64,000 bases of DNA. Source: Euprymna scolopes (Eukaryota). The stretch lies in assembly GCA_053919585.1 (NCBI GenBank), contig CM132785.1; one strand, written 5' to 3'. The notes under the pieces are model-generated. The model ran no database searches. It was not told the DNA's origin and was given only the letters and a program-made list of their open reading frames with translations. Below are positions 1-64,000 of this stretch, piece by piece. How positions within the stretch are numbered: the stretch's first letter is position 1; each line of letters begins with the position of its first letter. A program made the position numbers and the translations under genes.

Positions 1-950
1 TTTTTCTTTTAGAAAAATCCCTTTAGAGAAGACACAAAGCCACTTTATGTAAAGGGCTGGAAAGAAAGAAATACTATTCCAAAGCCAAGACACAGACAAG
101 TGTTATATGGACAGATTTCAATGAATTCTATTTCTTTTTGTCAGAGATATTGCTCACGGAATGTGAGGACTAAAGGACAAAATAATGGAAACTAAAGTTC
201 ACTTTCTATTGTCCTGATTGTAATTTTAATATCTGGTCTGTTTACATGATTCCATTTTTTTCTAACATTACTTTCTCTTTTGTTTTTAGAACGGAAGTGT
301 AGTATCGGTTCTGTGGTCAGTATACCATTATCTCAGGGATGACCTTTTACGGTGCATTCTATAATATTTGAAATTTCGAGATATCCAAACTCGTAGTCTA
401 CGCCGATAGACGAAGCAAGTGTTCGAACTATGTCGATATTACATTCGGTTATATAAACCATTTACAGGTATACTTTATCGAAAACGATTCGTTCATTTCA
501 ACGACTCACTATACAGATACGCATTTTTTTTTTGTTTACCATAAAAAGTCTACGTTTGTTTATTTTTATAAATATCTATGATTTCCCATACCAATATACT
601 TATCTATTTGAAGTAACTATATATGACTATACAAATATGCTTAGATGCGCATTCATGTGTTTCGGGCGAGTGCGTCGGGATGCGTCTAAAAGCACGATGA
701 AGAGGTTTCATTAAATCCTCCCTCTAGGTGGGTTCGGCAGTCTGATGTTTCACTAATGCAATAAGATAATGTTTTCCCCGTAATTGAAACACAACATGGC
801 GCTACTTACAAGCAAATTGGCAACGGATGGCACCGTTTCGTCATCTTTAAATGTATACAACAACCTTTTTCTCTAATTGAAAGACTTTTACATTAATGGA
901 TAAATATATACAAGGTAGATACATTCAACTAGCAGCAGAAACAATAAAAT

Positions 951-988
<38 letters not shown>

Positions 989-1208
989 GACAAGGACAAA
1001 GAGGAAAAGATTAAAGGAAAAAGAAATATATATATTGTATCGTTGTACCATATATATGTGTGTGTGTTTGTGTGTGTTTGTATGTGTTTGTGTACGTAGA
1101 TGTTGTACTGTTGTACAATAAACTTGTTATAACTCACTCTGTGTCTTGAGTCTCATTATTTTATACTGATTATATACTCTCAGTGATTACTCATTTATAT
1201 ATATGTGC

Positions 1209-1254
<46 letters not shown>

Positions 1255-1777
1255 GAGAGAGGGTTATGCAATGCGTGCGATGAAGATGTTAAAATGTGAA
1301 AAATGTGAAGAAAAAATGAAAAGAAGTATAAGAAAAAAAAACACGGTATATATGCGAATTGCAGTAATAGAAGAGTAGTACGTTAATCAGGATCGAAGTT
1401 TTCTTATGTAGTGGTGAAGTATATTGTATTGTTTTAGTGCGTTTCCCTCAGATGTTTGTTTAAAAAATGCAATCTGAGTTTACGGTATGCGTTAGATTCT
1501 TATGAGAGAAGGATTACAGTACTTTCGATATATTTGCGGCGTGGAAGAAAGAATTCAGTTTTGATGGGGTCCAACTTTGTTAAAACCAGAATTGTAGGTA
1601 AAAGTGTTTCTTTTTTTAACTAGTTTTATTAGTGAGATTATTAAGTTTATGGTTCCGTGTATGTGTGTGAATGCAAGATTATATATTTTTCGCTGTTTCG
1701 TCAATATATAACAATCATACCAAGGACTGTTAGATGCTTAGAAAGATGACTTGTTTCGATGGAAATGCGATCTGCCT

Positions 1778-1988
1778 TATTTTTGGGAATGCACCCCTAC
1801 TACTTAGAATAATGAACTATCCCATGACGTCACTTCCGAGTATCGAGAATCGGGGAGAGTATGGTTGTCATCACTAGCCCACCAGTGAGCAAAGATATTG
1901 CTCAATTAAATTTTTGATGTATATTTGTTAATAAATATTTATTTAATGCCTACTGCGTTTTCCTTGTTTATTCAACAACACCACAACA
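1778..1988 (+). repeat. 5' LTR of the Gypsy element
   Basis: Aligns by eye with 6445-6706 and ends ...caccacaaca; the 5' TG is eroded. Confidence 0.85.
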
Positions 1989-3489
1989 CTGCTGATGAGG
2001 ATTTTGAACTTACACGAAAAACCCCAAAAAAACACTATGGCGACGAACAAATTTAGCTTTACATAAAATAACTTGTCAAATGACTGTCCACTTTTATGCA
2101 AATTAGACTTTCAGTTTAAAAGAAAGAACGAAACTTCCCATGTGTACAGGTTGGCCTAATTTGGCGCACGCGTGTCGCAGTTGATTAATTCTTTCCATAC
2201 TCAGTTTTTTTTTATTCGTACACAGTTGTTTTTTTTCTGTTCGAATTTTGAATATTTTTTTTTTACTTTATAACTGTGATTGGAAGTGAATATTTTGATT
2301 TTATTGAAATGTAGGCATTATTTTTAGTAAGCAACGAAGCCATTTTTGCTGCAGTAAATTTTCGAGAAAAAATTATTTCCTCTCTCTGTTTACACACACA
2401 AGATGAAAAAATAAAAGACATGTTTTTTTTTTGCCTCTTCGAGATTTTTTTGGCCCGGTTTCAGAAAAAATGTCGACCGCCTGAGAAGGTATCCAATATG
2501 GAAGACTTTAAGGCCATAATTACGTAATTACTAAGGGCTCAGCTGGATCACCAACAAAAGTTGGAGGAACGTTTTTAAAACCAAATTATAGAACAAACAC
2601 AGCGACAACATATGTTGGAGGAGCATTGTTACTTCAACAGAAGGAACAATATGAGAAATTGATACTTCAACAGAAGAATTATTTTACTAAAGTATTTGCA
2701 TAAAAGTGGACTGTTGACTGCCAAGAGTTGATCAATGCCAAAATGTCTACTTCTACGGAAGCTATGGACCACAGAACACAGTAAGTTCGTTGACTATAGT
2801 TTCCCCAGAAAGACGAGCGAGCTGGAATTCTCTGAAGCAGTCAAGCTCTTATCTAAACTCTTTAGCTCGAACAAGACTTTTTTTCACAAGAGATGAAAAT
2901 GTTTTCATCTAGCATAATGCTACAACGACGACTATCTCACTTTCGTGTATATTGCTAACAAACACTGTGACGATTTTCGGCTAGCTGAATTATCAGCGGA
3001 CGATTTCAACCGTTTGATTTTTGCACAGGGTCTCATCTCAGCAAAAAAAAACGCAGAGATAAGACGATGAGTTCTATCTAGACTCGTAAATGAGCAAGGA
3101 CTCACTCTCCAGAAGTTGGCCTAGAATTTCCTATATGTAGTTAGTGTAAAAACGACTCCCGAAACATCGATAAATCAGGCGTGTCATACATGTGAAGGAC
3201 TAGTTTCAGACCAAAAGATTACTCTCATGGGGAAAAACAAACGAGAAGAAAAACCAGACAATAAAAGGTTGACCATAAAATCCGAATTTGCCTACAAGAC
3301 TGTGCAACCGTTATGGCGGGTAATATTGGTCGGTTTGATGTTTTTACAAAAACAAAATAGGCAATGAGTGTGGCAGGAAAGACCACAAAACGACACATTG
3401 CAAAAGGAACAAAAACGATGGGGTTTGACAAACAAGATCTGACAGAAAAATGGAGAAAAACTAGCAGAAATACATCACTGTCAATATCC

Positions 3490-6413
3490 CCAATAAGATA
3501 GTGGAGTTACAGTTGGACTCTGTTCTGGTTCAAACATGTCTATTATCAACCTACAGACATGGAAAAGGTTGAAGAAACCAACCATGCGTAAGGCAAATAA
3601 GTCAGCTCGAGCAGTCACAGGAAATAAAGTAAAATTTGAGGGAGAACTGACGCCCCCTGTGACGTTAAATCGCACTAACCAAAAAAGTGAAAGCTTATGT
3701 GCATAAAACATCCAAAAACCTCTTCAGAACGAATTGGATGGAGCAATTTGAATTGTGGGACCAACCTAGGAACAAATTCTGCCATAAGGTAGAAGACTTG
3801 TCTACAGGGGCACAACGACTGAAGGACGAGTTAAAAGAAAACTTTTCAAAAGTGTTTGATCGGATTTCAGAAGATGTATCTAGGCTACAGTCAGATTTGA
3901 ATGAAGGAAAAACGCCTTATTCGTTTTCAGGAAGAAACGAAATCGATAAGGAACTGTATCGGCTACAAAAAGGCTGAATAATATCGAAAATGAGCATCAG
4001 TGATTGGGCAGCCCCTACTGTATATGTGACCAAAAAGACAAATCAGATTCGTGTATGCGCGTATTTCTCAACGGGTTTGAGCACAGCTCTTTAAGATTAC
4101 CAATATCATTTACCCAAACCAGAGATGGTATTCAATAAACTAAACTGTGGTAAAATATTTTTAAGGTGGATTTAAGCGACGCGTACTTACAGGTACTCGT
4201 CGAGGAGGAATATTCTAAACTCCTCTGCATAAATATGCACAGAAGACTTTACAAGTTTGAGAGACAGCACCTGCGATTTTTCAACAAGTCATGGACACCA
4301 TGCTGGGCGGCCTCGACTTTCCTTGCGTCTACTTCGACGACATCGTTATTGCCAGTAAATCCACCGCTGAGCATCGCAAACACATACATGATTTTTTTAA
4401 AAGATTTCAAATCTTCAGTTTTAAAGTGAAAGACGCTAAGTGTGACTTCCCTATGAACGAGATAAAATACCTAGGTCATATAATTGATAAAAATGGTAGA
4501 CACCCGATCCTGAGAGGGAAGAAGCCATAAAGAACTTGCCTGCTCCCAATAATGTGCAGGCGCTCCAAAGTTTTTTGAGATATGGCTAACTACTACTAGT
4601 AAGTCTTCGCAAAGAACATGCATGACTTGCGCGTCCCACTGAACGAATTACTGAAGAAAGAAAAAATCTGGGATTGGACGCCTGAATGTGAAGCGGTTTG
4701 AGAAAATCAGGGATACGTTAATATCAGATCATTTTCTCACACACTATTATCCAAACCTGGAAATAATAGCGAGTGACACAAGCTCATATGGTGTTGGAGC
4801 TTGTATACTTCATATAATGACCGATGTCACCAAAAAAAAAAAAAGAAACGATCGCCCATGAATCCATCTTGCTACAACCAACCGAGAGACAGTACTCGCA
4901 GATCGAAAAGGATACACTAAGTATCATATTCTCCGTAATGAAATTTGATAGATTCTTACATGGCGGAAGTTTTATGTTGTAAGCCGTGACCAACAATTTT
5001 CGGATCTAAAAATGACTTACCGACATATATTGCCAATAGACTGCTGAGATGGAGTATAATTTTAATGAATTTACATGGAGTACTTGTCATCAAAACAAAT
5101 TAGCTATGCTGATAGCCTGTCAAGATTGATACCTATGGAAAGGGAATTTTTTGGTGGATTCCATTATTCCTGCTCTTTGTACTGACTGCGAAATAAAGAC
5201 AATGATAAGCAACACAATTAGAGAGCTTCCGGTATCCGTACCTAAAATTTAAAAAGAAGCAGATGAGGATGACTTTATCTGCGACATCAAAAACAAGATC
5301 GCCATGAAGAATGACAATGTTCCTGAAGTATTCTTGCTTTGCGACGAGGTTTATTATATGACGAAAGAGTGGTGCTTCCAAAAAATCTCCATAAACGAGA
5401 TTTTCATTTAGGGCACCCTGGAAAAAACGAATAGAAGAGGTTAATGAGCTACGTCCATTCGTCTAACATGACAAAGACGATAGATAGAGAAGATAGGCTC
5501 TTACGCAGGTTGCGCCCTCGCTGCAAAAGCACCGCCCATTATATTCAAACCCTGGCGGAAGACTAGCCCAACCGTAGTCGAGCATTCGTATCGACTTTGC
5601 AGGTATGCTCGACGACCATAATTACTTAATCGTAATCGATAGCTACAGCAAGTGGCTTGAGGTATTAAGGGCAGAATACCGACGACTGGGACAACAATAA
5701 ATTTCCTATATAAACTGCTTGCAAGTTTTGGTGTAGCAGACTGCATCGTGAGCGAAAATGATAGTAAGTTCACGTCTGCAAATTTCAAAAGTTTTTGCGA
5801 CATGTTCCAAATTAAACACATAATTACTCCACACTATCACCCTGATCGAATGGGGAAGTGAAGCACTTTGTGGACATTCTCAAAAGAGCACCAAAGAAGG
5901 CTCTAGGGAGTCCAACGGATGAAGCCGTTAGATAATTCCTACACGTGTATAGGATTACACCTAATCCTAAAACCCAATAGTGGCCTCACTAGCGGAAATT
6001 ATGCTTGCACGGAAAGTGAGATCCGTGTTTGACATACTCTTACCAAAACAGTCAAGACCACAAGTGACCACTTGCGTACCCAGTAAACGTTTGATGCCAG
6101 GAGAGAGAGAGTTTTCTTTAAAAGTTACAAAAGTAACACCTCATTCTGGGATGTGGGTACGATCAGTAAGAGAATCGATGATATGGTATTTATCGTGCAA
6201 GGACCGAAGCATAACCGTCACCAAAACCAATTAAGAAGATGTCGCGAAGATGATACCAGCAATACACCAGCGTTGAAGAAAGAACTGATCGACACTATTT
6301 TCGATACATTTCATCTCGAACCTCCTCAAACAGCACCTGAACTAAGACGGTCGGTTCGGAAAAGAAAGGTCACCGATCCACTAATGATCGATCCTAAACG
6401 TAAGAAGTATTAA
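3490..6413 (+). pseudogene. Gypsy pol pseudogene (protease, RT, RNase H, integrase) with many stops and frameshifts
   Basis: Fragments VELQLDS (protease), SDWAAPTV, DLSDAYLQ, VYFDDIVI (RT), IKYLGHII, SDTSSYGVG and YSQIEK (RNase H), IDSYSKWLEV and TPHYHP (integrase). Confidence 0.9.
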
Positions 6414-6444
6414 CAGCTTTTACGAACAAAAAGCTTGGGAGGGA

Positions 6445-6706
6445 TGTATTGGGGAGGCACCCCTACTACTTGGAATAATGAACTATTCCATGAAGTAACT
6501 TCCGTCCATGAAGTCACTTCCGGGTATCAAGAACCGGTTTACGAGAGGAGTCAGAGACAGACACGCGGAGCGTATGATTGTCAACACTTGTCCACTAGTG
6601 AGCAAAGATATTGCTCAATTAACTTTTTTGTGTTTTTGTTAATATATATTAATTTAATTGTTGCTTCGTCTTCCGCGTTAATTATTCAACAATTAACACC
6701 ACAACA
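6445..6706 (+). repeat. 3' LTR of the Gypsy element
   Basis: TG...CA termini (tgtattgggg...acaaca) directly after the polypurine tract. Confidence 0.9.
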
Positions 6707-7018
6707 CTTTTCTAACTTACGTAATAACAAACTCAGATGTCTTGTTTGTTATCTTTACCAATTTTTTCTATATGGCTTTTGCCAATTTACGAATCCTCTA
6801 ATGACATGTTTGGAATTACTTCATTGATATGTAATGGGCGCTCAGACCCAGGCTTTTCTTTCAAATTCAAATACACGGAAGTTTATAAACCAATGTCCTA
6901 CCTGTCGATGATAAGCTTCATATTGTCTTTACCGTATCTACAGCACTCTTTTCTGATTTTAACGCCTACAACATCAGATGTCGAATATGTAGCTTCAGTC
7001 CTTACATAGTAAAATTTA

Positions 7019-7522
7019 TCTATTTATCCATAAAAGTGGCAATGTGCGTTAGGACACTTCTTAACCCATATACTCAACGAATATTTGATCTACAGACTTG
7101 AAATTTAGTATATAATAGAGTCAGATGAGTGACAAACTTTTTAATCTGTTTTTCTTCCGAAAAAGGGGCTGATAAGGGATCATAATTGAAAAAATTGGTA
7201 CGTGGGAGGGCATCGGATTTTTAGCTGTTTTTCACTTGTTTCACAAATCCGCATGCGCGGCCGGAAAGCATGACAGCTTCTTTATGTTAAGAAAAAGTAG
7301 ATTTAAAAACACCTTTTCTTGATTGCGTAAAACTGGTTTAATGGTTATCGTACTTGGCTCAAAGTCTTCAGGTTTTAGTTACAATATCAGCTTGAGGGTT
7401 TTTTCTTGCTTAGAAGGAGTGAACTGTTAGAAAAACCATAATACTAGGATGCGCATATCTCAACACTTGTATTAATTAAAGTATAATATGTATACGTATT
7501 TTACATCCGGGTGATCTGCTAG
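7019..7522 (+). mobile_element. Non-autonomous Helitron, family A, with internal tRNA-like segment
   Basis: 5' TCTAT..., 3' ccgggtgatctgCTAG|t; homologous to 14569-15386 and 46070-47428. Confidence 0.75.
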
Positions 7523-7749
7523 TAAATTTTACTGCAACACACATGTCGTAACACTGAAAAAAAGACAGAAAGTCATTTTATTAAAATTTAGTAAACCACA
7601 AATTGAGATGTTTTAAAATCTAAATTGTATCACTTAGATCAAACATTATTCATAACTCAATCTAATAGATACATACCTACATAAATGCATACATAAATAC
7701 TAAAAACATGTTGTAGAATAATAATGTCCAATACCTACAAACACACAAA

Positions 7750-8100
7750 CACATGGCAGGGAGACCAGACGTTGCTTGGGATTCAATGAGGAGCAGCAAA
7801 TGTTCCACACTTCCAATCGTCACTGAAATCGTCATCGAAATTTATTGTCATCGAAATCGATGAAATTGCATATTTTTAGATTTAATCAATTGATTGTCTA
7901 CTCTGAATGAGGATTCAATGCGATGCACTGGGAGGACACTTTAGATACTTACCCGCAGCGATTTAGTCCACAATACATTGTAGTCTAGCTGTTGTTGATT
8001 TTATAAAATTATTTTTATATAATGGTTTCAATCAAGTTTAAAATACAAAAGTTCACGTTTCAATTGCGCCCTAAACAGAAACCTTCATTTCGGAGTTTAA
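7750..8100. repeat. Dispersed repeat of unknown class; further copies at about 16590-16880 (same strand) and 36335-36520 (inverted)
   Basis: Shared blocks such as attgtcatcgaaatcg, ccacaatacattgtagtcta and aacagaaaccttcatt. Confidence 0.7.
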
Positions 8101-9599
8101 AAGTTTCTGATGAGTTCTATTATAGATAATATAGATAATAGTAGGTTTTGTCTCTCAGCCATTTAGTAACTTAAAATCTCTAAAATTAATCTACATAATT
8201 GCGCCAGATTAAGCTTAAAGTAATGTTAAGATATTAAAGGGTAATGCGAATAGACATCTCCATGTGAAACTCTTTATAAGCATGGTACTTTATGGTATAA
8301 TGCTATATTCGCCGCTATACGCAAACAAGAGATTGTCTGGTGAATTTATAGCACCTTTGAGCGCACTCGACGTCAATAATGCCTACTAATTCGGTAAGCA
8401 GTGAGATCCTATCCCTTCATTATTGAGGCCCATAGATACCGTTAATTCTTCTATTCTATTTTTTTCTTCTTGGGACTGCTAGACTTTGGAATTCCTTCCC
8501 TATTCCCTGTTTTCTGTTTCCTGCTTCCATTAGTGTACCAACATTTTGGAGTTTAAATGAAATGCGAACAAACATCACGCTGCCAAATTCCTCACATGAT
8601 TTTAAATAGTAGTCCCTTACATTTCAGTGGTAATATGCGTTTTTGGGTAATAAGAGTAAAAAAAATCGTTTTCAAATAAAGTAAAGATATATGAGAACAG
8701 CAGTCCGAATAATTCAAATTGTAGAAAATAGTCTTTCTTCGCATTAGTTTCTGTTCACACTTCTCTTCGTTCGGTCTTATATCTGGTTTGTATTCGCGTT
8801 AGAATTTTGTTTCTTCTGCTCTGTAAACAATTTTTATACTTAAAATAATATTCCTATTTTTGGTTCCAAATAAACACACCAGATTTTCCCATATTAGTAA
8901 GGATATCGATTGATGGTGCATGGTTATCGCTGTGTGAAGGAAAGTTGGTAAATGCCTTCTGGAAATGAGTTGTGCATTTTGCGTCGACAGATCAGACTCT
9001 TTCCAAAGACACTGTCCGCACCTTTGAATGTCTTTACCTGACACTAATTGGACAGAAGAAACGGCGAGCAAGAGGACAGCTTCTCAGCTCGTCTTCATAC
9101 ACAACCAGCCGCCGTATGGTGCATTACTGACAACCCTATTTGACACACAACAAAATGGCGCACCTTTCGCCCAAAGAGGTTTGCACTGGAGACTTATAAC
9201 CACATACGAGGAATAAGTTTCCAAAATCAATACGTATATACAAATATACCCCCGTATATTATACGTGTTTTACGTATGTGCTTGTATTGCTGCCCGACAT
9301 TTTGTGTCTGTCTATGTATAAATGATATATCGCATATATATGGGTCTTTGTCTATGGGATATATCTATATTCTTATAGTATCAGTAATGTCTATACATTT
9401 ATATAATTAGATAATATTCATTTATAAACTATTTAAATGATCATCACGAATTTTTGGACACAACTGCCAGGTTTAATGCAGTTTAATTTAGTTTTATGCA
9501 AAAGGAGTGCCCACGTGATTAAACTGAGTCACTCTTGTCTGACGGGTTGAAGAGTACCGGTTTGAAAGAAGGTAGACTAGGAAGCCATCAAGTATCACA

Positions 9600-11620
9600 T
9601 CAGAAACTCCCATGGACTAGTATATTTTCACTTTCTGTGGAACAATATAAAAATGAGGCTATTAAATGGTTTAAAACAGCAATTGAAGCGCATGTTCCCA
9701 CACGCTAGTTCTATAACAAATCCCAGTTTCTCCAATCGTTCGATTCTATTTGTGTAGCTGCCATTACCCAAGGGCAGTATGCATTCCACTGACGTATCTG
9801 ATATAAGTCCAGTACAAATAGGTGAGATTATATACAAGCTAGAAATAATTATAAGAGTGAAATAGCCACTGCCAATAGAAAGCATATTGAAGTAACCAGA
9901 AAACGTATTGAATTGCAGAAAATAGGAACTCGTGATTTCTGGTTAATCTATAACAGTGTAGTAAGTAATGGACAATCAAACACCCCCCGCCCTCATTACA
10001 CAATAACCTTGAGATTGTTTGCACGACAATCGAGAAAGCAAGTCTGCTTGCTCATTGGTTTGCCTCTAATTTCACTTTAGACTCAACAAACCACTAAATT
10101 TCCCTTTACAGATAGAAGACACACTCGATAATTTGAAAATCCCATGTTCGTGATGAAATAAACAAAATTCAAGACATCTCGAAGGTGGGTGGGCCTGCTA
10201 TCATACCTGTGTACTATTATAAAAATATTCCGCTGAGATTGCCTTATTTCTATTCTCTTCACACTTAAAACTTGTTGGTATGCTTACCGAATATTTTTTC
10301 TTGACTGATGGAAAATTATGTCTGTTGTATCAGTTTTCAAGAATTCTGGTGAAGGATTTGGCTCGTCCCATAAGCTTTTTTCCTCTTTTCGCCAAAATAT
10401 TGCAGTCTTAAATCAATTAAGTACTTGTCAATAATTTTTAATTAAACCTTTAAATTAAACCTCTTTCCGGCCGACAGTATGGATTAAGGCAAGCCCGTTC
10501 TACCGAATGTATCCTAACTGTAATCTCAGAACGTATGCACCACACACTGCATAAGGCAGGAGAGCATAGGGCTGTACGATGGTCTTCTCATGAAAATCAA
10601 ATCATATAGTATTAATTGATGAATACTTAACATAATCAACTCATCCTTAGATAAGAGAAAGATCCAGAGTTCCTTGTTGGTCGTACATAAAAAACAACAT
10701 TATATAAATATATATTTATAATTCCTGATATTCATAAGTGAACTCCCTGACAAAAGTGTTTCCGAGATAAGTATATTTGTTGATGAGACTACGCTCTATA
10801 GCAAACTTGAGCGAAAAACGAATGAACACGTATCTAAAGAAATGGCTAAAACCTTGGAGGATGGAAATTGATAGTAACATTCACTGCTACCAAGATCAAA
10901 CGTCTTTCCTTTAACAATTACAAGAAACCATATCAACCACTGATTGCCATGGCTAATGATACACTACCTGAAAGTACTTTGTTCAAAGTCCGCGGCTCAA
11001 CATTAACAGGCAACATGAGTTAAATAAACAGATTGAGGACATTGCCAAGGCTGCTGCGAAAAGGGTGTGCTTTCTCTACCTTGTTAAAAAAATACTCACA
11101 CCTGAGAGTATACTTTATTTCTTCAAAGACACTATTCGCCCATGGACGGAGTATTGTTATCACATTTGAGCTGGTGCATCTGCTACTAGTCTATTGTCTT
11201 TTAGGGTTCAAGAATAAGTCGCCAACCTAATTTGAGCATCACTAACAACCAAACTTTAGTCTGTCTGCCATTGCTGAAATGTTGCATCTCTGTGTTTTAC
11301 AAGTATTTTAATGGACTCTGGTTCGACGAACTTAAAACACTTGCACCCTTTCGGCGTAAATACCCCCGACTAAGCCGAAAGCAGCAAAATCCCATCAATA
11401 CGCTCTAGATTTTTAGATCCCAGAAAACCTTCTACTCAAATAGTTTTTTTCCCCGAACTGCTAGACTTCGGAATTACCCCTCGGATCCCTTCATTCTTGA
11501 CTTTACTGTTCAAGTGTAATGTAAACAGGCACCTCGCTGCTCAACTCTCTGCATATTATTCCTGCAAATTTAGTTGCAATTAAGTCAAGTGGCACCGTGC
11601 CTTGTTTGGGGTTAAATAAT
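9600..11620 (+). mobile_element. Heavily decayed CR1/L2-group LINE, family B
   Basis: RT-region remnants (gaactcgtgatttctgg, cagttttcaagaattctggtga, gtattgttatcacattt); 3' end gtggcaccgtgccttgtttggggtt shared with the copy at 45055-45845. Confidence 0.8.
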
Positions 11621-12139
11621 GAAAACGAAATATATGAAGGCTCTTATGCAAATTCAGATACCTCTGATTTCTGCGAAATTTTAACAATGGGTATTAAACA
11701 TTAATTAATAGATATTCCTCCAAGTTTAGTTTTTCTGTTATTTTAATGGGAGTTTAAGAGGCATAATATTTAATGGGGGAGTTTAATAGGTAGATTATTA
11801 AAATCTTACAAACAATTTGCGGAAAGAACATCATTTTACTTTTTTTCACCATTTACTGAAAAATAAATAAATTATATTTTATTCTGTGTTTAAGATATTT
11901 TATGGAAATAGCTTCCAACAAGGCATGAAACCACCAAGTGTAAGGAGCTAAAAGCATTACTTCAAGGTCAAAACTAATCAACAGGTGTGTGATGCATCGA
12001 TTTCGACTCAGAAAATAACAACCTTCTCTCTTTTGTCAGAAACATTGTGAGGGAAGCGAGAGTTATGAGGATGCTGAAGGTTCGCTTATTACTCTCTTCA
12101 TCACTTTTATTATTAATCACTCATAAGTAAGATGTGAAC

Positions 12140-12807
12140 AGCTTGGTTCATTACTGTTTGCATGTTATATGAATACGCTCTAAGATATCAAGGCAACAAC
12201 TATTCACAATCGAAATAGGTATAAAAGAAAAACTTGAAAGTGCCACCAGTTTCTTAATGTCGTATGTTGAACAACTTTAGTTGTCAGAGGCATACCATTT
12301 TGAAGCATTGGGACGGTGTTCAGTTACTCTAATTATCATTATTACCAGTTCTTCCTCACTGCCACTTACTCACAGAAGGGGCATTTCTAACTTTTCGATA
12401 TTCTATCGTTTTTATATAATAGGTTCTCCATTGAGTTCCAATCTTTGATTCTTCCAGCAAAACATTTATGAGAACTCGTTTCCAATCATCAATGAACGAA
12501 GTTTCAGTTTTTTCTTCTTCTGCTTACATTAAACAAAAGTGGAATCTTGATTAACAAATGTTTTTCCACGAACTTATCTTGTACGGCACACGTTACCTCG
12601 AATCTAATTCCTGGCAGATCAACACATAGATATTTCCAAGTTCTATGTATGCAAATACTTGTCATCGAGTTGTCCTCTTAATCAGTTTTTTTTTCTCAAA
12701 TTCGTTTATCCTTTTAAATCTTCTCGTTGTATTGCTCATCGTCACAATATAAATCTTATAAACCATTATACTCAAGTAATTCTCGCCTTTGTAAATAGCT
12801 ATAAAAG
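12140..12807 (+). mobile_element. Old LINE 3' remnant (CR1/L2 group)
   Basis: Translates to LPLTHRRGISNFSIFYR, matching the LQPLSHRRDVASLSLFYR motif of the intact copy. Confidence 0.6.
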
Positions 12808-13465
12808 AGCACTATGAGTGCGTGGGAAAATATTAACAGCAGTCAAAGAAGAGAAAGTAAGAGATTGCATTAGCAACAAGAACACCGTTTGTACGTGGAT
12901 GCAAATTAATAAGTGCTCACGAGCTGGCGATGAGGAAGAAATAGGTCAGCGTCAAAAGAGACTGATGTGTAAAGTGAAGGCGAGCAACATGCCGTCGGAA
13001 GAAAGAGAAAACTACCAGATTAAATGGACATGTGGCAAGAGAAGTTTTGAGTTTTGTCGAGACGTGAGAGTAACGGGAATAAATGCTTTTTGTTTAAAAA
13101 AGAAAAACTGCTGACCCAGATATTTTTATGTTTTATTTTTTGATTTTCCTTTTCGACGGCGAAGGGGTCCGAGAGAGGTTTAAAATATAACGAACACGGT
13201 TTGAGCGTAACGGCTACGTTACATAGCGATTATTAATATAAAACAAATCATGAACAGATATTTCAGGATATTGTGAAAATTAAGCATAAATAATTTAATC
13301 GCTGAGTTTGGTATAAAATAAACCAAAAAAATGTTGATATTCATCCAAATTAAACAAAGAAATTGAATTATTTGGATTATTCGTATTTTTATCTTGCATG
13401 TTATTCTCAAGACCGACATTCTTTACGTGTATTTTGTTGAACTTGCGAATTTTCAGTCAAACTCT

Positions 13466-13512
13466 CGCATCTGAAGAAGGTCGGAGATTAAATTGGCCTA
13501 AACATTGTAAAC
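13466..13512 (+). ncRNA. Degenerate Penelope-type minimal hammerhead motif
   Basis: CTGAAGAaggtc...ggccTAAACattg; the G of GAAAC is mutated. Confidence 0.45.
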
Positions 13513-13744
13513 ATAACGCACTAAGCGAAAACTAGTCCGCAAGGACCCGTGCTGTAACGGATAAAATACTTTGTAGTTTCACTTCTAAGGACACTGTTCT
13601 AAAAGGCTGAAAGTCCAATCCTCAATGCAGACAATACTAATAATAGAATTGCAAATTATTTAAGATTTCTATCCTGTCATGGCTGACGGAACGAGAGCAT
13701 GCTACCTCTGTGCGTTAACTAAATAGTTACGTTCGAAATTTCAT

Positions 13745-13865
13745 GTAGATTCTCGAGTTCGACAGATAGATTTCAGAGTTCGACAAGATACACTTGAAGA
13801 ACATCGGAGGTTACATCGGTTAAAACGTTGTGAGGATGTCCAAATAATTCAAATAATACAAGTTA
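13745..13865 (+). repeat. Degenerate Penelope-like terminal repeat with eroded hammerhead core
   Basis: ctcgagttcgacaagatacacttgaagaacatcggagg...aaaacgttgtga, same layout as the 20657 and 49770 elements. Confidence 0.5.
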
Positions 13866-13957
13866 TCAATCGTCATTTCAAAAATTCATACAGAAATATA
13901 CATGGTAAGCATAGAACTTGGAAACAATAGCATATGAGAGCACAAATCGATTATCAC

Positions 13958-14136
13958 TAGGGCTATGACAACAGCATATTCTTTTCATTGGTTTTACTCT
14001 CGAGTATATATCTGATACAGTTAGACACAATTAATCAACTGAGAATCACATTACTCTACATAAAAACATATGATATCAATAGATATATTCCTGAGAATTA
14101 AAACTATGAAAAGAATATGCTGTTGTTATAGCCCTA
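13958..14136. mobile_element. MITE with about 55-bp terminal inverted repeats, probably hAT-type
   Basis: tagggctatgacaacagcatattcttttca ... tgaaaagaatatgctgttgttatagcccta; flanks attatcac / gtgatcac resemble a degenerate 8-bp TSD. Confidence 0.65.
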
Positions 14137-14568
14137 GTGATCACAGCACTTATCACAGTGAGAAGAAGTTGACGATTAGAAAGTTAGATAAGTACAGCTG
14201 GAAGGAAAACCAGTTTTTTGTATATGACTTGTCATGAATCTAATTGCGATGCGTGACGCTGAAACTTGACCGAGGCATATTTAGTTATTACCGTCCAGAC
14301 ATAAGATTTTCTGTCAGTAATTATTTCATCATTTAGAAAATAAGTCCAAATACAGAGTTTTGATGAGTCGTTATGCAAAAATGTACAAATATCATGTTGT
14401 ATATTTATACACACACAAGATTATGTAAATAAAATATATCCAGTAGTGTTTGCATATATACACATATATGCGTATAGAGAGATTAAGATATTTACACAAA
14501 AACACATGCGTATATAAACAGGTACAGATCGATAAGGAAATAGATGTACTGAGACATATATATATAAT

Positions 14569-15386
14569 GTATTTGTTTCTACAAAAGTGAGAATGTGTGT
14601 TTGAGGACAATTTTCAACTTATATACTCAACGAATTTGTTTATCTACAAACTTGAAATTCGGTATATAGGTTATTCGGATATATTGAAAACTTTTGATTT
14701 TTTTTTACATGGGGATCACCAATTATCAAGGCCCGAAGGCCACTCAGGGATAAGGGTTATTGCGTGTACAGTAATCAATGAGATAGTATTGTAGTAATCA
14801 TTAGTAGTGGGGGTTTTGATAGAGTGTCTTACTTAAGGGAGCGGTTTGTCAGGAGTTTGTTTATGTTGGACTTGAAGACGTCCAAGTTGTAGTCAGGTGG
14901 GAAACAGGCAAGCGGCAGAGAGTTCCACTGGCGTGCAGTTCTAGAAAGAAGCTTTTCTCATGGAATCTACGTTTGGATTTAGGCACAGATAAAGAGTGGG
15001 AAAAATTATTGATCCGTTTTCAATCAGAAAAAGGGCCGCTAAGGGGTCAAAATGGAAAAATTGGTACGTGGGAGGCCACCGGACTTTTATCTGTTTTCAA
15101 CTCTGACATAATAGCTTCCTTATGTTAAGTATGAGTTACTTTGAAAACACTCTTTGAAAGTCATGTCAAGCGGTGTAATGGTTGTCGTAATTGACTTACT
15201 GTCTTTAGGTTTTGGTTTCGATCTCAAGTCGGGTGTTATTTTTTTTTTCTTACAAAAAGTGAATTATTTAGAAAAAACATAATATTTGCATGCAGATATC
15301 TCAGTTCCTTTCGTTGTTTTTAATTCATTTTTTAAAGGAATTTAACGTTACGTTTAATACTGGACAACGCCGGGTAAATCTGCTAA
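14569..15386 (+). mobile_element. Helitron family A copy interrupted by a LINE 3' fragment
   Basis: Homology to 7019-7522; 3' hairpin ctggacaacgccggg followed by ctaa. Confidence 0.75.
14699..15009 (-). mobile_element. 5'-truncated LINE family A 3' end inserted in the Helitron
   Basis: Reverse complement of 31340-31615 with poly(T); ttgat on both sides is a candidate TSD. Confidence 0.85.
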
Positions 15387-15506
15387 TATATATAAAACAG
15401 ATAATATGTATAAAATAGCAAATTGTGCATGTATATGTATATATGCTAATGTAAAAAGAGAGAAGTCCTAATGTATATATATGCGGTTAGTAGAAGAGAA
15501 CCCTGA

Positions 15507-16330
15507 CAGAGTGCACAATTATTTTTTAAATTCAAAAATAAGCGTAAAAAATAACTTTTTTGGAACGATAAAATTGTCGCCCTAAAGAAAACAACATTAC
15601 AACTTTAATTTTAAAATTCATTGACAAAATAAATTCAGGTAACTTGATTATGTAGTAGAGCTGACATTTTATCAATGTAGCCACCTTCAGCCTTAATCAC
15701 CGCCTCGATACGGGTCCAACACTTGGAGCATGCCTCATCCACAAGCACTGACAAGAGCTCTGCGAATACTCGGCGGATGGTGGCAATCCGGCTAGCTTTG
15801 TGGGAGATCATGTGGGAGATCATGTGGGAGATCATGTTTTCGACGTATAATGAAACGTAGTAGTCCAGCGGATTCAGATCAGGGAGGATGGAAGTTAGTG
15901 AGCGAAGGGTACAAAGTCGTCGCACTCCTAAAGCCAAGGCTAGGTTTCTTTGTACTTGTGATCCGGCGCTGATTCCTGCTGCCACACTCAGAGTCTGCTA
16001 GCTGTCACCTTATTGCACGAAGGATCACCTCACTATTCAGCATATCTGGATACATATTGGTGTTGACTTTCAAGCCGACTTCGAAGATGTGAGGTGGCAC
16101 GATGTCACCCTCATTTGAAGCCACATTTAAAACCATAACACTTGCCAAAAACTTCGTTGAGCGGTGCCCTCAAGCGTTGATCCGTCCTGATTTGCATCTT
16201 GAGGGTACTGGTGATGGTGTCCTGTTGTCATAACTCGGATCGGTAAAGAACATGAGTTGTACAGCAGCGCATCTCCGATCTCGCTCTCTGAACATTATGT
16301 TACTTTCAAGCATGATAGCTGGCTCCTACA
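15507..16330 (-). mobile_element. Tc1/mariner transposase remnant
   Basis: ORF 15635-15985 contains PDLNPLDYYV and RIEAVIKAEGGYI, mariner-type C-terminal motifs. Confidence 0.85.
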
Positions 16331-19070
16331 TTTCTTGGAATTTGTATACAACTGGCTTACTAGTAAATGATCTGCACCATAATCATAAAACGAAAATGGA
16401 ATCAGGTCGTCTTTTCTATAGCGACAATGTTATCGTTCAACATACATAAAAAGAACAACATCAGTGTCCTTAGTATAAACAGAGGCTGAATAGAGTTCGG
16501 CATAGAAAACCTACTATAGGTCTCCTTTGTTTGGATATGAAACAGATGGTACCAATGTTATTTTGATCTTCACGTTATCTGTGATTGAATGAGAATCAAC
16601 AAATATTCCACCCTTCCATTGTCATCGAAATCGGTGAAATCGAACATTTTTTAATCAAATTCATTGATTGTCTTCTTTAGTTTAGTATACTGAGAAGAAG
16701 CTTTACTGCCTTCTCGCAGAGACTTATTCCACAATACATTGTAGTCTACATTGAACGGTATAGAATCTACCGTTGAATTTTATAAAATTATCTGTAAATA
16801 ATGGTTTTACTTAAAATGCAAACACCAGATATCATGGTTCAAGTGTGCTGTGAACAGAAACCTTCATTCCGAAGTGCCTCTGTCTTATTAAAGAACAAAC
16901 TGTTAATTTTATGAAATTATTTTTACAAAATCCCTTGAAAATATTCAACATACAAAAGTCAAATATCATGGTTCTCTAAAAAGAAACATTCATTTTGAAG
17001 GCGTCCTGGTTTATAAGAGAATCTACAGTTTATTTTATAGGCTGGGCTTTTCTGCTTGTACGGTGATAAAAATTCTCAACTGCACTTATGATGTTAGGTT
17101 GTATAAAAGTGTTAACGTTGATTAAAATCTTTCTTTCTTTAATTTTTTTTTTGCGATTTTCCATATTTATCAGGCGTATTTCGATACAAAACCTACGTAG
17201 AACCCTCACAGACACATCAATTAAATTTGTATGAATTTCCAAAAAAAAATCGCCTAAGCCGTTCTCGTAAGGAACAAATTCACACACACGCACATACACG
17301 CACACACACACAAAATGTTTTTTTGTATAATAGGATATATATATAAACACGCACACACATATATCTATATATATATAGAGAGAGAGAGAGAGAGAAAAAG
17401 AAAGAGAGAGAGAGGGAGAGTTATATACATAAGGAGACAAAAATCTTACTCTCTTTCACAACACTATATCATCCCCATTTTTTTGAATTTCCAACGACTT
17501 TTTTCCTTTCTGAAATAGAACAAAACTATATTTGCAGTATAATATTTATTATACTGGTGTTTTTTTGTTGTTTTTTTTTTGTTTCTTAATTTTATTCATC
17601 CCAAGGAAGTCTCGCAATAAAGACGAAACGTTGATGAACACATAGCTTGGTTTGTTTATTTTTATTTCTGTGCAAGAAGACATAAGTAGATTGTATTTAA
17701 TCAATATAGACTGGAGAATTAATTCTGTTTTCATTAATAAACGTTTTAGTATTTTGTCTAGTATTTTGAGATGAGGATTGGTTATTCGCATCATTTCGAT
17801 TCATTAAATAACTGTTGTAATGAAATTATAGACAAGGAAGACGACACATATGCCGGAGGATAAACAATTACTAAATAGACCTAGTATAGAATTTAACACA
17901 ATAGTGAACCCGTTAAATATAAATAATAGATAATATATACAGTAAAAAGTAAACAATAATGAGAACCGGCGTGTTAATGTGCTTGTGCTGTTCTACACAT
18001 AGCCGCTAACTAGCTTTTCCCAGTGTGTAATACATATTTAGTTTTCTATATGAAAACTAAATATGTCCATGTTTCCTCAATCAATTAAATTTTAAACAGA
18101 ACGAGACATGTAAAGCTTTAATATCTTTCATTCTAGGTGTTTCCTAATATTTAGTCTTCCTAAATATATGCCTTTATTTATCTTTTGTTTTCAGATAAAT
18201 CTTCATGCATGGTCAAATAAGTTCATGAAGCTATTAAACATTCAATTAATATAAAAATGGGAAAAGAGTCTAAAAAAAAGGTGCTAAAATATGTTGGCCA
18301 TTTCGGAAACTACGAAGTACTAATGATAACCTTTAATATAAATAAGGTACAGGACGATTATACACTTTCGAAAATATACGTTTTAAAATACTTTTCCCGG
18401 GAAACACAGCAAAGTTTCAATCAAATGTTTAAGGCCATTGTTAGTATTTAAGCTGTATCAAAGCAGCTAAATAAAATTGGTGTGGTTAAATCGCTTGATA
18501 AATATGACTCACATTAGCGCAATGGATAAATATTTCTTACAAAATCGGCCATTGTTTTTCGAACAATCCAATATCTATATAGAGAGAGCATGTTCATAAA
18601 TAGATACCGTATATATTGATTAAATCATGTTGCCATTTTTCTAAACCATTAAAGAATATTATGTATAATTTTATTCGCCATTTCATAAACCGGAACAAGC
18701 TACCTCAGCACATGTCGTTCGTAAGTAAAGCTAAAATGAGTTTCTGTTTACCCCTTGGGAGATTAGATATTCCGTTAGGTGGATTTTCNNNNNNNNNNNN
18801 NNNNNNNNNNNNNNNNNNNNNNNNNNNNNNNNNNNNNNNNNNNNNNNNNNNNNNNNNNNNNNNNNNNNNNNNNNNNNNNNNNNNNNNNNNNNNNNNNNNN
18901 NNNNNNNNNNNNNNNNNNNNNNNNNNNNNNNNNNNNNNNNNNNNNNNNNNNNNNNNNNNNNNNNTGAGTGTGGTATGTTAGTACATATTACATTGGGAAA
19001 GCAGAAAGGAGAAAATTGAGTGTATATTTCAAGCTGTTTATCCCGTAGGAAATGAAATATTCCCTTTGGC

Positions 19071-19128
<58 letters not shown>

Positions 19129-19224
19129 ATGAATGTATTTTAAAGTCTTTCAATACGGCCCATATGTCTGAATCTCTTTCGAACACACACGCATGCACAC
19201 ATGCACTTATTTCATTTTGGAAAG

Positions 19225-20190
19225 GATTGCCTTACAAATGATGCTGAGAACCAAAACAAACCTGCCACTGGCATAGCCCACAAAAGTTGGAAAAATACAC
19301 TGGCCAGTTTCATAGTGTTAAAACAGAAGAATAGGCCAACCATAAACGGGCAAAATACTTACCGACTGAACTATCCCAAGAATATATCGATAGGGATGTT
19401 TCCCTGGACTGGCTCAAAAGAGGATCACTCCATTACGATCAAGAGGTTGATATTGGCTGCACTAGACCAGGGTCTCATGACGAACGTCTTTAAAAAGATG
19501 ACTGGTCTAAGCAATAATAATAAAGCAGGTTCTGCAACACTGAGGTTGAGAGTGTGGGCCACCTGATTTCTAGTTGCAAAGTCCTACTTGGAAATGGTTA
19601 TTATACAGATCGCCATAACGGAGTTTGCAAATACCTTCATTGGAAGATATGTAAGAAACTAAACGTTCAGTGTAGTAAAAATTCCTGGGAACATATACCC
19701 GAACGAACAGTTGGGAATGGCAACTACACTATTCACTATGACTACATAATCCCTACTGGTACATATCTAGAAAACGCAGTTGTTAAACCAGATATAGTGA
19801 TTTGAGACAGAGCAAATAAAAAAGCGACCATAATAGAGGTCAGTGTACCCAATGATACAGGGCTTAACAGAGCTGAGAGGGAAAAGATAACAAAGTATCA
19901 AGAACTTATGTATGATATGAAACGAAATTGGAAATTAAAGGACGTTTCAATTATACCAATCATCATAGGAGCAACTGGGCTATATAAAAATAACTTTAAA
20001 AGTACATAGCAAGCATACTCGGTGAACCGAGTGCAAGTGAAATAGAAACTATTGCCCTGAAAGGAACGGCTAGAATCCTGAAAAGATCTTTTGGTTGGAC
20101 TCACTGAAATGAGGGTAAATGTTAAACATCTGGTTGGATGTCCCAACCCCTAGAAGAAAAAGATGAAGAAAACGAGAGACAAAATGAATA
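19225..20190 (+). mobile_element. R4/Dong-like non-LTR retrotransposon 3' part (CCHC knuckle plus restriction-like endonuclease), frameshifted
   Basis: ILAALDQGL, ESVGHLISSC, RHNGVCKYLHW, KPDIVI, IIEVSVP, EKITKYQEL, IPIIIGATG. Confidence 0.88.
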
Positions 20191-20400
20191 AAAGATACAT
20201 TCACATGTAGGCAAAATAAGGTAAATATTTTTTTAATTTTATACGTCAACGCATTTAAAGCGAGTTGGATGGGCGCCTAATAAACATTTAGAAAATCCCT
20301 ACACGAATTAATCTACGTTTTGTGGATGATAATCGCGTCGTTAAGGGCTGAATCATCATACATGTTTGAAATGATATTGGTTTTAAGTTTAATACATGTA

Positions 20401-20476
<76 letters not shown>

Positions 20477-20600
20477 CAAAAGGGAAAACTGATGAATTAA
20501 AAGGAAATTATTGAGAGTGCTCAATAAAAAAGAGCAAAATAAATATAATATTACTCTAATGATAATTATATCATTCAGTTATCCCTCTCTAGAAAAGTCT

Positions 20601-20656
<56 letters not shown>

Positions 20657-20661
<5 letters not shown>

Positions 20662-21120
20662 ATTGAGATTGTCGGACTGACTTCCTCATCTTGGTTGTTA
20701 TAGTCACAACGTTTCGGCCGTTTTGCCCTCCTGCCTTCATCAGGTGTTTTGTAACGAACTGGGGAACCGTTTGTTAGGAGTCTCGAACCCAACCCTTTAT
20801 TATTATTACGGGGGTAGCGTGTTCGGACTCCAACTAGGCTCTTGCTGATTCTCTGTTTTTAATGTTACTTTTACTGCCTTCGTTCAGGATTGAACTTTGG
20901 GTAACTGTAAACTTTGATACAACGTCTAGGACCACTCGCCCATATGTCACTAGGACAATTCTTAGTTGGTTTTTGTTAATGTTAACCCTATGTTGTTATT
21001 CAAGGTTTTCTCTCTCCATCAGAGGTGTCCAAATTGCATTCAGCTCTATGCGAAAACGTTGTGACTATAACAACCAAGATGAGGAAGTCAGTCCGACAAT
21101 CTCAATCAATGAAAACACCT
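20657..21120. mobile_element. Penelope-like terminal repeat in inverted arrangement, next to (TA)n
   Basis: 20657-20715 is the reverse complement of 21052-21108 (aacgttgtgactataacaaccaagatgaggaagtcagtccgacaatctcaatcaa). Confidence 0.75.
20704..20748 (-). ncRNA. Minimal type I hammerhead ribozyme (Penelope type), core intact
   Basis: cac-CTGATGA-aggc...ggcc-GAAAC-GTT-gtg; palindromic AACGTT stem III; GUU cleavage triplet. Confidence 0.72.
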
Positions 21121-21287
21121 NNNNNNNNNNNNNNNNNNNNNNNNNNNNNNNNNNNNNNNNNNNNNNNNNNNNNNNNNNNNNNNNNNNNNNNNNNNNNNNN
21201 NNNNNNNNNNNNNNNNNNNNNNNNNNNNNNNNNNNNNNNNNNNNNNNNNNNNNNNNNNNNNNNNNNNNNNNNNNNNNAACTGAACAT

Positions 21288-21656
21288 GCTAATGTTTCGG
21301 ACAATTGGTTTACAACAACCAAAAGCCCTCTTAAGACTTAACAAGTTAAAGAGGGAGAATAAAAAGGAAACAGAAAACAAAAAAGAAAAAGAAAAAAGAA
21401 AGAACATAGAAGAATGAAAAAAAAATCAGCATGATTACAATGCCACGAGAAATGACAGGAGGTGAAAACATTTGAAGTCATTATTGATTTAAGGTTGGAA
21501 GTTAACTTTTCAAAAACTTGAGTTTTGTCTCCCATAGAGGAAGCATGTAGAAAAAGGAAGACCTTTTCTTTCTTTCTTTCCTTCTACATGTTTCCTCGAT
21601 CGTCGCCTGACTAGGACTTTTGGTTCTTGTCAACCAATTGTCCGAAACATCAGAGT
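21288..21656. repeat. Palindromic element whose two arms are degenerate outward-facing hammerhead motifs
   Basis: tgtttcggacaattggtt..aaccaaaag (21295) is inverted at 21613-21649; the + arm reads ctgactaGGAC...GTCCGAAAC. Confidence 0.55.
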
Positions 21657-21679
21657 AATATTTGTCTATATAAATTAAA

Positions 21680-21736
<57 letters not shown>

Positions 21737-21739
<3 letters not shown>

Positions 21740-22501
21740 AACTCAATGGCTCTCGTCTTGGGAGGCCTAAAGTTTTACAAGTTTCTGGGCTTGACCTTTA
21801 CTCCTGATCTTAAGTGGAACACGTACATCAAATCTGTTGCCAAGGCCGCTGAAAAAATGGTGGGATCCTTCTATCGATCCAGTAGATATCTCACTGCTGG
21901 TACAATTCTCTCTATATATAAGAGCCAGGTACATCCAAGGATGAAGTACTGTTGCCACATTTGGTTGGAGCTGCTAGAAAGGACTTGTCCTGCCTTGATA
22001 GAGTTCAAAATAGAATTTGTAGCCTCGTAGGAGATGTCCTTTTCTCTTCCCTGCAAACTCTTTCTCATAGAAGAGATGTTACGAGTTTGTTTTTGCTGTA
22101 TCGTTATTTTCATGGCAAGTGCTCGTCTGAGCTCCAATCTATGCCCCCCCTATGCCCCCCCTCGGCAGACTTTCCAGATTTTCACAAGAAACACTTGCCT
22201 AGCTGAAAACACTATCAATAATTCCCCCACTCTGTGCCTAAACCTAAACGTAGATTTCATGAACAAAGCTCCTTTCTTGGAAGTGCACGCCTGGGGAACT
22301 GTCTTTCGTTTTCCTGCTTCCCAGCTGACTATAATCTGATTGTCTTCGACTTCAATGTAAACAAGTTTTTGATGAGCTGTTCCACTTAAGTTAACAAATT
22401 TACCGAATTTCAATTACTAACGATTATTATATTGCCCAATGAACTCTTAATCCTTATCCTCGAGTGGTCTTTGGGGCTTGATAAGTGGCGATGCCTATGT
22501 G

Positions 22502-22505
<4 letters not shown>
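21737..22505 (+). mobile_element. 5'-truncated, frameshifted LINE family A copy inside a (TA)n tract
   Basis: LGLTFTPDLKWNTYIKSVAK and LSHRRDV; 3' tail cttatcc..gagtgg..cttgataagtgg. Confidence 0.92.
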
Positions 22506-22546
<41 letters not shown>

Positions 22547-22659
22547 AAACGTTATCTAGAGAAGGATAACTGAATAATATAAGTATCATTATAGTAATTT
22601 TCGTATAAAATAATATATTTACAAAAGGTATTTATTTTTCGTAATAAATTAAAGAAAGA

Positions 22660-22812
22660 CTAGCGAGTCCTGTGGAAATTCGTATATATTATTATAGAGT
22701 TAATGTTCTATTGAGTTTTATATATTATAAAGTTGTGATTTTAAAAATAAAAAAATATATATATATCTATATGAATTCGGTTCATTAACTTGAATCGAAA
22801 CCTAATCCCAAA

Positions 22813-22870
<58 letters not shown>

Positions 22871-23110
22871 TTTAGTTCCTTCACTTATAATCGAAACCGA
22901 AACCAAAACTTATGAGGAATTCTTGGTAAGATTATTAATAAAAAAAATAGATGACTTAAATACCATCAGCTATAATCGAAACCGAGACCAAAACAAAAGA
23001 ATTCTTGATTAAATTATTTAATACAACAAATGGAAGTACATAACAATTAAACGATCCGGATGTAGGCGTGACACAGAAAATAATACACACGCTATCGTAT
23101 TTATATATAA
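22660..23110 (-). mobile_element. Non-autonomous Helitron, family D
   Basis: Minus-strand CTAG end after a ccacagg hairpin remnant; 5' tatatataaatacgatagcgtgtg; homologous to 41296-43565. Confidence 0.6.
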
Positions 23111-24294
23111 ATATTGAGGAAAATATTAAAATACAAATCTCCATAAAATAAATGTAAATTGAACAAACATAGTACAAAACATCTTATTAATCTTTGGATT
23201 CATTGAAATGATTCTTGCGTCCGCTTTCATTTCCTCGCAGATTATCAGTATTATTTCAACGAAAGACTAAAGCTTGACTGCAAAAATTGTGCTCAGCTTT
23301 CCTTCAAAAGATACTAGCGTTGAGCAACTCGTTTGAATTGTTTAGCTGATATCAAATTTAAATAGAATATATTATAGTTGATTGGACTGGTCAAGATATC
23401 AGTTGTAGAACTTGTTAATTCATTTTGCTTTAAACATTACTTCAAGAGGTTTTAATAATGTTGTGAAGTAAGCTGAATTATCTATTCCTAAAATAATAGA
23501 GTTGCCACAACACTATAAATAATATTATATTGGAGTAGCTATTCGTGGCAGTTATTGCTCCAGAATCATCATATGTATTCTGTAACATACTTTTGTTAGT
23601 ACACTTTTCTATTTATATATATTATTCCTTAATTGGAATTAATTTTTGAGATGAGCATCATATATTACTTTAATTAATAGTTGGCCGAAACGTTGTGAAT
23701 AAATAAAACCAATAAAAGATCAAAAACAACAACTAATAAAGATGAGAATAATAGTCCGAAATAAAAATAAATTAATACTTTTCTATTGTACCACTGTTTA
23801 TTTTGATTATTACCTCCCTGCAAGGCTCCAACAACCAATTTATTTGAGGTAATTATCTTACTTGAGTTAAGAAGCCTTTACCAATAATACACATTCTAGA
23901 TGAGAATGCTTGGCGTTATTGTGATAGCTGGTCTGGTTTTACGTAGCCTTCTCTCAGAAAAGCGAATCAGTCAATCTCGGAATGTCGGAGACTTACTATG
24001 TCTGACATCCCGGACCTCCGTTATATGCACGTTGAATGCAGAAGTTTGCCAACACCACGCTATTCCTCTCGTGTAAAGAAGTGAGAAGGAAAGTCACTAA
24101 GAAAATCGTAAATAATTTATATACTTCTTATCCAGGAAGTTAGACATAAGCCAAGTGTGAATTAGATGAAAGTGTTTTTTTTTAATCTGTATCCAGCACA
24201 CTCAGATTTTCAGTCCGTGACGTTAATCACTTAGCTATCGTCACTTCCTAAAAGAACATAAAGTAACTCACATGCAGCGGACGTAGATACGGTA

Positions 24295-24327
24295 AAGGAG
24301 GAAAGGAAGGACATATATAATACACGC

Positions 24328-24370
<43 letters not shown>

Positions 24371-24975
24371 TTAATAATGTATGAACCGATGCTTCGACTA
24401 TTAACCGGCCTTTTACGTTAGATGAACAATCTATCAAGTAGAAAATATCCGGAAGCGAAGTGTTTTCGCTCAACCACATGCACATCGACTTGCTGTGATT
24501 TTTTTAAATCGTATAATTGTTCATTAATCTGCAAGTGGTTCAATAACAGGGTTGATGTCGTCAAGGAACGACACATTATTGGCGAACACAGAAACCCTTA
24601 CTAGCGCCACTCAAATATAAAGTACTATTTCGTAGGAGTGAAGTTGCCGTCCCCTCCATTAATATATGACGTAATAAGTCTAACGAAATAGCATTATATA
24701 TATATATATATATATAAATAAATTCCACAGCCAAACAACGTCGCAGCCCACAAGAGCCATGACAGTCAAAGAACCGGAAGCCCAAGACTCGAATTTCGCC
24801 CTCACTTGGGCTCATCAGTTAGACACATCCGAACTCAGGATTCGAAACCCAAGCCAGTCATTGTGCATGTGGTTGAGCGAAAACGCTTCGCTTCCGGATA
24901 TTTTCTGCTTGATAGATTGTTCATCTAACGTTAAAGGCCAGTTAATAGTCGAAGCATCGGTTCATATATTATTAA

Positions 24976-25024
<49 letters not shown>

Positions 25025-25053
25025 GCGTGTACTTTATATGTCCTTCCTTTCCT

Positions 25054-25057
<4 letters not shown>
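24295..25057. repeat. About 195-bp inverted duplication (24295-24490 / 24860-25057); each arm contains (TA)n
   Basis: ORFs 24231-24485(-) and 24759-25097(+) give nearly the same peptide, confirming the inversion. Confidence 0.9.
24772..24833 (-). ncRNA. Type I hammerhead ribozyme preceded by a tRNA-like B box
   Basis: cggatgtgtctaa-CTGATGA-gccc aagtga gggc-GAAA-ttcga-GTC-ttgggcttccg; B box GTTTCGAATCC at 24848-24838. Confidence 0.8.
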
Positions 25058-25097
<40 letters not shown>

Positions 25098-25257
25098 CAG
25101 CCCCTTTAAGAAATTCGTTTCTTATCGTTGAGCACTTTCAGTTGAATTAAAGTCGGTCAATTTAGCTCATCATCGTATAACGATTAGATCACTGTCTGAC
25201 TGACGTAAATGAACATTTAAAAAATTAAGATGTTTAAATTCAACGTTATTTCACGCG

Positions 25258-25340
25258 GATAATGGTAGCCGAATGGATTAGGTCTCTGCTAATCGAGCCA
25301 GAGATGCCTCGTGTTGCGGGGTTAAAATCGTTCCACTGGT
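25258..25340 (+). pseudogene. tRNA-derived (Ser/Leu-like, long variable region) SINE head
   Basis: A box TAGCCGAATGG, stem tctctg/cagaga, degenerate B box GGTTAAAATC. Confidence 0.55.
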
Positions 25341-25351
25341 ATTAATCGTAA

Positions 25352-25402
25352 CACCCTGCACTGAAGTTTCCCGAAAGGATGAAATACTAGTATCTGTAGG
25401 TA
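25352..25402 (+). ncRNA. Type I hammerhead ribozyme with one core substitution
   Basis: cctgca-CTGAAGt-ttcc cgaaa ggat-GAAA-tactagt-ATC-tgtagg; 6-bp stem I; palindromic ATACTAGTAT stem III. Confidence 0.7.
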
Positions 25403-25423
25403 TTTAATTATTATAGTAAAAAA

Positions 25424-25498
<75 letters not shown>

Positions 25499-26379
25499 CA
25501 ATTATAACGATCAAGAAAAATGACACCGAATGCTTTCTATTTGTCTGTATTGCAGTAAAAATGTCGGGGTACGGCATTAAAAAATAGTAACAAAATACAG
25601 TATAGTATATAATACATATATGTATAATCAAATAACATCATAGATAACACCGTAAGGCGGAGCAAATACCATAACCAGGGACTGGAAAGACATTTATTCC
25701 ATATTGTAACCTGAAAAAAAACGTGTCCTAGGGTCCTAGGGACACCATATATCGGGGTCCAATTGACTCTCATTTACGATTGATGCAGATTTTTAAAAAT
25801 GCCGATATAAAAGGGGTTGTTTTATAATATATTGCAAAAAGGCGATTTTTGGGACTGTCGAAAGTTTTGGAATAGATTAACGTGGTCTACATATTGCTAA
25901 GATTATACAAAGCAGGTAAAAATTTGTCTGAATCAATATACATTTCACACTATAATTTAATCAGGTTTTGATCAATTTCCCAACGACAACGCACAACGGG
26001 ATCGACATGATCCAGATCCAAATATTTAATTCCGTTTATAGCAAAGTTATGGACCTTTGATCTCCTAGTTAATCCCCACAATATCTGTCCAGTTAATTCA
26101 GCCTATATGTTTATTGATATCTGAGAATGCCTTGTAAAGTACCATTTGTTTACAGGGCAGTCGTTGACTCGTAATAAATGTACAAATATTGACTGACATA
26201 AGTTATAGCTTTAATTTTATATTGATTCACAATTTTTTGCTTGTGGTATAACGTCACCACCACCCATTCAACACTGAACAGATTTACAGTTCTGCCATTA
26301 TATTAGAAATCTAAAAATTAAAGGTAGGTTATGTGTCTATACAAATTCCCTTTATTTTTATTTCCATCTTCACTATGAG

Positions 26380-26776
26380 AACGTCCGATGATTTTGAATT
26401 TTTACATAACAGGTATTCAGACACGCGGCAAACATTTTAATCAGTTTGGGGAGACATTTGGCTGCCAAAAGGTCCAAGTTGGAAGGGTTGGCCATTGGAG
26501 ACTCTACCAAACTCTTCCGCCAATTTTGGGTCTAAACACTTAAAATTTTAGATGTAGATTACTTGGACATGAATCGAACTTTTTATTTGATTTTAGACCA
26601 AAAGAATGAATGTTAAGGGGTCAAAATCGGGGTTAAAGTTTTTAAAAAAATTGACGTCTGTGGTCTTTACTAAATTACTCACGCAATTTCTGATCTAAAC
26701 ATTTGAAATTTTACATAAAGGGTATTCACACATGAAACAGTACATACGGCTCGAGCAAAGCCGGGCTGAACTGCTA

Positions 26777-26777
<1 letters not shown>
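26380..26777 (+). mobile_element. Non-autonomous Helitron, family C, 3' part (5' boundary uncertain)
   Basis: 3' cggctcgagcaaagccgggctgaactgCTAG|t; homologous to 38975-39398 and 41459-41835. Confidence 0.7.
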
Positions 26778-26853
<76 letters not shown>

Positions 26854-27769
26854 TTTGATGATTTGTATGTTGATAGCAAAGAATGCGTGATTATTTGCAG
26901 TCTATGCGTGTCTGACATTTTGCGAGATTAGGTCGAACTTGATTCAAATTTGAATCGATCTTAATTTCGTTGCTCTTAACGTTGGTAAATTTACAGACGT
27001 CGAAATTTGTGTTCACGCGAAATAAAGGACTAAATGACCTCGAACTGTTAATGCTACGAGAAAAGATTTAACAAGCGTCTCTGTTATTCTTAGCTGTTTC
27101 CAAACGGTACTCTATTTTATTGTCTGTTTTTGCGCCCCTTGGCCATGGATTTTAGTCTATTATTTTTAAAATAGGTTGACTGCACGAATAGAACAGTCTA
27201 CAGAACTGACTATTACATCCTCGACAAAAATCGTCTCAAAGACATTTCTTTATATAGTAGCAAATACTCTATGTGTTTAACGAAGTGTTTTATTAGTATT
27301 TAAATCTAGAAGAGCGCGTGGAAATTCTGCCGAACGAGAAATATATTTAATCAACAAATATGGTTTGATAAAACTAATACCTTTCTGGATAGTTTAAAAT
27401 TAATCTTGCGGAGAGAAAAACCACGCAACAAATATGAGTTTATCAACATTTATATAAAAATAGGGTTCGTTGTATTTTAAATATAGAACTGCTCCAAATG
27501 AGATAAATTGATAAGTACTAATAAAAGCTCAGAAAATAATATTGTGCTACAAAGTTCAATAAAAAAATTAAAAAATAATAAAATCACATTGTAAGAGAAA
27601 ATATTTAATTTATTCATTCAGTCCAGCACCTCTTGTCAGACAATGTTCTTTTTTTCTGTTTCTTTCGAAGGTTCCATTTTTATGAAGCGTTTTGCTGGTC
27701 TCTTTCTTCGGCGGAGAACCGCAGAACGTCGAAATTGCTGCGAGTTCTTTGCTCACAATATTATAGATT

Positions 27770-29375
27770 TTTTTTTTTACATAGGCGTCACCACTTATCA
27801 AGGCCGATAAGCCACTCAAGGATAAGGGTTAAAGAGTGTACAGTAGTCAAAAGCACAATAAAGTAATCGATAGTAATGGAAGTTCGGTAAATTTGTTAAC
27901 TTAAGTGGAACAGCTCATCAGAAACTTGTTCACGTTGGACTTGAAGACAACCGTATTATAGACAGCTGGAAAGCAGGAAAACGGAAGACAATTCCACAGG
28001 CGTATGCAGTTCTAAGAAAGAAGCTTTGATCATGGAATCTATGTTTAGGTTTAGGCACAGATAAAGAGTGGGGAGAATTATTGATAGTGTTTTCAGCTAG
28101 TCGAGTGTTTCTTGTGAAAGTTTGGCGAGGGGGGCCATAGATTGAAGCTCAGTCGAACACTTTCCATGAAAATAACGATAAAGCAAAGACAAACTCGCAA
28201 CATCTCTTCTGTGAGATAGAGGTTGCAGCGAAGAGAAAATGACATCTCCCACCAGGCCACGAAGTCTATTTTGAACTCTATCAAGGCAGGAAAAGTCTTT
28301 TCTAGCAGCTCCTGTCCATATGTGGCAACAGTATTCCATCCGTGGACGTATCTGTCTCTTATATAGATAGAGAATAGCATCAGCAGTGAGATATCTATTG
28401 GATCGATAGAAGGATCCCACCATTTTTCCAGCGGCCCTGGCAACAGATTTGATGTACGTATTCCATTTAAGATCAGGAGTAATGGTCAAGCCCAGAAGCC
28501 TGTCAAAACTTGAGGCCTCCCCAAGACGAGACCCATTCATTTTAATTGATGCCAGATGATGTAAAGATAGAAGCTTGGTTTTAGATGCATTAAAAGTAAC
28601 CAGCCACTCCTTTCCCCATTGTACAACGTGCTCAAGATCAGAGGAGAGAGAATCGGAGAGAACTTGGTCGTTTACTGTCTTAGATGTGCTACCATAGATG
28701 GTAGTGCCGTCAGCAAAAATGTCTACGAATGATGTAAGGATGTGATTTGGAAGATCATTAATGTAGATCAGGAAAAGAGTTGGGCCCAGGATGGACCCCT
28801 GAGGGACTGCAGCATTTATACTGTGAGCTTCTGATTTTTGCCCATCAACTACTACTCTTATGAACCTATCGGAGAGAAATGATTTAATAATTGAGAAGAC
28901 ATTTCCAGCTATACCATAGCTGGAGATCTTGTGAAGTAAACCTTTATGCCATACCCTATCAAAGGCCTTAGATATGTCAAGAGCAATTGCCCTAGAAAGG
29001 AAGCCTTTGTCAAGAGATTCATTAATCCTATGAGATATAACCGTTAGCATATCTGCGGTAGATCTTGCAGAACGGAAACCATATTGTGTGTCGCTAAGAA
29101 GGTTATTTCTGCTGAGGTGGTTGATTATTTCTCTATTTAATATAAATTCCAGCAGCTTCCTCATGACATTCAGGAGACTTATTGGTCTGTACTGAGAGGG
29201 AGATGACTTATTATCTGAGTCCTTAAATACAGGGCATACAGATGAGGTTTTCCAGGGTGTTGGAAAGCACTTCTCCTTAAGGCAACGTTTAAACAGTTTT
29301 GTAAGTATGGGCGCTAGTTCTGGTTGAAGTTTTTTTAGTACTATAATTGGAATACCGTCAGGGTCAGTGATCATA
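27770..29375 (-). mobile_element. 5'-truncated LINE family A copy
   Basis: RT ORF plus 3' UTR stem-loop and poly(A), read as a T run at about 27770. Confidence 0.95.
28097..29374 (-). pseudogene. LINE reverse transcriptase, inactivated
   Basis: QYGFR, LDISKAFD, PQGSILGP; catalytic motif reads FADG instead of YADD; small deletion and terminal frameshift. Confidence 0.9.
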
Positions 29376-29902
29376 TTTAATTATTTATTTGCGGATTGTA
29401 ATCCTTGTTTTCATAGTTGTTGATGTTGTTTCACAAAAAAAACAGTGATCGTATATTATTATAATAATATAAATTATAATGTTAAAAAACAGTGACCATA
29501 TACGTATAATTATAAAGATATTCGAAAACGAGGCTACGTCAAACGAAGATCACTTTCATAGTCTTGTCCAGGGTTGCTAGTTTGGTCTTTTTAAACCCAA
29601 ATATTGCGAGTTTGACCTATTTTGAAGTAGTTTGGCCTTCAAAAGTTGTATTTGACCTTTTTTAATGCGTAATGTACTGATTAACTAAGGAAGGAACATG
29701 CTGAATATTATATAGATGCGTCGTAGTGTTAAGGAATACGTGCTATTATCATATTATATTATATGTTATATGTAGGAATACGAGTTATTATTATATTATA
29801 TGTTATTATAATTCCCATTATCTGTAAATAAATGTAATGATCGGTGCTATTTAACACACTAATCCTTTTTTAATAATGTATACACACGAAATCTTTATTA
29901 TA

Positions 29903-31636
29903 AACCCTATGCGACGAAGGCCATCAACTCCCCATATTTCCTCCTATAACACAGAACAAGCTAGGTAACATACAAATATCCGTGCAGGAGGTCGCCAAAC
30001 TAATAAAGAACCTAGATTCCAGTAAAGCAACTGGCCCTGATGGCATCCCAATTATAGTGTTAAAAAAGCTTCAACCAGAACTTGCTCCCATACTTACGAA
30101 ACTATTTAAGCGCTGCCTTAAGGAGAAGTGCTTTCCGACTCCCTGGAAGACCTCTTCAGTTTGCCCTATATTTAAGAATTCAGGTGATAAGTCATCTCCC
30201 TCTCAATACAGACATATAAGTCTCCTGTGTGTTATGAGTAAGTTGCTGGAATACATATTAAATAGAGAAATAGTCAACCACCTCAGCAGGAATAACCTTC
30301 TTAGTGACACACAATATGGTTTCCGCTCTTCAAGATCTACCGCAGATGTGCTGACGGTTATATCCCACAGGATAAGTGAATCTCTTGACAAAGGCTTCCT
30401 TTCTAGGGCAATTGCTCTTGACATATCAAAGGCCTTTGACAAGGTATGGCATAAGGGTCTACTTCACAAGATTTCCAGCTACGGTATAACGGGAAATGTT
30501 TTCTCAATCATTAAATCATTTCTCTCCGATAGGCTCATAAGAGTAGTGGTCGATGGACAAAAATCGGAGGCCTGCAATATAAATGCTGGAGTCCCTCAGG
30601 GGTCAATCCTGGGCCCAACTCTCTTCCTGATCTACATCAATGACCTCCCTAAACACATACTTAAATCATTCGTTGACATCTATGCTGATGACACAACTAT
30701 CTACAGCAACACATCAAAGGCTGTAAATGACAAAGTTCTCTCTGATTCTCTCTCCTCTGATCTCGAGCGCGTGGTTCAGTGGGGGAAGATGTGGCTGGTT
30801 ACCTTTAATGCATCCAAAACCAAACTCCTATCCTTACATCATCAACGCTCTGATCCCCGGCTGGCATCAATTGTGATGGATGGCTCTCGTCTGGGTGAGG
30901 TTCCGTGTTTTGACAAGCTTCTGGGTTTGACCTTTACTCCTGATCTGAAATGGAACACGTACATCAAGTCTGTTGCCAAGGTCGCTGGAAAGATGGTGGG
31001 ATCCTTCTACCGCTCGAGAAGATATCTCACTACTGATGCAATTCTCTATCTATATAAAAGCCAAGTACGTCCAAGGATGGAATACTGTTGCCATATCTGG
31101 GCAGGAGCTGCTAAAAACAGCCTATCCTGCCTTGACAGAGTACAAAATAGACTTCGTGGCTTAGTGGGGGATGCCCTTTTCTCTACCCTGCAACCTCTCT
31201 CCCACAGAAGAGACGTTGCGAGCCTATCCTTGTTTTATCGTTATTTCCATGGCAGATGCTCGTCTGAACTCCAATCTCTGGTCCCCCCTCGCCAATCTTT
31301 CACGAAAAACACCCGTCTAGCTGAATCCACTCTGAAAAATTTCCCCCACTCTATATCTGTGCCTAAATCAAAACGCGGATTCCATGAACAAAGCTTCTTT
31401 CTTAGAACTGCACGCCTGTGGAACTCTGTTCCATCTGCCTGCTTCCCTCCGGACTACAACTTGGATGTCTTCAAGTCCAATGTTAACAAATTCCTAATGA
31501 ACCGCCCCCTTAAGTAAACACTTCAGCAAATCTCCTCACTAACTTAATGTACTTGCAATAAGCCTTATCCCTGAGTGGCTTCCGGGCCTTGATAAGTGGT
31601 GATCACTGTGTAAAAAAAAAAAAAAAAAAAAAAAAA
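29903..31636 (+). mobile_element. 5'-truncated, young LINE family A copy (CR1/L2 group, CR1-Zenon-like C-terminus)
   Basis: Uninterrupted RT ORF, 3' UTR cttatccctgagtggcttccgggccttgataag, pure poly(A) at 31612-31636. Confidence 0.96.
29982..31517 (+). CDS. Non-LTR retrotransposon reverse transcriptase (ORF2 C-terminal part; no endonuclease; start is an artefact of truncation)
   Basis: KATGPDGIP, QYGFR, LDISKAFDKV, GVPQGSILGP, YADD, LLGL, RPRMEYCCHIW. Confidence 0.93.
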   Translation: MQEVAKLIKNLDSSKATGPDGIPIIVLKKLQPELAPILTKLFKRCLKEKCFPTPWKTSSVCPIFKNSGDKSSPSQYRHISLLCVMSKLLEYILNREIVNHLSRNNLLSDTQYGFRSSRSTADVLTVISHRISESLDKGFLSRAIALDISKAFDKVWHKGLLHKISSYGITGNVFSIIKSFLSDRLIRVVVDGQKSEACNINAGVPQGSILGPTLFLIYINDLPKHILKSFVDIYADDTTIYSNTSKAVNDKVLSDSLSSDLERVVQWGKMWLVTFNASKTKLLSLHHQRSDPRLASIVMDGSRLGEVPCFDKLLGLTFTPDLKWNTYIKSVAKVAGKMVGSFYRSRRYLTTDAILYLYKSQVRPRMEYCCHIWAGAAKNSLSCLDRVQNRLRGLVGDALFSTLQPLSHRRDVASLSLFYRYFHGRCSSELQSLVPPRQSFTKNTRLAESTLKNFPHSISVPKSKRGFHEQSFFLRTARLWNSVPSACFPPDYNLDVFKSNVNKFLMNRPLK

Positions 31637-34116
31637 GGATAACAAATACATATTTATTTGGCAAATTTGATCTACCAACTTGGAGATCAGTGACGACAAT
31701 AAAAATAGTTCTGCATTTTTTTAGATGAGCATTGACAATCTGTATTATGACGGCGGTGTTTGTTAGATTCACAGCGTTTCTATCTAGCATTTTTAACAAT
31801 CTTCAATAAAAAAAAAACAGTTAAAAATAAATATGCTGCAAGTAAATGTTACCAAAGGCAAGAAAACTTTATCTTCTACTTACCTAGATAAGTGTTTTGT
31901 GCGTTAACTTATTTTAAAGCGGTCTTTATTTTGTTTTTGTTAAAGAAGAAAACTAAAGTAGTGTCACTTCTGCTGTTAGAATGGAAATAAATGGCGGTGT
32001 CCTTGCAGCCATGTTCAGCCTCGATATGTGCTCAAAAATCGAAAATTAAACAAAACACAATGGTAAGATGTTACATTTTCGCATGATTAGTAACATTTAT
32101 TGTGTGTGTTTCTATAAAAACATACGATAAATGGAATAGATATAGTGCAATAATTAATTTTATCCGATACCTCCCAAATCTGAAATTATCTTTCTTTGTT
32201 AGAACTCTCTTGGCATTCTGATATGTATAAAAAAGTTCATGTTTACTTGTGTAAGTTTATTAAAGCTTCATAAGCTATTTTGTATCAATAGTTATCTGCG
32301 TTTATATGTATAAGCTTATTAAATCTTAATAAGCTTGTTTGCGTTCCCACACTGCTATTAAATATATGTTTCTTTCTTTAGATTAAATTGGAATGTACTT
32401 CTGTTGTTACAATTGCCATCATGATTTTTTTTCCATATGAAGAAGCCCCATTGCTATGATAATTGAAGCCGCAACCATTATTAGCTTCCTTCCTGACAGC
32501 GGATGAAGTAATATACTATGAATCTTCTTGTTATCAATGTAATATTTATTTGCATTGTTACTCGGTACGCAACTGTGAACCGAAACGTTAGAGGCGGGAA
32601 AAGCATGTGCACACAAAAGATACGCCGGGATAATGGAAATCAAATTGTGGGTGTATAACAAAGAAAACAGGAAATTCTGCCAAGTATAAAAGCTGATGTA
32701 AATTATGACCAATCGCAAGCGACTAATCACTTCACTGCGGATTTGCACCGGAAATGGGAAACAAAATAAAGGGTTTATTGGTAGATATAGTTTTTAATTT
32801 ATATATATTTCTTTTACTTTTTGAAAACGACAAATCAATGGTAATGTGTGCACGTGTTTCATTATCTAAACCTTTTTTTTTTTGCTATCAACCATATTTT
32901 ACGATTGTGCGTGCGAGTATGTTTTCTATATTCTGCGAAACGAAGATTTAATGCAAAATAAAAAACATTTGTAAAGGGAAACGAGAGGAACGAAACAAAA
33001 TAACTGACAAAAGCCAATGCCTGCATCAGGGAAACATGTCATGATTATTAANNNNNNNNNNNNNNNNNNNNNNNNNNNNNNNNNNNNNNNNNNNNNNNNN
33101 NNNNNNNNNNNNNNNNNNNNNNNNNNNNNNNNNNNNNNNNNNNNNNNNNNNNNNNNNNNNNNNNNNNNNNNNNNNNNNNNNNNNNNNNNNNNNNNNNNNN
33201 NNNNNNNNNNNNNNNNNGTACATAATATTCATGCTATATATTAAATATCTTATCCTAATACTTCTGACTGACATATTAAATAATAGCAATATCACTCAAA
33301 GTTACAACATCAAATAATAATTCGATCAGTAACATAGATCCACCCTATAACTGAGGTATTAATACTAATACTTCAATTCGTTCTAATATTGACAACATCA
33401 CTCATAACAAATTAGAGACACTGTTTAAACTTCATACTTATATTGCGTCTTCGTCCATCCCTGTGAAATGGTGCATTTTAAACCATAAACAAGTCCTTTC
33501 AATAACGAAAACAATGATAAAAATTTTAGAATTCCCGTTCTGTTTCTTGCTTTCTTGGCTTTACTAATATGTAGAAGTTTAAATGTAACCGAAATCCCTA
33601 CATAGTTCTCTGTAAACATGGTCCCAATAAGTAGTCCCTCACGTTGGTTGGGGTAAAAAATACTAAAATAGGTATCTACATATATGCAGACATATGCATT
33701 ATTTATCCTCCTATATAAAAACTAGCTGGACGCCCGGCGTTGCCCGGTCGTACAATACGCTTAAACATATTTTAATTTATGCAGATTGCATATGTATTAT
33801 TATAGAATCAATCATCTATTGAATATTATATATAACGAGGAATAATTGTTCCTGATGGATTAATTCGCAGAAAATATTTTTAAAAAATGCTTTTAATATA
33901 ATGATAATGGCGTTCATCAAATTCTCTTGTTGTTTGTTTACAGTATCACGTCAGCTGACATGTGGTTTGACGATGAATGGCCTGAAAAAGTCACTTCTAA
34001 TTAATGTTTAGTATCAAAATATGCAAACGAAGAAATGATTTGCGGCGATTTTAAATAGTACCTCTTCTTTTATCGTAAAATGAACTTATCAATAAGAACA
34101 AAGTAACATGAAATGG

Positions 34117-34171
34117 TGAGGTACACCCAGAATTGAACAGAGAATCATTCGACCTATAGTCGAATGCTCTA
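34117..34171 (-). pseudogene. 3' portion of a degenerate tRNA-Cys-like gene
   Basis: tagagcattcga-ct ata gg-tcgaa...ctctg ttcaatt ctggg tgtacctc; perfect anticodon stem; resembles the metazoan tRNA-Cys segment AGAGCATTCGACT. Confidence 0.7.
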
Positions 34172-34347
34172 AAAAGGCTCCTTCAGTCTTTTACAGACTA
34201 TGGATACCCACGAAGGGGTGCCTGCGCATGAAATTTTTGTAGCAGGAGGCGCGCAATTTCCAACCAGACATCTCTTGAGTCGCAATTGTTAAATACCAAT
34301 GGCAAGTAAAGTATATGTACAAGACGACTGGAAACTAATGCCGAGAT

Positions 34348-34464
34348 AACATACAGCGCCTAGAATTTCCAAATAATCACCCATCTGGTACTAATCAGGC
34401 ACAACGTTGCTTAACTTCGGTGATCTGACGAAAACCGGTATCTCAACGCGATTATGCCGCCAAC
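34348..34464 (-). pseudogene. Degenerate full-length 5S rRNA-derived sequence
   Basis: accggttttcgtcagatcaccgaagttaagcaacg...ttagtaccagatgggtga...gcgctgta follows metazoan 5S rRNA colinearly. Confidence 0.88.
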
Positions 34465-34476
34465 CGTGTGTCAACG

Positions 34477-34505
34477 CGAATACTCTACCACTGAGCTATA
34501 TAACC
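34477..34505 (-). pseudogene. 5' portion of the same tRNA-Cys-like gene
   Basis: ggttatatagctcagtggtagagtattcg (A box TAGCTCAGTGG). Confidence 0.7.
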
Positions 34506-35910
34506 AGACGGCAATAAATCTAGGAGGTTTTAAGAAGAAATGATTTGCTGAGATTTTAATTCTTTTCTTTTGGCCGGTGTAATGGAAAATATTTCCCTTT
34601 AAAAATTATTTTATCTATAAGAAAGAAACAGTATTTTTAGGATCGGATTTTTCGATTCTTGATATTTATCGCATGAATTTCTGTACAAAACATATCTAAG
34701 AACACTGCCAGACATATAATTTGGCTTTGTGTGAATTTTACAAAGGATAGACTCAACCGTTTCGAAACATATAAGGAACTCACACACACAAATGTACTTT
34801 TATATAATAGTAGAGCTAGTGACGGTGATAGAGATTACATTTGTAATATCTATGATTCTGAGACCTTGAAAATCATTTATAAACTGAATTATGTGTTTCT
34901 AAAGACGAATATTCTGAAAGTAAAAGTCTGAAAATATGTTATCCAACAACGAGGGAACGCTAAGATGTCTTATAAAGAAAGTAAGTCCTTGTTGAAAGCT
35001 TTGGTAAATGTCCGAAACAGGGCATGTGTAAATGTGTATGTCCGTGTTAGCAATCGACGAAGGAGATATCTGCAAGTACTTATACTGGTTTCATTACTTG
35101 CTTTGAATTAATCTTTCCTTTTACTGTATATGTGCGCATAACCGCCGTTGAATATCTGCCTGTGGATAGCTTTGCATATACGCGTGGATACTTGTGCGTG
35201 TATCGCTTTATACTTGTACGTTAATACATCGCTTTTTTATTTATTTTATTTAAATGTGTTTTGTAATTATGTGTCTGTTTACTTCTATGTCGAAGTGTTT
35301 AATATCGTTTTCATTCGTCTTCTGTTCTGGACTCTTACTCAGCCAGGTCCTTCGGATTTCAATATCCTTTTGACGAAGAGGTGTCGTTTTTTCCCGGAGG
35401 CTATGTGAACAACTTGAGAAGCGATCGCTATGAGTAACTGTTGCGCGTTGTTCAATGGCATGAGAACAAATAGATGGACAACTGAGAGGATTCGATGAAG
35501 ATTAATGAGAAAAAATGAACACAAGAAGTGAAGAGGGAATAAAAAGAAGAGATGGAAAACAAAATTATATAAAGGAAAAAAAGGAAAAAAAGAATGAAAG
35601 AAGGGAATGTGCCTGAAAAAGACGAGTGACAGAGAGAAAAAAATTGAAAGAAATATATTCATGGTTTATGCAATGTCAGAAGAGAAAAAGAAAAAGTTCG
35701 AAATAAGGGAAGTAAAGAAATGCCTGGAAGAAAACTCCATTTTGTATGAAATAAATAAAAAAATAATGAGTAAACAAAATCTTTATAGCGTTAGGTATAT
35801 TTATATGTTTATATATTTTTATGTACAGGATTAAACCCTAAAATAATTAACTGATCATTATGTATTTTCTGACAATGTGCTAGGCTAAAGGGGTTCAAAT
35901 ATATTTTATA

Positions 35911-36205
35911 TCTACTTATATATAAAAGGCACTTTTTCTGTATATGAGTTCGTCTCTGTAGACTCCGAAACGACTGGGCCGATATTTTTGATATTTCACA
36001 CACTGGGAGTGTTTTTAGATAGGTTTGCTATCGAAATGGCTTCCGAAAATCTCAAAATTTATAATCAAATAGACTTCGATTAAAGAAGAAAAGTCCCATT
36101 TTGACCAAAGTTAATGCCCTTATAAAGCCTAAGATAATAAGTGCATCTAAAAAGTGTTATCACCGCACAAGCAGAAAGGCCCAGGTAGGTTCTTTGATAA
36201 GCTAG
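35911..36205 (+). mobile_element. Short Helitron-like element, family E
   Basis: 5' TCTACTTATATATAAAAGGCACTTT shared with 63496; candidate CTAG end. Confidence 0.55.
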
Positions 36206-37630
36206 AGGTGTGTTCGAAATGTTACTGTTCGAAATGTTTCTGTTTAGAGCACAATTAGACCATAGTACTTGAGTTTTGAATTTTAAACATTTATTCAAGT
36301 CGTATCAAAATAATTTTACGAAATTAACAATAGGTTCTGTGAGTAGGCATATGAAGCTTCCTCCCAATGCACCGCGACGGATCCTCAGCTAGATCAGGCA
36401 ATCAATCGATTTGTTTGAAAAATGAGCGATTTCACCAATGTTTATGATAATAAAAATATTTTAAATGTTGAACATTCGTTGATCCTCATTAAATCCCAAG
36501 CAATACCGAGTCTCCTTGCAAGTATTTAATATAATTTAGTGTCATGCAAAGGGAAAACACTTTGTTATTCATTGTGAACTCGTAAACAAAACGTATAAAA
36601 CATATATTAATATACATTGCCACATTTCTGTTTATTTGCAGCACATAAAATATGTTTTAAATGTTATATGTTATAATGTGTTTAAAATGTTATAATATGT
36701 TATAAAATGTTATAATATGTTATAATTTATATAAGTATAAAATAGATCAGCTTGCCTGCTTGGGTGTTTAAGCCGTACATCCAGGTCGAAAAATTCTGCG
36801 CATGCGAAAATTCATGAAAACAAAGCCATGACAGCTTTTTTTGAATCGGCAATTTTTTCGCGGTTAAAATATACAAATTAAAACAAAACTAAATCCCTTA
36901 AGCTTTTTTTTTCATCAGCATTTTACGAATTTTATCTGTATTTTTCATTGCAAGTTAGGATCGTTATCAAATAGTTAAAAACAAAAAAGCAAAGTTTATA
37001 ATATTTGGTAAAAATGATTCAGAGGACCAACTAAAGACTTGCCTTATAAAGCTTAATTTTTAGATGGCATTGCGCTTTTACCTAATGTTATAAACTTTTA
37101 TTTCAAATTGAAATCGTTTTCAATTGATTTTTATTTAAAAGAAACAATAATTTGAATCCGATCTGTGATTCTTCAGGAAATGCCACAAAAAGTTTTTAGT
37201 ACAATTCTTTTAATTTAAAAAAAAACACTAACAAGACTTGTTTTATATGCTAAACACATCGTTTTGTTATCATTTCTGACCGGTTCTACATTAATCAACC
37301 ATAGAATTTATGAAATGGAAAAAAGGGACCAATGACAAATTAATTCATAAGATTGTAGAAATTCAAATTCTACTTGTTGAAGTCCATTTCAGAAATGTTA
37401 CTTATCAAAAGTTACTGAAATAACTTCAATAATGAATTGTTTCGTATGTAAAAAAATTTTGAATCCATAGAAGGTACCTTGTACTGTCGGATGGTTGTGG
37501 TAATTAGTCAATTATTCATTCAGAGTTTATTAAATAAAACCAGAAAACGTTGACAGAAGTAAACAGTTAAGGCAGTTATGTCCAGTTTGCATAATGTTCA
37601 AGAGTGTATAAGTCTCTTTATAATAAATAG

Positions 37631-37676
<46 letters not shown>
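37631..37676 (+). repeat. (TAA)n microsatellite
   Basis: Direct reading. Confidence 0.95.
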
Positions 37677-37677
<1 letters not shown>

Positions 37678-37679
37678 CA

Positions 37680-38970
37680 ATTCACTACACCCAAAGAATG
37701 ATATTGAGCGAATGTGTAAATGATACAAAAAAAGGATTATAAAGATACATTACGCAGAATACCGAAATAATAATTACCGCAGCAAGTGACACTGAAAAAA
37801 CAAACAAGATAGAAAAAGAAGGGGCGAAGGATAAGACGAGAAAAGAAAAATGGAAAGAGAAACAGCTACAAAAAGGGAACCTAAACAGAGAAACTGAATC
37901 CCTAATAACAGCGATTAGAACAAACCACATAAAGCTAGGGTTGACAAGACGTAAGAAAACAGCAAATGCAAACTCTGTTGACAAAGGGATAAAACAATAA
38001 ACTACATAATAAGCGAATGCATCAAACTAGCCCCCCAAAAAATAAAAATAGACACGATTAAGTGAGAAAAGAGAATTATGCAGACAACTGCATCTTGAAT
38101 TCTCGTTCACATTTGTACAAGCACAGACCAGCGACAGTACTTGAAACTGAAAATCACAAAATTCTATGGGACATGGATATACAAAGAGATAAACGCATCC
38201 AAGTTTTCATAATATTTAACAAGAAGAAAAAGTTCTGCCAGACTGTAGATTTTGTCGTTCCAGTAGACCATAGAGTAACAATCAAGAGACAGAGGAGCTG
38301 AGCAAATACACGGAATTAGCAAGAGAGCTGAAAGGGATATGGAAGATAAAGAAATCAAGATAACACCACTAATAGTAGAACCCTTATCGCCAAGTGGCTT
38401 CTGGGCCTTGATAAGTGGAGACCTCCATGTAAAAAAAGAACTAGGAACAATACCGAAAACTTTGAAAAAAGAATGAGATAGATTGAAATTAGAGGAATAG
38501 CTGAGATACAATTTATAACGATAATGAAAACGAGTGAAATATTAAGAAAAACCCTTACATGCTGAAACCAACACACATGAAGTCGGACATATAGAACTGC
38601 TAAAGGTGTAAAACATAAAGAAACATCACATGGGACATAATTATAAGTTACCACGGCTTTCGGCTTTCGGCTTTGACCTCACCAATTTGTTATGTAGAAC
38701 CATAACTTGGCACCACACCAAAAGAGTGAGGAGAGTTAGGCAGGAAGGAAAGACAAGGAGAAAAAAACACTAACCAAACCTCTATTTAATCCCTGCGACG
38801 AGGACTTGGACCTTGGGAAAGCTTAATGTCACCCAAATTTCAGTGAAGACTAATGGTTGCTACCAACTAGAAATCAGTGATAAACGACTAGTGCGATAAC
38901 GCGCAAGCTAATTTGCCATGATTATGGAAAGAAATGGCGAGTACTAGAAAGTCACTCAGACTCCAGGGAA
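37680..38970 (+). mobile_element. Decayed R4/Dong-like non-LTR element adjacent to (TAA)n
   Basis: ETESLITA, ISECIKLA, ILWDMDIQRD, VDFVVPVDHRV, KYTELARELK, LGTIPK. Confidence 0.8.
38381..38437 (+). mobile_element. About 55-nt retrocopy of the LINE family A 3' stem-loop plus poly(A), inserted in the Dong-like element
   Basis: cccttatcgccaagtggcttctgggccttgataagtggagacctccatgtaaaaaaa. Confidence 0.8.
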
Positions 38971-38974
38971 CACC

Positions 38975-39398
38975 ACTAGGTCTAAACATTTGAATTTTAT
39001 ACATAGCGGGTATTCAGACATGCGCCAAGCATTTTAATCAGTTTTTGGGCGAAAATTTGGCTGCCAAAAGGTCAAAGTTGAAAGAATTGACCTTTGCAGT
39101 TGAAAGAATTGACCTTTGCAGATTCTACTAAATTCCACCACCATCTAAAGACTTGAATTTTAGATGTAGGTAACTTACACATAAGTGAAACTTTGTATTT
39201 GGATTTGATACCAAAACAATGAATGTAAAGGAGTCAAAACTGGAGTCAAAGTTAAAAAAAATTACCTCTGCGGTCTCTACGAAATTATTTAGACAGATTT
39301 TGGTCTAAGCATTTGAAATTTTACGTAAAGTGTATTCACACATAGGGCAAATTATGGACAGTACATAGGGCTCGACCAAAGCCGGGCTGAACTGTTAT
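38975..39398 (+). mobile_element. Helitron family C 3' part
   Basis: Colinear with 26390-26777. Confidence 0.7.
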
Positions 39399-40044
39399 TA
39401 ACATGTTTGACCTATGTTCAAGTAACCTACATTTAAAATTTTTAGTGTTTAGTTAAAAAAGACTCAGAGTTTCAAATTTTAAAAAACATAACTTAATAAT
39501 CGATGCCAATAGAATATGATTATGGAAGGAAAAAGCGTCCGTGTGTAAGAAAGCGCGTCTGTATGAGAGTGTGTGTGTGAGAGAGAGAGAAAAAAAAGAG
39601 GGACAAAGAGAGAGGGAGTGTGTGTATGTGTGTGTATGTGTATGTGTGTGCGCCCACGCGTGTGTATATATGTATGTTTAGCGGGGGGGGGTGTTAGGGA
39701 AAAACCACTCTAAAAATAATTGTCCTGTTTAAACGAACACATAACCACATATAAATAAAGCTACGACAATTAACGGCAATAAATATATAATGAAATAAAG
39801 CATGAATATATTAAGTTAATTTAGAATAAAATTAATTAAAATTAAATAAATATGAAGATAAAATTTAAAGATAAATTTAAATAAATATAAATAAAGTAAA
39901 TTTTAAAAGAATTATTAAAATTTTAAAAATTATTATTTTTTAAAAAATAATAGAATAAATGTGAAGGGAGAAATTTAAGATAATAAAAATTAAGGCAATT
40001 TTTAATAACTTGTCTAAAATGACACTTAAGGACTATCAGCACAT

Positions 40045-40125
<81 letters not shown>

Positions 40126-40294
40126 AGAGAGAGAAATTTGTTTGTAATATACTGAATTTTACTGGATTCGTATAATTCAGTAAATTTACATATACCAATG
40201 AATTTTAAGCCAAAAAGAGATGACTTAAAAGGTAAGCTACAAAATTATCATATTTCATAATTGAGCATTAATATACTGTATCAACAAAACCAAG

Positions 40295-41007
40295 ACTTCA
40301 TAAAGGGAATTGGTAGCGACAAAAAGTGTATTTCATTGTAAGTTACAATTGTTCAATACCGGTTAGACCAATTCAAGCGTTATGGCGTTTGAAAATCTTC
40401 ATATAACCAGACTTTCTTCAGACTACAGAACATTATTTAATAGTGTTACCGCCTGGATCATGTTCATTGTGTATTTCTTGTGGCCTGGAATTGCTATGTT
40501 CTTTGGTGAGAAAGTGATTTCCTCTTTTGAGAACATGATGTTTGCATTAGTGTATTTTTCAGCTCAAAATAATGAGCAGTATAAACTTGTTTGTTTATTT
40601 GTTTAAAAAAATTAATTATGTGAAATAAAGAAATATAGAAATCTAATTTAGGAATTCAATGAATAGAATTATTAAAAGATATTAAATGGCCACGGGATTT
40701 TATGGAAACTACTTATGACAGGTTTTTAAATAATGTTACGAAAATTAGGCGATATATTAATATTTATATATGCTCTTGACAAAGGATGCGTCCAGGATAA
40801 ATGTTTTCGCATGGTTCCTTTCCTTTAAGGGAAATACCTTTAAATAATGTTCTATTGTTAAGTGTTTTTTATTCGAGAAGTCTGAAGAAAGTCTGGTTAT
40901 GTGACGATTTTCAAACGCCATAATGCTTGAAATTGTCCAACCGGTATTGAAACAATTGTAACTTACAATGAAATACACTTTTTGTTGCTACCAATTCCTT
41001 TTTGAAG
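40295..41007. mobile_element. MITE-like element with about 130-bp inverted arms (40295-40425 / 40879-41007)
   Basis: ggaattggtagc.acaaaaagtgtatttcattgtaagttacaattg...ataaccagactttcttcagact and its reverse complement. Confidence 0.8.
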
Positions 41008-41263
41008 NNNNNNNNNNNNNNNNNNNNNNNNNNNNNNNNNNNNNNNNNNNNNNNNNNNNNNNNNNNNNNNNNNNNNNNNNNNNNNNNNNNNNNNNNNNNN
41101 NNNNNNNNNNNNNNNNNNNNNNNNNNNNNNNNNNNNNNNNNNNNNNNNNNNNNATGCATACATATCTATGGTGAGACAGTCCTACTACCTTCACAAAATT
41201 TACCAACCCGCCATCCCTACCATTAATATTATTACCAATCCATTAATCACTATTATTATTATT

Positions 41264-41295
<32 letters not shown>

Positions 41296-41296
<1 letters not shown>

Positions 41297-41396
41297 TAGC
41301 GGGACCTGTGGAAATTCCACAGCGGACTCTTCCATATGTAATATATTGATGTTGGCATTCAGCATCAGCTTGAATCAAAACCGAAAACAAAACTTA

Positions 41397-41451
<55 letters not shown>

Positions 41452-43565
41452 TAATATACTAGCAGGGGTGCCCGGCGTTGCCCGGGTGTTTGGGGGTGTA
41501 TGCTGAGCAAAAAAGCAGAAAAACAAAAAAATGGTTGATTTTTTTAAATTCGACCCCTATTATGACCCCTTAAAATTTATTGTTTGGGGCTCAAATCAAG
41601 TTATTAAGTTAGATCCATGTTCAAGGAACCTATATCTAAAATTTGAAGTGTCTAGACCTAAAATTGTCGGAGGAGTTTGGTAGAGTTCTTAAAGATCAAA
41701 TCGTTGAAATTTGACCCCTTAACAGCAAAATTTCTGGCTGCCCCCCGTCACATCGATTTTCCCAAATCTCAGTACCCTGTATTTCAAATTTCGAGTCTAT
41801 AGACAAAAATTGACAGAGTTAGTGCGTAAGGAAATNNNNNNNNNNNNNNNNNNNNNNNNNNNNNNNNNNNNNNNNNNNNNNNNNNNNNNNNNNNNNNNNN
41901 NNNNNNNNNNNNNNNNNNNNNNNNNNNNNNNNNNNNNNNNNNNNNNNNNNNNNNNNNNNNNNNNNNNNNNNNNNNNNNNNNNNNNNNNNNNNNNNNNNTT
42001 GGGTTCATTGTAAGCTTTTTATGCAAATATTCCGCAAGTATAAATCATGTAGAATATCTGCATGAATATAATCACCCGTAATAGTTAACTAAAGGTTATC
42101 ACCCTATAAGAAAACCGAAAAACCTAATAGGGAATTAATTAAAAATGAATGTTTAAAAGAATATGCAAATTAGTTAGATCTTTTGCTAATGAATGCAATT
42201 CGATAACTCATATATAAGAAAATTGTATTTTCTTTAAATAAATAGAAAAATATGGTTTTTAATATGAATATCACTACACACCAAAGGAATACGGAATTAT
42301 AGGTGTATAGAAGATTAAATAGGGGTAAATTAGTAGTGATGATGTCAAAAATGTGAAAAAGATACCACTGGTAAAAATGTAAACGAAAGTTCTACATTAC
42401 GTAGAAAAAAAAAACTGTACAGGTCCGTTTTCAGTTTGTGTTGCTCCCAAAAATGTAAATTAGGATGTTTGCGGATAAACTATGCTTGGTTGTGTATATA
42501 AAAGTGCCCCCTTTTTAATAAAGGAAGGACTTTCACATAAAAATTTAATAAACAAAAGATACGGCAAAAATTGAATTACACTTGTAAATCATATCTAAAA
42601 AAATAGCACGGTTCGTAAACAGCAGAAGTACTAAACAGATAAAAACACCCGCATTTTTGTACTTCTGCAATTATTTTTCTTTGAGTGACGCTGAGACATA
42701 AAGCGACACCCCCTCCCCCCGAAAAAAAAACCATAATTACGTCGAAACTCCCCACACAAATATATATTATCAACTGAATCAATTACCCAGACAGGAAAAC
42801 ATAAGATCTTTCTCAAAAGAAAATCGAAGAAAAAAAAGTGAAAAAAAAACGCGTAGGAATATATCTGATATAAAAAGCATTACTTTACCTTGTTTCTTTT
42901 TCAAAGTATTATGGAAACGATAATAAAATTCAGACAGTCAAGTGAATAGTTGAAAAATGATTTTAAAATCGTCCGTAGGAAAATTTTTTTAACCTTTTGG
43001 TAAACGTGCTAACACCGTACAATGAATCAACATCTCTAGCCGAGACTTTAATAGAGGGCTAACGATTCAAAATATTTCGTCGAAAAATAAAATCATCTTT
43101 AGCCTAATTATTTATTTTTTTATCAATATTTGTAACTTTTACATTTATAGAAAATAAATAATTAAAACAAATCATTTTATCACCATATCTCTCGATTTGG
43201 TTAAAAACTATATCCGTTCATAATAGTATAATTATTTATTACCAGAAATGGAAGACAATTTAACGACTGACACTCGGGAAAAAAATATGTAAGCGTGACA
43301 CTAAAGAACAAACACACTATCGTATTACCATATAGATCAGATAATATAAGATATATTATATTGGGTAAAATATGAAATAGTGATTAAAAAAAATAGATGA
43401 CTTGGGTGCCTTCAGCTATGATCGAAACCGAAACTAAAAATTATGAAAAATTTTTGTATCAGTATTTATTACAAAAAAGATGTATATTCCGGAATTAAAT
43501 CTAAACCAATGAAATTTGCCGGAAGGCGTGACCCACAAAAGAACACACACGGTATCGTATTAATA
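41296..43565 (-). mobile_element. Helitron family D segments with a family C-related Helitron (41459-41835) nested at a (TA)n tract
   Basis: CTAG ends with hairpins ctgtggaatttccacag (41296) and cccgggcaacgccggg (41459); 5'-end-like sequences at about 43337 and 43565. Confidence 0.6.
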
Positions 43566-44017
43566 ATAACAATAATGATAAAAAAATAAAAATAACAATA
43601 ACAACAATAATATTGATGATATTGATGGAAAAATAATGAAGTAAAAATAAGGAAATATAAATATTAAAGTAAACAAGGTAATAAAGTAAAAAGGTAAAAA
43701 ATATAAATCAAGTAAAATTAATATTAAATTATCATTAATATTAATATAATAACAATAGTTATAACAACATTATTAACAATAAATGTACGCATGAATAAAC
43801 AAGGGGGAGGGAGAAGGAATGGATTGATTTCAAGGTAAAATGGAACAGAAAATAAGGATAAGAGTAGTCTGGTAAGAGAAATGGAAAGGTTGCGAGGGCC
43901 GGTGGGGAGTAACAGCTCCATAAAGGTTATCCTTATTATCGGGAGGGGGGGCTAATATGGTTAAGGTAAGGAGGTTAGGTAGCGAAGAAGGCTGAGATAT
44001 AATTTAAAAGAGGGATG

Positions 44018-44081
<64 letters not shown>

Positions 44082-44505
44082 GTGTGTGTGTGTGTGTGTG
44101 TGTGCTGACAGTCCTTATGTGTAATTTACTATTAGATAAGTTATTCAAACATTGTCTTAATTATTTTTAATTGCTCCCTTCACATTTATTCTATTATTTT
44201 TTTAAAATGTAATAATTCTTGTAAAGTTTTATTTATTTTATATTTATTAAAATTTATCTTTACATTTTATCTTCATATTTATTTAATTTTAATTAATATT
44301 ATTCTAAATTAACTTAATATATTCATGCTTTATTTCATTATATATTTATTGCCGTTAATTGTCGTACCTTTATTTATATGTGGTTATGTGTTCGTTTAAA
44401 CAGGACATTTATTTTCAGAGTGGTTTTTCCATAACACCCACCCCCGCTAAACATACATATATACACACGCATGGGCGCACACACATACACATACACACAC
44501 ACACA

Positions 44506-44551
<46 letters not shown>

Positions 44552-45054
44552 ATTCCTCTTTCCTTGCCTCTCACACACACACTTATACACTTACACACAC
44601 ACGCGCTTTCTTCCTTCCATAATCATATTCTATTGGCATCGATTATTAAGTTATGGTTTAAAATTTGAAACTCTGAGTCTTAAACACTCGTTTAATGTTT
44701 TTTTTTCTATTTGTTCACTTCGCATTGTTTTCATTTTTTTTTTTTTTTCAATGAATTTACGCTGACTTTTTCCAACCTCTTATGGTTGATTCGGCGTAAT
44801 GAAACCAATGGTACGACCTTGAAATATGTATATATAGTGTCGTAATAAATATTGTATCTTCAACTCTCACATCCACGACTGAGCACTTTATTNNNNNNNN
44901 NNNNNNNNNNNNNNNNNNNNNNNNNNNNNNNNNNNNNNNNNNNNNNNNNNNNNNNNNNNNNNNNNNNNNNNNNNNNNNNNNNNNNNNNNNNNNNNNNNNN
45001 NNNNNNNNNNNNNNNNNNNNNNNNNTTTTAAGTTTTCTTACTAATGAGTTCGAT

Positions 45055-45845
45055 TTACGCTAAAAGCTTGTTTCTTTCAATAACTACAAGAAACTTTCTC
45101 TACCACCAATAGCGATGGCCAAGAACACATTACCTGAAAGTACTTCCTTTAAACTCCTCGGCCTAACGTTTACTGGGAACATGAACTGGAATCCATACAT
45201 TGAGAGCATTGCCAAGGCTGCTGCAAAGAAGGTGTGCTCTCTCTACCGTGCTAGAAAATTACTTACGCCTGAAAGAATCCTGTACCTCTATAAGGCCACT
45301 ATTCGCCCATGTATGGAGTACTGTTGTCACATTTGGGCTGGTGCATCTGCTGCTTGTCTCGTCTCTCACTCCTGGACAAAGTTCAAAAGAGAGTCGCCAA
45401 CCTGATAGGTCCTGAACTGTCATCTAGGTTTCAGCCTCTGTTCCAGCGACGAAATGTTGCATCCCTCTGCCTGTTCTACAAATACTTCAATGGTGAATGC
45501 TCTGACGAACTACAAGCACTTGTACCTCCTCGACATGACTACCCCCGACAAACCCAACAAGCAACTAAGTTCCACCCTTTTACAGTAGAGATCCCTAGGT
45601 GTAAGAAAGCCTTTTAGTCCAATAGTTTCTTCCCCAGAACTGCAAGTCTTTGGAACTCTCTTCCGGAATTCTGCTTTCCCAACTGTACTGATATGCAGAA
45701 GTTCAAGTGTATGTGAACAAACATCTTTCTACTCATCTCCCTTCATAATGCCCCTGCAAATTATGTCCCCGGTAGTAGCCCCCTACTTCAAAGTGGCACT
45801 GTGCCTTGTTTGGGGTGAAAATTGAATAAAAAATAAGAAAAAAAA
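45055..45845 (+). mobile_element. LINE family B 3' part, frameshifted
   Basis: LLGLTFT, IRPCMEYCCHIWAG, RRNVASLCLFYKYF; A-rich tail. Confidence 0.92.
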
Positions 45846-47525
45846 GAAGAGGTACTATTTAAAATCGCCGCAAATTATTTCTTCCTTTGCATAATTTAAA
45901 ACTAAATATTAATCAGAAGTGACTTTTTCAGGGCATTCATTGTCAACCCCAAATATCAGCTGATATGATATTGTAAACAAACACAGACGGAATTTGATGA
46001 ACGATATTATCACTATTACTTATTTATTTACTTTGCAAATTAGTCCACCGGGCAAATTATTCCTCGTAATCTTTCTATATATCTGAGTGAGAATGTGTAT
46101 GTGAGAACACTTCTCAACGTATATACTCAACGAATTTTTTATCTAGAGACTTGAAATTCGGTATATAGGGTATTCAGATATGTGAAAAATATTTTAATCC
46201 GTTTTCATCCGGAAAATAGGCTGTTAAAGAGTCAAAATTGAAAACTTATAACGTGGGGGGAGGGGTCATTGGATTTATATTTGTTTGCTAACTGTTCCCC
46301 AAATGCGTTGCTTGAATGGTTCATATGACAGATTCATTTTGTTAAAAGTAAATAGGTTTGAAAACACTTTTTATAGATCGTGTCAAGTCGGCCTAATGGT
46401 TATAGTACTTGACTCACCGTCTTTAGGTTTTGGTTCTGATCTTAGTAAACTATTTAGAAAACAAAAACGTAATGTTCGCATGCACATATCTCAGTTACTG
46501 TACAAATTAGCATATAATATTTATGCGCATTTATAACGGCCTGCTAATCTATATATCTATAAAATTGAGAATCTGTGTATGTGTGAGGACACTCCTCAAC
46601 CTATATACTCCACGAATTATTGATCTAGAGACTTGAAATTTGGTATATACGATATTCAAACATGTGGAAAACTTTTGTATCGGGTTTCTATCCGGTAAAA
46701 GGGCTGTTAAGACGTCAAAATTGAAAATTTGATACGTGGAGGCCGTCGGATTTTTATCTGCTTGCTAACTTTAGGTTTTGTTTTCGATCTCAATTCGATC
46801 GCGTAGTTATTTTTTTATTACAAGAAAGGAACTGTTTAGAAAAAAACATAATACTAGCATGCACATAGCTCAGTTTCTTTCCGTTTTTTATTTCATTTTT
46901 TAAGAAATTAAACGTTACGTTTAATACCGGGCAACGCCAGATACATCTTCTAGTATATCTATAAAAGAGCGAATGTGTTCTCAACCTATATACTCAACGA
47001 GTTTCTGATCTACAGATTCAAAAGTAATATATAAGGTATTCAGATATGTGGAAAATTTTTAATCAGGTTTCATCCGTAAAAATGTTTGCTAAGATGTCAT
47101 AATTGGAAGAGTTGGAGTATTCGTATTTTTATTGATTTGTCAACTGTTTCACGATTGCGCATATGCGGTCAAGAAACATGATAGCTTCTTTATGTGTAGA
47201 ATAATTTTTTTAAACACTTGGTAAATGTCGTGTAAAGCTGCTGCAATGGTTATCAATGTCGTTAGGTTTTGGTTTCGATCTCAACTCGAGTATTTTTTAC
47301 TTCCCAGAAATGAACTGTTTCGGAAAAAGTAACACTCGCATGCGCATGCTTCAGTTTCTGTATTAATTAAAGTATAATAGTTATGCGTATTTTTCCACCG
47401 GGCAACTCCGGTTACTGGGTCCTGTTAGTATATATTAATCAGTAAATGATTGATTCTATAATAATACATACGAAATCTGTATGAATTAAAATATCATGTT
47501 TAAGCTTATTGTACGACCGGCGAAC
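45846..47525 (+). mobile_element. Helitron family B copy split by a tandem trimer of family A Helitrons
   Basis: 45846-46069 and 47429-47525 are the reverse complement of 33745-34066. Confidence 0.75.
46070..47428 (+). mobile_element. Head-to-tail trimer of Helitron family A (units start at 46070, 46548, 46954)
   Basis: Each unit has ctcaacNtatatactcMacga near its start and ends CTAA/CTAG/TTAG; units 2 and 3 keep ccgggcaac hairpin remnants. Confidence 0.8.
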
Positions 47526-47713
47526 NNNNNNNNNNNNNNNNNNNNNNNNNNNNNNNNNNNNNNNNNNNNNNNNNNNNNNNNNNNNNNNNNNNNNNNNNNN
47601 NNNNNNNNNNNNNNNNNNNNNNNNNNNNNNNNNNNNNNNNNNNNNNNNNNNNNNNNNNNTAATTATTGGAAATATGTGTGTGTGTGAGAAAGATTATATA
47701 ATTAGTGGAAAAA

Positions 47714-47753
<40 letters not shown>

Positions 47754-47814
47754 GTGTTTTCTCTGTCCTAAATATATATATGTATATATAATAGTGTTTT
47801 CTCTGTCCTGCTTA

Positions 47815-48310
47815 AACCATAGGTCTGAAACATTAATGCTATCCAGTTGAGGCACGAAGAAGTTGGTAATCATTTTTTTTTTTTTGTATCGATCACTTAG
47901 TTACTGGTAGGTACTGACCATCATCACATTTGAAGACATATTTACCAATGATTCCACAAGCTCATAAAGCGAACCAACCCATGACTTTTTCTGGGTGTTT
48001 CAACCATGGCCCTAAATGCGGTAATTCTCTTTATTGACGCAACCATTTAACAAAAAGTGTTCTTCATCACTGGAGAAACTTTTTAATGAAATTTGGAATC
48101 AATGGCAATGTTTTCTTCGGCCCATTTACCAGCGGGAATGATGATCTTCAAGCAAAAGCTGAATCTTGTAAGCGCATAATCCAAAATCTTTATGCAAAAT
48201 TTTCGATAAAGTCGAAAGGCCCAAGTTTAATTGTTGAGCACGTTGACGGATTGACACATTTGCAGCATCATTAACGCTAAGTTGTACAACAGCAACGACG
48301 TCTTAAAGGA
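47815..48310 (-). mobile_element. Tc1/mariner (Tc3/DD37D-like) transposase remnant
   Basis: SIRQRAQQLNLGLSTLSKILHKDFGLCAYKIQL and SDEEHFLLNGCVNKENYRI. Confidence 0.8.
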
Positions 48311-48475
48311 TGGATAATATCGTTTAGCGTGAACGTCGTGCGAAAACGATTCACAGTTTATCGAATTAATCGATCTAATGATCGATAATGAGCACCATAA
48401 AACTCACGTAATGTACAATTGTGTTGCTCGAATTGAACCGTGATTTTTTAAATAAATTAGCACAATGTTCAGGTG

Positions 48476-48551
<76 letters not shown>

Positions 48552-48744
48552 CTCCCCTCTTCGGTAGAGCACTCTCGTAAATTATCTTACTCGCTACTTA
48601 ATTTAGCTGAAATAATGCGAAGCTCGCGATTTGTTTACAAACAAAACGTTTGAGCCCTCTACGAGTGGCGGACGTAGTCAGGGGGTAGGACTGCCGACTG
48701 TCATCACGACGGTTCTAGATTCGATCCTCGGCTTGGGAGAGGTG

Positions 48745-48805
48745 TTAGTCTAGCGGCACTGATGAGTTGTGAAACAACGAAACAGGTCTGTATGTCGATG
48801 ACTAA
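48745..48805 (+). ncRNA. Type I hammerhead ribozyme, copy 1 (predicted cut after C48788)
   Basis: ttagtc tagcggca-CTGATGA-gttg tgaaa caac-GAAAC-ag-GTC-tgtatgtcgat gactaa; all core nucleotides present. Confidence 0.88.
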
Positions 48806-48988
48806 AATATATTTTATAAAGCTCCCCTCTTCGGTAGAGCACTCTCGTAAATTATCTTTCTCGCTACTTAATTTAGCTGAAATAATGCGAAGCTCGCGAT
48901 TTGTTTACAAACAAAACGTTTGAGCCCTCTACGAGTGGCGGACGGATGTTTATTTAAATAGGCATTCGGACAGTTTAATTTCGGCCAC

Positions 48989-49062
48989 CGATTCCGTAGT
49001 CAGGGGGTAGGACTGCCGACTGTCATCACGACGGTTCTAGGTTCGATCCTCGGCTTGGGAGA
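48989..49062 (+). promoter_or_regulatory. tRNA(Asp)-like Pol III internal promoter (A and B boxes)
   Basis: A box TAGTCAGGGGG, ct-GTC-at loop, B box GGTTCGATCC, 3' GGGAG; upstream TATTTAAATA at 48951-48960. Confidence 0.7.
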
Positions 49063-49066
49063 GGTG

Positions 49067-49127
49067 TTAGTCTAGCGGCACTGATGAGTTGTGAAACAAC
49101 GAAACAGGTCTGTATGTCGATGACTAA
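49067..49127 (+). ncRNA. Type I hammerhead ribozyme, copy 2 (predicted cut after C49110)
   Basis: Identical to 48745-48805. Confidence 0.88.
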
Positions 49128-49414
49128 AATATATTTTATATTATATATATAGATAGATAGATAGAGAGAGAGATAGAGAGAGAGAGAGTCCTCTTTTCTT
49201 TTTTATTTCTCTTTTTTTCTATTTCAATTATATGTTTTATTGAATTGTGTCAGAGTTTGTTTTCGATCTAATTTCGAATTGCAATGTTTTCGAAAAGTAT
49301 ATGTATTTATGGAAGCTCTATGTCAAATATGTCGTACATTCATGAAAGTAAATACAAACGCCCGTTTCTCATTAACTTAAAGAACTAAATCCTCTCAAAA
49401 ATTAATAAATGTAC

Positions 49415-49469
<55 letters not shown>

Positions 49470-49769
49470 CGTGATTCGTTAAGTCACAGTCACTATAACT
49501 ATTATTTCATTTTAATTTCATTAAAAAATTCAAAGACTGCGATAGAGTTGTTAATTAAGTTGTTCTGATAACTAAGAAATAAGTCTATTTCTATGAAATC
49601 CTTACAGAAAATATAAGTAAAAATCTTAATAATTTGCTTTCTAATTGCGTCATTCTTTTTCTAAACGATCATTAAAAATAATTAAAGAGTGATCGAATAA
49701 AAATTTAACGGGGTAAGGCAAGACAAATACATAGAAAGTGAAATTCGAGATGCATTACTCTGTATTACT

Positions 49770-50132
49770 TGTTTTGATCGGACTTTTGTTTTCATCTTGA
49801 GTATTATTTGTACAACGTTTCAGTCGGTGTAGCCTCCGACATTCGTCAGGCATGTTGGTCGTCATCTAGGAAAAGAAAGGAGAAAAGTTACTGGATTCGT
49901 AACGGTAAAAGGGAGATAATCTGGTTAAACTTTATCAAAGTTACCTCCCCTTATCAACCACACTTACGAAATCACGACGGAAAAAAAAACAACTCAAAGA
50001 ATATGAAACCATCTCGGGAGATAGTAACTTTTCCAAGATGGCGACCAACAGGCCTAATGAAGGTCGAAGACGACAGTGACCGAAACGTTGCACAAATAAC
50101 ACTCAAAATGAGAACAATAACTCGATCAAAAC
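49770..50132. mobile_element. Penelope-like inverted repeat pair with outward-facing minimal hammerheads
   Basis: Arms 49770-49876 / 50028-50132; minus arm CTGACGA-atgtcgg...ccgact-GAAAC-GTT (core intact); plus arm CTaATGA...GAAACGTT. Confidence 0.75.
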
Positions 50133-50375
50133 ACGGAATAGAAACAATCAGCCCTCATCTAAAACATTCAGCATGTCATGCATACTCTGTTGGGATCATT
50201 ACAAGTTGGTGGTCAATTTTCTAGTTTAATTACATCATTTATTCTTATAAAACAACACAATTCTCAAATTAATTTAGGGTCTTGTGTTATTTTATTTAAA
50301 CATATATTTTGTGTAATTAAAAAATTTGGAAAGGAGCTTTAGTGAAACCAACGTTGATTAACTCAGCATTCGCAT

Positions 50376-50496
50376 TAGCCCCCTTAAGTAAACACTTCAT
50401 TAAACCTCCACACTAACGTACTGTACTTGCAATAACCCTTATCCTTGAGTGGCTTCCGGGTCTTGATAAGTGGTGACCCCCGTGTAAAAAAAAAAA
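50376..50496 (+). mobile_element. Short LINE family A 3' end retrocopy
   Basis: Matches 31505-31620, including stop codon, stem-loop and poly(A). Confidence 0.88.
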
Positions 50497-50604
50497 GCAT
50501 ATTGCTAGATATGTATGTGAGTATACAGGCATTTGATAGTTGACTGTATTTATTATATAAAATCTACATTCATGCTTTGTGAAGTTGAATATTGTAATAA
50601 ACTC

Positions 50605-50672
<68 letters not shown>

Positions 50673-51739
50673 GGAGAGAGAGAGAGAGAGATGTTGTTCT
50701 GTCATCTCAATGTGAATTTCGACCCGAGGCATTCACACGGGCCGCGAATGTCGTTCATTTTGTCATGTTTTCACCACTTTTGGTTCCATCGCCCAAGGCT
50801 CTTATTCCATCGGCTTCCAAGATGCATAGGGAATCGAAGCAACGAGTCGTTGATGGATGACAGCAACTGACAGCACTCCGGGCTGACGAAGAGGGAGAAA
50901 ACGGACAAAGTGCGCATATTAATATCACCTTAAGTAACGATCGACACCTTTTAACAGAAAATCCTTCACAACGTTTTGAACTTTAAACAGACAAGCTTTG
51001 TCCGTTTCCCTTTATTTTGGTCTTTTCTTTTGTTTCGGTCAACTCTTTTTCATTTCCTTTCTTTTTTTTTTTACTTCTTTTATTTTTCATCACTACGCTT
51101 GGCATCGATGTATTCTTTCTATCCTCTTTCCACCACAGCATCAGCTCCAACCAAAATCCTTCACCATGGTAAAGATGGCTATATGTGATAATGTCAGCGC
51201 TATGACATTGTGAACTCCAGTTCCTGAAAGAGCCACCCGGCAGATATGTTTGGCACCAAGTGGTATAACGACGCAACCCAGTTAATAGAGTTTTGATGAA
51301 AATCTTCGAGAAATCGGCATTAGGAATAGTCGTACTCTGATCGCATTTGCCTCTGTGTGAATTCAAAGGTGAATCAGGTCATGGACAACGTAAAGCAAGC
51401 CCTCTCACCAATGCCACGTGACTCGCTGACGTCACAGAATAAGGTATTAGGCGAATAACGACGATACGAAATATGGTCATTTTTTTTTGTTTCAATTCTC
51501 AAATAAATTTCAGACTGATTTATAAAACTTGTCCAAAAATAACTGCATTTCTTTTCCGGAAAAAATATTTTACATTTGGACACGTGCGATTAAAAAAGGG
51601 TATTTTATGTTTTTAATTAATATTGATAAGTGCAGTTTCAGTATAAATCGTATTCCTTGTTTTTCTCTTTTTTTATGCACTTTATTTTTTTTTTTTAGGC
51701 TTTTGTAAAATGATTTCATTCATTATCGACAAACTGACT

Positions 51740-52200
51740 GCTCAACAGATCTTGCTTGTACTGCGTTCATGACGTCATTTTTCAAGAACTGTGTCTGTTT
51801 TATTGTGGCCCTGTGGACATGCGGATCAATGAAATGATAATAACAACGATGATTTTGTGTTATTCATTTGCGTGTTCTGAACCAAATATTTTACAAGTTC
51901 GTATACAGTAGTGTTGGGAGTAAAACCTGCAATCTTGCAGATACATGAATAGCTCCGAAAAACGAGGAGGACTTTATGCGGACATAGAATCATGATCTTT
52001 ATGAGTTGCATACAAATTCGCTGCTTTTGATACATCATTGTAGCGTGCCAGAAGCTTCTTTCTATGAACTGCAAGCTTGTGAAACTCTTCTTGCTGACCG
52101 TTTTTCTTTCGACCTAAAGCCTTGGTCTTTTCAAGACTAAGGTCAATAGGCATCTCCTGTCTTTGCAATAATCATCTTTCGTCTTGTTAGCGCCTTGCAT
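51740..52200 (-). mobile_element. Possible piggyBac-like transposase C-terminal remnant
   Basis: Weak similarity only (RYNDVSKAANLYAT; CPQGHNKTDTVLEK, like an eroded Cys-rich tail). Confidence 0.3.
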
Positions 52201-52497
52201 CAAGTGGTTTCACGCCTTGTATGAAGCGATTTCCATTACAAAAACTCACGGAAAAGGTGTTGTGTCATTTAATATCCAAACTGTAATTAAGGCTCCTTAA
52301 ACTTGATGTTAGGCTATGTACAATTGTTGAGCTTTTTGTTGTCGGTTTTGCATTTCTCCTGTATTTAAAAGAATGACATCAAACACTGATGTATACAAAT
52401 ATAATGATATAATTTTTATGTCCGTAACGGTAAACGAATGGTGTGCATGTAAAGGACGGGGAAAATATAAGAATCTCTAAAACTACATCGCTAGTCG

Positions 52498-52576
52498 ATT
52501 TTCGATCTCAATTTAGATACGAAGTCTTTTGGACAAACAGTAACATCATGTAATAGTTTTTTAAGATCAGTGTTTG

Positions 52577-52663
<87 letters not shown>

Positions 52664-52743
52664 ACAAACACTGATCTTAAAAAACTATTACATGATGTTA
52701 CTGTTTGTCCAAAAGACTGCCTATCTAAATTGAGATCGAAAAT
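52498..52743. repeat. About 80-bp inverted repeat whose spacer is a (TA)n tract
   Basis: ttttcgatctcaatttagata...gatcagtgtttgtc / gacaaacactgatc...tatctaaattgagatcgaaaa. Confidence 0.9.
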
Positions 52744-52758
52744 GAAAATGAGATCGAT

Positions 52759-52829
<71 letters not shown>

Positions 52830-53585
52830 CAGCGTATCATAGATTCTTAACAAATCTACGTGCAGTACTATTTTGCTGTATCACAGCTCATCAGTGTGAC
52901 TAGACAGGCAACTAACTCAAGACTGGCTTTAATTTGAAAATACTATTTAAAAACTAGCGCGATAACATAGATGCACAAGCAAATTTTCTGCTTCCTCCGT
53001 TGACGGCCAGCACTCAGAGTCATACAAAGCAGTGTTAATAGTTTTAAAAATCGATTTTAAAAAAAATGTTTGTGTGTTTCAAATATTAATAACTTTTACA
53101 AGAACTTCTACAGTTAGAAACCCAATCTCCGGCAACTTCACGTTGTCATCTCCGGCAGGTTACGTAAGCAGCTGGAAGATGCTGAATCGAAGACTGACAG
53201 GCGATTAATTAAAAACACGGTGTTGCCCCCCCTCAATATTAAGAATGCCTTTTTATTTAGAAAGCAGTTCTTAACATGAGGTATGGGTAGACTTCACGTT
53301 GGTTTAACGTGTTGAATGTCATTTTCAGTTTTACATACTTTTTCTTGGATTAATGAATTTCACGTTTTCATTAAAACTTTTCTTCTAACAACTGATTGAC
53401 TACTTGCTCTGGAATTTCCGGCTGCTTACGTAACCTGCCGGAATATGTTTTTGGAAGAAAAACGCCGAGTCGGATTTTTATTTCTTTCCTTTTTTTATTT
53501 TGTTTCTTCCTTTATGCCGGTGTGAGACGGCGTGTGGATTCGAGAGGTTTCAAGTGTAAAGATGCAGTTAAAAAGTAAGGCCGCG

Positions 53586-53800
53586 TTACATTTTGAAGCT
53601 ACCAGTAAACTTAAAATCTAGGCACATAAAAATGCGATCGAAACTTATTTTACTTGCCGAAGTTTTACGGGATCTGCCGGTTTTAAAAGGATTAACTATT
53701 TTGCCAGTATGATTGTAGGATTTGACAACCCTGCCTACAACACTCTTGAAACGTTTCACTTTCTCTGAAATCACTCTAATTTTTTTTTTTTTGCTTCATT
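53586..53800 (-). mobile_element. Tc1 transposase N-terminal (HTH) remnant
   Basis: ISEKVKRFKSVVGRVVKSYNHTG...TGRSRKTS (GRPR-like motif). Confidence 0.7.
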
Positions 53801-53989
53801 TTACTTCAGTCGAATTCTCAGAAAGCAAGGGACCCACAACCTGGGACTAACACTTGAAATCTATATGAGATACATGGATATTCGAATGTTTCATTAAAGT
53901 TCTTTATCTCTCAAACACTGAGTTAGTAAAGAATTTGAGAACATAATTTTCCTCCTCCCAATTAAGCATTTTTATACATTGTAGTATAT

Positions 53990-54738
53990 CTTTCATTTTG
54001 GTCACTTGACCTTACTGGATTCCAGGACAAAAATTTATCTAATCTGGTGGAGTATCCAGCTTCATGTCATTACTTTAGGTAACATCACTTGGAGAAGGTG
54101 CACCGTTCCTCGTAAAAGCTAATGTGGGTTAGCCATAGTGAGGAGATCTTTTTAGGCAGCGAATACTATGTGATTTTGAATATTTGGTCAGGGTTTAATT
54201 CTATGAAAAAGTATCCTCATTCCAGGTTGTTCTGACAAACCCCTGTACAGAGAGACCTTAGACACTCGAGGACAGTGTCTAGTAGGCATTCAAGTTCTCT
54301 CCAGTAGGCATTCAAGTTCTCTCCTGTAGGTATTCAAGTTCTCTCCTAATGGTGGGGTGTTCCTTGTGTAGCTTCACAACAGCTTGTCTCACAGAGTAAT
54401 CAAGTTTTTGGCGTTTCGCCATAGTGCCGGCTAATGCAACGTTTACAAATGACTAAGTAAGACTTATTCTTGGAGGAGGAAATCAAAAAATTTGAATATA
54501 ACATACTGTTTGCATTGTTTTTCTCAATTTTGTCCCTTACTTTTGGACGTTCCTATTTTGAAAATAAATAAATAACTGTTATAATTCTTTTTCAATCCTT
54601 TGCAAATGATTCAAATTTAAGTATGTCATTATGAATGATAACGACTACCAGTTGTCAAAATTTCAGCTTTTCACGGTTGTGATTTCTAACAAATATTAGG
54701 TTTTAAAATTTTGTCCCTTAGTTTTGGACGGTACTGTA
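53990..54738 (-). mobile_element. Tc1 IR/DR-type transposon left end and decayed transposase
   Basis: TA-CAGTACCGTCCAAAACTAAGGGACA terminus with an inner direct repeat at 54529-54549; MAKRQKLDYSVRQAVVKLHKE starts at 54422. Confidence 0.8.
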
Positions 54739-55026
54739 TACTTAAACCTGTCAGGACCTTTCCAAACCTTTCATCCTTTTCTTTTTTCTCTTTTTTTCTT
54801 CCTCCTTTAAAATTTTATTGTCCCATCATCATCTGTTACTCTTAAGTACGAATTTTTAGAATAAAGATTTTAGATTTGAGACATTTTAACTTAGCAAATT
54901 AAAAACCATTTCACTTGTGCTGACTTATAAATATAATTTAATCACCAAAGTTGAATCTATTTTTTAATGACTTTTCTGCTTCGTTTTGATAAAAAAAAAT
55001 TCCTTTATTTGAATAAACTAAATAGC

Positions 55027-55428
55027 TATTAGGTACGTTTGAAGCCGAAACAACGCATTATTACAAAATAAACAGATATTTATTTTGTTTTAAATTAATA
55101 TTGAAATTTATAAATATATTTCGAAGATACACTTTATCATCAGTATGTCTTTCTTTCTTTTCTTTTTGGCCATGTTGTTGCTGGAGCATAGAATCAGTAG
55201 AAGTCCGTTTGTTGTTTTTACCACAGTCTTTTCAAATGTCGGAACCGTGTGTTGGTCACGCGGAATAAACGTTAGGGTTTGTGTTCCTTGATAGAAGTGC
55301 TGGTTGGGTTTAGATAAAATAAATATGTACCGAAATATATTCATAAATTTCAATATTAATTTGAAACAAAATAAATATCTGTTTATTTTGGAATACTGCG
55401 TTGTTTTGGCTTCAAACGTACCTAATAC
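55027..55428. repeat. About 97-bp inverted repeat pair (55027-55123 / 55331-55428)
   Basis: tattaggtacgtttgaagcc...aatatatttcg and its reverse complement. Confidence 0.85.
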
Positions 55429-56001
55429 GTATTTATTTTATGCAAACTAAACCATCGCTCCTATAAAGGAACACAAATCCTCTTTTATTTTTTATTTATC
55501 TGTCTCCAGATATCTTTTGTTTATTCTTCACAAATTGTATTTAAAAAAAAAAACTTGTTATAATCAAATATTATCCAACCAAAGGGAAACGAAGGAAATG
55601 TTTGCATGGGAATGTTACCTGGTGCCTTCGAAATATTACAATAGCCGTTGGATCTTTTTACCTCTCCACTACCAAGAACTTCCATCTCAGGATTTACCAC
55701 GCATTTTGTATTTGAAGTCCAACATCCTTTTTTTCTGCCACGACGTCAAATTTCCTTTATTCTATGTAGCTAAAATGGTTTAAAAACTTTAAAAACATTA
55801 AAAACTTTTAATTTTTCTACGCTTATTGCCTTTAGCAAATACGGTGCAAACCATTTGCTAATATTTTTCCTCTGAGGAAATGAGTAAACACTGAAAACTC
55901 ATGGGTTAAGGAAATATATTTTTAAACTGTATTCTTTGTTTGCAAATAATAAAGATTCTATATTTGAAAATTAACCTTTTCAAATCATAAAATTTTAATA
56001 C

Positions 56002-56063
<62 letters not shown>

Positions 56064-57285
56064 CTTTGAGGAGGAATTTACTAATCAAGGAAAAGGAAAC
56101 TTCCAAAACCAAATATAAATATAGTTATTTATATCTTATTTATANNNNNNNNNNNNNNNNNNNNNNNNNNNNNNNNNNNNNNNNNNNNNNNNNNNNNNNN
56201 NNNNNNNNNNNNNNNNNNNNNNNNNNNNNNNNNNNNNNNNNNNNNNNNNNNNNNNNNNNNNNNNNNNNNNNNNNNNNNNNNNNNNNNNNNNNNNNNNNNN
56301 NNNNNNNNNNNNNNNNNNNNNNNNNNNNNNNNNNNNNNNNNNNNNNNNNNNNNNNNNNNNNNNNNNNNNNNNNNNNNNCTGCATGGCTTTGAACTTAAAT
56401 AGATTCTATATCCTTTATGGAATCTTTCTGTAATTTTAACACAATCTGGTTAAGACATTGAAAAATTGTTTAAAACCATGCAAAATTTATAAGATTTTTA
56501 GTACATGAAAAATAATGTCTTTTAAATGTTGCCTATTTTCAGCTTCGCATATTTGTGCTCTTTCCAAAAAAAATATTCCTGACAGATTGCAAAATGTCTG
56601 GATTACGATTTAACTCCCATATTTCGTTTCTGATGTTTTCCTTCACATCTTGCAGGTTTGGAGTTTGTTAACATAGGCACATTCTTTAAGACATCCTCAC
56701 AAGAAAAATTTTGGTGATTTAGGTTATCTCTCACTTGAAAATTCCGTTGATAAGGTCTTTGAGTCAAAACAATTGACACCTGATTTAGGTAAAACAATTT
56801 AACAACTTGCGTACATTGTTCAATGCGATTATTATTCTTAATTAATTTTCAAAATATTATTTGTAAAATATCTGAACTACAGAAAAAAATAATCATTATT
56901 GGCAAACTGACAAAATTTTCACTCCATNNNNNNNNNNNNNNNNNNNNNNNNNNNNNNNNNNNNNNNNNNNNNNNNNNNNNNNNNNNNNNNNNNNNNNNNN
57001 NNNNNNNNNNNNNNNNNNNNNNNNNNNNNNNNNNNNNNNNNNNNNNNNNNNNNNNNNNNNNNNNNNNNNNNNNNNTTCTCACCTTTCTTTTAGAATTATC
57101 TATATTAAAATTTTTGTATTAATCTCTTATCATGAATTATAGCGTAGACTTTCAGCTAAAGCATTACTCTTCTATACCATAAGTAAAATCTAATAGAAAT
57201 ACAAATAAGAATAAAAAAATGCATAAATAAAATAATAAGGAAAAACTTTCCCGAAAATCCATTCGTGCAGTGAATTCCATTTTAG

Positions 57286-57422
57286 TCTCGCGAGATTTTA
57301 CGTTGTCTCTTTCGTGTAAAAGTGGGATGTTCATCAACACCGGAAATGTTGTTATGTTTTTTATTATTTCTTATACGCATGCGCACGGGCGACCCCTATA
57401 AGAAGATATTGTCCGCCATTTT
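57286..57422 (+). promoter_or_regulatory. Candidate housekeeping-type Pol II promoter
   Basis: TCTCGCGAGA, ETS-like CCGGAAAT, NRF1-like CGCATGCGCA, TATAAG and YY1-like CCGCCATTTT within 140 bp in an AT-rich background. Confidence 0.6.
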
Positions 57423-59317
57423 GTTTTCAGTGTCTTCATAGTCAATGAGATTCCACCTGCCATCACACGCATTTATTTATTCTAAATTTTATTTGGTTTA
57501 TTTGTTTACTGTTAGTTTGATTTTGTTTTTTTATCTGCTGCTGCGCATGTTTTATTCCGTTGTTCGTTTTCATCATTCCTCCCTGCAAACAGCAATATCA
57601 AAACGTATACAAAAGACACTCAAAAACGAGAAGTGGGATGGATAAATTGGACAGCTCGTCCCGGACAACGTCTTCCGCCTCTTTCAATGTCGCCATTGCT
57701 TCGACTGTTAAGATCCACATTATCATCTGACAGACGTATACAAGATATACGCAGAAACAAGATGGACATCACTCGAAATACGAAATTTAAGTGTCCGTTA
57801 TTCTAAGTTCGATATTAAAGTTGCCTTACTTCCTAAGCTGTAAGAAAAGAAAAGAAAACATAGATTCTTCGATGAATATACATTATAATTTCGAATTGGT
57901 CAGCTTATATTCTTAGTTCCTTTTCCACATACGTATTTGCCTTGTTTTTCATTTATACTTCGCTTTCAGTCACCTCCATTAGTGTGTGTTTGAACCGGAA
58001 ACAAGCACGAATCGAGGTCGTAGCTTGGTCTGATCTGTTTTGAGTGCATTTCTAATGTTATTTCCTGAATCCTGTCAAGGCTCTCAGTTTAATGCTAAAC
58101 GCCCTTTACCCGCGACAAGCGTAATGCTCTTTTTACTACGTAACTTTATAGTGGGTTTGATTCCTTTATATTTAGTTATTTTGACTTTTTATAATTATCA
58201 TTCTCTCTATTTTCTTGTCTTCTCGCAAAGAACGGAGGATACATAAGGTTGAGCTTAAAGACGGCCGCCAGGATTACTGAACGACACCAGGGCCCTTATG
58301 GCCATGTGAAGTTCAGTAATAAGACCTCGAATATTTTTATTTTCATTCTCTTAAGCTATCTGTAATAAATCAAGTTATATCTTACATACTCTATTGGACA
58401 TTATGTTTCCTGTTTTATAACAAGTTGCTGACAGAAAACTCATAGAGAATTTATTTTTACATGGCAACGTTGCTTTGTTAAAAAAAATAAGAAAGAGAGG
58501 GAGAAAGATATTATATGAGTATTATGAAGCAATTAGAGTGCCGGCAGAACCGGCTGAATAAAATCAAAAGGTTTCAGACAATCAGGAACTTTCTAGGCGG
58601 TGCCCAACGAAACCACGCCAGTACAGAGCGAAAGTTTACCAGAGCTTGCAAATCAACCAATTCTGACTAGATAAATTAGAAAGGGTGGTTAAGTTGAAAG
58701 AAGAAACTATAACCATCAAGAACGTATTTTTAATCAGAATAATATATAAGCAATCCATTAACTTCTTTTGTATACGAACTATATATATATATATTCTTTT
58801 GAATATTTTAATCGAATAATTATTTTTATAAGAAAACGATTATCAGTCACTTGTTTTTTGTTTGTTTTCAATTTCTTTTTTTTTTTTTTTTTTTTTCGTG
58901 CCTTGAAAGTGATTCAGTTTTTTTGTTTTGTTTTGTTTTTTTTTCGCATATATCTTCAGAACAAACCTTTCCAGCGACGAGTGATTCTAGCCAAATAGCG
59001 ACTTTTCGTAAAAAAAAAAGAAAAGAAACCACTTGCACGGCCATCGCCCAGACAATTAATCTCGGAGACGTCCTGTAGAACAAAAGAGCTGTTTACGTAC
59101 GTCCAAAAACTCGTTGGTGTGGAAACTTTGTTTCTACACAGACTTAGGGTTCGCACGTATTTGGGTCAGTTGAGCTAAACTTGAAGATATATTCATGGTT
59201 TCAGCGTCCAGCGAATGCCTGAGTACTTTTAATGGTTCGCTATGTAACATTTATGATACCATAGTTAGAGATCGCATTTAAATTTGTAATGTGGAAAGTA
59301 GTCCGTGGGAGGCATGG

Positions 59318-59374
<57 letters not shown>

Positions 59375-59474
59375 TACTAAATTTAATCACATAAATACGT
59401 ATACGAAAGTATAAATGTATGCGTAAACTTTAAGTATTTATTTCAACGGTTCTAAATACGTATTTAGAGCTACG

Positions 59475-59581
59475 TAATAAGTTATAAAATATATATGGCA
59501 ATTAAGCTACACAGAATATTCCGCGTTTCATCCACGCTAGGATTCACCAGGTATAAGCCTGATGAACTTCCTTTGTATACG

Positions 59582-59621
<40 letters not shown>

Positions 59622-59754
59622 AGTTATAAAATATATATGCCAATTAAGCTACCCAGAATATTCCGCGTTTCATCCACGCTAGGATCCATCAGGCATAAGC
59701 CTGATGAATCCTAACGTGGATGAAGCTTAATTGCCATATATATATTTTATAACT

Positions 59755-59760
<6 letters not shown>
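59475..59760. repeat. Duplicated, fold-back repeat made of back-to-back hammerhead cores
   Basis: Consensus CTGATGA-atcc tagcgt ggat-GAAAC across arms; hairpin centre atcaggc-ataa-gcctgat. Confidence 0.65.
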
Positions 59761-59805
<45 letters not shown>

Positions 59806-60018
59806 GTAATATAAAACACGATTATTTTATATAAATCAGATCGTCTTTTAAGAAAATCAAATTATAGAGTAGAGTTAAGCTCAGTATTCCAACCATTAAA
59901 AAATTATTTTACATATAAATAGTTTTCCTAGAAATAAGTATATTATATAACCATCTATATAGCGTGTGCGTGTGTGTATCTGTGATCTTCTAGTGTTGTG
60001 ATTGTATGTGAGTGTGTG

Positions 60019-60092
<74 letters not shown>

Positions 60093-60706
60093 AGTTTCTA
60101 GAATTGTAATGTTCTATTTCTATATGCGTATTCTTCATTGAGGGACCGATTGCATGAAGACGTTGCTATGTATACAATTACACAGATAGATACAGTTTAT
60201 AACACGGGACTGTTCTTTAAATAAAAAGACCAATAAACTTTTCCTGTGGGGGTGAATCAAACAAAGGGCACATACCTTCTTCCATTTTTATCTTCCCTTT
60301 CATAATTCTTCCATAGTTACCACGCTGCAAACATATTCTTCAGCCGAAGGAAAACGCCATGACGTTAAATTATATTTCTTTGTATACATATTTATTAATC
60401 TTCCTGAGTCTCCTCGGAGTTACGCAACCGCTTTTTTTCCAGTCTTACATTGTCTTTACTTAGCCAGTCGAAATGCGTCCACGACTAACGGTCAAACATT
60501 AACTCCGTTGCTATCTAACTCTGATTTTCTGCTTACGTGTATATATATGAATCTCTCTTTTTTATGTGACGTCACAGGTCAATCCTACTACTGTTTTGGT
60601 AACATTTTAAAGGTGTTTATCTATTCTTAATTACTTATTGTTTGTGTTATTTTATTATTATATATTATTTTTTATTGGAATCCTTTGAGATGAGCACGTT
60701 GTATAT

Positions 60707-61020
60707 TCATTTATTTATTTGCAAACTGGTATCCTAATCTCCATAGTCATTGTTTCACCACGTTTCGGCCAACTATTCATTTGGCCATCTTTATGTGGTT
60801 AACTTCGACAGGATAGGAATCAGGCCAGAGGATTAGTCGGCCAATGAGACAACAACAAATATGGAAGGCATTAATTGCTGAGGATACAGTAAATAGATTC
60901 AGCATTCCTATCCCGTCGCAATTAACCACCTGAAGAAGGCCACATAAATAGTTGGCCGAAACGTGGCAAAACAACAACAATGAAGATGAGGATAACAGTC
61001 CGCAAATAAATAAATAAATA
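60707..61020. mobile_element. Penelope-like inverted repeat pair with outward-facing hammerhead-like motifs
   Basis: Arms 60707-60820 / 60904-61020; plus arm cac-CTGAAGA-aggcca...tggcc-GAAAC-GTG. Confidence 0.75.
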
Positions 61021-61485
61021 ACTTTATTATTGTTTAGAAACTTAAAATTCCAAATCTATTTTATTGCGACTGAATATCTATTTGAATAACTTCTTTTCTA
61101 TTAGTAAAACACTTTATACTTTAAAACACAATTGCCATTTCCAGGTTCCTTTCTGTTCACCTGCCGTCGCCCGGGAATCCCATTACTCAAAAAATAAATT
61201 TAAGTTATATCATACTGATATACAAAGTTAAGCAAAGAAAAGCTAAGTGCTTTAATGTAAATTCCAAACAGGTGAACAAATTCAAACAGTAGAATTAAAG
61301 TGAATTTGAAGAGGAGTTTTGCTATACTGCTTGAATTTGTTCAAGTATGTTTAGAAATCTCATAGAAACATACTATCTTTTCCTTTCTGTCGAAACAGAC
61401 ATTAAATCATCTTATAATATAACTTCATTCTAACAATTTTTGAAAACTCCAGAGAACAATGTGTTCTTTCTTCGTTTATTGTTAA

Positions 61486-62890
61486 CTAGCCTGAGTGCCC
61501 GGTGTTGCCCGGACGTTTAGAGGCGTGTTGAGAAAAAAAGTGGTAGTAGGCAGGAAGGCTTGAAACGGAACTTGAAAAAAAAAACATGAGGCCTTGCCGT
61601 TGCGTCTGTTATGGAACAGCCGCCTTTTCTTGTAAGTGAATAAGTACGAAAAAGGATAGTCAAGGATTCGAACTTGCGAAGCTAGATTTGGAATTGAGAA
61701 TTGCAATCATAAGTTAAAATAAATACAGAATACATAATATTATTGAAATACAGAATGTTAGTGAAAATAAGGAATGTGGAATTGCCATTGTTTAGCTCAT
61801 ACAAAATCGATATCTGTTTATAGAGAAAGGAATGTAATGATGAATTTTGTTTCTGTTATTGAAATGAAATTAAAATAAGGAATCTAGATCAGAACAATGG
61901 AAAATATATTTGTAAAGTAGGTTAGAGAAATCGGAGTTGAAACATGTGAGTAACAATGCATGCTTAAACACGGAGGCATGGCATGCCATGTGTCTGATAT
62001 GCACGTGTTGGTCATGCAATGACGTCATGGGTCTCAATATAGAGAGCTTTGGTCAGTCAGTCAAAAAACTCAGTCGGTCGGACGGAGTCAGGGGAGAAGA
62101 GAGGAGTCAGAGACAGAGCTGACATGGAACCTTGGAAGCGGAGGTTAGAAGAAGAAAGTCTCATGTAAAGTATTGAATTCCTTGATGCAAAGCCATTGAT
62201 CGGTCGTAATGGAATAAACAACAACATCATCTTTTTGTATCTGCGTCTTCGTGTTATGTATTCAACAGAAAAGGTACTGTCAATTTATATTATAAGAACT
62301 CTGTGAAAAATCATCATCTCAAAAATATGTAACGATAATATGTGTCAAGGTTTATAGAAACACTACCATTCACAGAACTGTCAAACAGTATAAATGTCAA
62401 ACGCACTATCTCTCGGTCTATCTGTCATTTATCAAATCTCCTCTCATTTTGTATTACATATCGTTGACTCTCCTGTATTAACATGTACCCTGTCTCTTTA
62501 TATATACAGAACTGTCTCTCTATTGATATATACGCGATATATCTGCACTCAACTTGAACCTCTAAGACTCACTACTAAAATGGACAACAACAAATATATA
62601 ACATCAGTCCTCTTCTAATAAGAACTATGCAACACGTTTATCGCCAACCCGGAGGGGCGAAGGTTTAAATTAAGGCTAGTCAATCAAAAAGAAGACGGTG
62701 ACTTTCGAAAATAGCAAAAAAAAACACCGCTCCATGTAGAAAAGTGCGCAGTTGAGGGTGAAGGAATAAATGTTTTTAGCCAATTTTTCGATATTTGTCG
62801 TCCGAAGGGTCCATCTCATCAAAAATCTGTCGTCTCTGTCGAAAGTTTTTGGCAAACATTTAAACGGACAGGTGAGATTTATATTATAGA
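61486..62890 (-). mobile_element. Non-autonomous Helitron containing a solo LTR
   Basis: 5' TCTATAATATAAAT; 3' ccgggcaacaccgggc hairpin then CTAG|T. Confidence 0.7.
61911..62267 (+). mobile_element. Probable solo LTR related to the Gypsy LTR at 6445-6706
   Basis: Shares gagaggagtcagagacaga and cgtcttc...tattcaaca; AATAAA at about 62213; boundaries approximate. Confidence 0.55.
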
Positions 62891-63495
62891 TGTTCCGTTT
62901 TCTCTTCTATAAATGTCTGCGATTGAATGCCTTCACCACTAAACCAGTAAAATCTTTGCCAGTTGCAAATAGATAATTATTCTGTCTCCAAATCACTGCA
63001 TATGTTATTTGCGCTTTTATGAATTATTTGAACTTGTTTTAAACATTTTACTACCATTTTTGAATCCTTGTATTTTATTGTATTTTAACCTTAGCTTCTA
63101 ATTCAAATTAATTCAAAAATTAAACCGATACTCATTGTAATGCGATCCACATTTTAATGAAAGGGAGATTCTATCCTTAAACGTTAGAAGCCAGAAAAAC
63201 TTTATTGTAGGCATATACTTAATATCTAAAATTTCTATATGTTCGTATCTACTATAAATTTGTTTATATTTCGATTTGTACTTAATTATAAATAATGAAT
63301 TCGCCACAGCTTATACTTTACTCCCAGTTATGCAGGTACTGAATTCTACTTCAAATCAAATTAAAATGTAATGGAAAAAAAAGAACAAGGAATAAAATTG
63401 TATTATATGTTTCCGTGTTTTAACCCTTGATGATTACATAAATGATTTAATTATTATTCCTCGTCATTTAATTTTTTCGCATGAAAAACTCTATC

Positions 63496-63830
63496 TCTAC
63501 TTATATATAAAAGGCACTTTGTTTGTGTGTGTGTGAGAGCGAAAGTTCCCTGTGGATACAAAAACAGCTGGGTCTATTTTTTTAAATTTCACAGAAATGT
63601 ACCTTACGTGTCATGTGCCGTTCTTAGTTTGTATCGCAATGCCTCCGATAAGTGTCGCAAACCGATAATCGAAAAAAAAAACCCATTAAAGAAGGAACAG
63701 TCCGATTTTTATACAGCCTAACATCACAAGTGCATTTGAAAAGTTTTATCATCGCACAAACAGAAGGGCCCGGCATATAACTCAACAGAAGGTTTTTGGA
63801 TAAGACAGAGCTGCGTTCGAAATGAATTGA
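63496..63830 (+). mobile_element. Helitron-like element family E, 5' part
   Basis: Same 5' end and gcacaaRcagaaRggccc block as 35911-36205. Confidence 0.55.
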
Positions 63831-63867
63831 TCTGTGTTTTAAATATTTCTTTTTTTTTTTTTTTTTT

Positions 63868-64000
63868 TGTCCCTCGACAAAAGAAAGGGGAAGCTGTAAA
63901 TTCGCCCTCGTCCGTTCGTCTGTCCGCACTTTTCTTAATACCTACGCCTTGGATTTTTTGGAAATTTTGCACAAGCATTAAACATGATATGAGTAAAAAA
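63868..64000 (+). mobile_element. Helentron/DINE-1-like (HINE) element start, running off the window
   Basis: Follows a T run; short IR tccctc...agggga; (GTCC)-like repeat gtccgttcgtctgtccg; then gaaattttgcaca. Confidence 0.55.

Follow-up and report, generated by a model that had tools for sequence, protein, structure and literature searches.

In the available sections of PMC5786205, three short interspersed elements (SINEs) join a head derived from 5S rRNA to a piece resembling the 5' untranslated region (UTR) of an RTE LINE and to an RTE 3' end: CoeSINE5 of the coelacanth, SINE-1_Pmo of the python, and HaSE3 of the cotton bollworm. They are about 300 bp long and dispersed, and they carry target-site duplications (TSDs). 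Here, we describe a 5S-headed SINE (SINE3) with these same properties in the window, a 64,000-nucleotide stretch of DNA from Euprymna scolopes, where it interrupts a pseudogene derived from tRNA-Cys (Table 1). Because this design is already known, that of the window SINE is not itself new; the element differs from the other three, as far as their description sets them apart, in its mollusc host and its body resembling the RTE-3_AMi/WALLSI type, and also in having its own derived 5S head, which is common to other families of the same genome.

Other described elements share parts of this architecture. The body of the window SINE contains three blocks collinear with the 5' UTR of RTE-3_AMi, an alligator RTE, and with the marsupial element WALLSI1A (by eye, from the available part of the PMC5786205 supplement); collinear blocks CTTGCCACTGG and TCACGCGCA are found in WALLSI1A/WALLSI2 and RTE-3_AMi, whose 3' end is also similar by eye. 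In the available sections of the same source, the heads of WALLSI/RTE-3_AMi are tRNA-derived or unassigned, whereas the window SINE head is 5S, and WALLSI elements and the window SINE likely originated independently from related RTEs. The Ceph-SINEs of squid and cuttlefish (SepiaSINE, Sepioth-SINE, OegopSINE, and IdioSINE2) also carry an RTE 5'-UTR piece but, in the available sections of PMC5786205 and PMC4824008, combine a tRNA head with a CORE. The window SINE has neither the tRNA head nor the Ceph domain that define this group, and the 23-nt Ceph motif, which is unlike its body, has no match in a random 1 Mb of the genome. No cephalopod SINE3 is described in the literature that we searched in full text, and none is named in the available sections of PMC4758252, PMC3531059, PMC10886601, or PMC4824008; the sequences of Repbase, Dfam, and SINEBase lie outside that search and may hold the family. 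Decapodiform genomes are described as nearly SINE-free in the available sections of PMC13218726 and PMC8967140.

The repeat that hosts the tRNA pseudogene resembles non-autonomous Helitrons in that it begins with TC and ends in CTRR, inserts between A and T, lacks a TSD, and likely contains captured DNA; a 3' hairpin like theirs is predicted. Like this host, a putative Helitron-linked cluster in Arabidopsis has tRNA-Cys as its cargo; according to the available sections of PMC10701932, three prediction tools gave no reliable Helitron there and the tRNAs are local, whereas the host repeat here has clear ends and about 10^4 dispersed copies. Those sections also state that no non-coding RNA cargo would precede a Helitron-captured tRNA, and no animal Helitron with a captured tRNA is described in the literature that we searched in full text.

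We conclude with high confidence that the window contains a copy of an abundant, dispersed SINE3 family, likely copied by an RTE, and that its place within the tRNA-Cys pseudogene of a Helitron-like repeat is most likely due to chance. The SINE family and the host repeat family may both be undescribed.

Table 1. Coordinates of the window SINE, its host repeat, and related loci in the genome
Feature	Position	Strand	Remark
TSD, 5' copy TAGAGTATTCG	34477..34487	(-)	1 mismatch vs 3' copy
TSD, 3' copy TAGAGCATTCG	34161..34171	(-)	identical to host family consensus
Junction extra, 17 nt	34460..34476	(-)	partial SINE-head copy; putative microhomology join to target
5S-rRNA-derived head	34349..34459	(-)	Rfam RF00001
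Body, like RTE LINE 5' UTR	34222..34331	(-)	RTE-3_AMi / WALLSI type, by eye
3' end with stem-loop, then TTTT	34172..34205	(-)	like terminal ~30 nt of RTE LINE family
tRNA-Cys-derived pseudogene, 5' part (29 nt)	34477..34505	(-)	in host repeat
Second 11-mer and 3' part of tRNA pseudogene	34118..34171	(-)	anticodon ATA
~90 nt like spacer 3' of tRNA-Cys in 227-bp array	34024..34117	(-)	likely captured DNA
Host repeat, 5' part	34477..34816	(-)	nhmmer model 2-351 at 34813-34477
Host repeat, 3' part	33722..34171	(-)	short GC hairpin, then CTAG^T end; nhmmer model 341-794
tRNA-Cys(GCA) tandem array	L253 = G000:C18:103416913-103419943		227-bp period
Dispersed tRNA-Cys cluster	L246-L252 on C16		
Native 5S rDNA array	L255-L263 = G000:C18:127.4-128.2 Mb		270-bp unit; same contig as tRNA-Cys array
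Other 5S-headed SINEs, different bodies	L009:817, L076:1122; L051:1989, L119:8364, L233:856	(-), (-); (+), (-), (+)	
More 5S-headed SINEs, different bodies	L089, L185, L200, L225, L226, L228, L230, L007, L191, L220		

A dispersed family of 5S-headed elements

The insert measures 305 bp (34476-34172, minus strand) and is flanked by two 11-mers identical at 10 of 11 positions; the insertion of about 305 bp with an 11-bp duplication reported in the initial annotation is therefore real, with one mismatch between the 11-mers. Used as a query against the genome (G000, 5.9 Gb), the insert gave 9364 first-look candidates, and all 39 other scored matches are 85-88% alike to it across nearly its whole length, the first 17 nt excepted. 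A consensus of 295 bp was built from 29 fetched copies, whose flanks are unrelated in every case and mostly AT-rich; copies are 93.6-97.3% alike to this consensus and the window copy 91.9%. In a random 1-Mb sample (100 loci, each of 10 kb and set at round positions along the large contigs), the SINE profile had 30 matches, 17 of which reach the family body while 13 cover the head alone or lead into other bodies. From the 17 matches we estimate about 100,000 copies of the family (95% range, 58,000-161,000), and from the same sample about 177,000 5S-headed elements of all kinds (119,000-253,000), which occupy at least 0.5% of the sampled bases.

Of 61 near-full copies, 15 carry a TSD, compared with 20 of 732 mismatched flank pairs, and TSDs are above chance in this family (five loci that were re-fetches or duplicates were excluded from the scan, and the window TSD lies outside its offset). 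They range from 8 to 20 bp, some of them of low complexity; the window duplication has 11 bp. SINEBase counts as SINEs elements that are short (<1 kb), interspersed, and present in at least 100 copies (PMC3531059, available sections), and at 295 bp, with 17 matches per random Mb, the family agrees with this description in size, dispersal, and copy number. For SINE3 we asked for a 5' end that matches 5S rRNA with 60% identity or more along 60 nt or more, a body unrelated to the RNA gene, and TSDs of variable length. The consensus head is identical to the native 5S gene at 94 of 113 positions; the window head, proposed to be 5S-derived in the initial annotation, is recognized as such by Rfam RF00001 (34464-34348, minus strand; 57.3 bits, E 2.3e-9); the body matches none of 10 native 5S loci; and the TSDs are those counted above. 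The earlier suggestion of a possibly undescribed SINE3 is thus supported by a dispersed and abundant family with a 5S head, TSDs, and an RTE-type body and tail. The body of about 175 nt, by contrast, had been called unique and is in fact repeated genome-wide and similar to RTE 5' UTRs.

A head derived from 5S, lying inside a repeat that itself appears to capture DNA, could also point to a captured native 5S-tRNA rDNA unit, as the initial annotation allowed, or to a processed 5S pseudogene. We consider this almost certainly wrong, because the native 5S array of 270-bp units holds neither a tRNA nor a match to the body at any of 10 loci. The insert moreover has a constant body of about 180 nt, TSDs, and some 10^5 dispersed copies, and it is absent from the site in all 48 other host copies.

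The window SINE has an extra 17 nt at its 5' junction, which repeat head positions ~13-28; when the last part of the duplication is included, the agreement extends over head positions 7-28 (20 of 22 nucleotides). This extra is the short 5S-like repeat that had been noticed ahead of the head, and among the 61 near-full copies it occurs in the window copy alone.

The SINE consensus keeps the 5S internal control region and has no run of four T. Pol III could therefore read through the SINE, whose head is predicted to act as an internal promoter for this polymerase. In the window copy, a TTTT has arisen within the head at 34434, and this copy is likely dead. SINE-like contigs are present in four RNA or presumed-RNA runs, although contigs cannot show transcription. 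Both the SINE and the host repeat were found in thousands of contigs, in DNA-type runs of four out of four organisms, one of which is possibly the source species; no contig compared from those runs covers the whole stretch with the insertion.

The same derived 5S head is found on different bodies in other SINE3 families, at a density of 13 per random Mb; BLAST supports two pairs (90% and 70%), and about three more groups were recognized by eye. Some of these elements end in (TGGA)n and look RTE-like. Closer to the window type (A1) is a sister subfamily, A2 (L082:4485(-), L086, L106, L071, L047, and L084), which has a different 3' stem-loop with a TTCG loop and whose body is closer than the A1 body to the RTE-3_AMi 5' UTR.

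A probable RTE partner

A 5S head followed by a body like an RTE 5' UTR and an RTE-like 3' end indicates that an RTE LINE likely moves the SINE. The genome contains an RTE family with an open frame of 1084 amino acids and an RVT_1 domain, and at 30 of 30 loci this family ends in a motif like the last 30 nt of the SINE. The match is modest (p about 0.002-0.006): its score is reached by 4 of 2000 shuffles for the SINE family tail and by 12 of 2000 for the window copy. A motif of the SINE body is matched at 14 of 15 positions about 90 nt upstream of the RTE open frame, and the whole body compared with the RTE 5' region is not clearly above shuffles in any of 12 copies. Given the modest tail match and a body within the range of shuffles, we regard this RTE family as a relative rather than the exact partner. 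The 3' end in common with an RTE LINE that characterizes bipartite-RTE SINEs is accordingly present here by way of a relative of the partner.

A comparison of the SINE 3' end with non-LTR tails, proposed in the initial annotation, thus yielded the terminal motif of an RTE family but not the exact partner. Tail and body profiles run on 1.6 Mb of fetched DNA returned SINE pieces only. A pattern for the exact tail lacking an upstream SINE had 41 matches; no LINE 3' end was present among the 30 that were examined, one of which is a SINE inside an RTE fragment. The 3' stem-loop noted earlier does fold, but only weakly (z -1.97, with 10 of 200 shuffles equally good), and the last 114 nt, whose fold was tested alongside it, are not above shuffles (z -0.44).

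Three other groups were considered as partners and rejected. An I/Nimb-like family with RNase H has no tail in common with the SINE (11 loci), nor do CR1/L2-like copies (12 copies, two of them in the window) or RTE fragments bearing DUF6451 (30 loci, one of which was read on the wrong strand).

The RTE family that ends like the SINE is young (L294-L305, e.g., G000:C15:96139500-96146000): it shows 91-97% protein identity among the listed copies, several of which have open frames of about 1084 amino acids and a (CA)n tail. The I/Nimb-like LINE family with an RNase H domain (L133-L142 and L149), also young, has an open frame of up to 1231 amino acids. The window itself contains CR1/L2-like copies at 30030-31622 (+), 27768-29368 (-), and 21736-22504, the first two being 82% alike and in opposite orientation.

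The tRNA-Cys pseudogene and its Helitron-like host

When the insert and one 11-mer are removed, ARAGORN at a relaxed setting (-ps80) rebuilds a 72-nt cloverleaf whose anticodon is ATA and whose acceptor and T stems contain mismatches; at its default threshold, the program finds no tRNA in the window. The tRNA-Cys gene of the initial annotation, and the scan of the empty site that it proposed, therefore stand as far as the rebuilt cloverleaf goes, but the sequence is a Cys-derived pseudogene within a multicopy repeat, lacking the GCA anticodon and intact stems of a functional tRNA-Cys. It is identical to native tRNA-Cys(GCA) at 54 of 72 positions, and the host consensus at 62 of 72. The anticodon is ACA in 30 of 49 aligned rows of the host family.

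Both flanks of the insert are multicopy and form a host repeat of about 795 bp, for which a genome-wide search gave 4662 first-look candidates. Copies bearing the tRNA occur twice per random Mb, and the resulting estimate of 12,000 (1,400-43,000) is based on these two matches. The tRNA is uninterrupted across the insertion site in each of the 48 other copies, the empty sites for which the initial annotation had advised looking. The 5' end of the family is most often A^TC, with ATC at 14 of 28 junctions (AGC in the window copy). At the 3' end, CTAG followed by T was found in 20 of 36 cases, CTAG or CTAA followed by T in 24 of 36, and T as the next nucleotide in 32 of 36. No TSD was seen in any of the 19 copies with both ends. 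The family thus has a 5' TC, a 3' CTRR, insertion between A and T, and no TSD, as Helitrons do, and is likely a non-autonomous Helitron-like repeat of roughly 10^4 copies; the GC hairpin predicted near its 3' end folds no better than shuffles (z 0.01). At 87.3% to its own consensus, the window copy of the host has diverged further than that of the SINE (91.9%), the age order that nesting requires.

A motif of 25 nt occurs twice in the host repeat, once on each side of the tRNA (23/25). Relatives of the host without the tRNA segment, or matching its ends alone, are present at L103:7400-7695 (-) and in the window at 45842-46070, 47376-47525, 17148-17295, and 63497-63668. Two more 5S-headed SINEs lie in host-repeat copies (L076:1004-1122 and L077:923-1088), near the 3' end and outside the tRNA. 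The window also contains palindromes and inverted repeats typical of MITEs or DNA transposon ends (52498-52743, 60704-61020, 24295-25057, 40296-41007, and 55004-55451).

An intact tRNA-Cys motif has 428 matches genome-wide, mostly, among the matches listed, in the 227-bp tandem array. Host positions 313-470/487 match eight units of this array by BLAST (E 1e-24 or better), and the likeness is collinear, beginning 10 nt before the tRNA and continuing for about 90 nt past it. Against the array spacer, the host consensus scores 58, which none of 2000 shuffles reaches (maximum, 38); against the sequences 3' of 10 further native tRNA-Cys genes, it scores 18-42. The presence in the host of about 90 nt resembling the array spacer argues for capture of DNA and not of a mature tRNA, and the C18 array is the likely source of the cargo, with capture presumably running from array to Helitron.

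It is also conceivable, though improbable, that the insert is a SINE as described and the host tRNA instead an old tRNA-SINE head or a retro-copied tRNA, or that the C18 array was itself derived from the Helitron. ACCA and a T-run follow the pseudogene, the likeness to the spacer is of moderate strength and lies in AT-rich sequence, and the flanks of two unrelated tRNAs reach 41-42 compared with 58; Helitron-driven tandem duplication has also been raised for the Arabidopsis tRNA-Cys cluster (PMC10701932, available sections). However, collinear likeness to about 90 nt past the tRNA is not expected if a mature tRNA was copied. The tRNAs of the array have retained GCA and agree with dispersed genes, the host consensus departs from them at 10 of 72 positions, and one host relative without a tRNA exists (L103). 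We therefore retain capture from the array as the preferred account of the cargo.

Elsewhere in the genome, we noted two clusters of molluscan haemocyanin genes (G000:C30:36.4-36.7 Mb and 102.8-103.1 Mb; L337-L352) with 53 functional-unit matches. For one last functional unit, the scores are 819 bits with PDB 4yd9_C, 719 with 1js8_A, and 487 with 8tnv_A; for a second unit, they are 722, 693, and 472 bits with the same three, which are entries for squid, octopus, and gastropod, respectively. Together with the size of the genome, these scores indicate a decapodiform cephalopod.

Insertion into the pseudogene and its implications

Tx1-clade non-LTR families and Dada transposons are elements that target small-RNA genes. 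The window SINE resembles them in having inserted within a tRNA-like sequence, and the initial annotation proposed that it may target tRNA genes. In this reading, the SINE3 or a sub-lineage of it would target the junction of the D stem and anticodon stem, as Tx1-clade elements target small-RNA genes, and the clean duplication of the window copy within tRNA-like sequence speaks for it. We find this very unlikely. In an excision test with 155 cuts for each of 61 near-full copies, a tRNA-like fold arose in 69 cuts of the window copy, 2 cuts of one other copy, and none of the remaining 59; only 1 of 61 copies clearly rebuilds a tRNA, there is no second case, and the 29 sets of flanks described above are unrelated. 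Two exact patterns were used, one joining the SINE tail to the tRNA site and the other a tRNA A-box to the SINE head; in the 5.9-Gb genome, either pattern has a single match, at the window locus. These patterns cover Cys-like A-boxes only, miss some tRNA types, and catch about one-third or less of diverged junctions (tail 20/29 and site 23/48; head 15/29 and A-box 17/48), but the tail-plus-site pattern also covers intact tRNA-Cys genes and finds the SINE in none of them.

Chance alone predicts about 14 SINE insertions in the 72-nt pseudogene (range, 1-84), given some 100,000 SINEs and 12,000 hosts. The sole insertion bias seen for the SINE is toward (TA)n, which flanks 21 of 61 copies and 4 of 10 copies from the random sample, compared with 7.6% of random positions, and which may reflect a preferred target or expansion of the repeat after insertion. 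The window SINE differs from Tx1-clade and Dada elements in that it does not recur at its site and in that its 3' end is RTE-like, not Tx1-like. With the targeting claim failing, the locus offers no new targeting mechanism, and a chance landing remains our preferred explanation.

The locus could have arisen as follows. A non-autonomous Helitron would have taken up a tRNA-Cys gene with about 90 nt of downstream spacer from the tandem array, and its later dispersal would have placed the tRNA, now a pseudogene, at roughly 10^4 sites. Pol III, acting from the 5S internal promoter, would then have produced a SINE3 RNA whose RTE-like 3' stem-loop was recognized and bound. Reverse transcription of this RNA would have started at a nick in a single copy of the host, and such a target-primed event would leave the 11-bp duplication. 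At the 5' junction, the cDNA may have been re-primed or have jumped template and annealed by microhomology, giving the 17-nt extra.

The host repeat is a cleaner candidate than the Arabidopsis cluster for Helitron capture of a tRNA. Taken jointly, the findings might reflect an unreported squid/cuttlefish radiation of 5S-headed SINEs, about 177,000 here, missed as "unclassified," in which one derived 5S head was swapped onto three to six bodies, several of them RTE-like, together with a clear case of tRNA-array capture by an animal Helitron that gave about 10^4 pseudogenes; we hold this combined interpretation to be evenly balanced between right and wrong. The 5S-headed elements qualify the claim that decapodiform genomes are nearly free of SINEs but do not overturn it, because SINEs still make up a much smaller share than in octopus. 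Both repeats will inflate counts of 5S and tRNA genes in such genomes.
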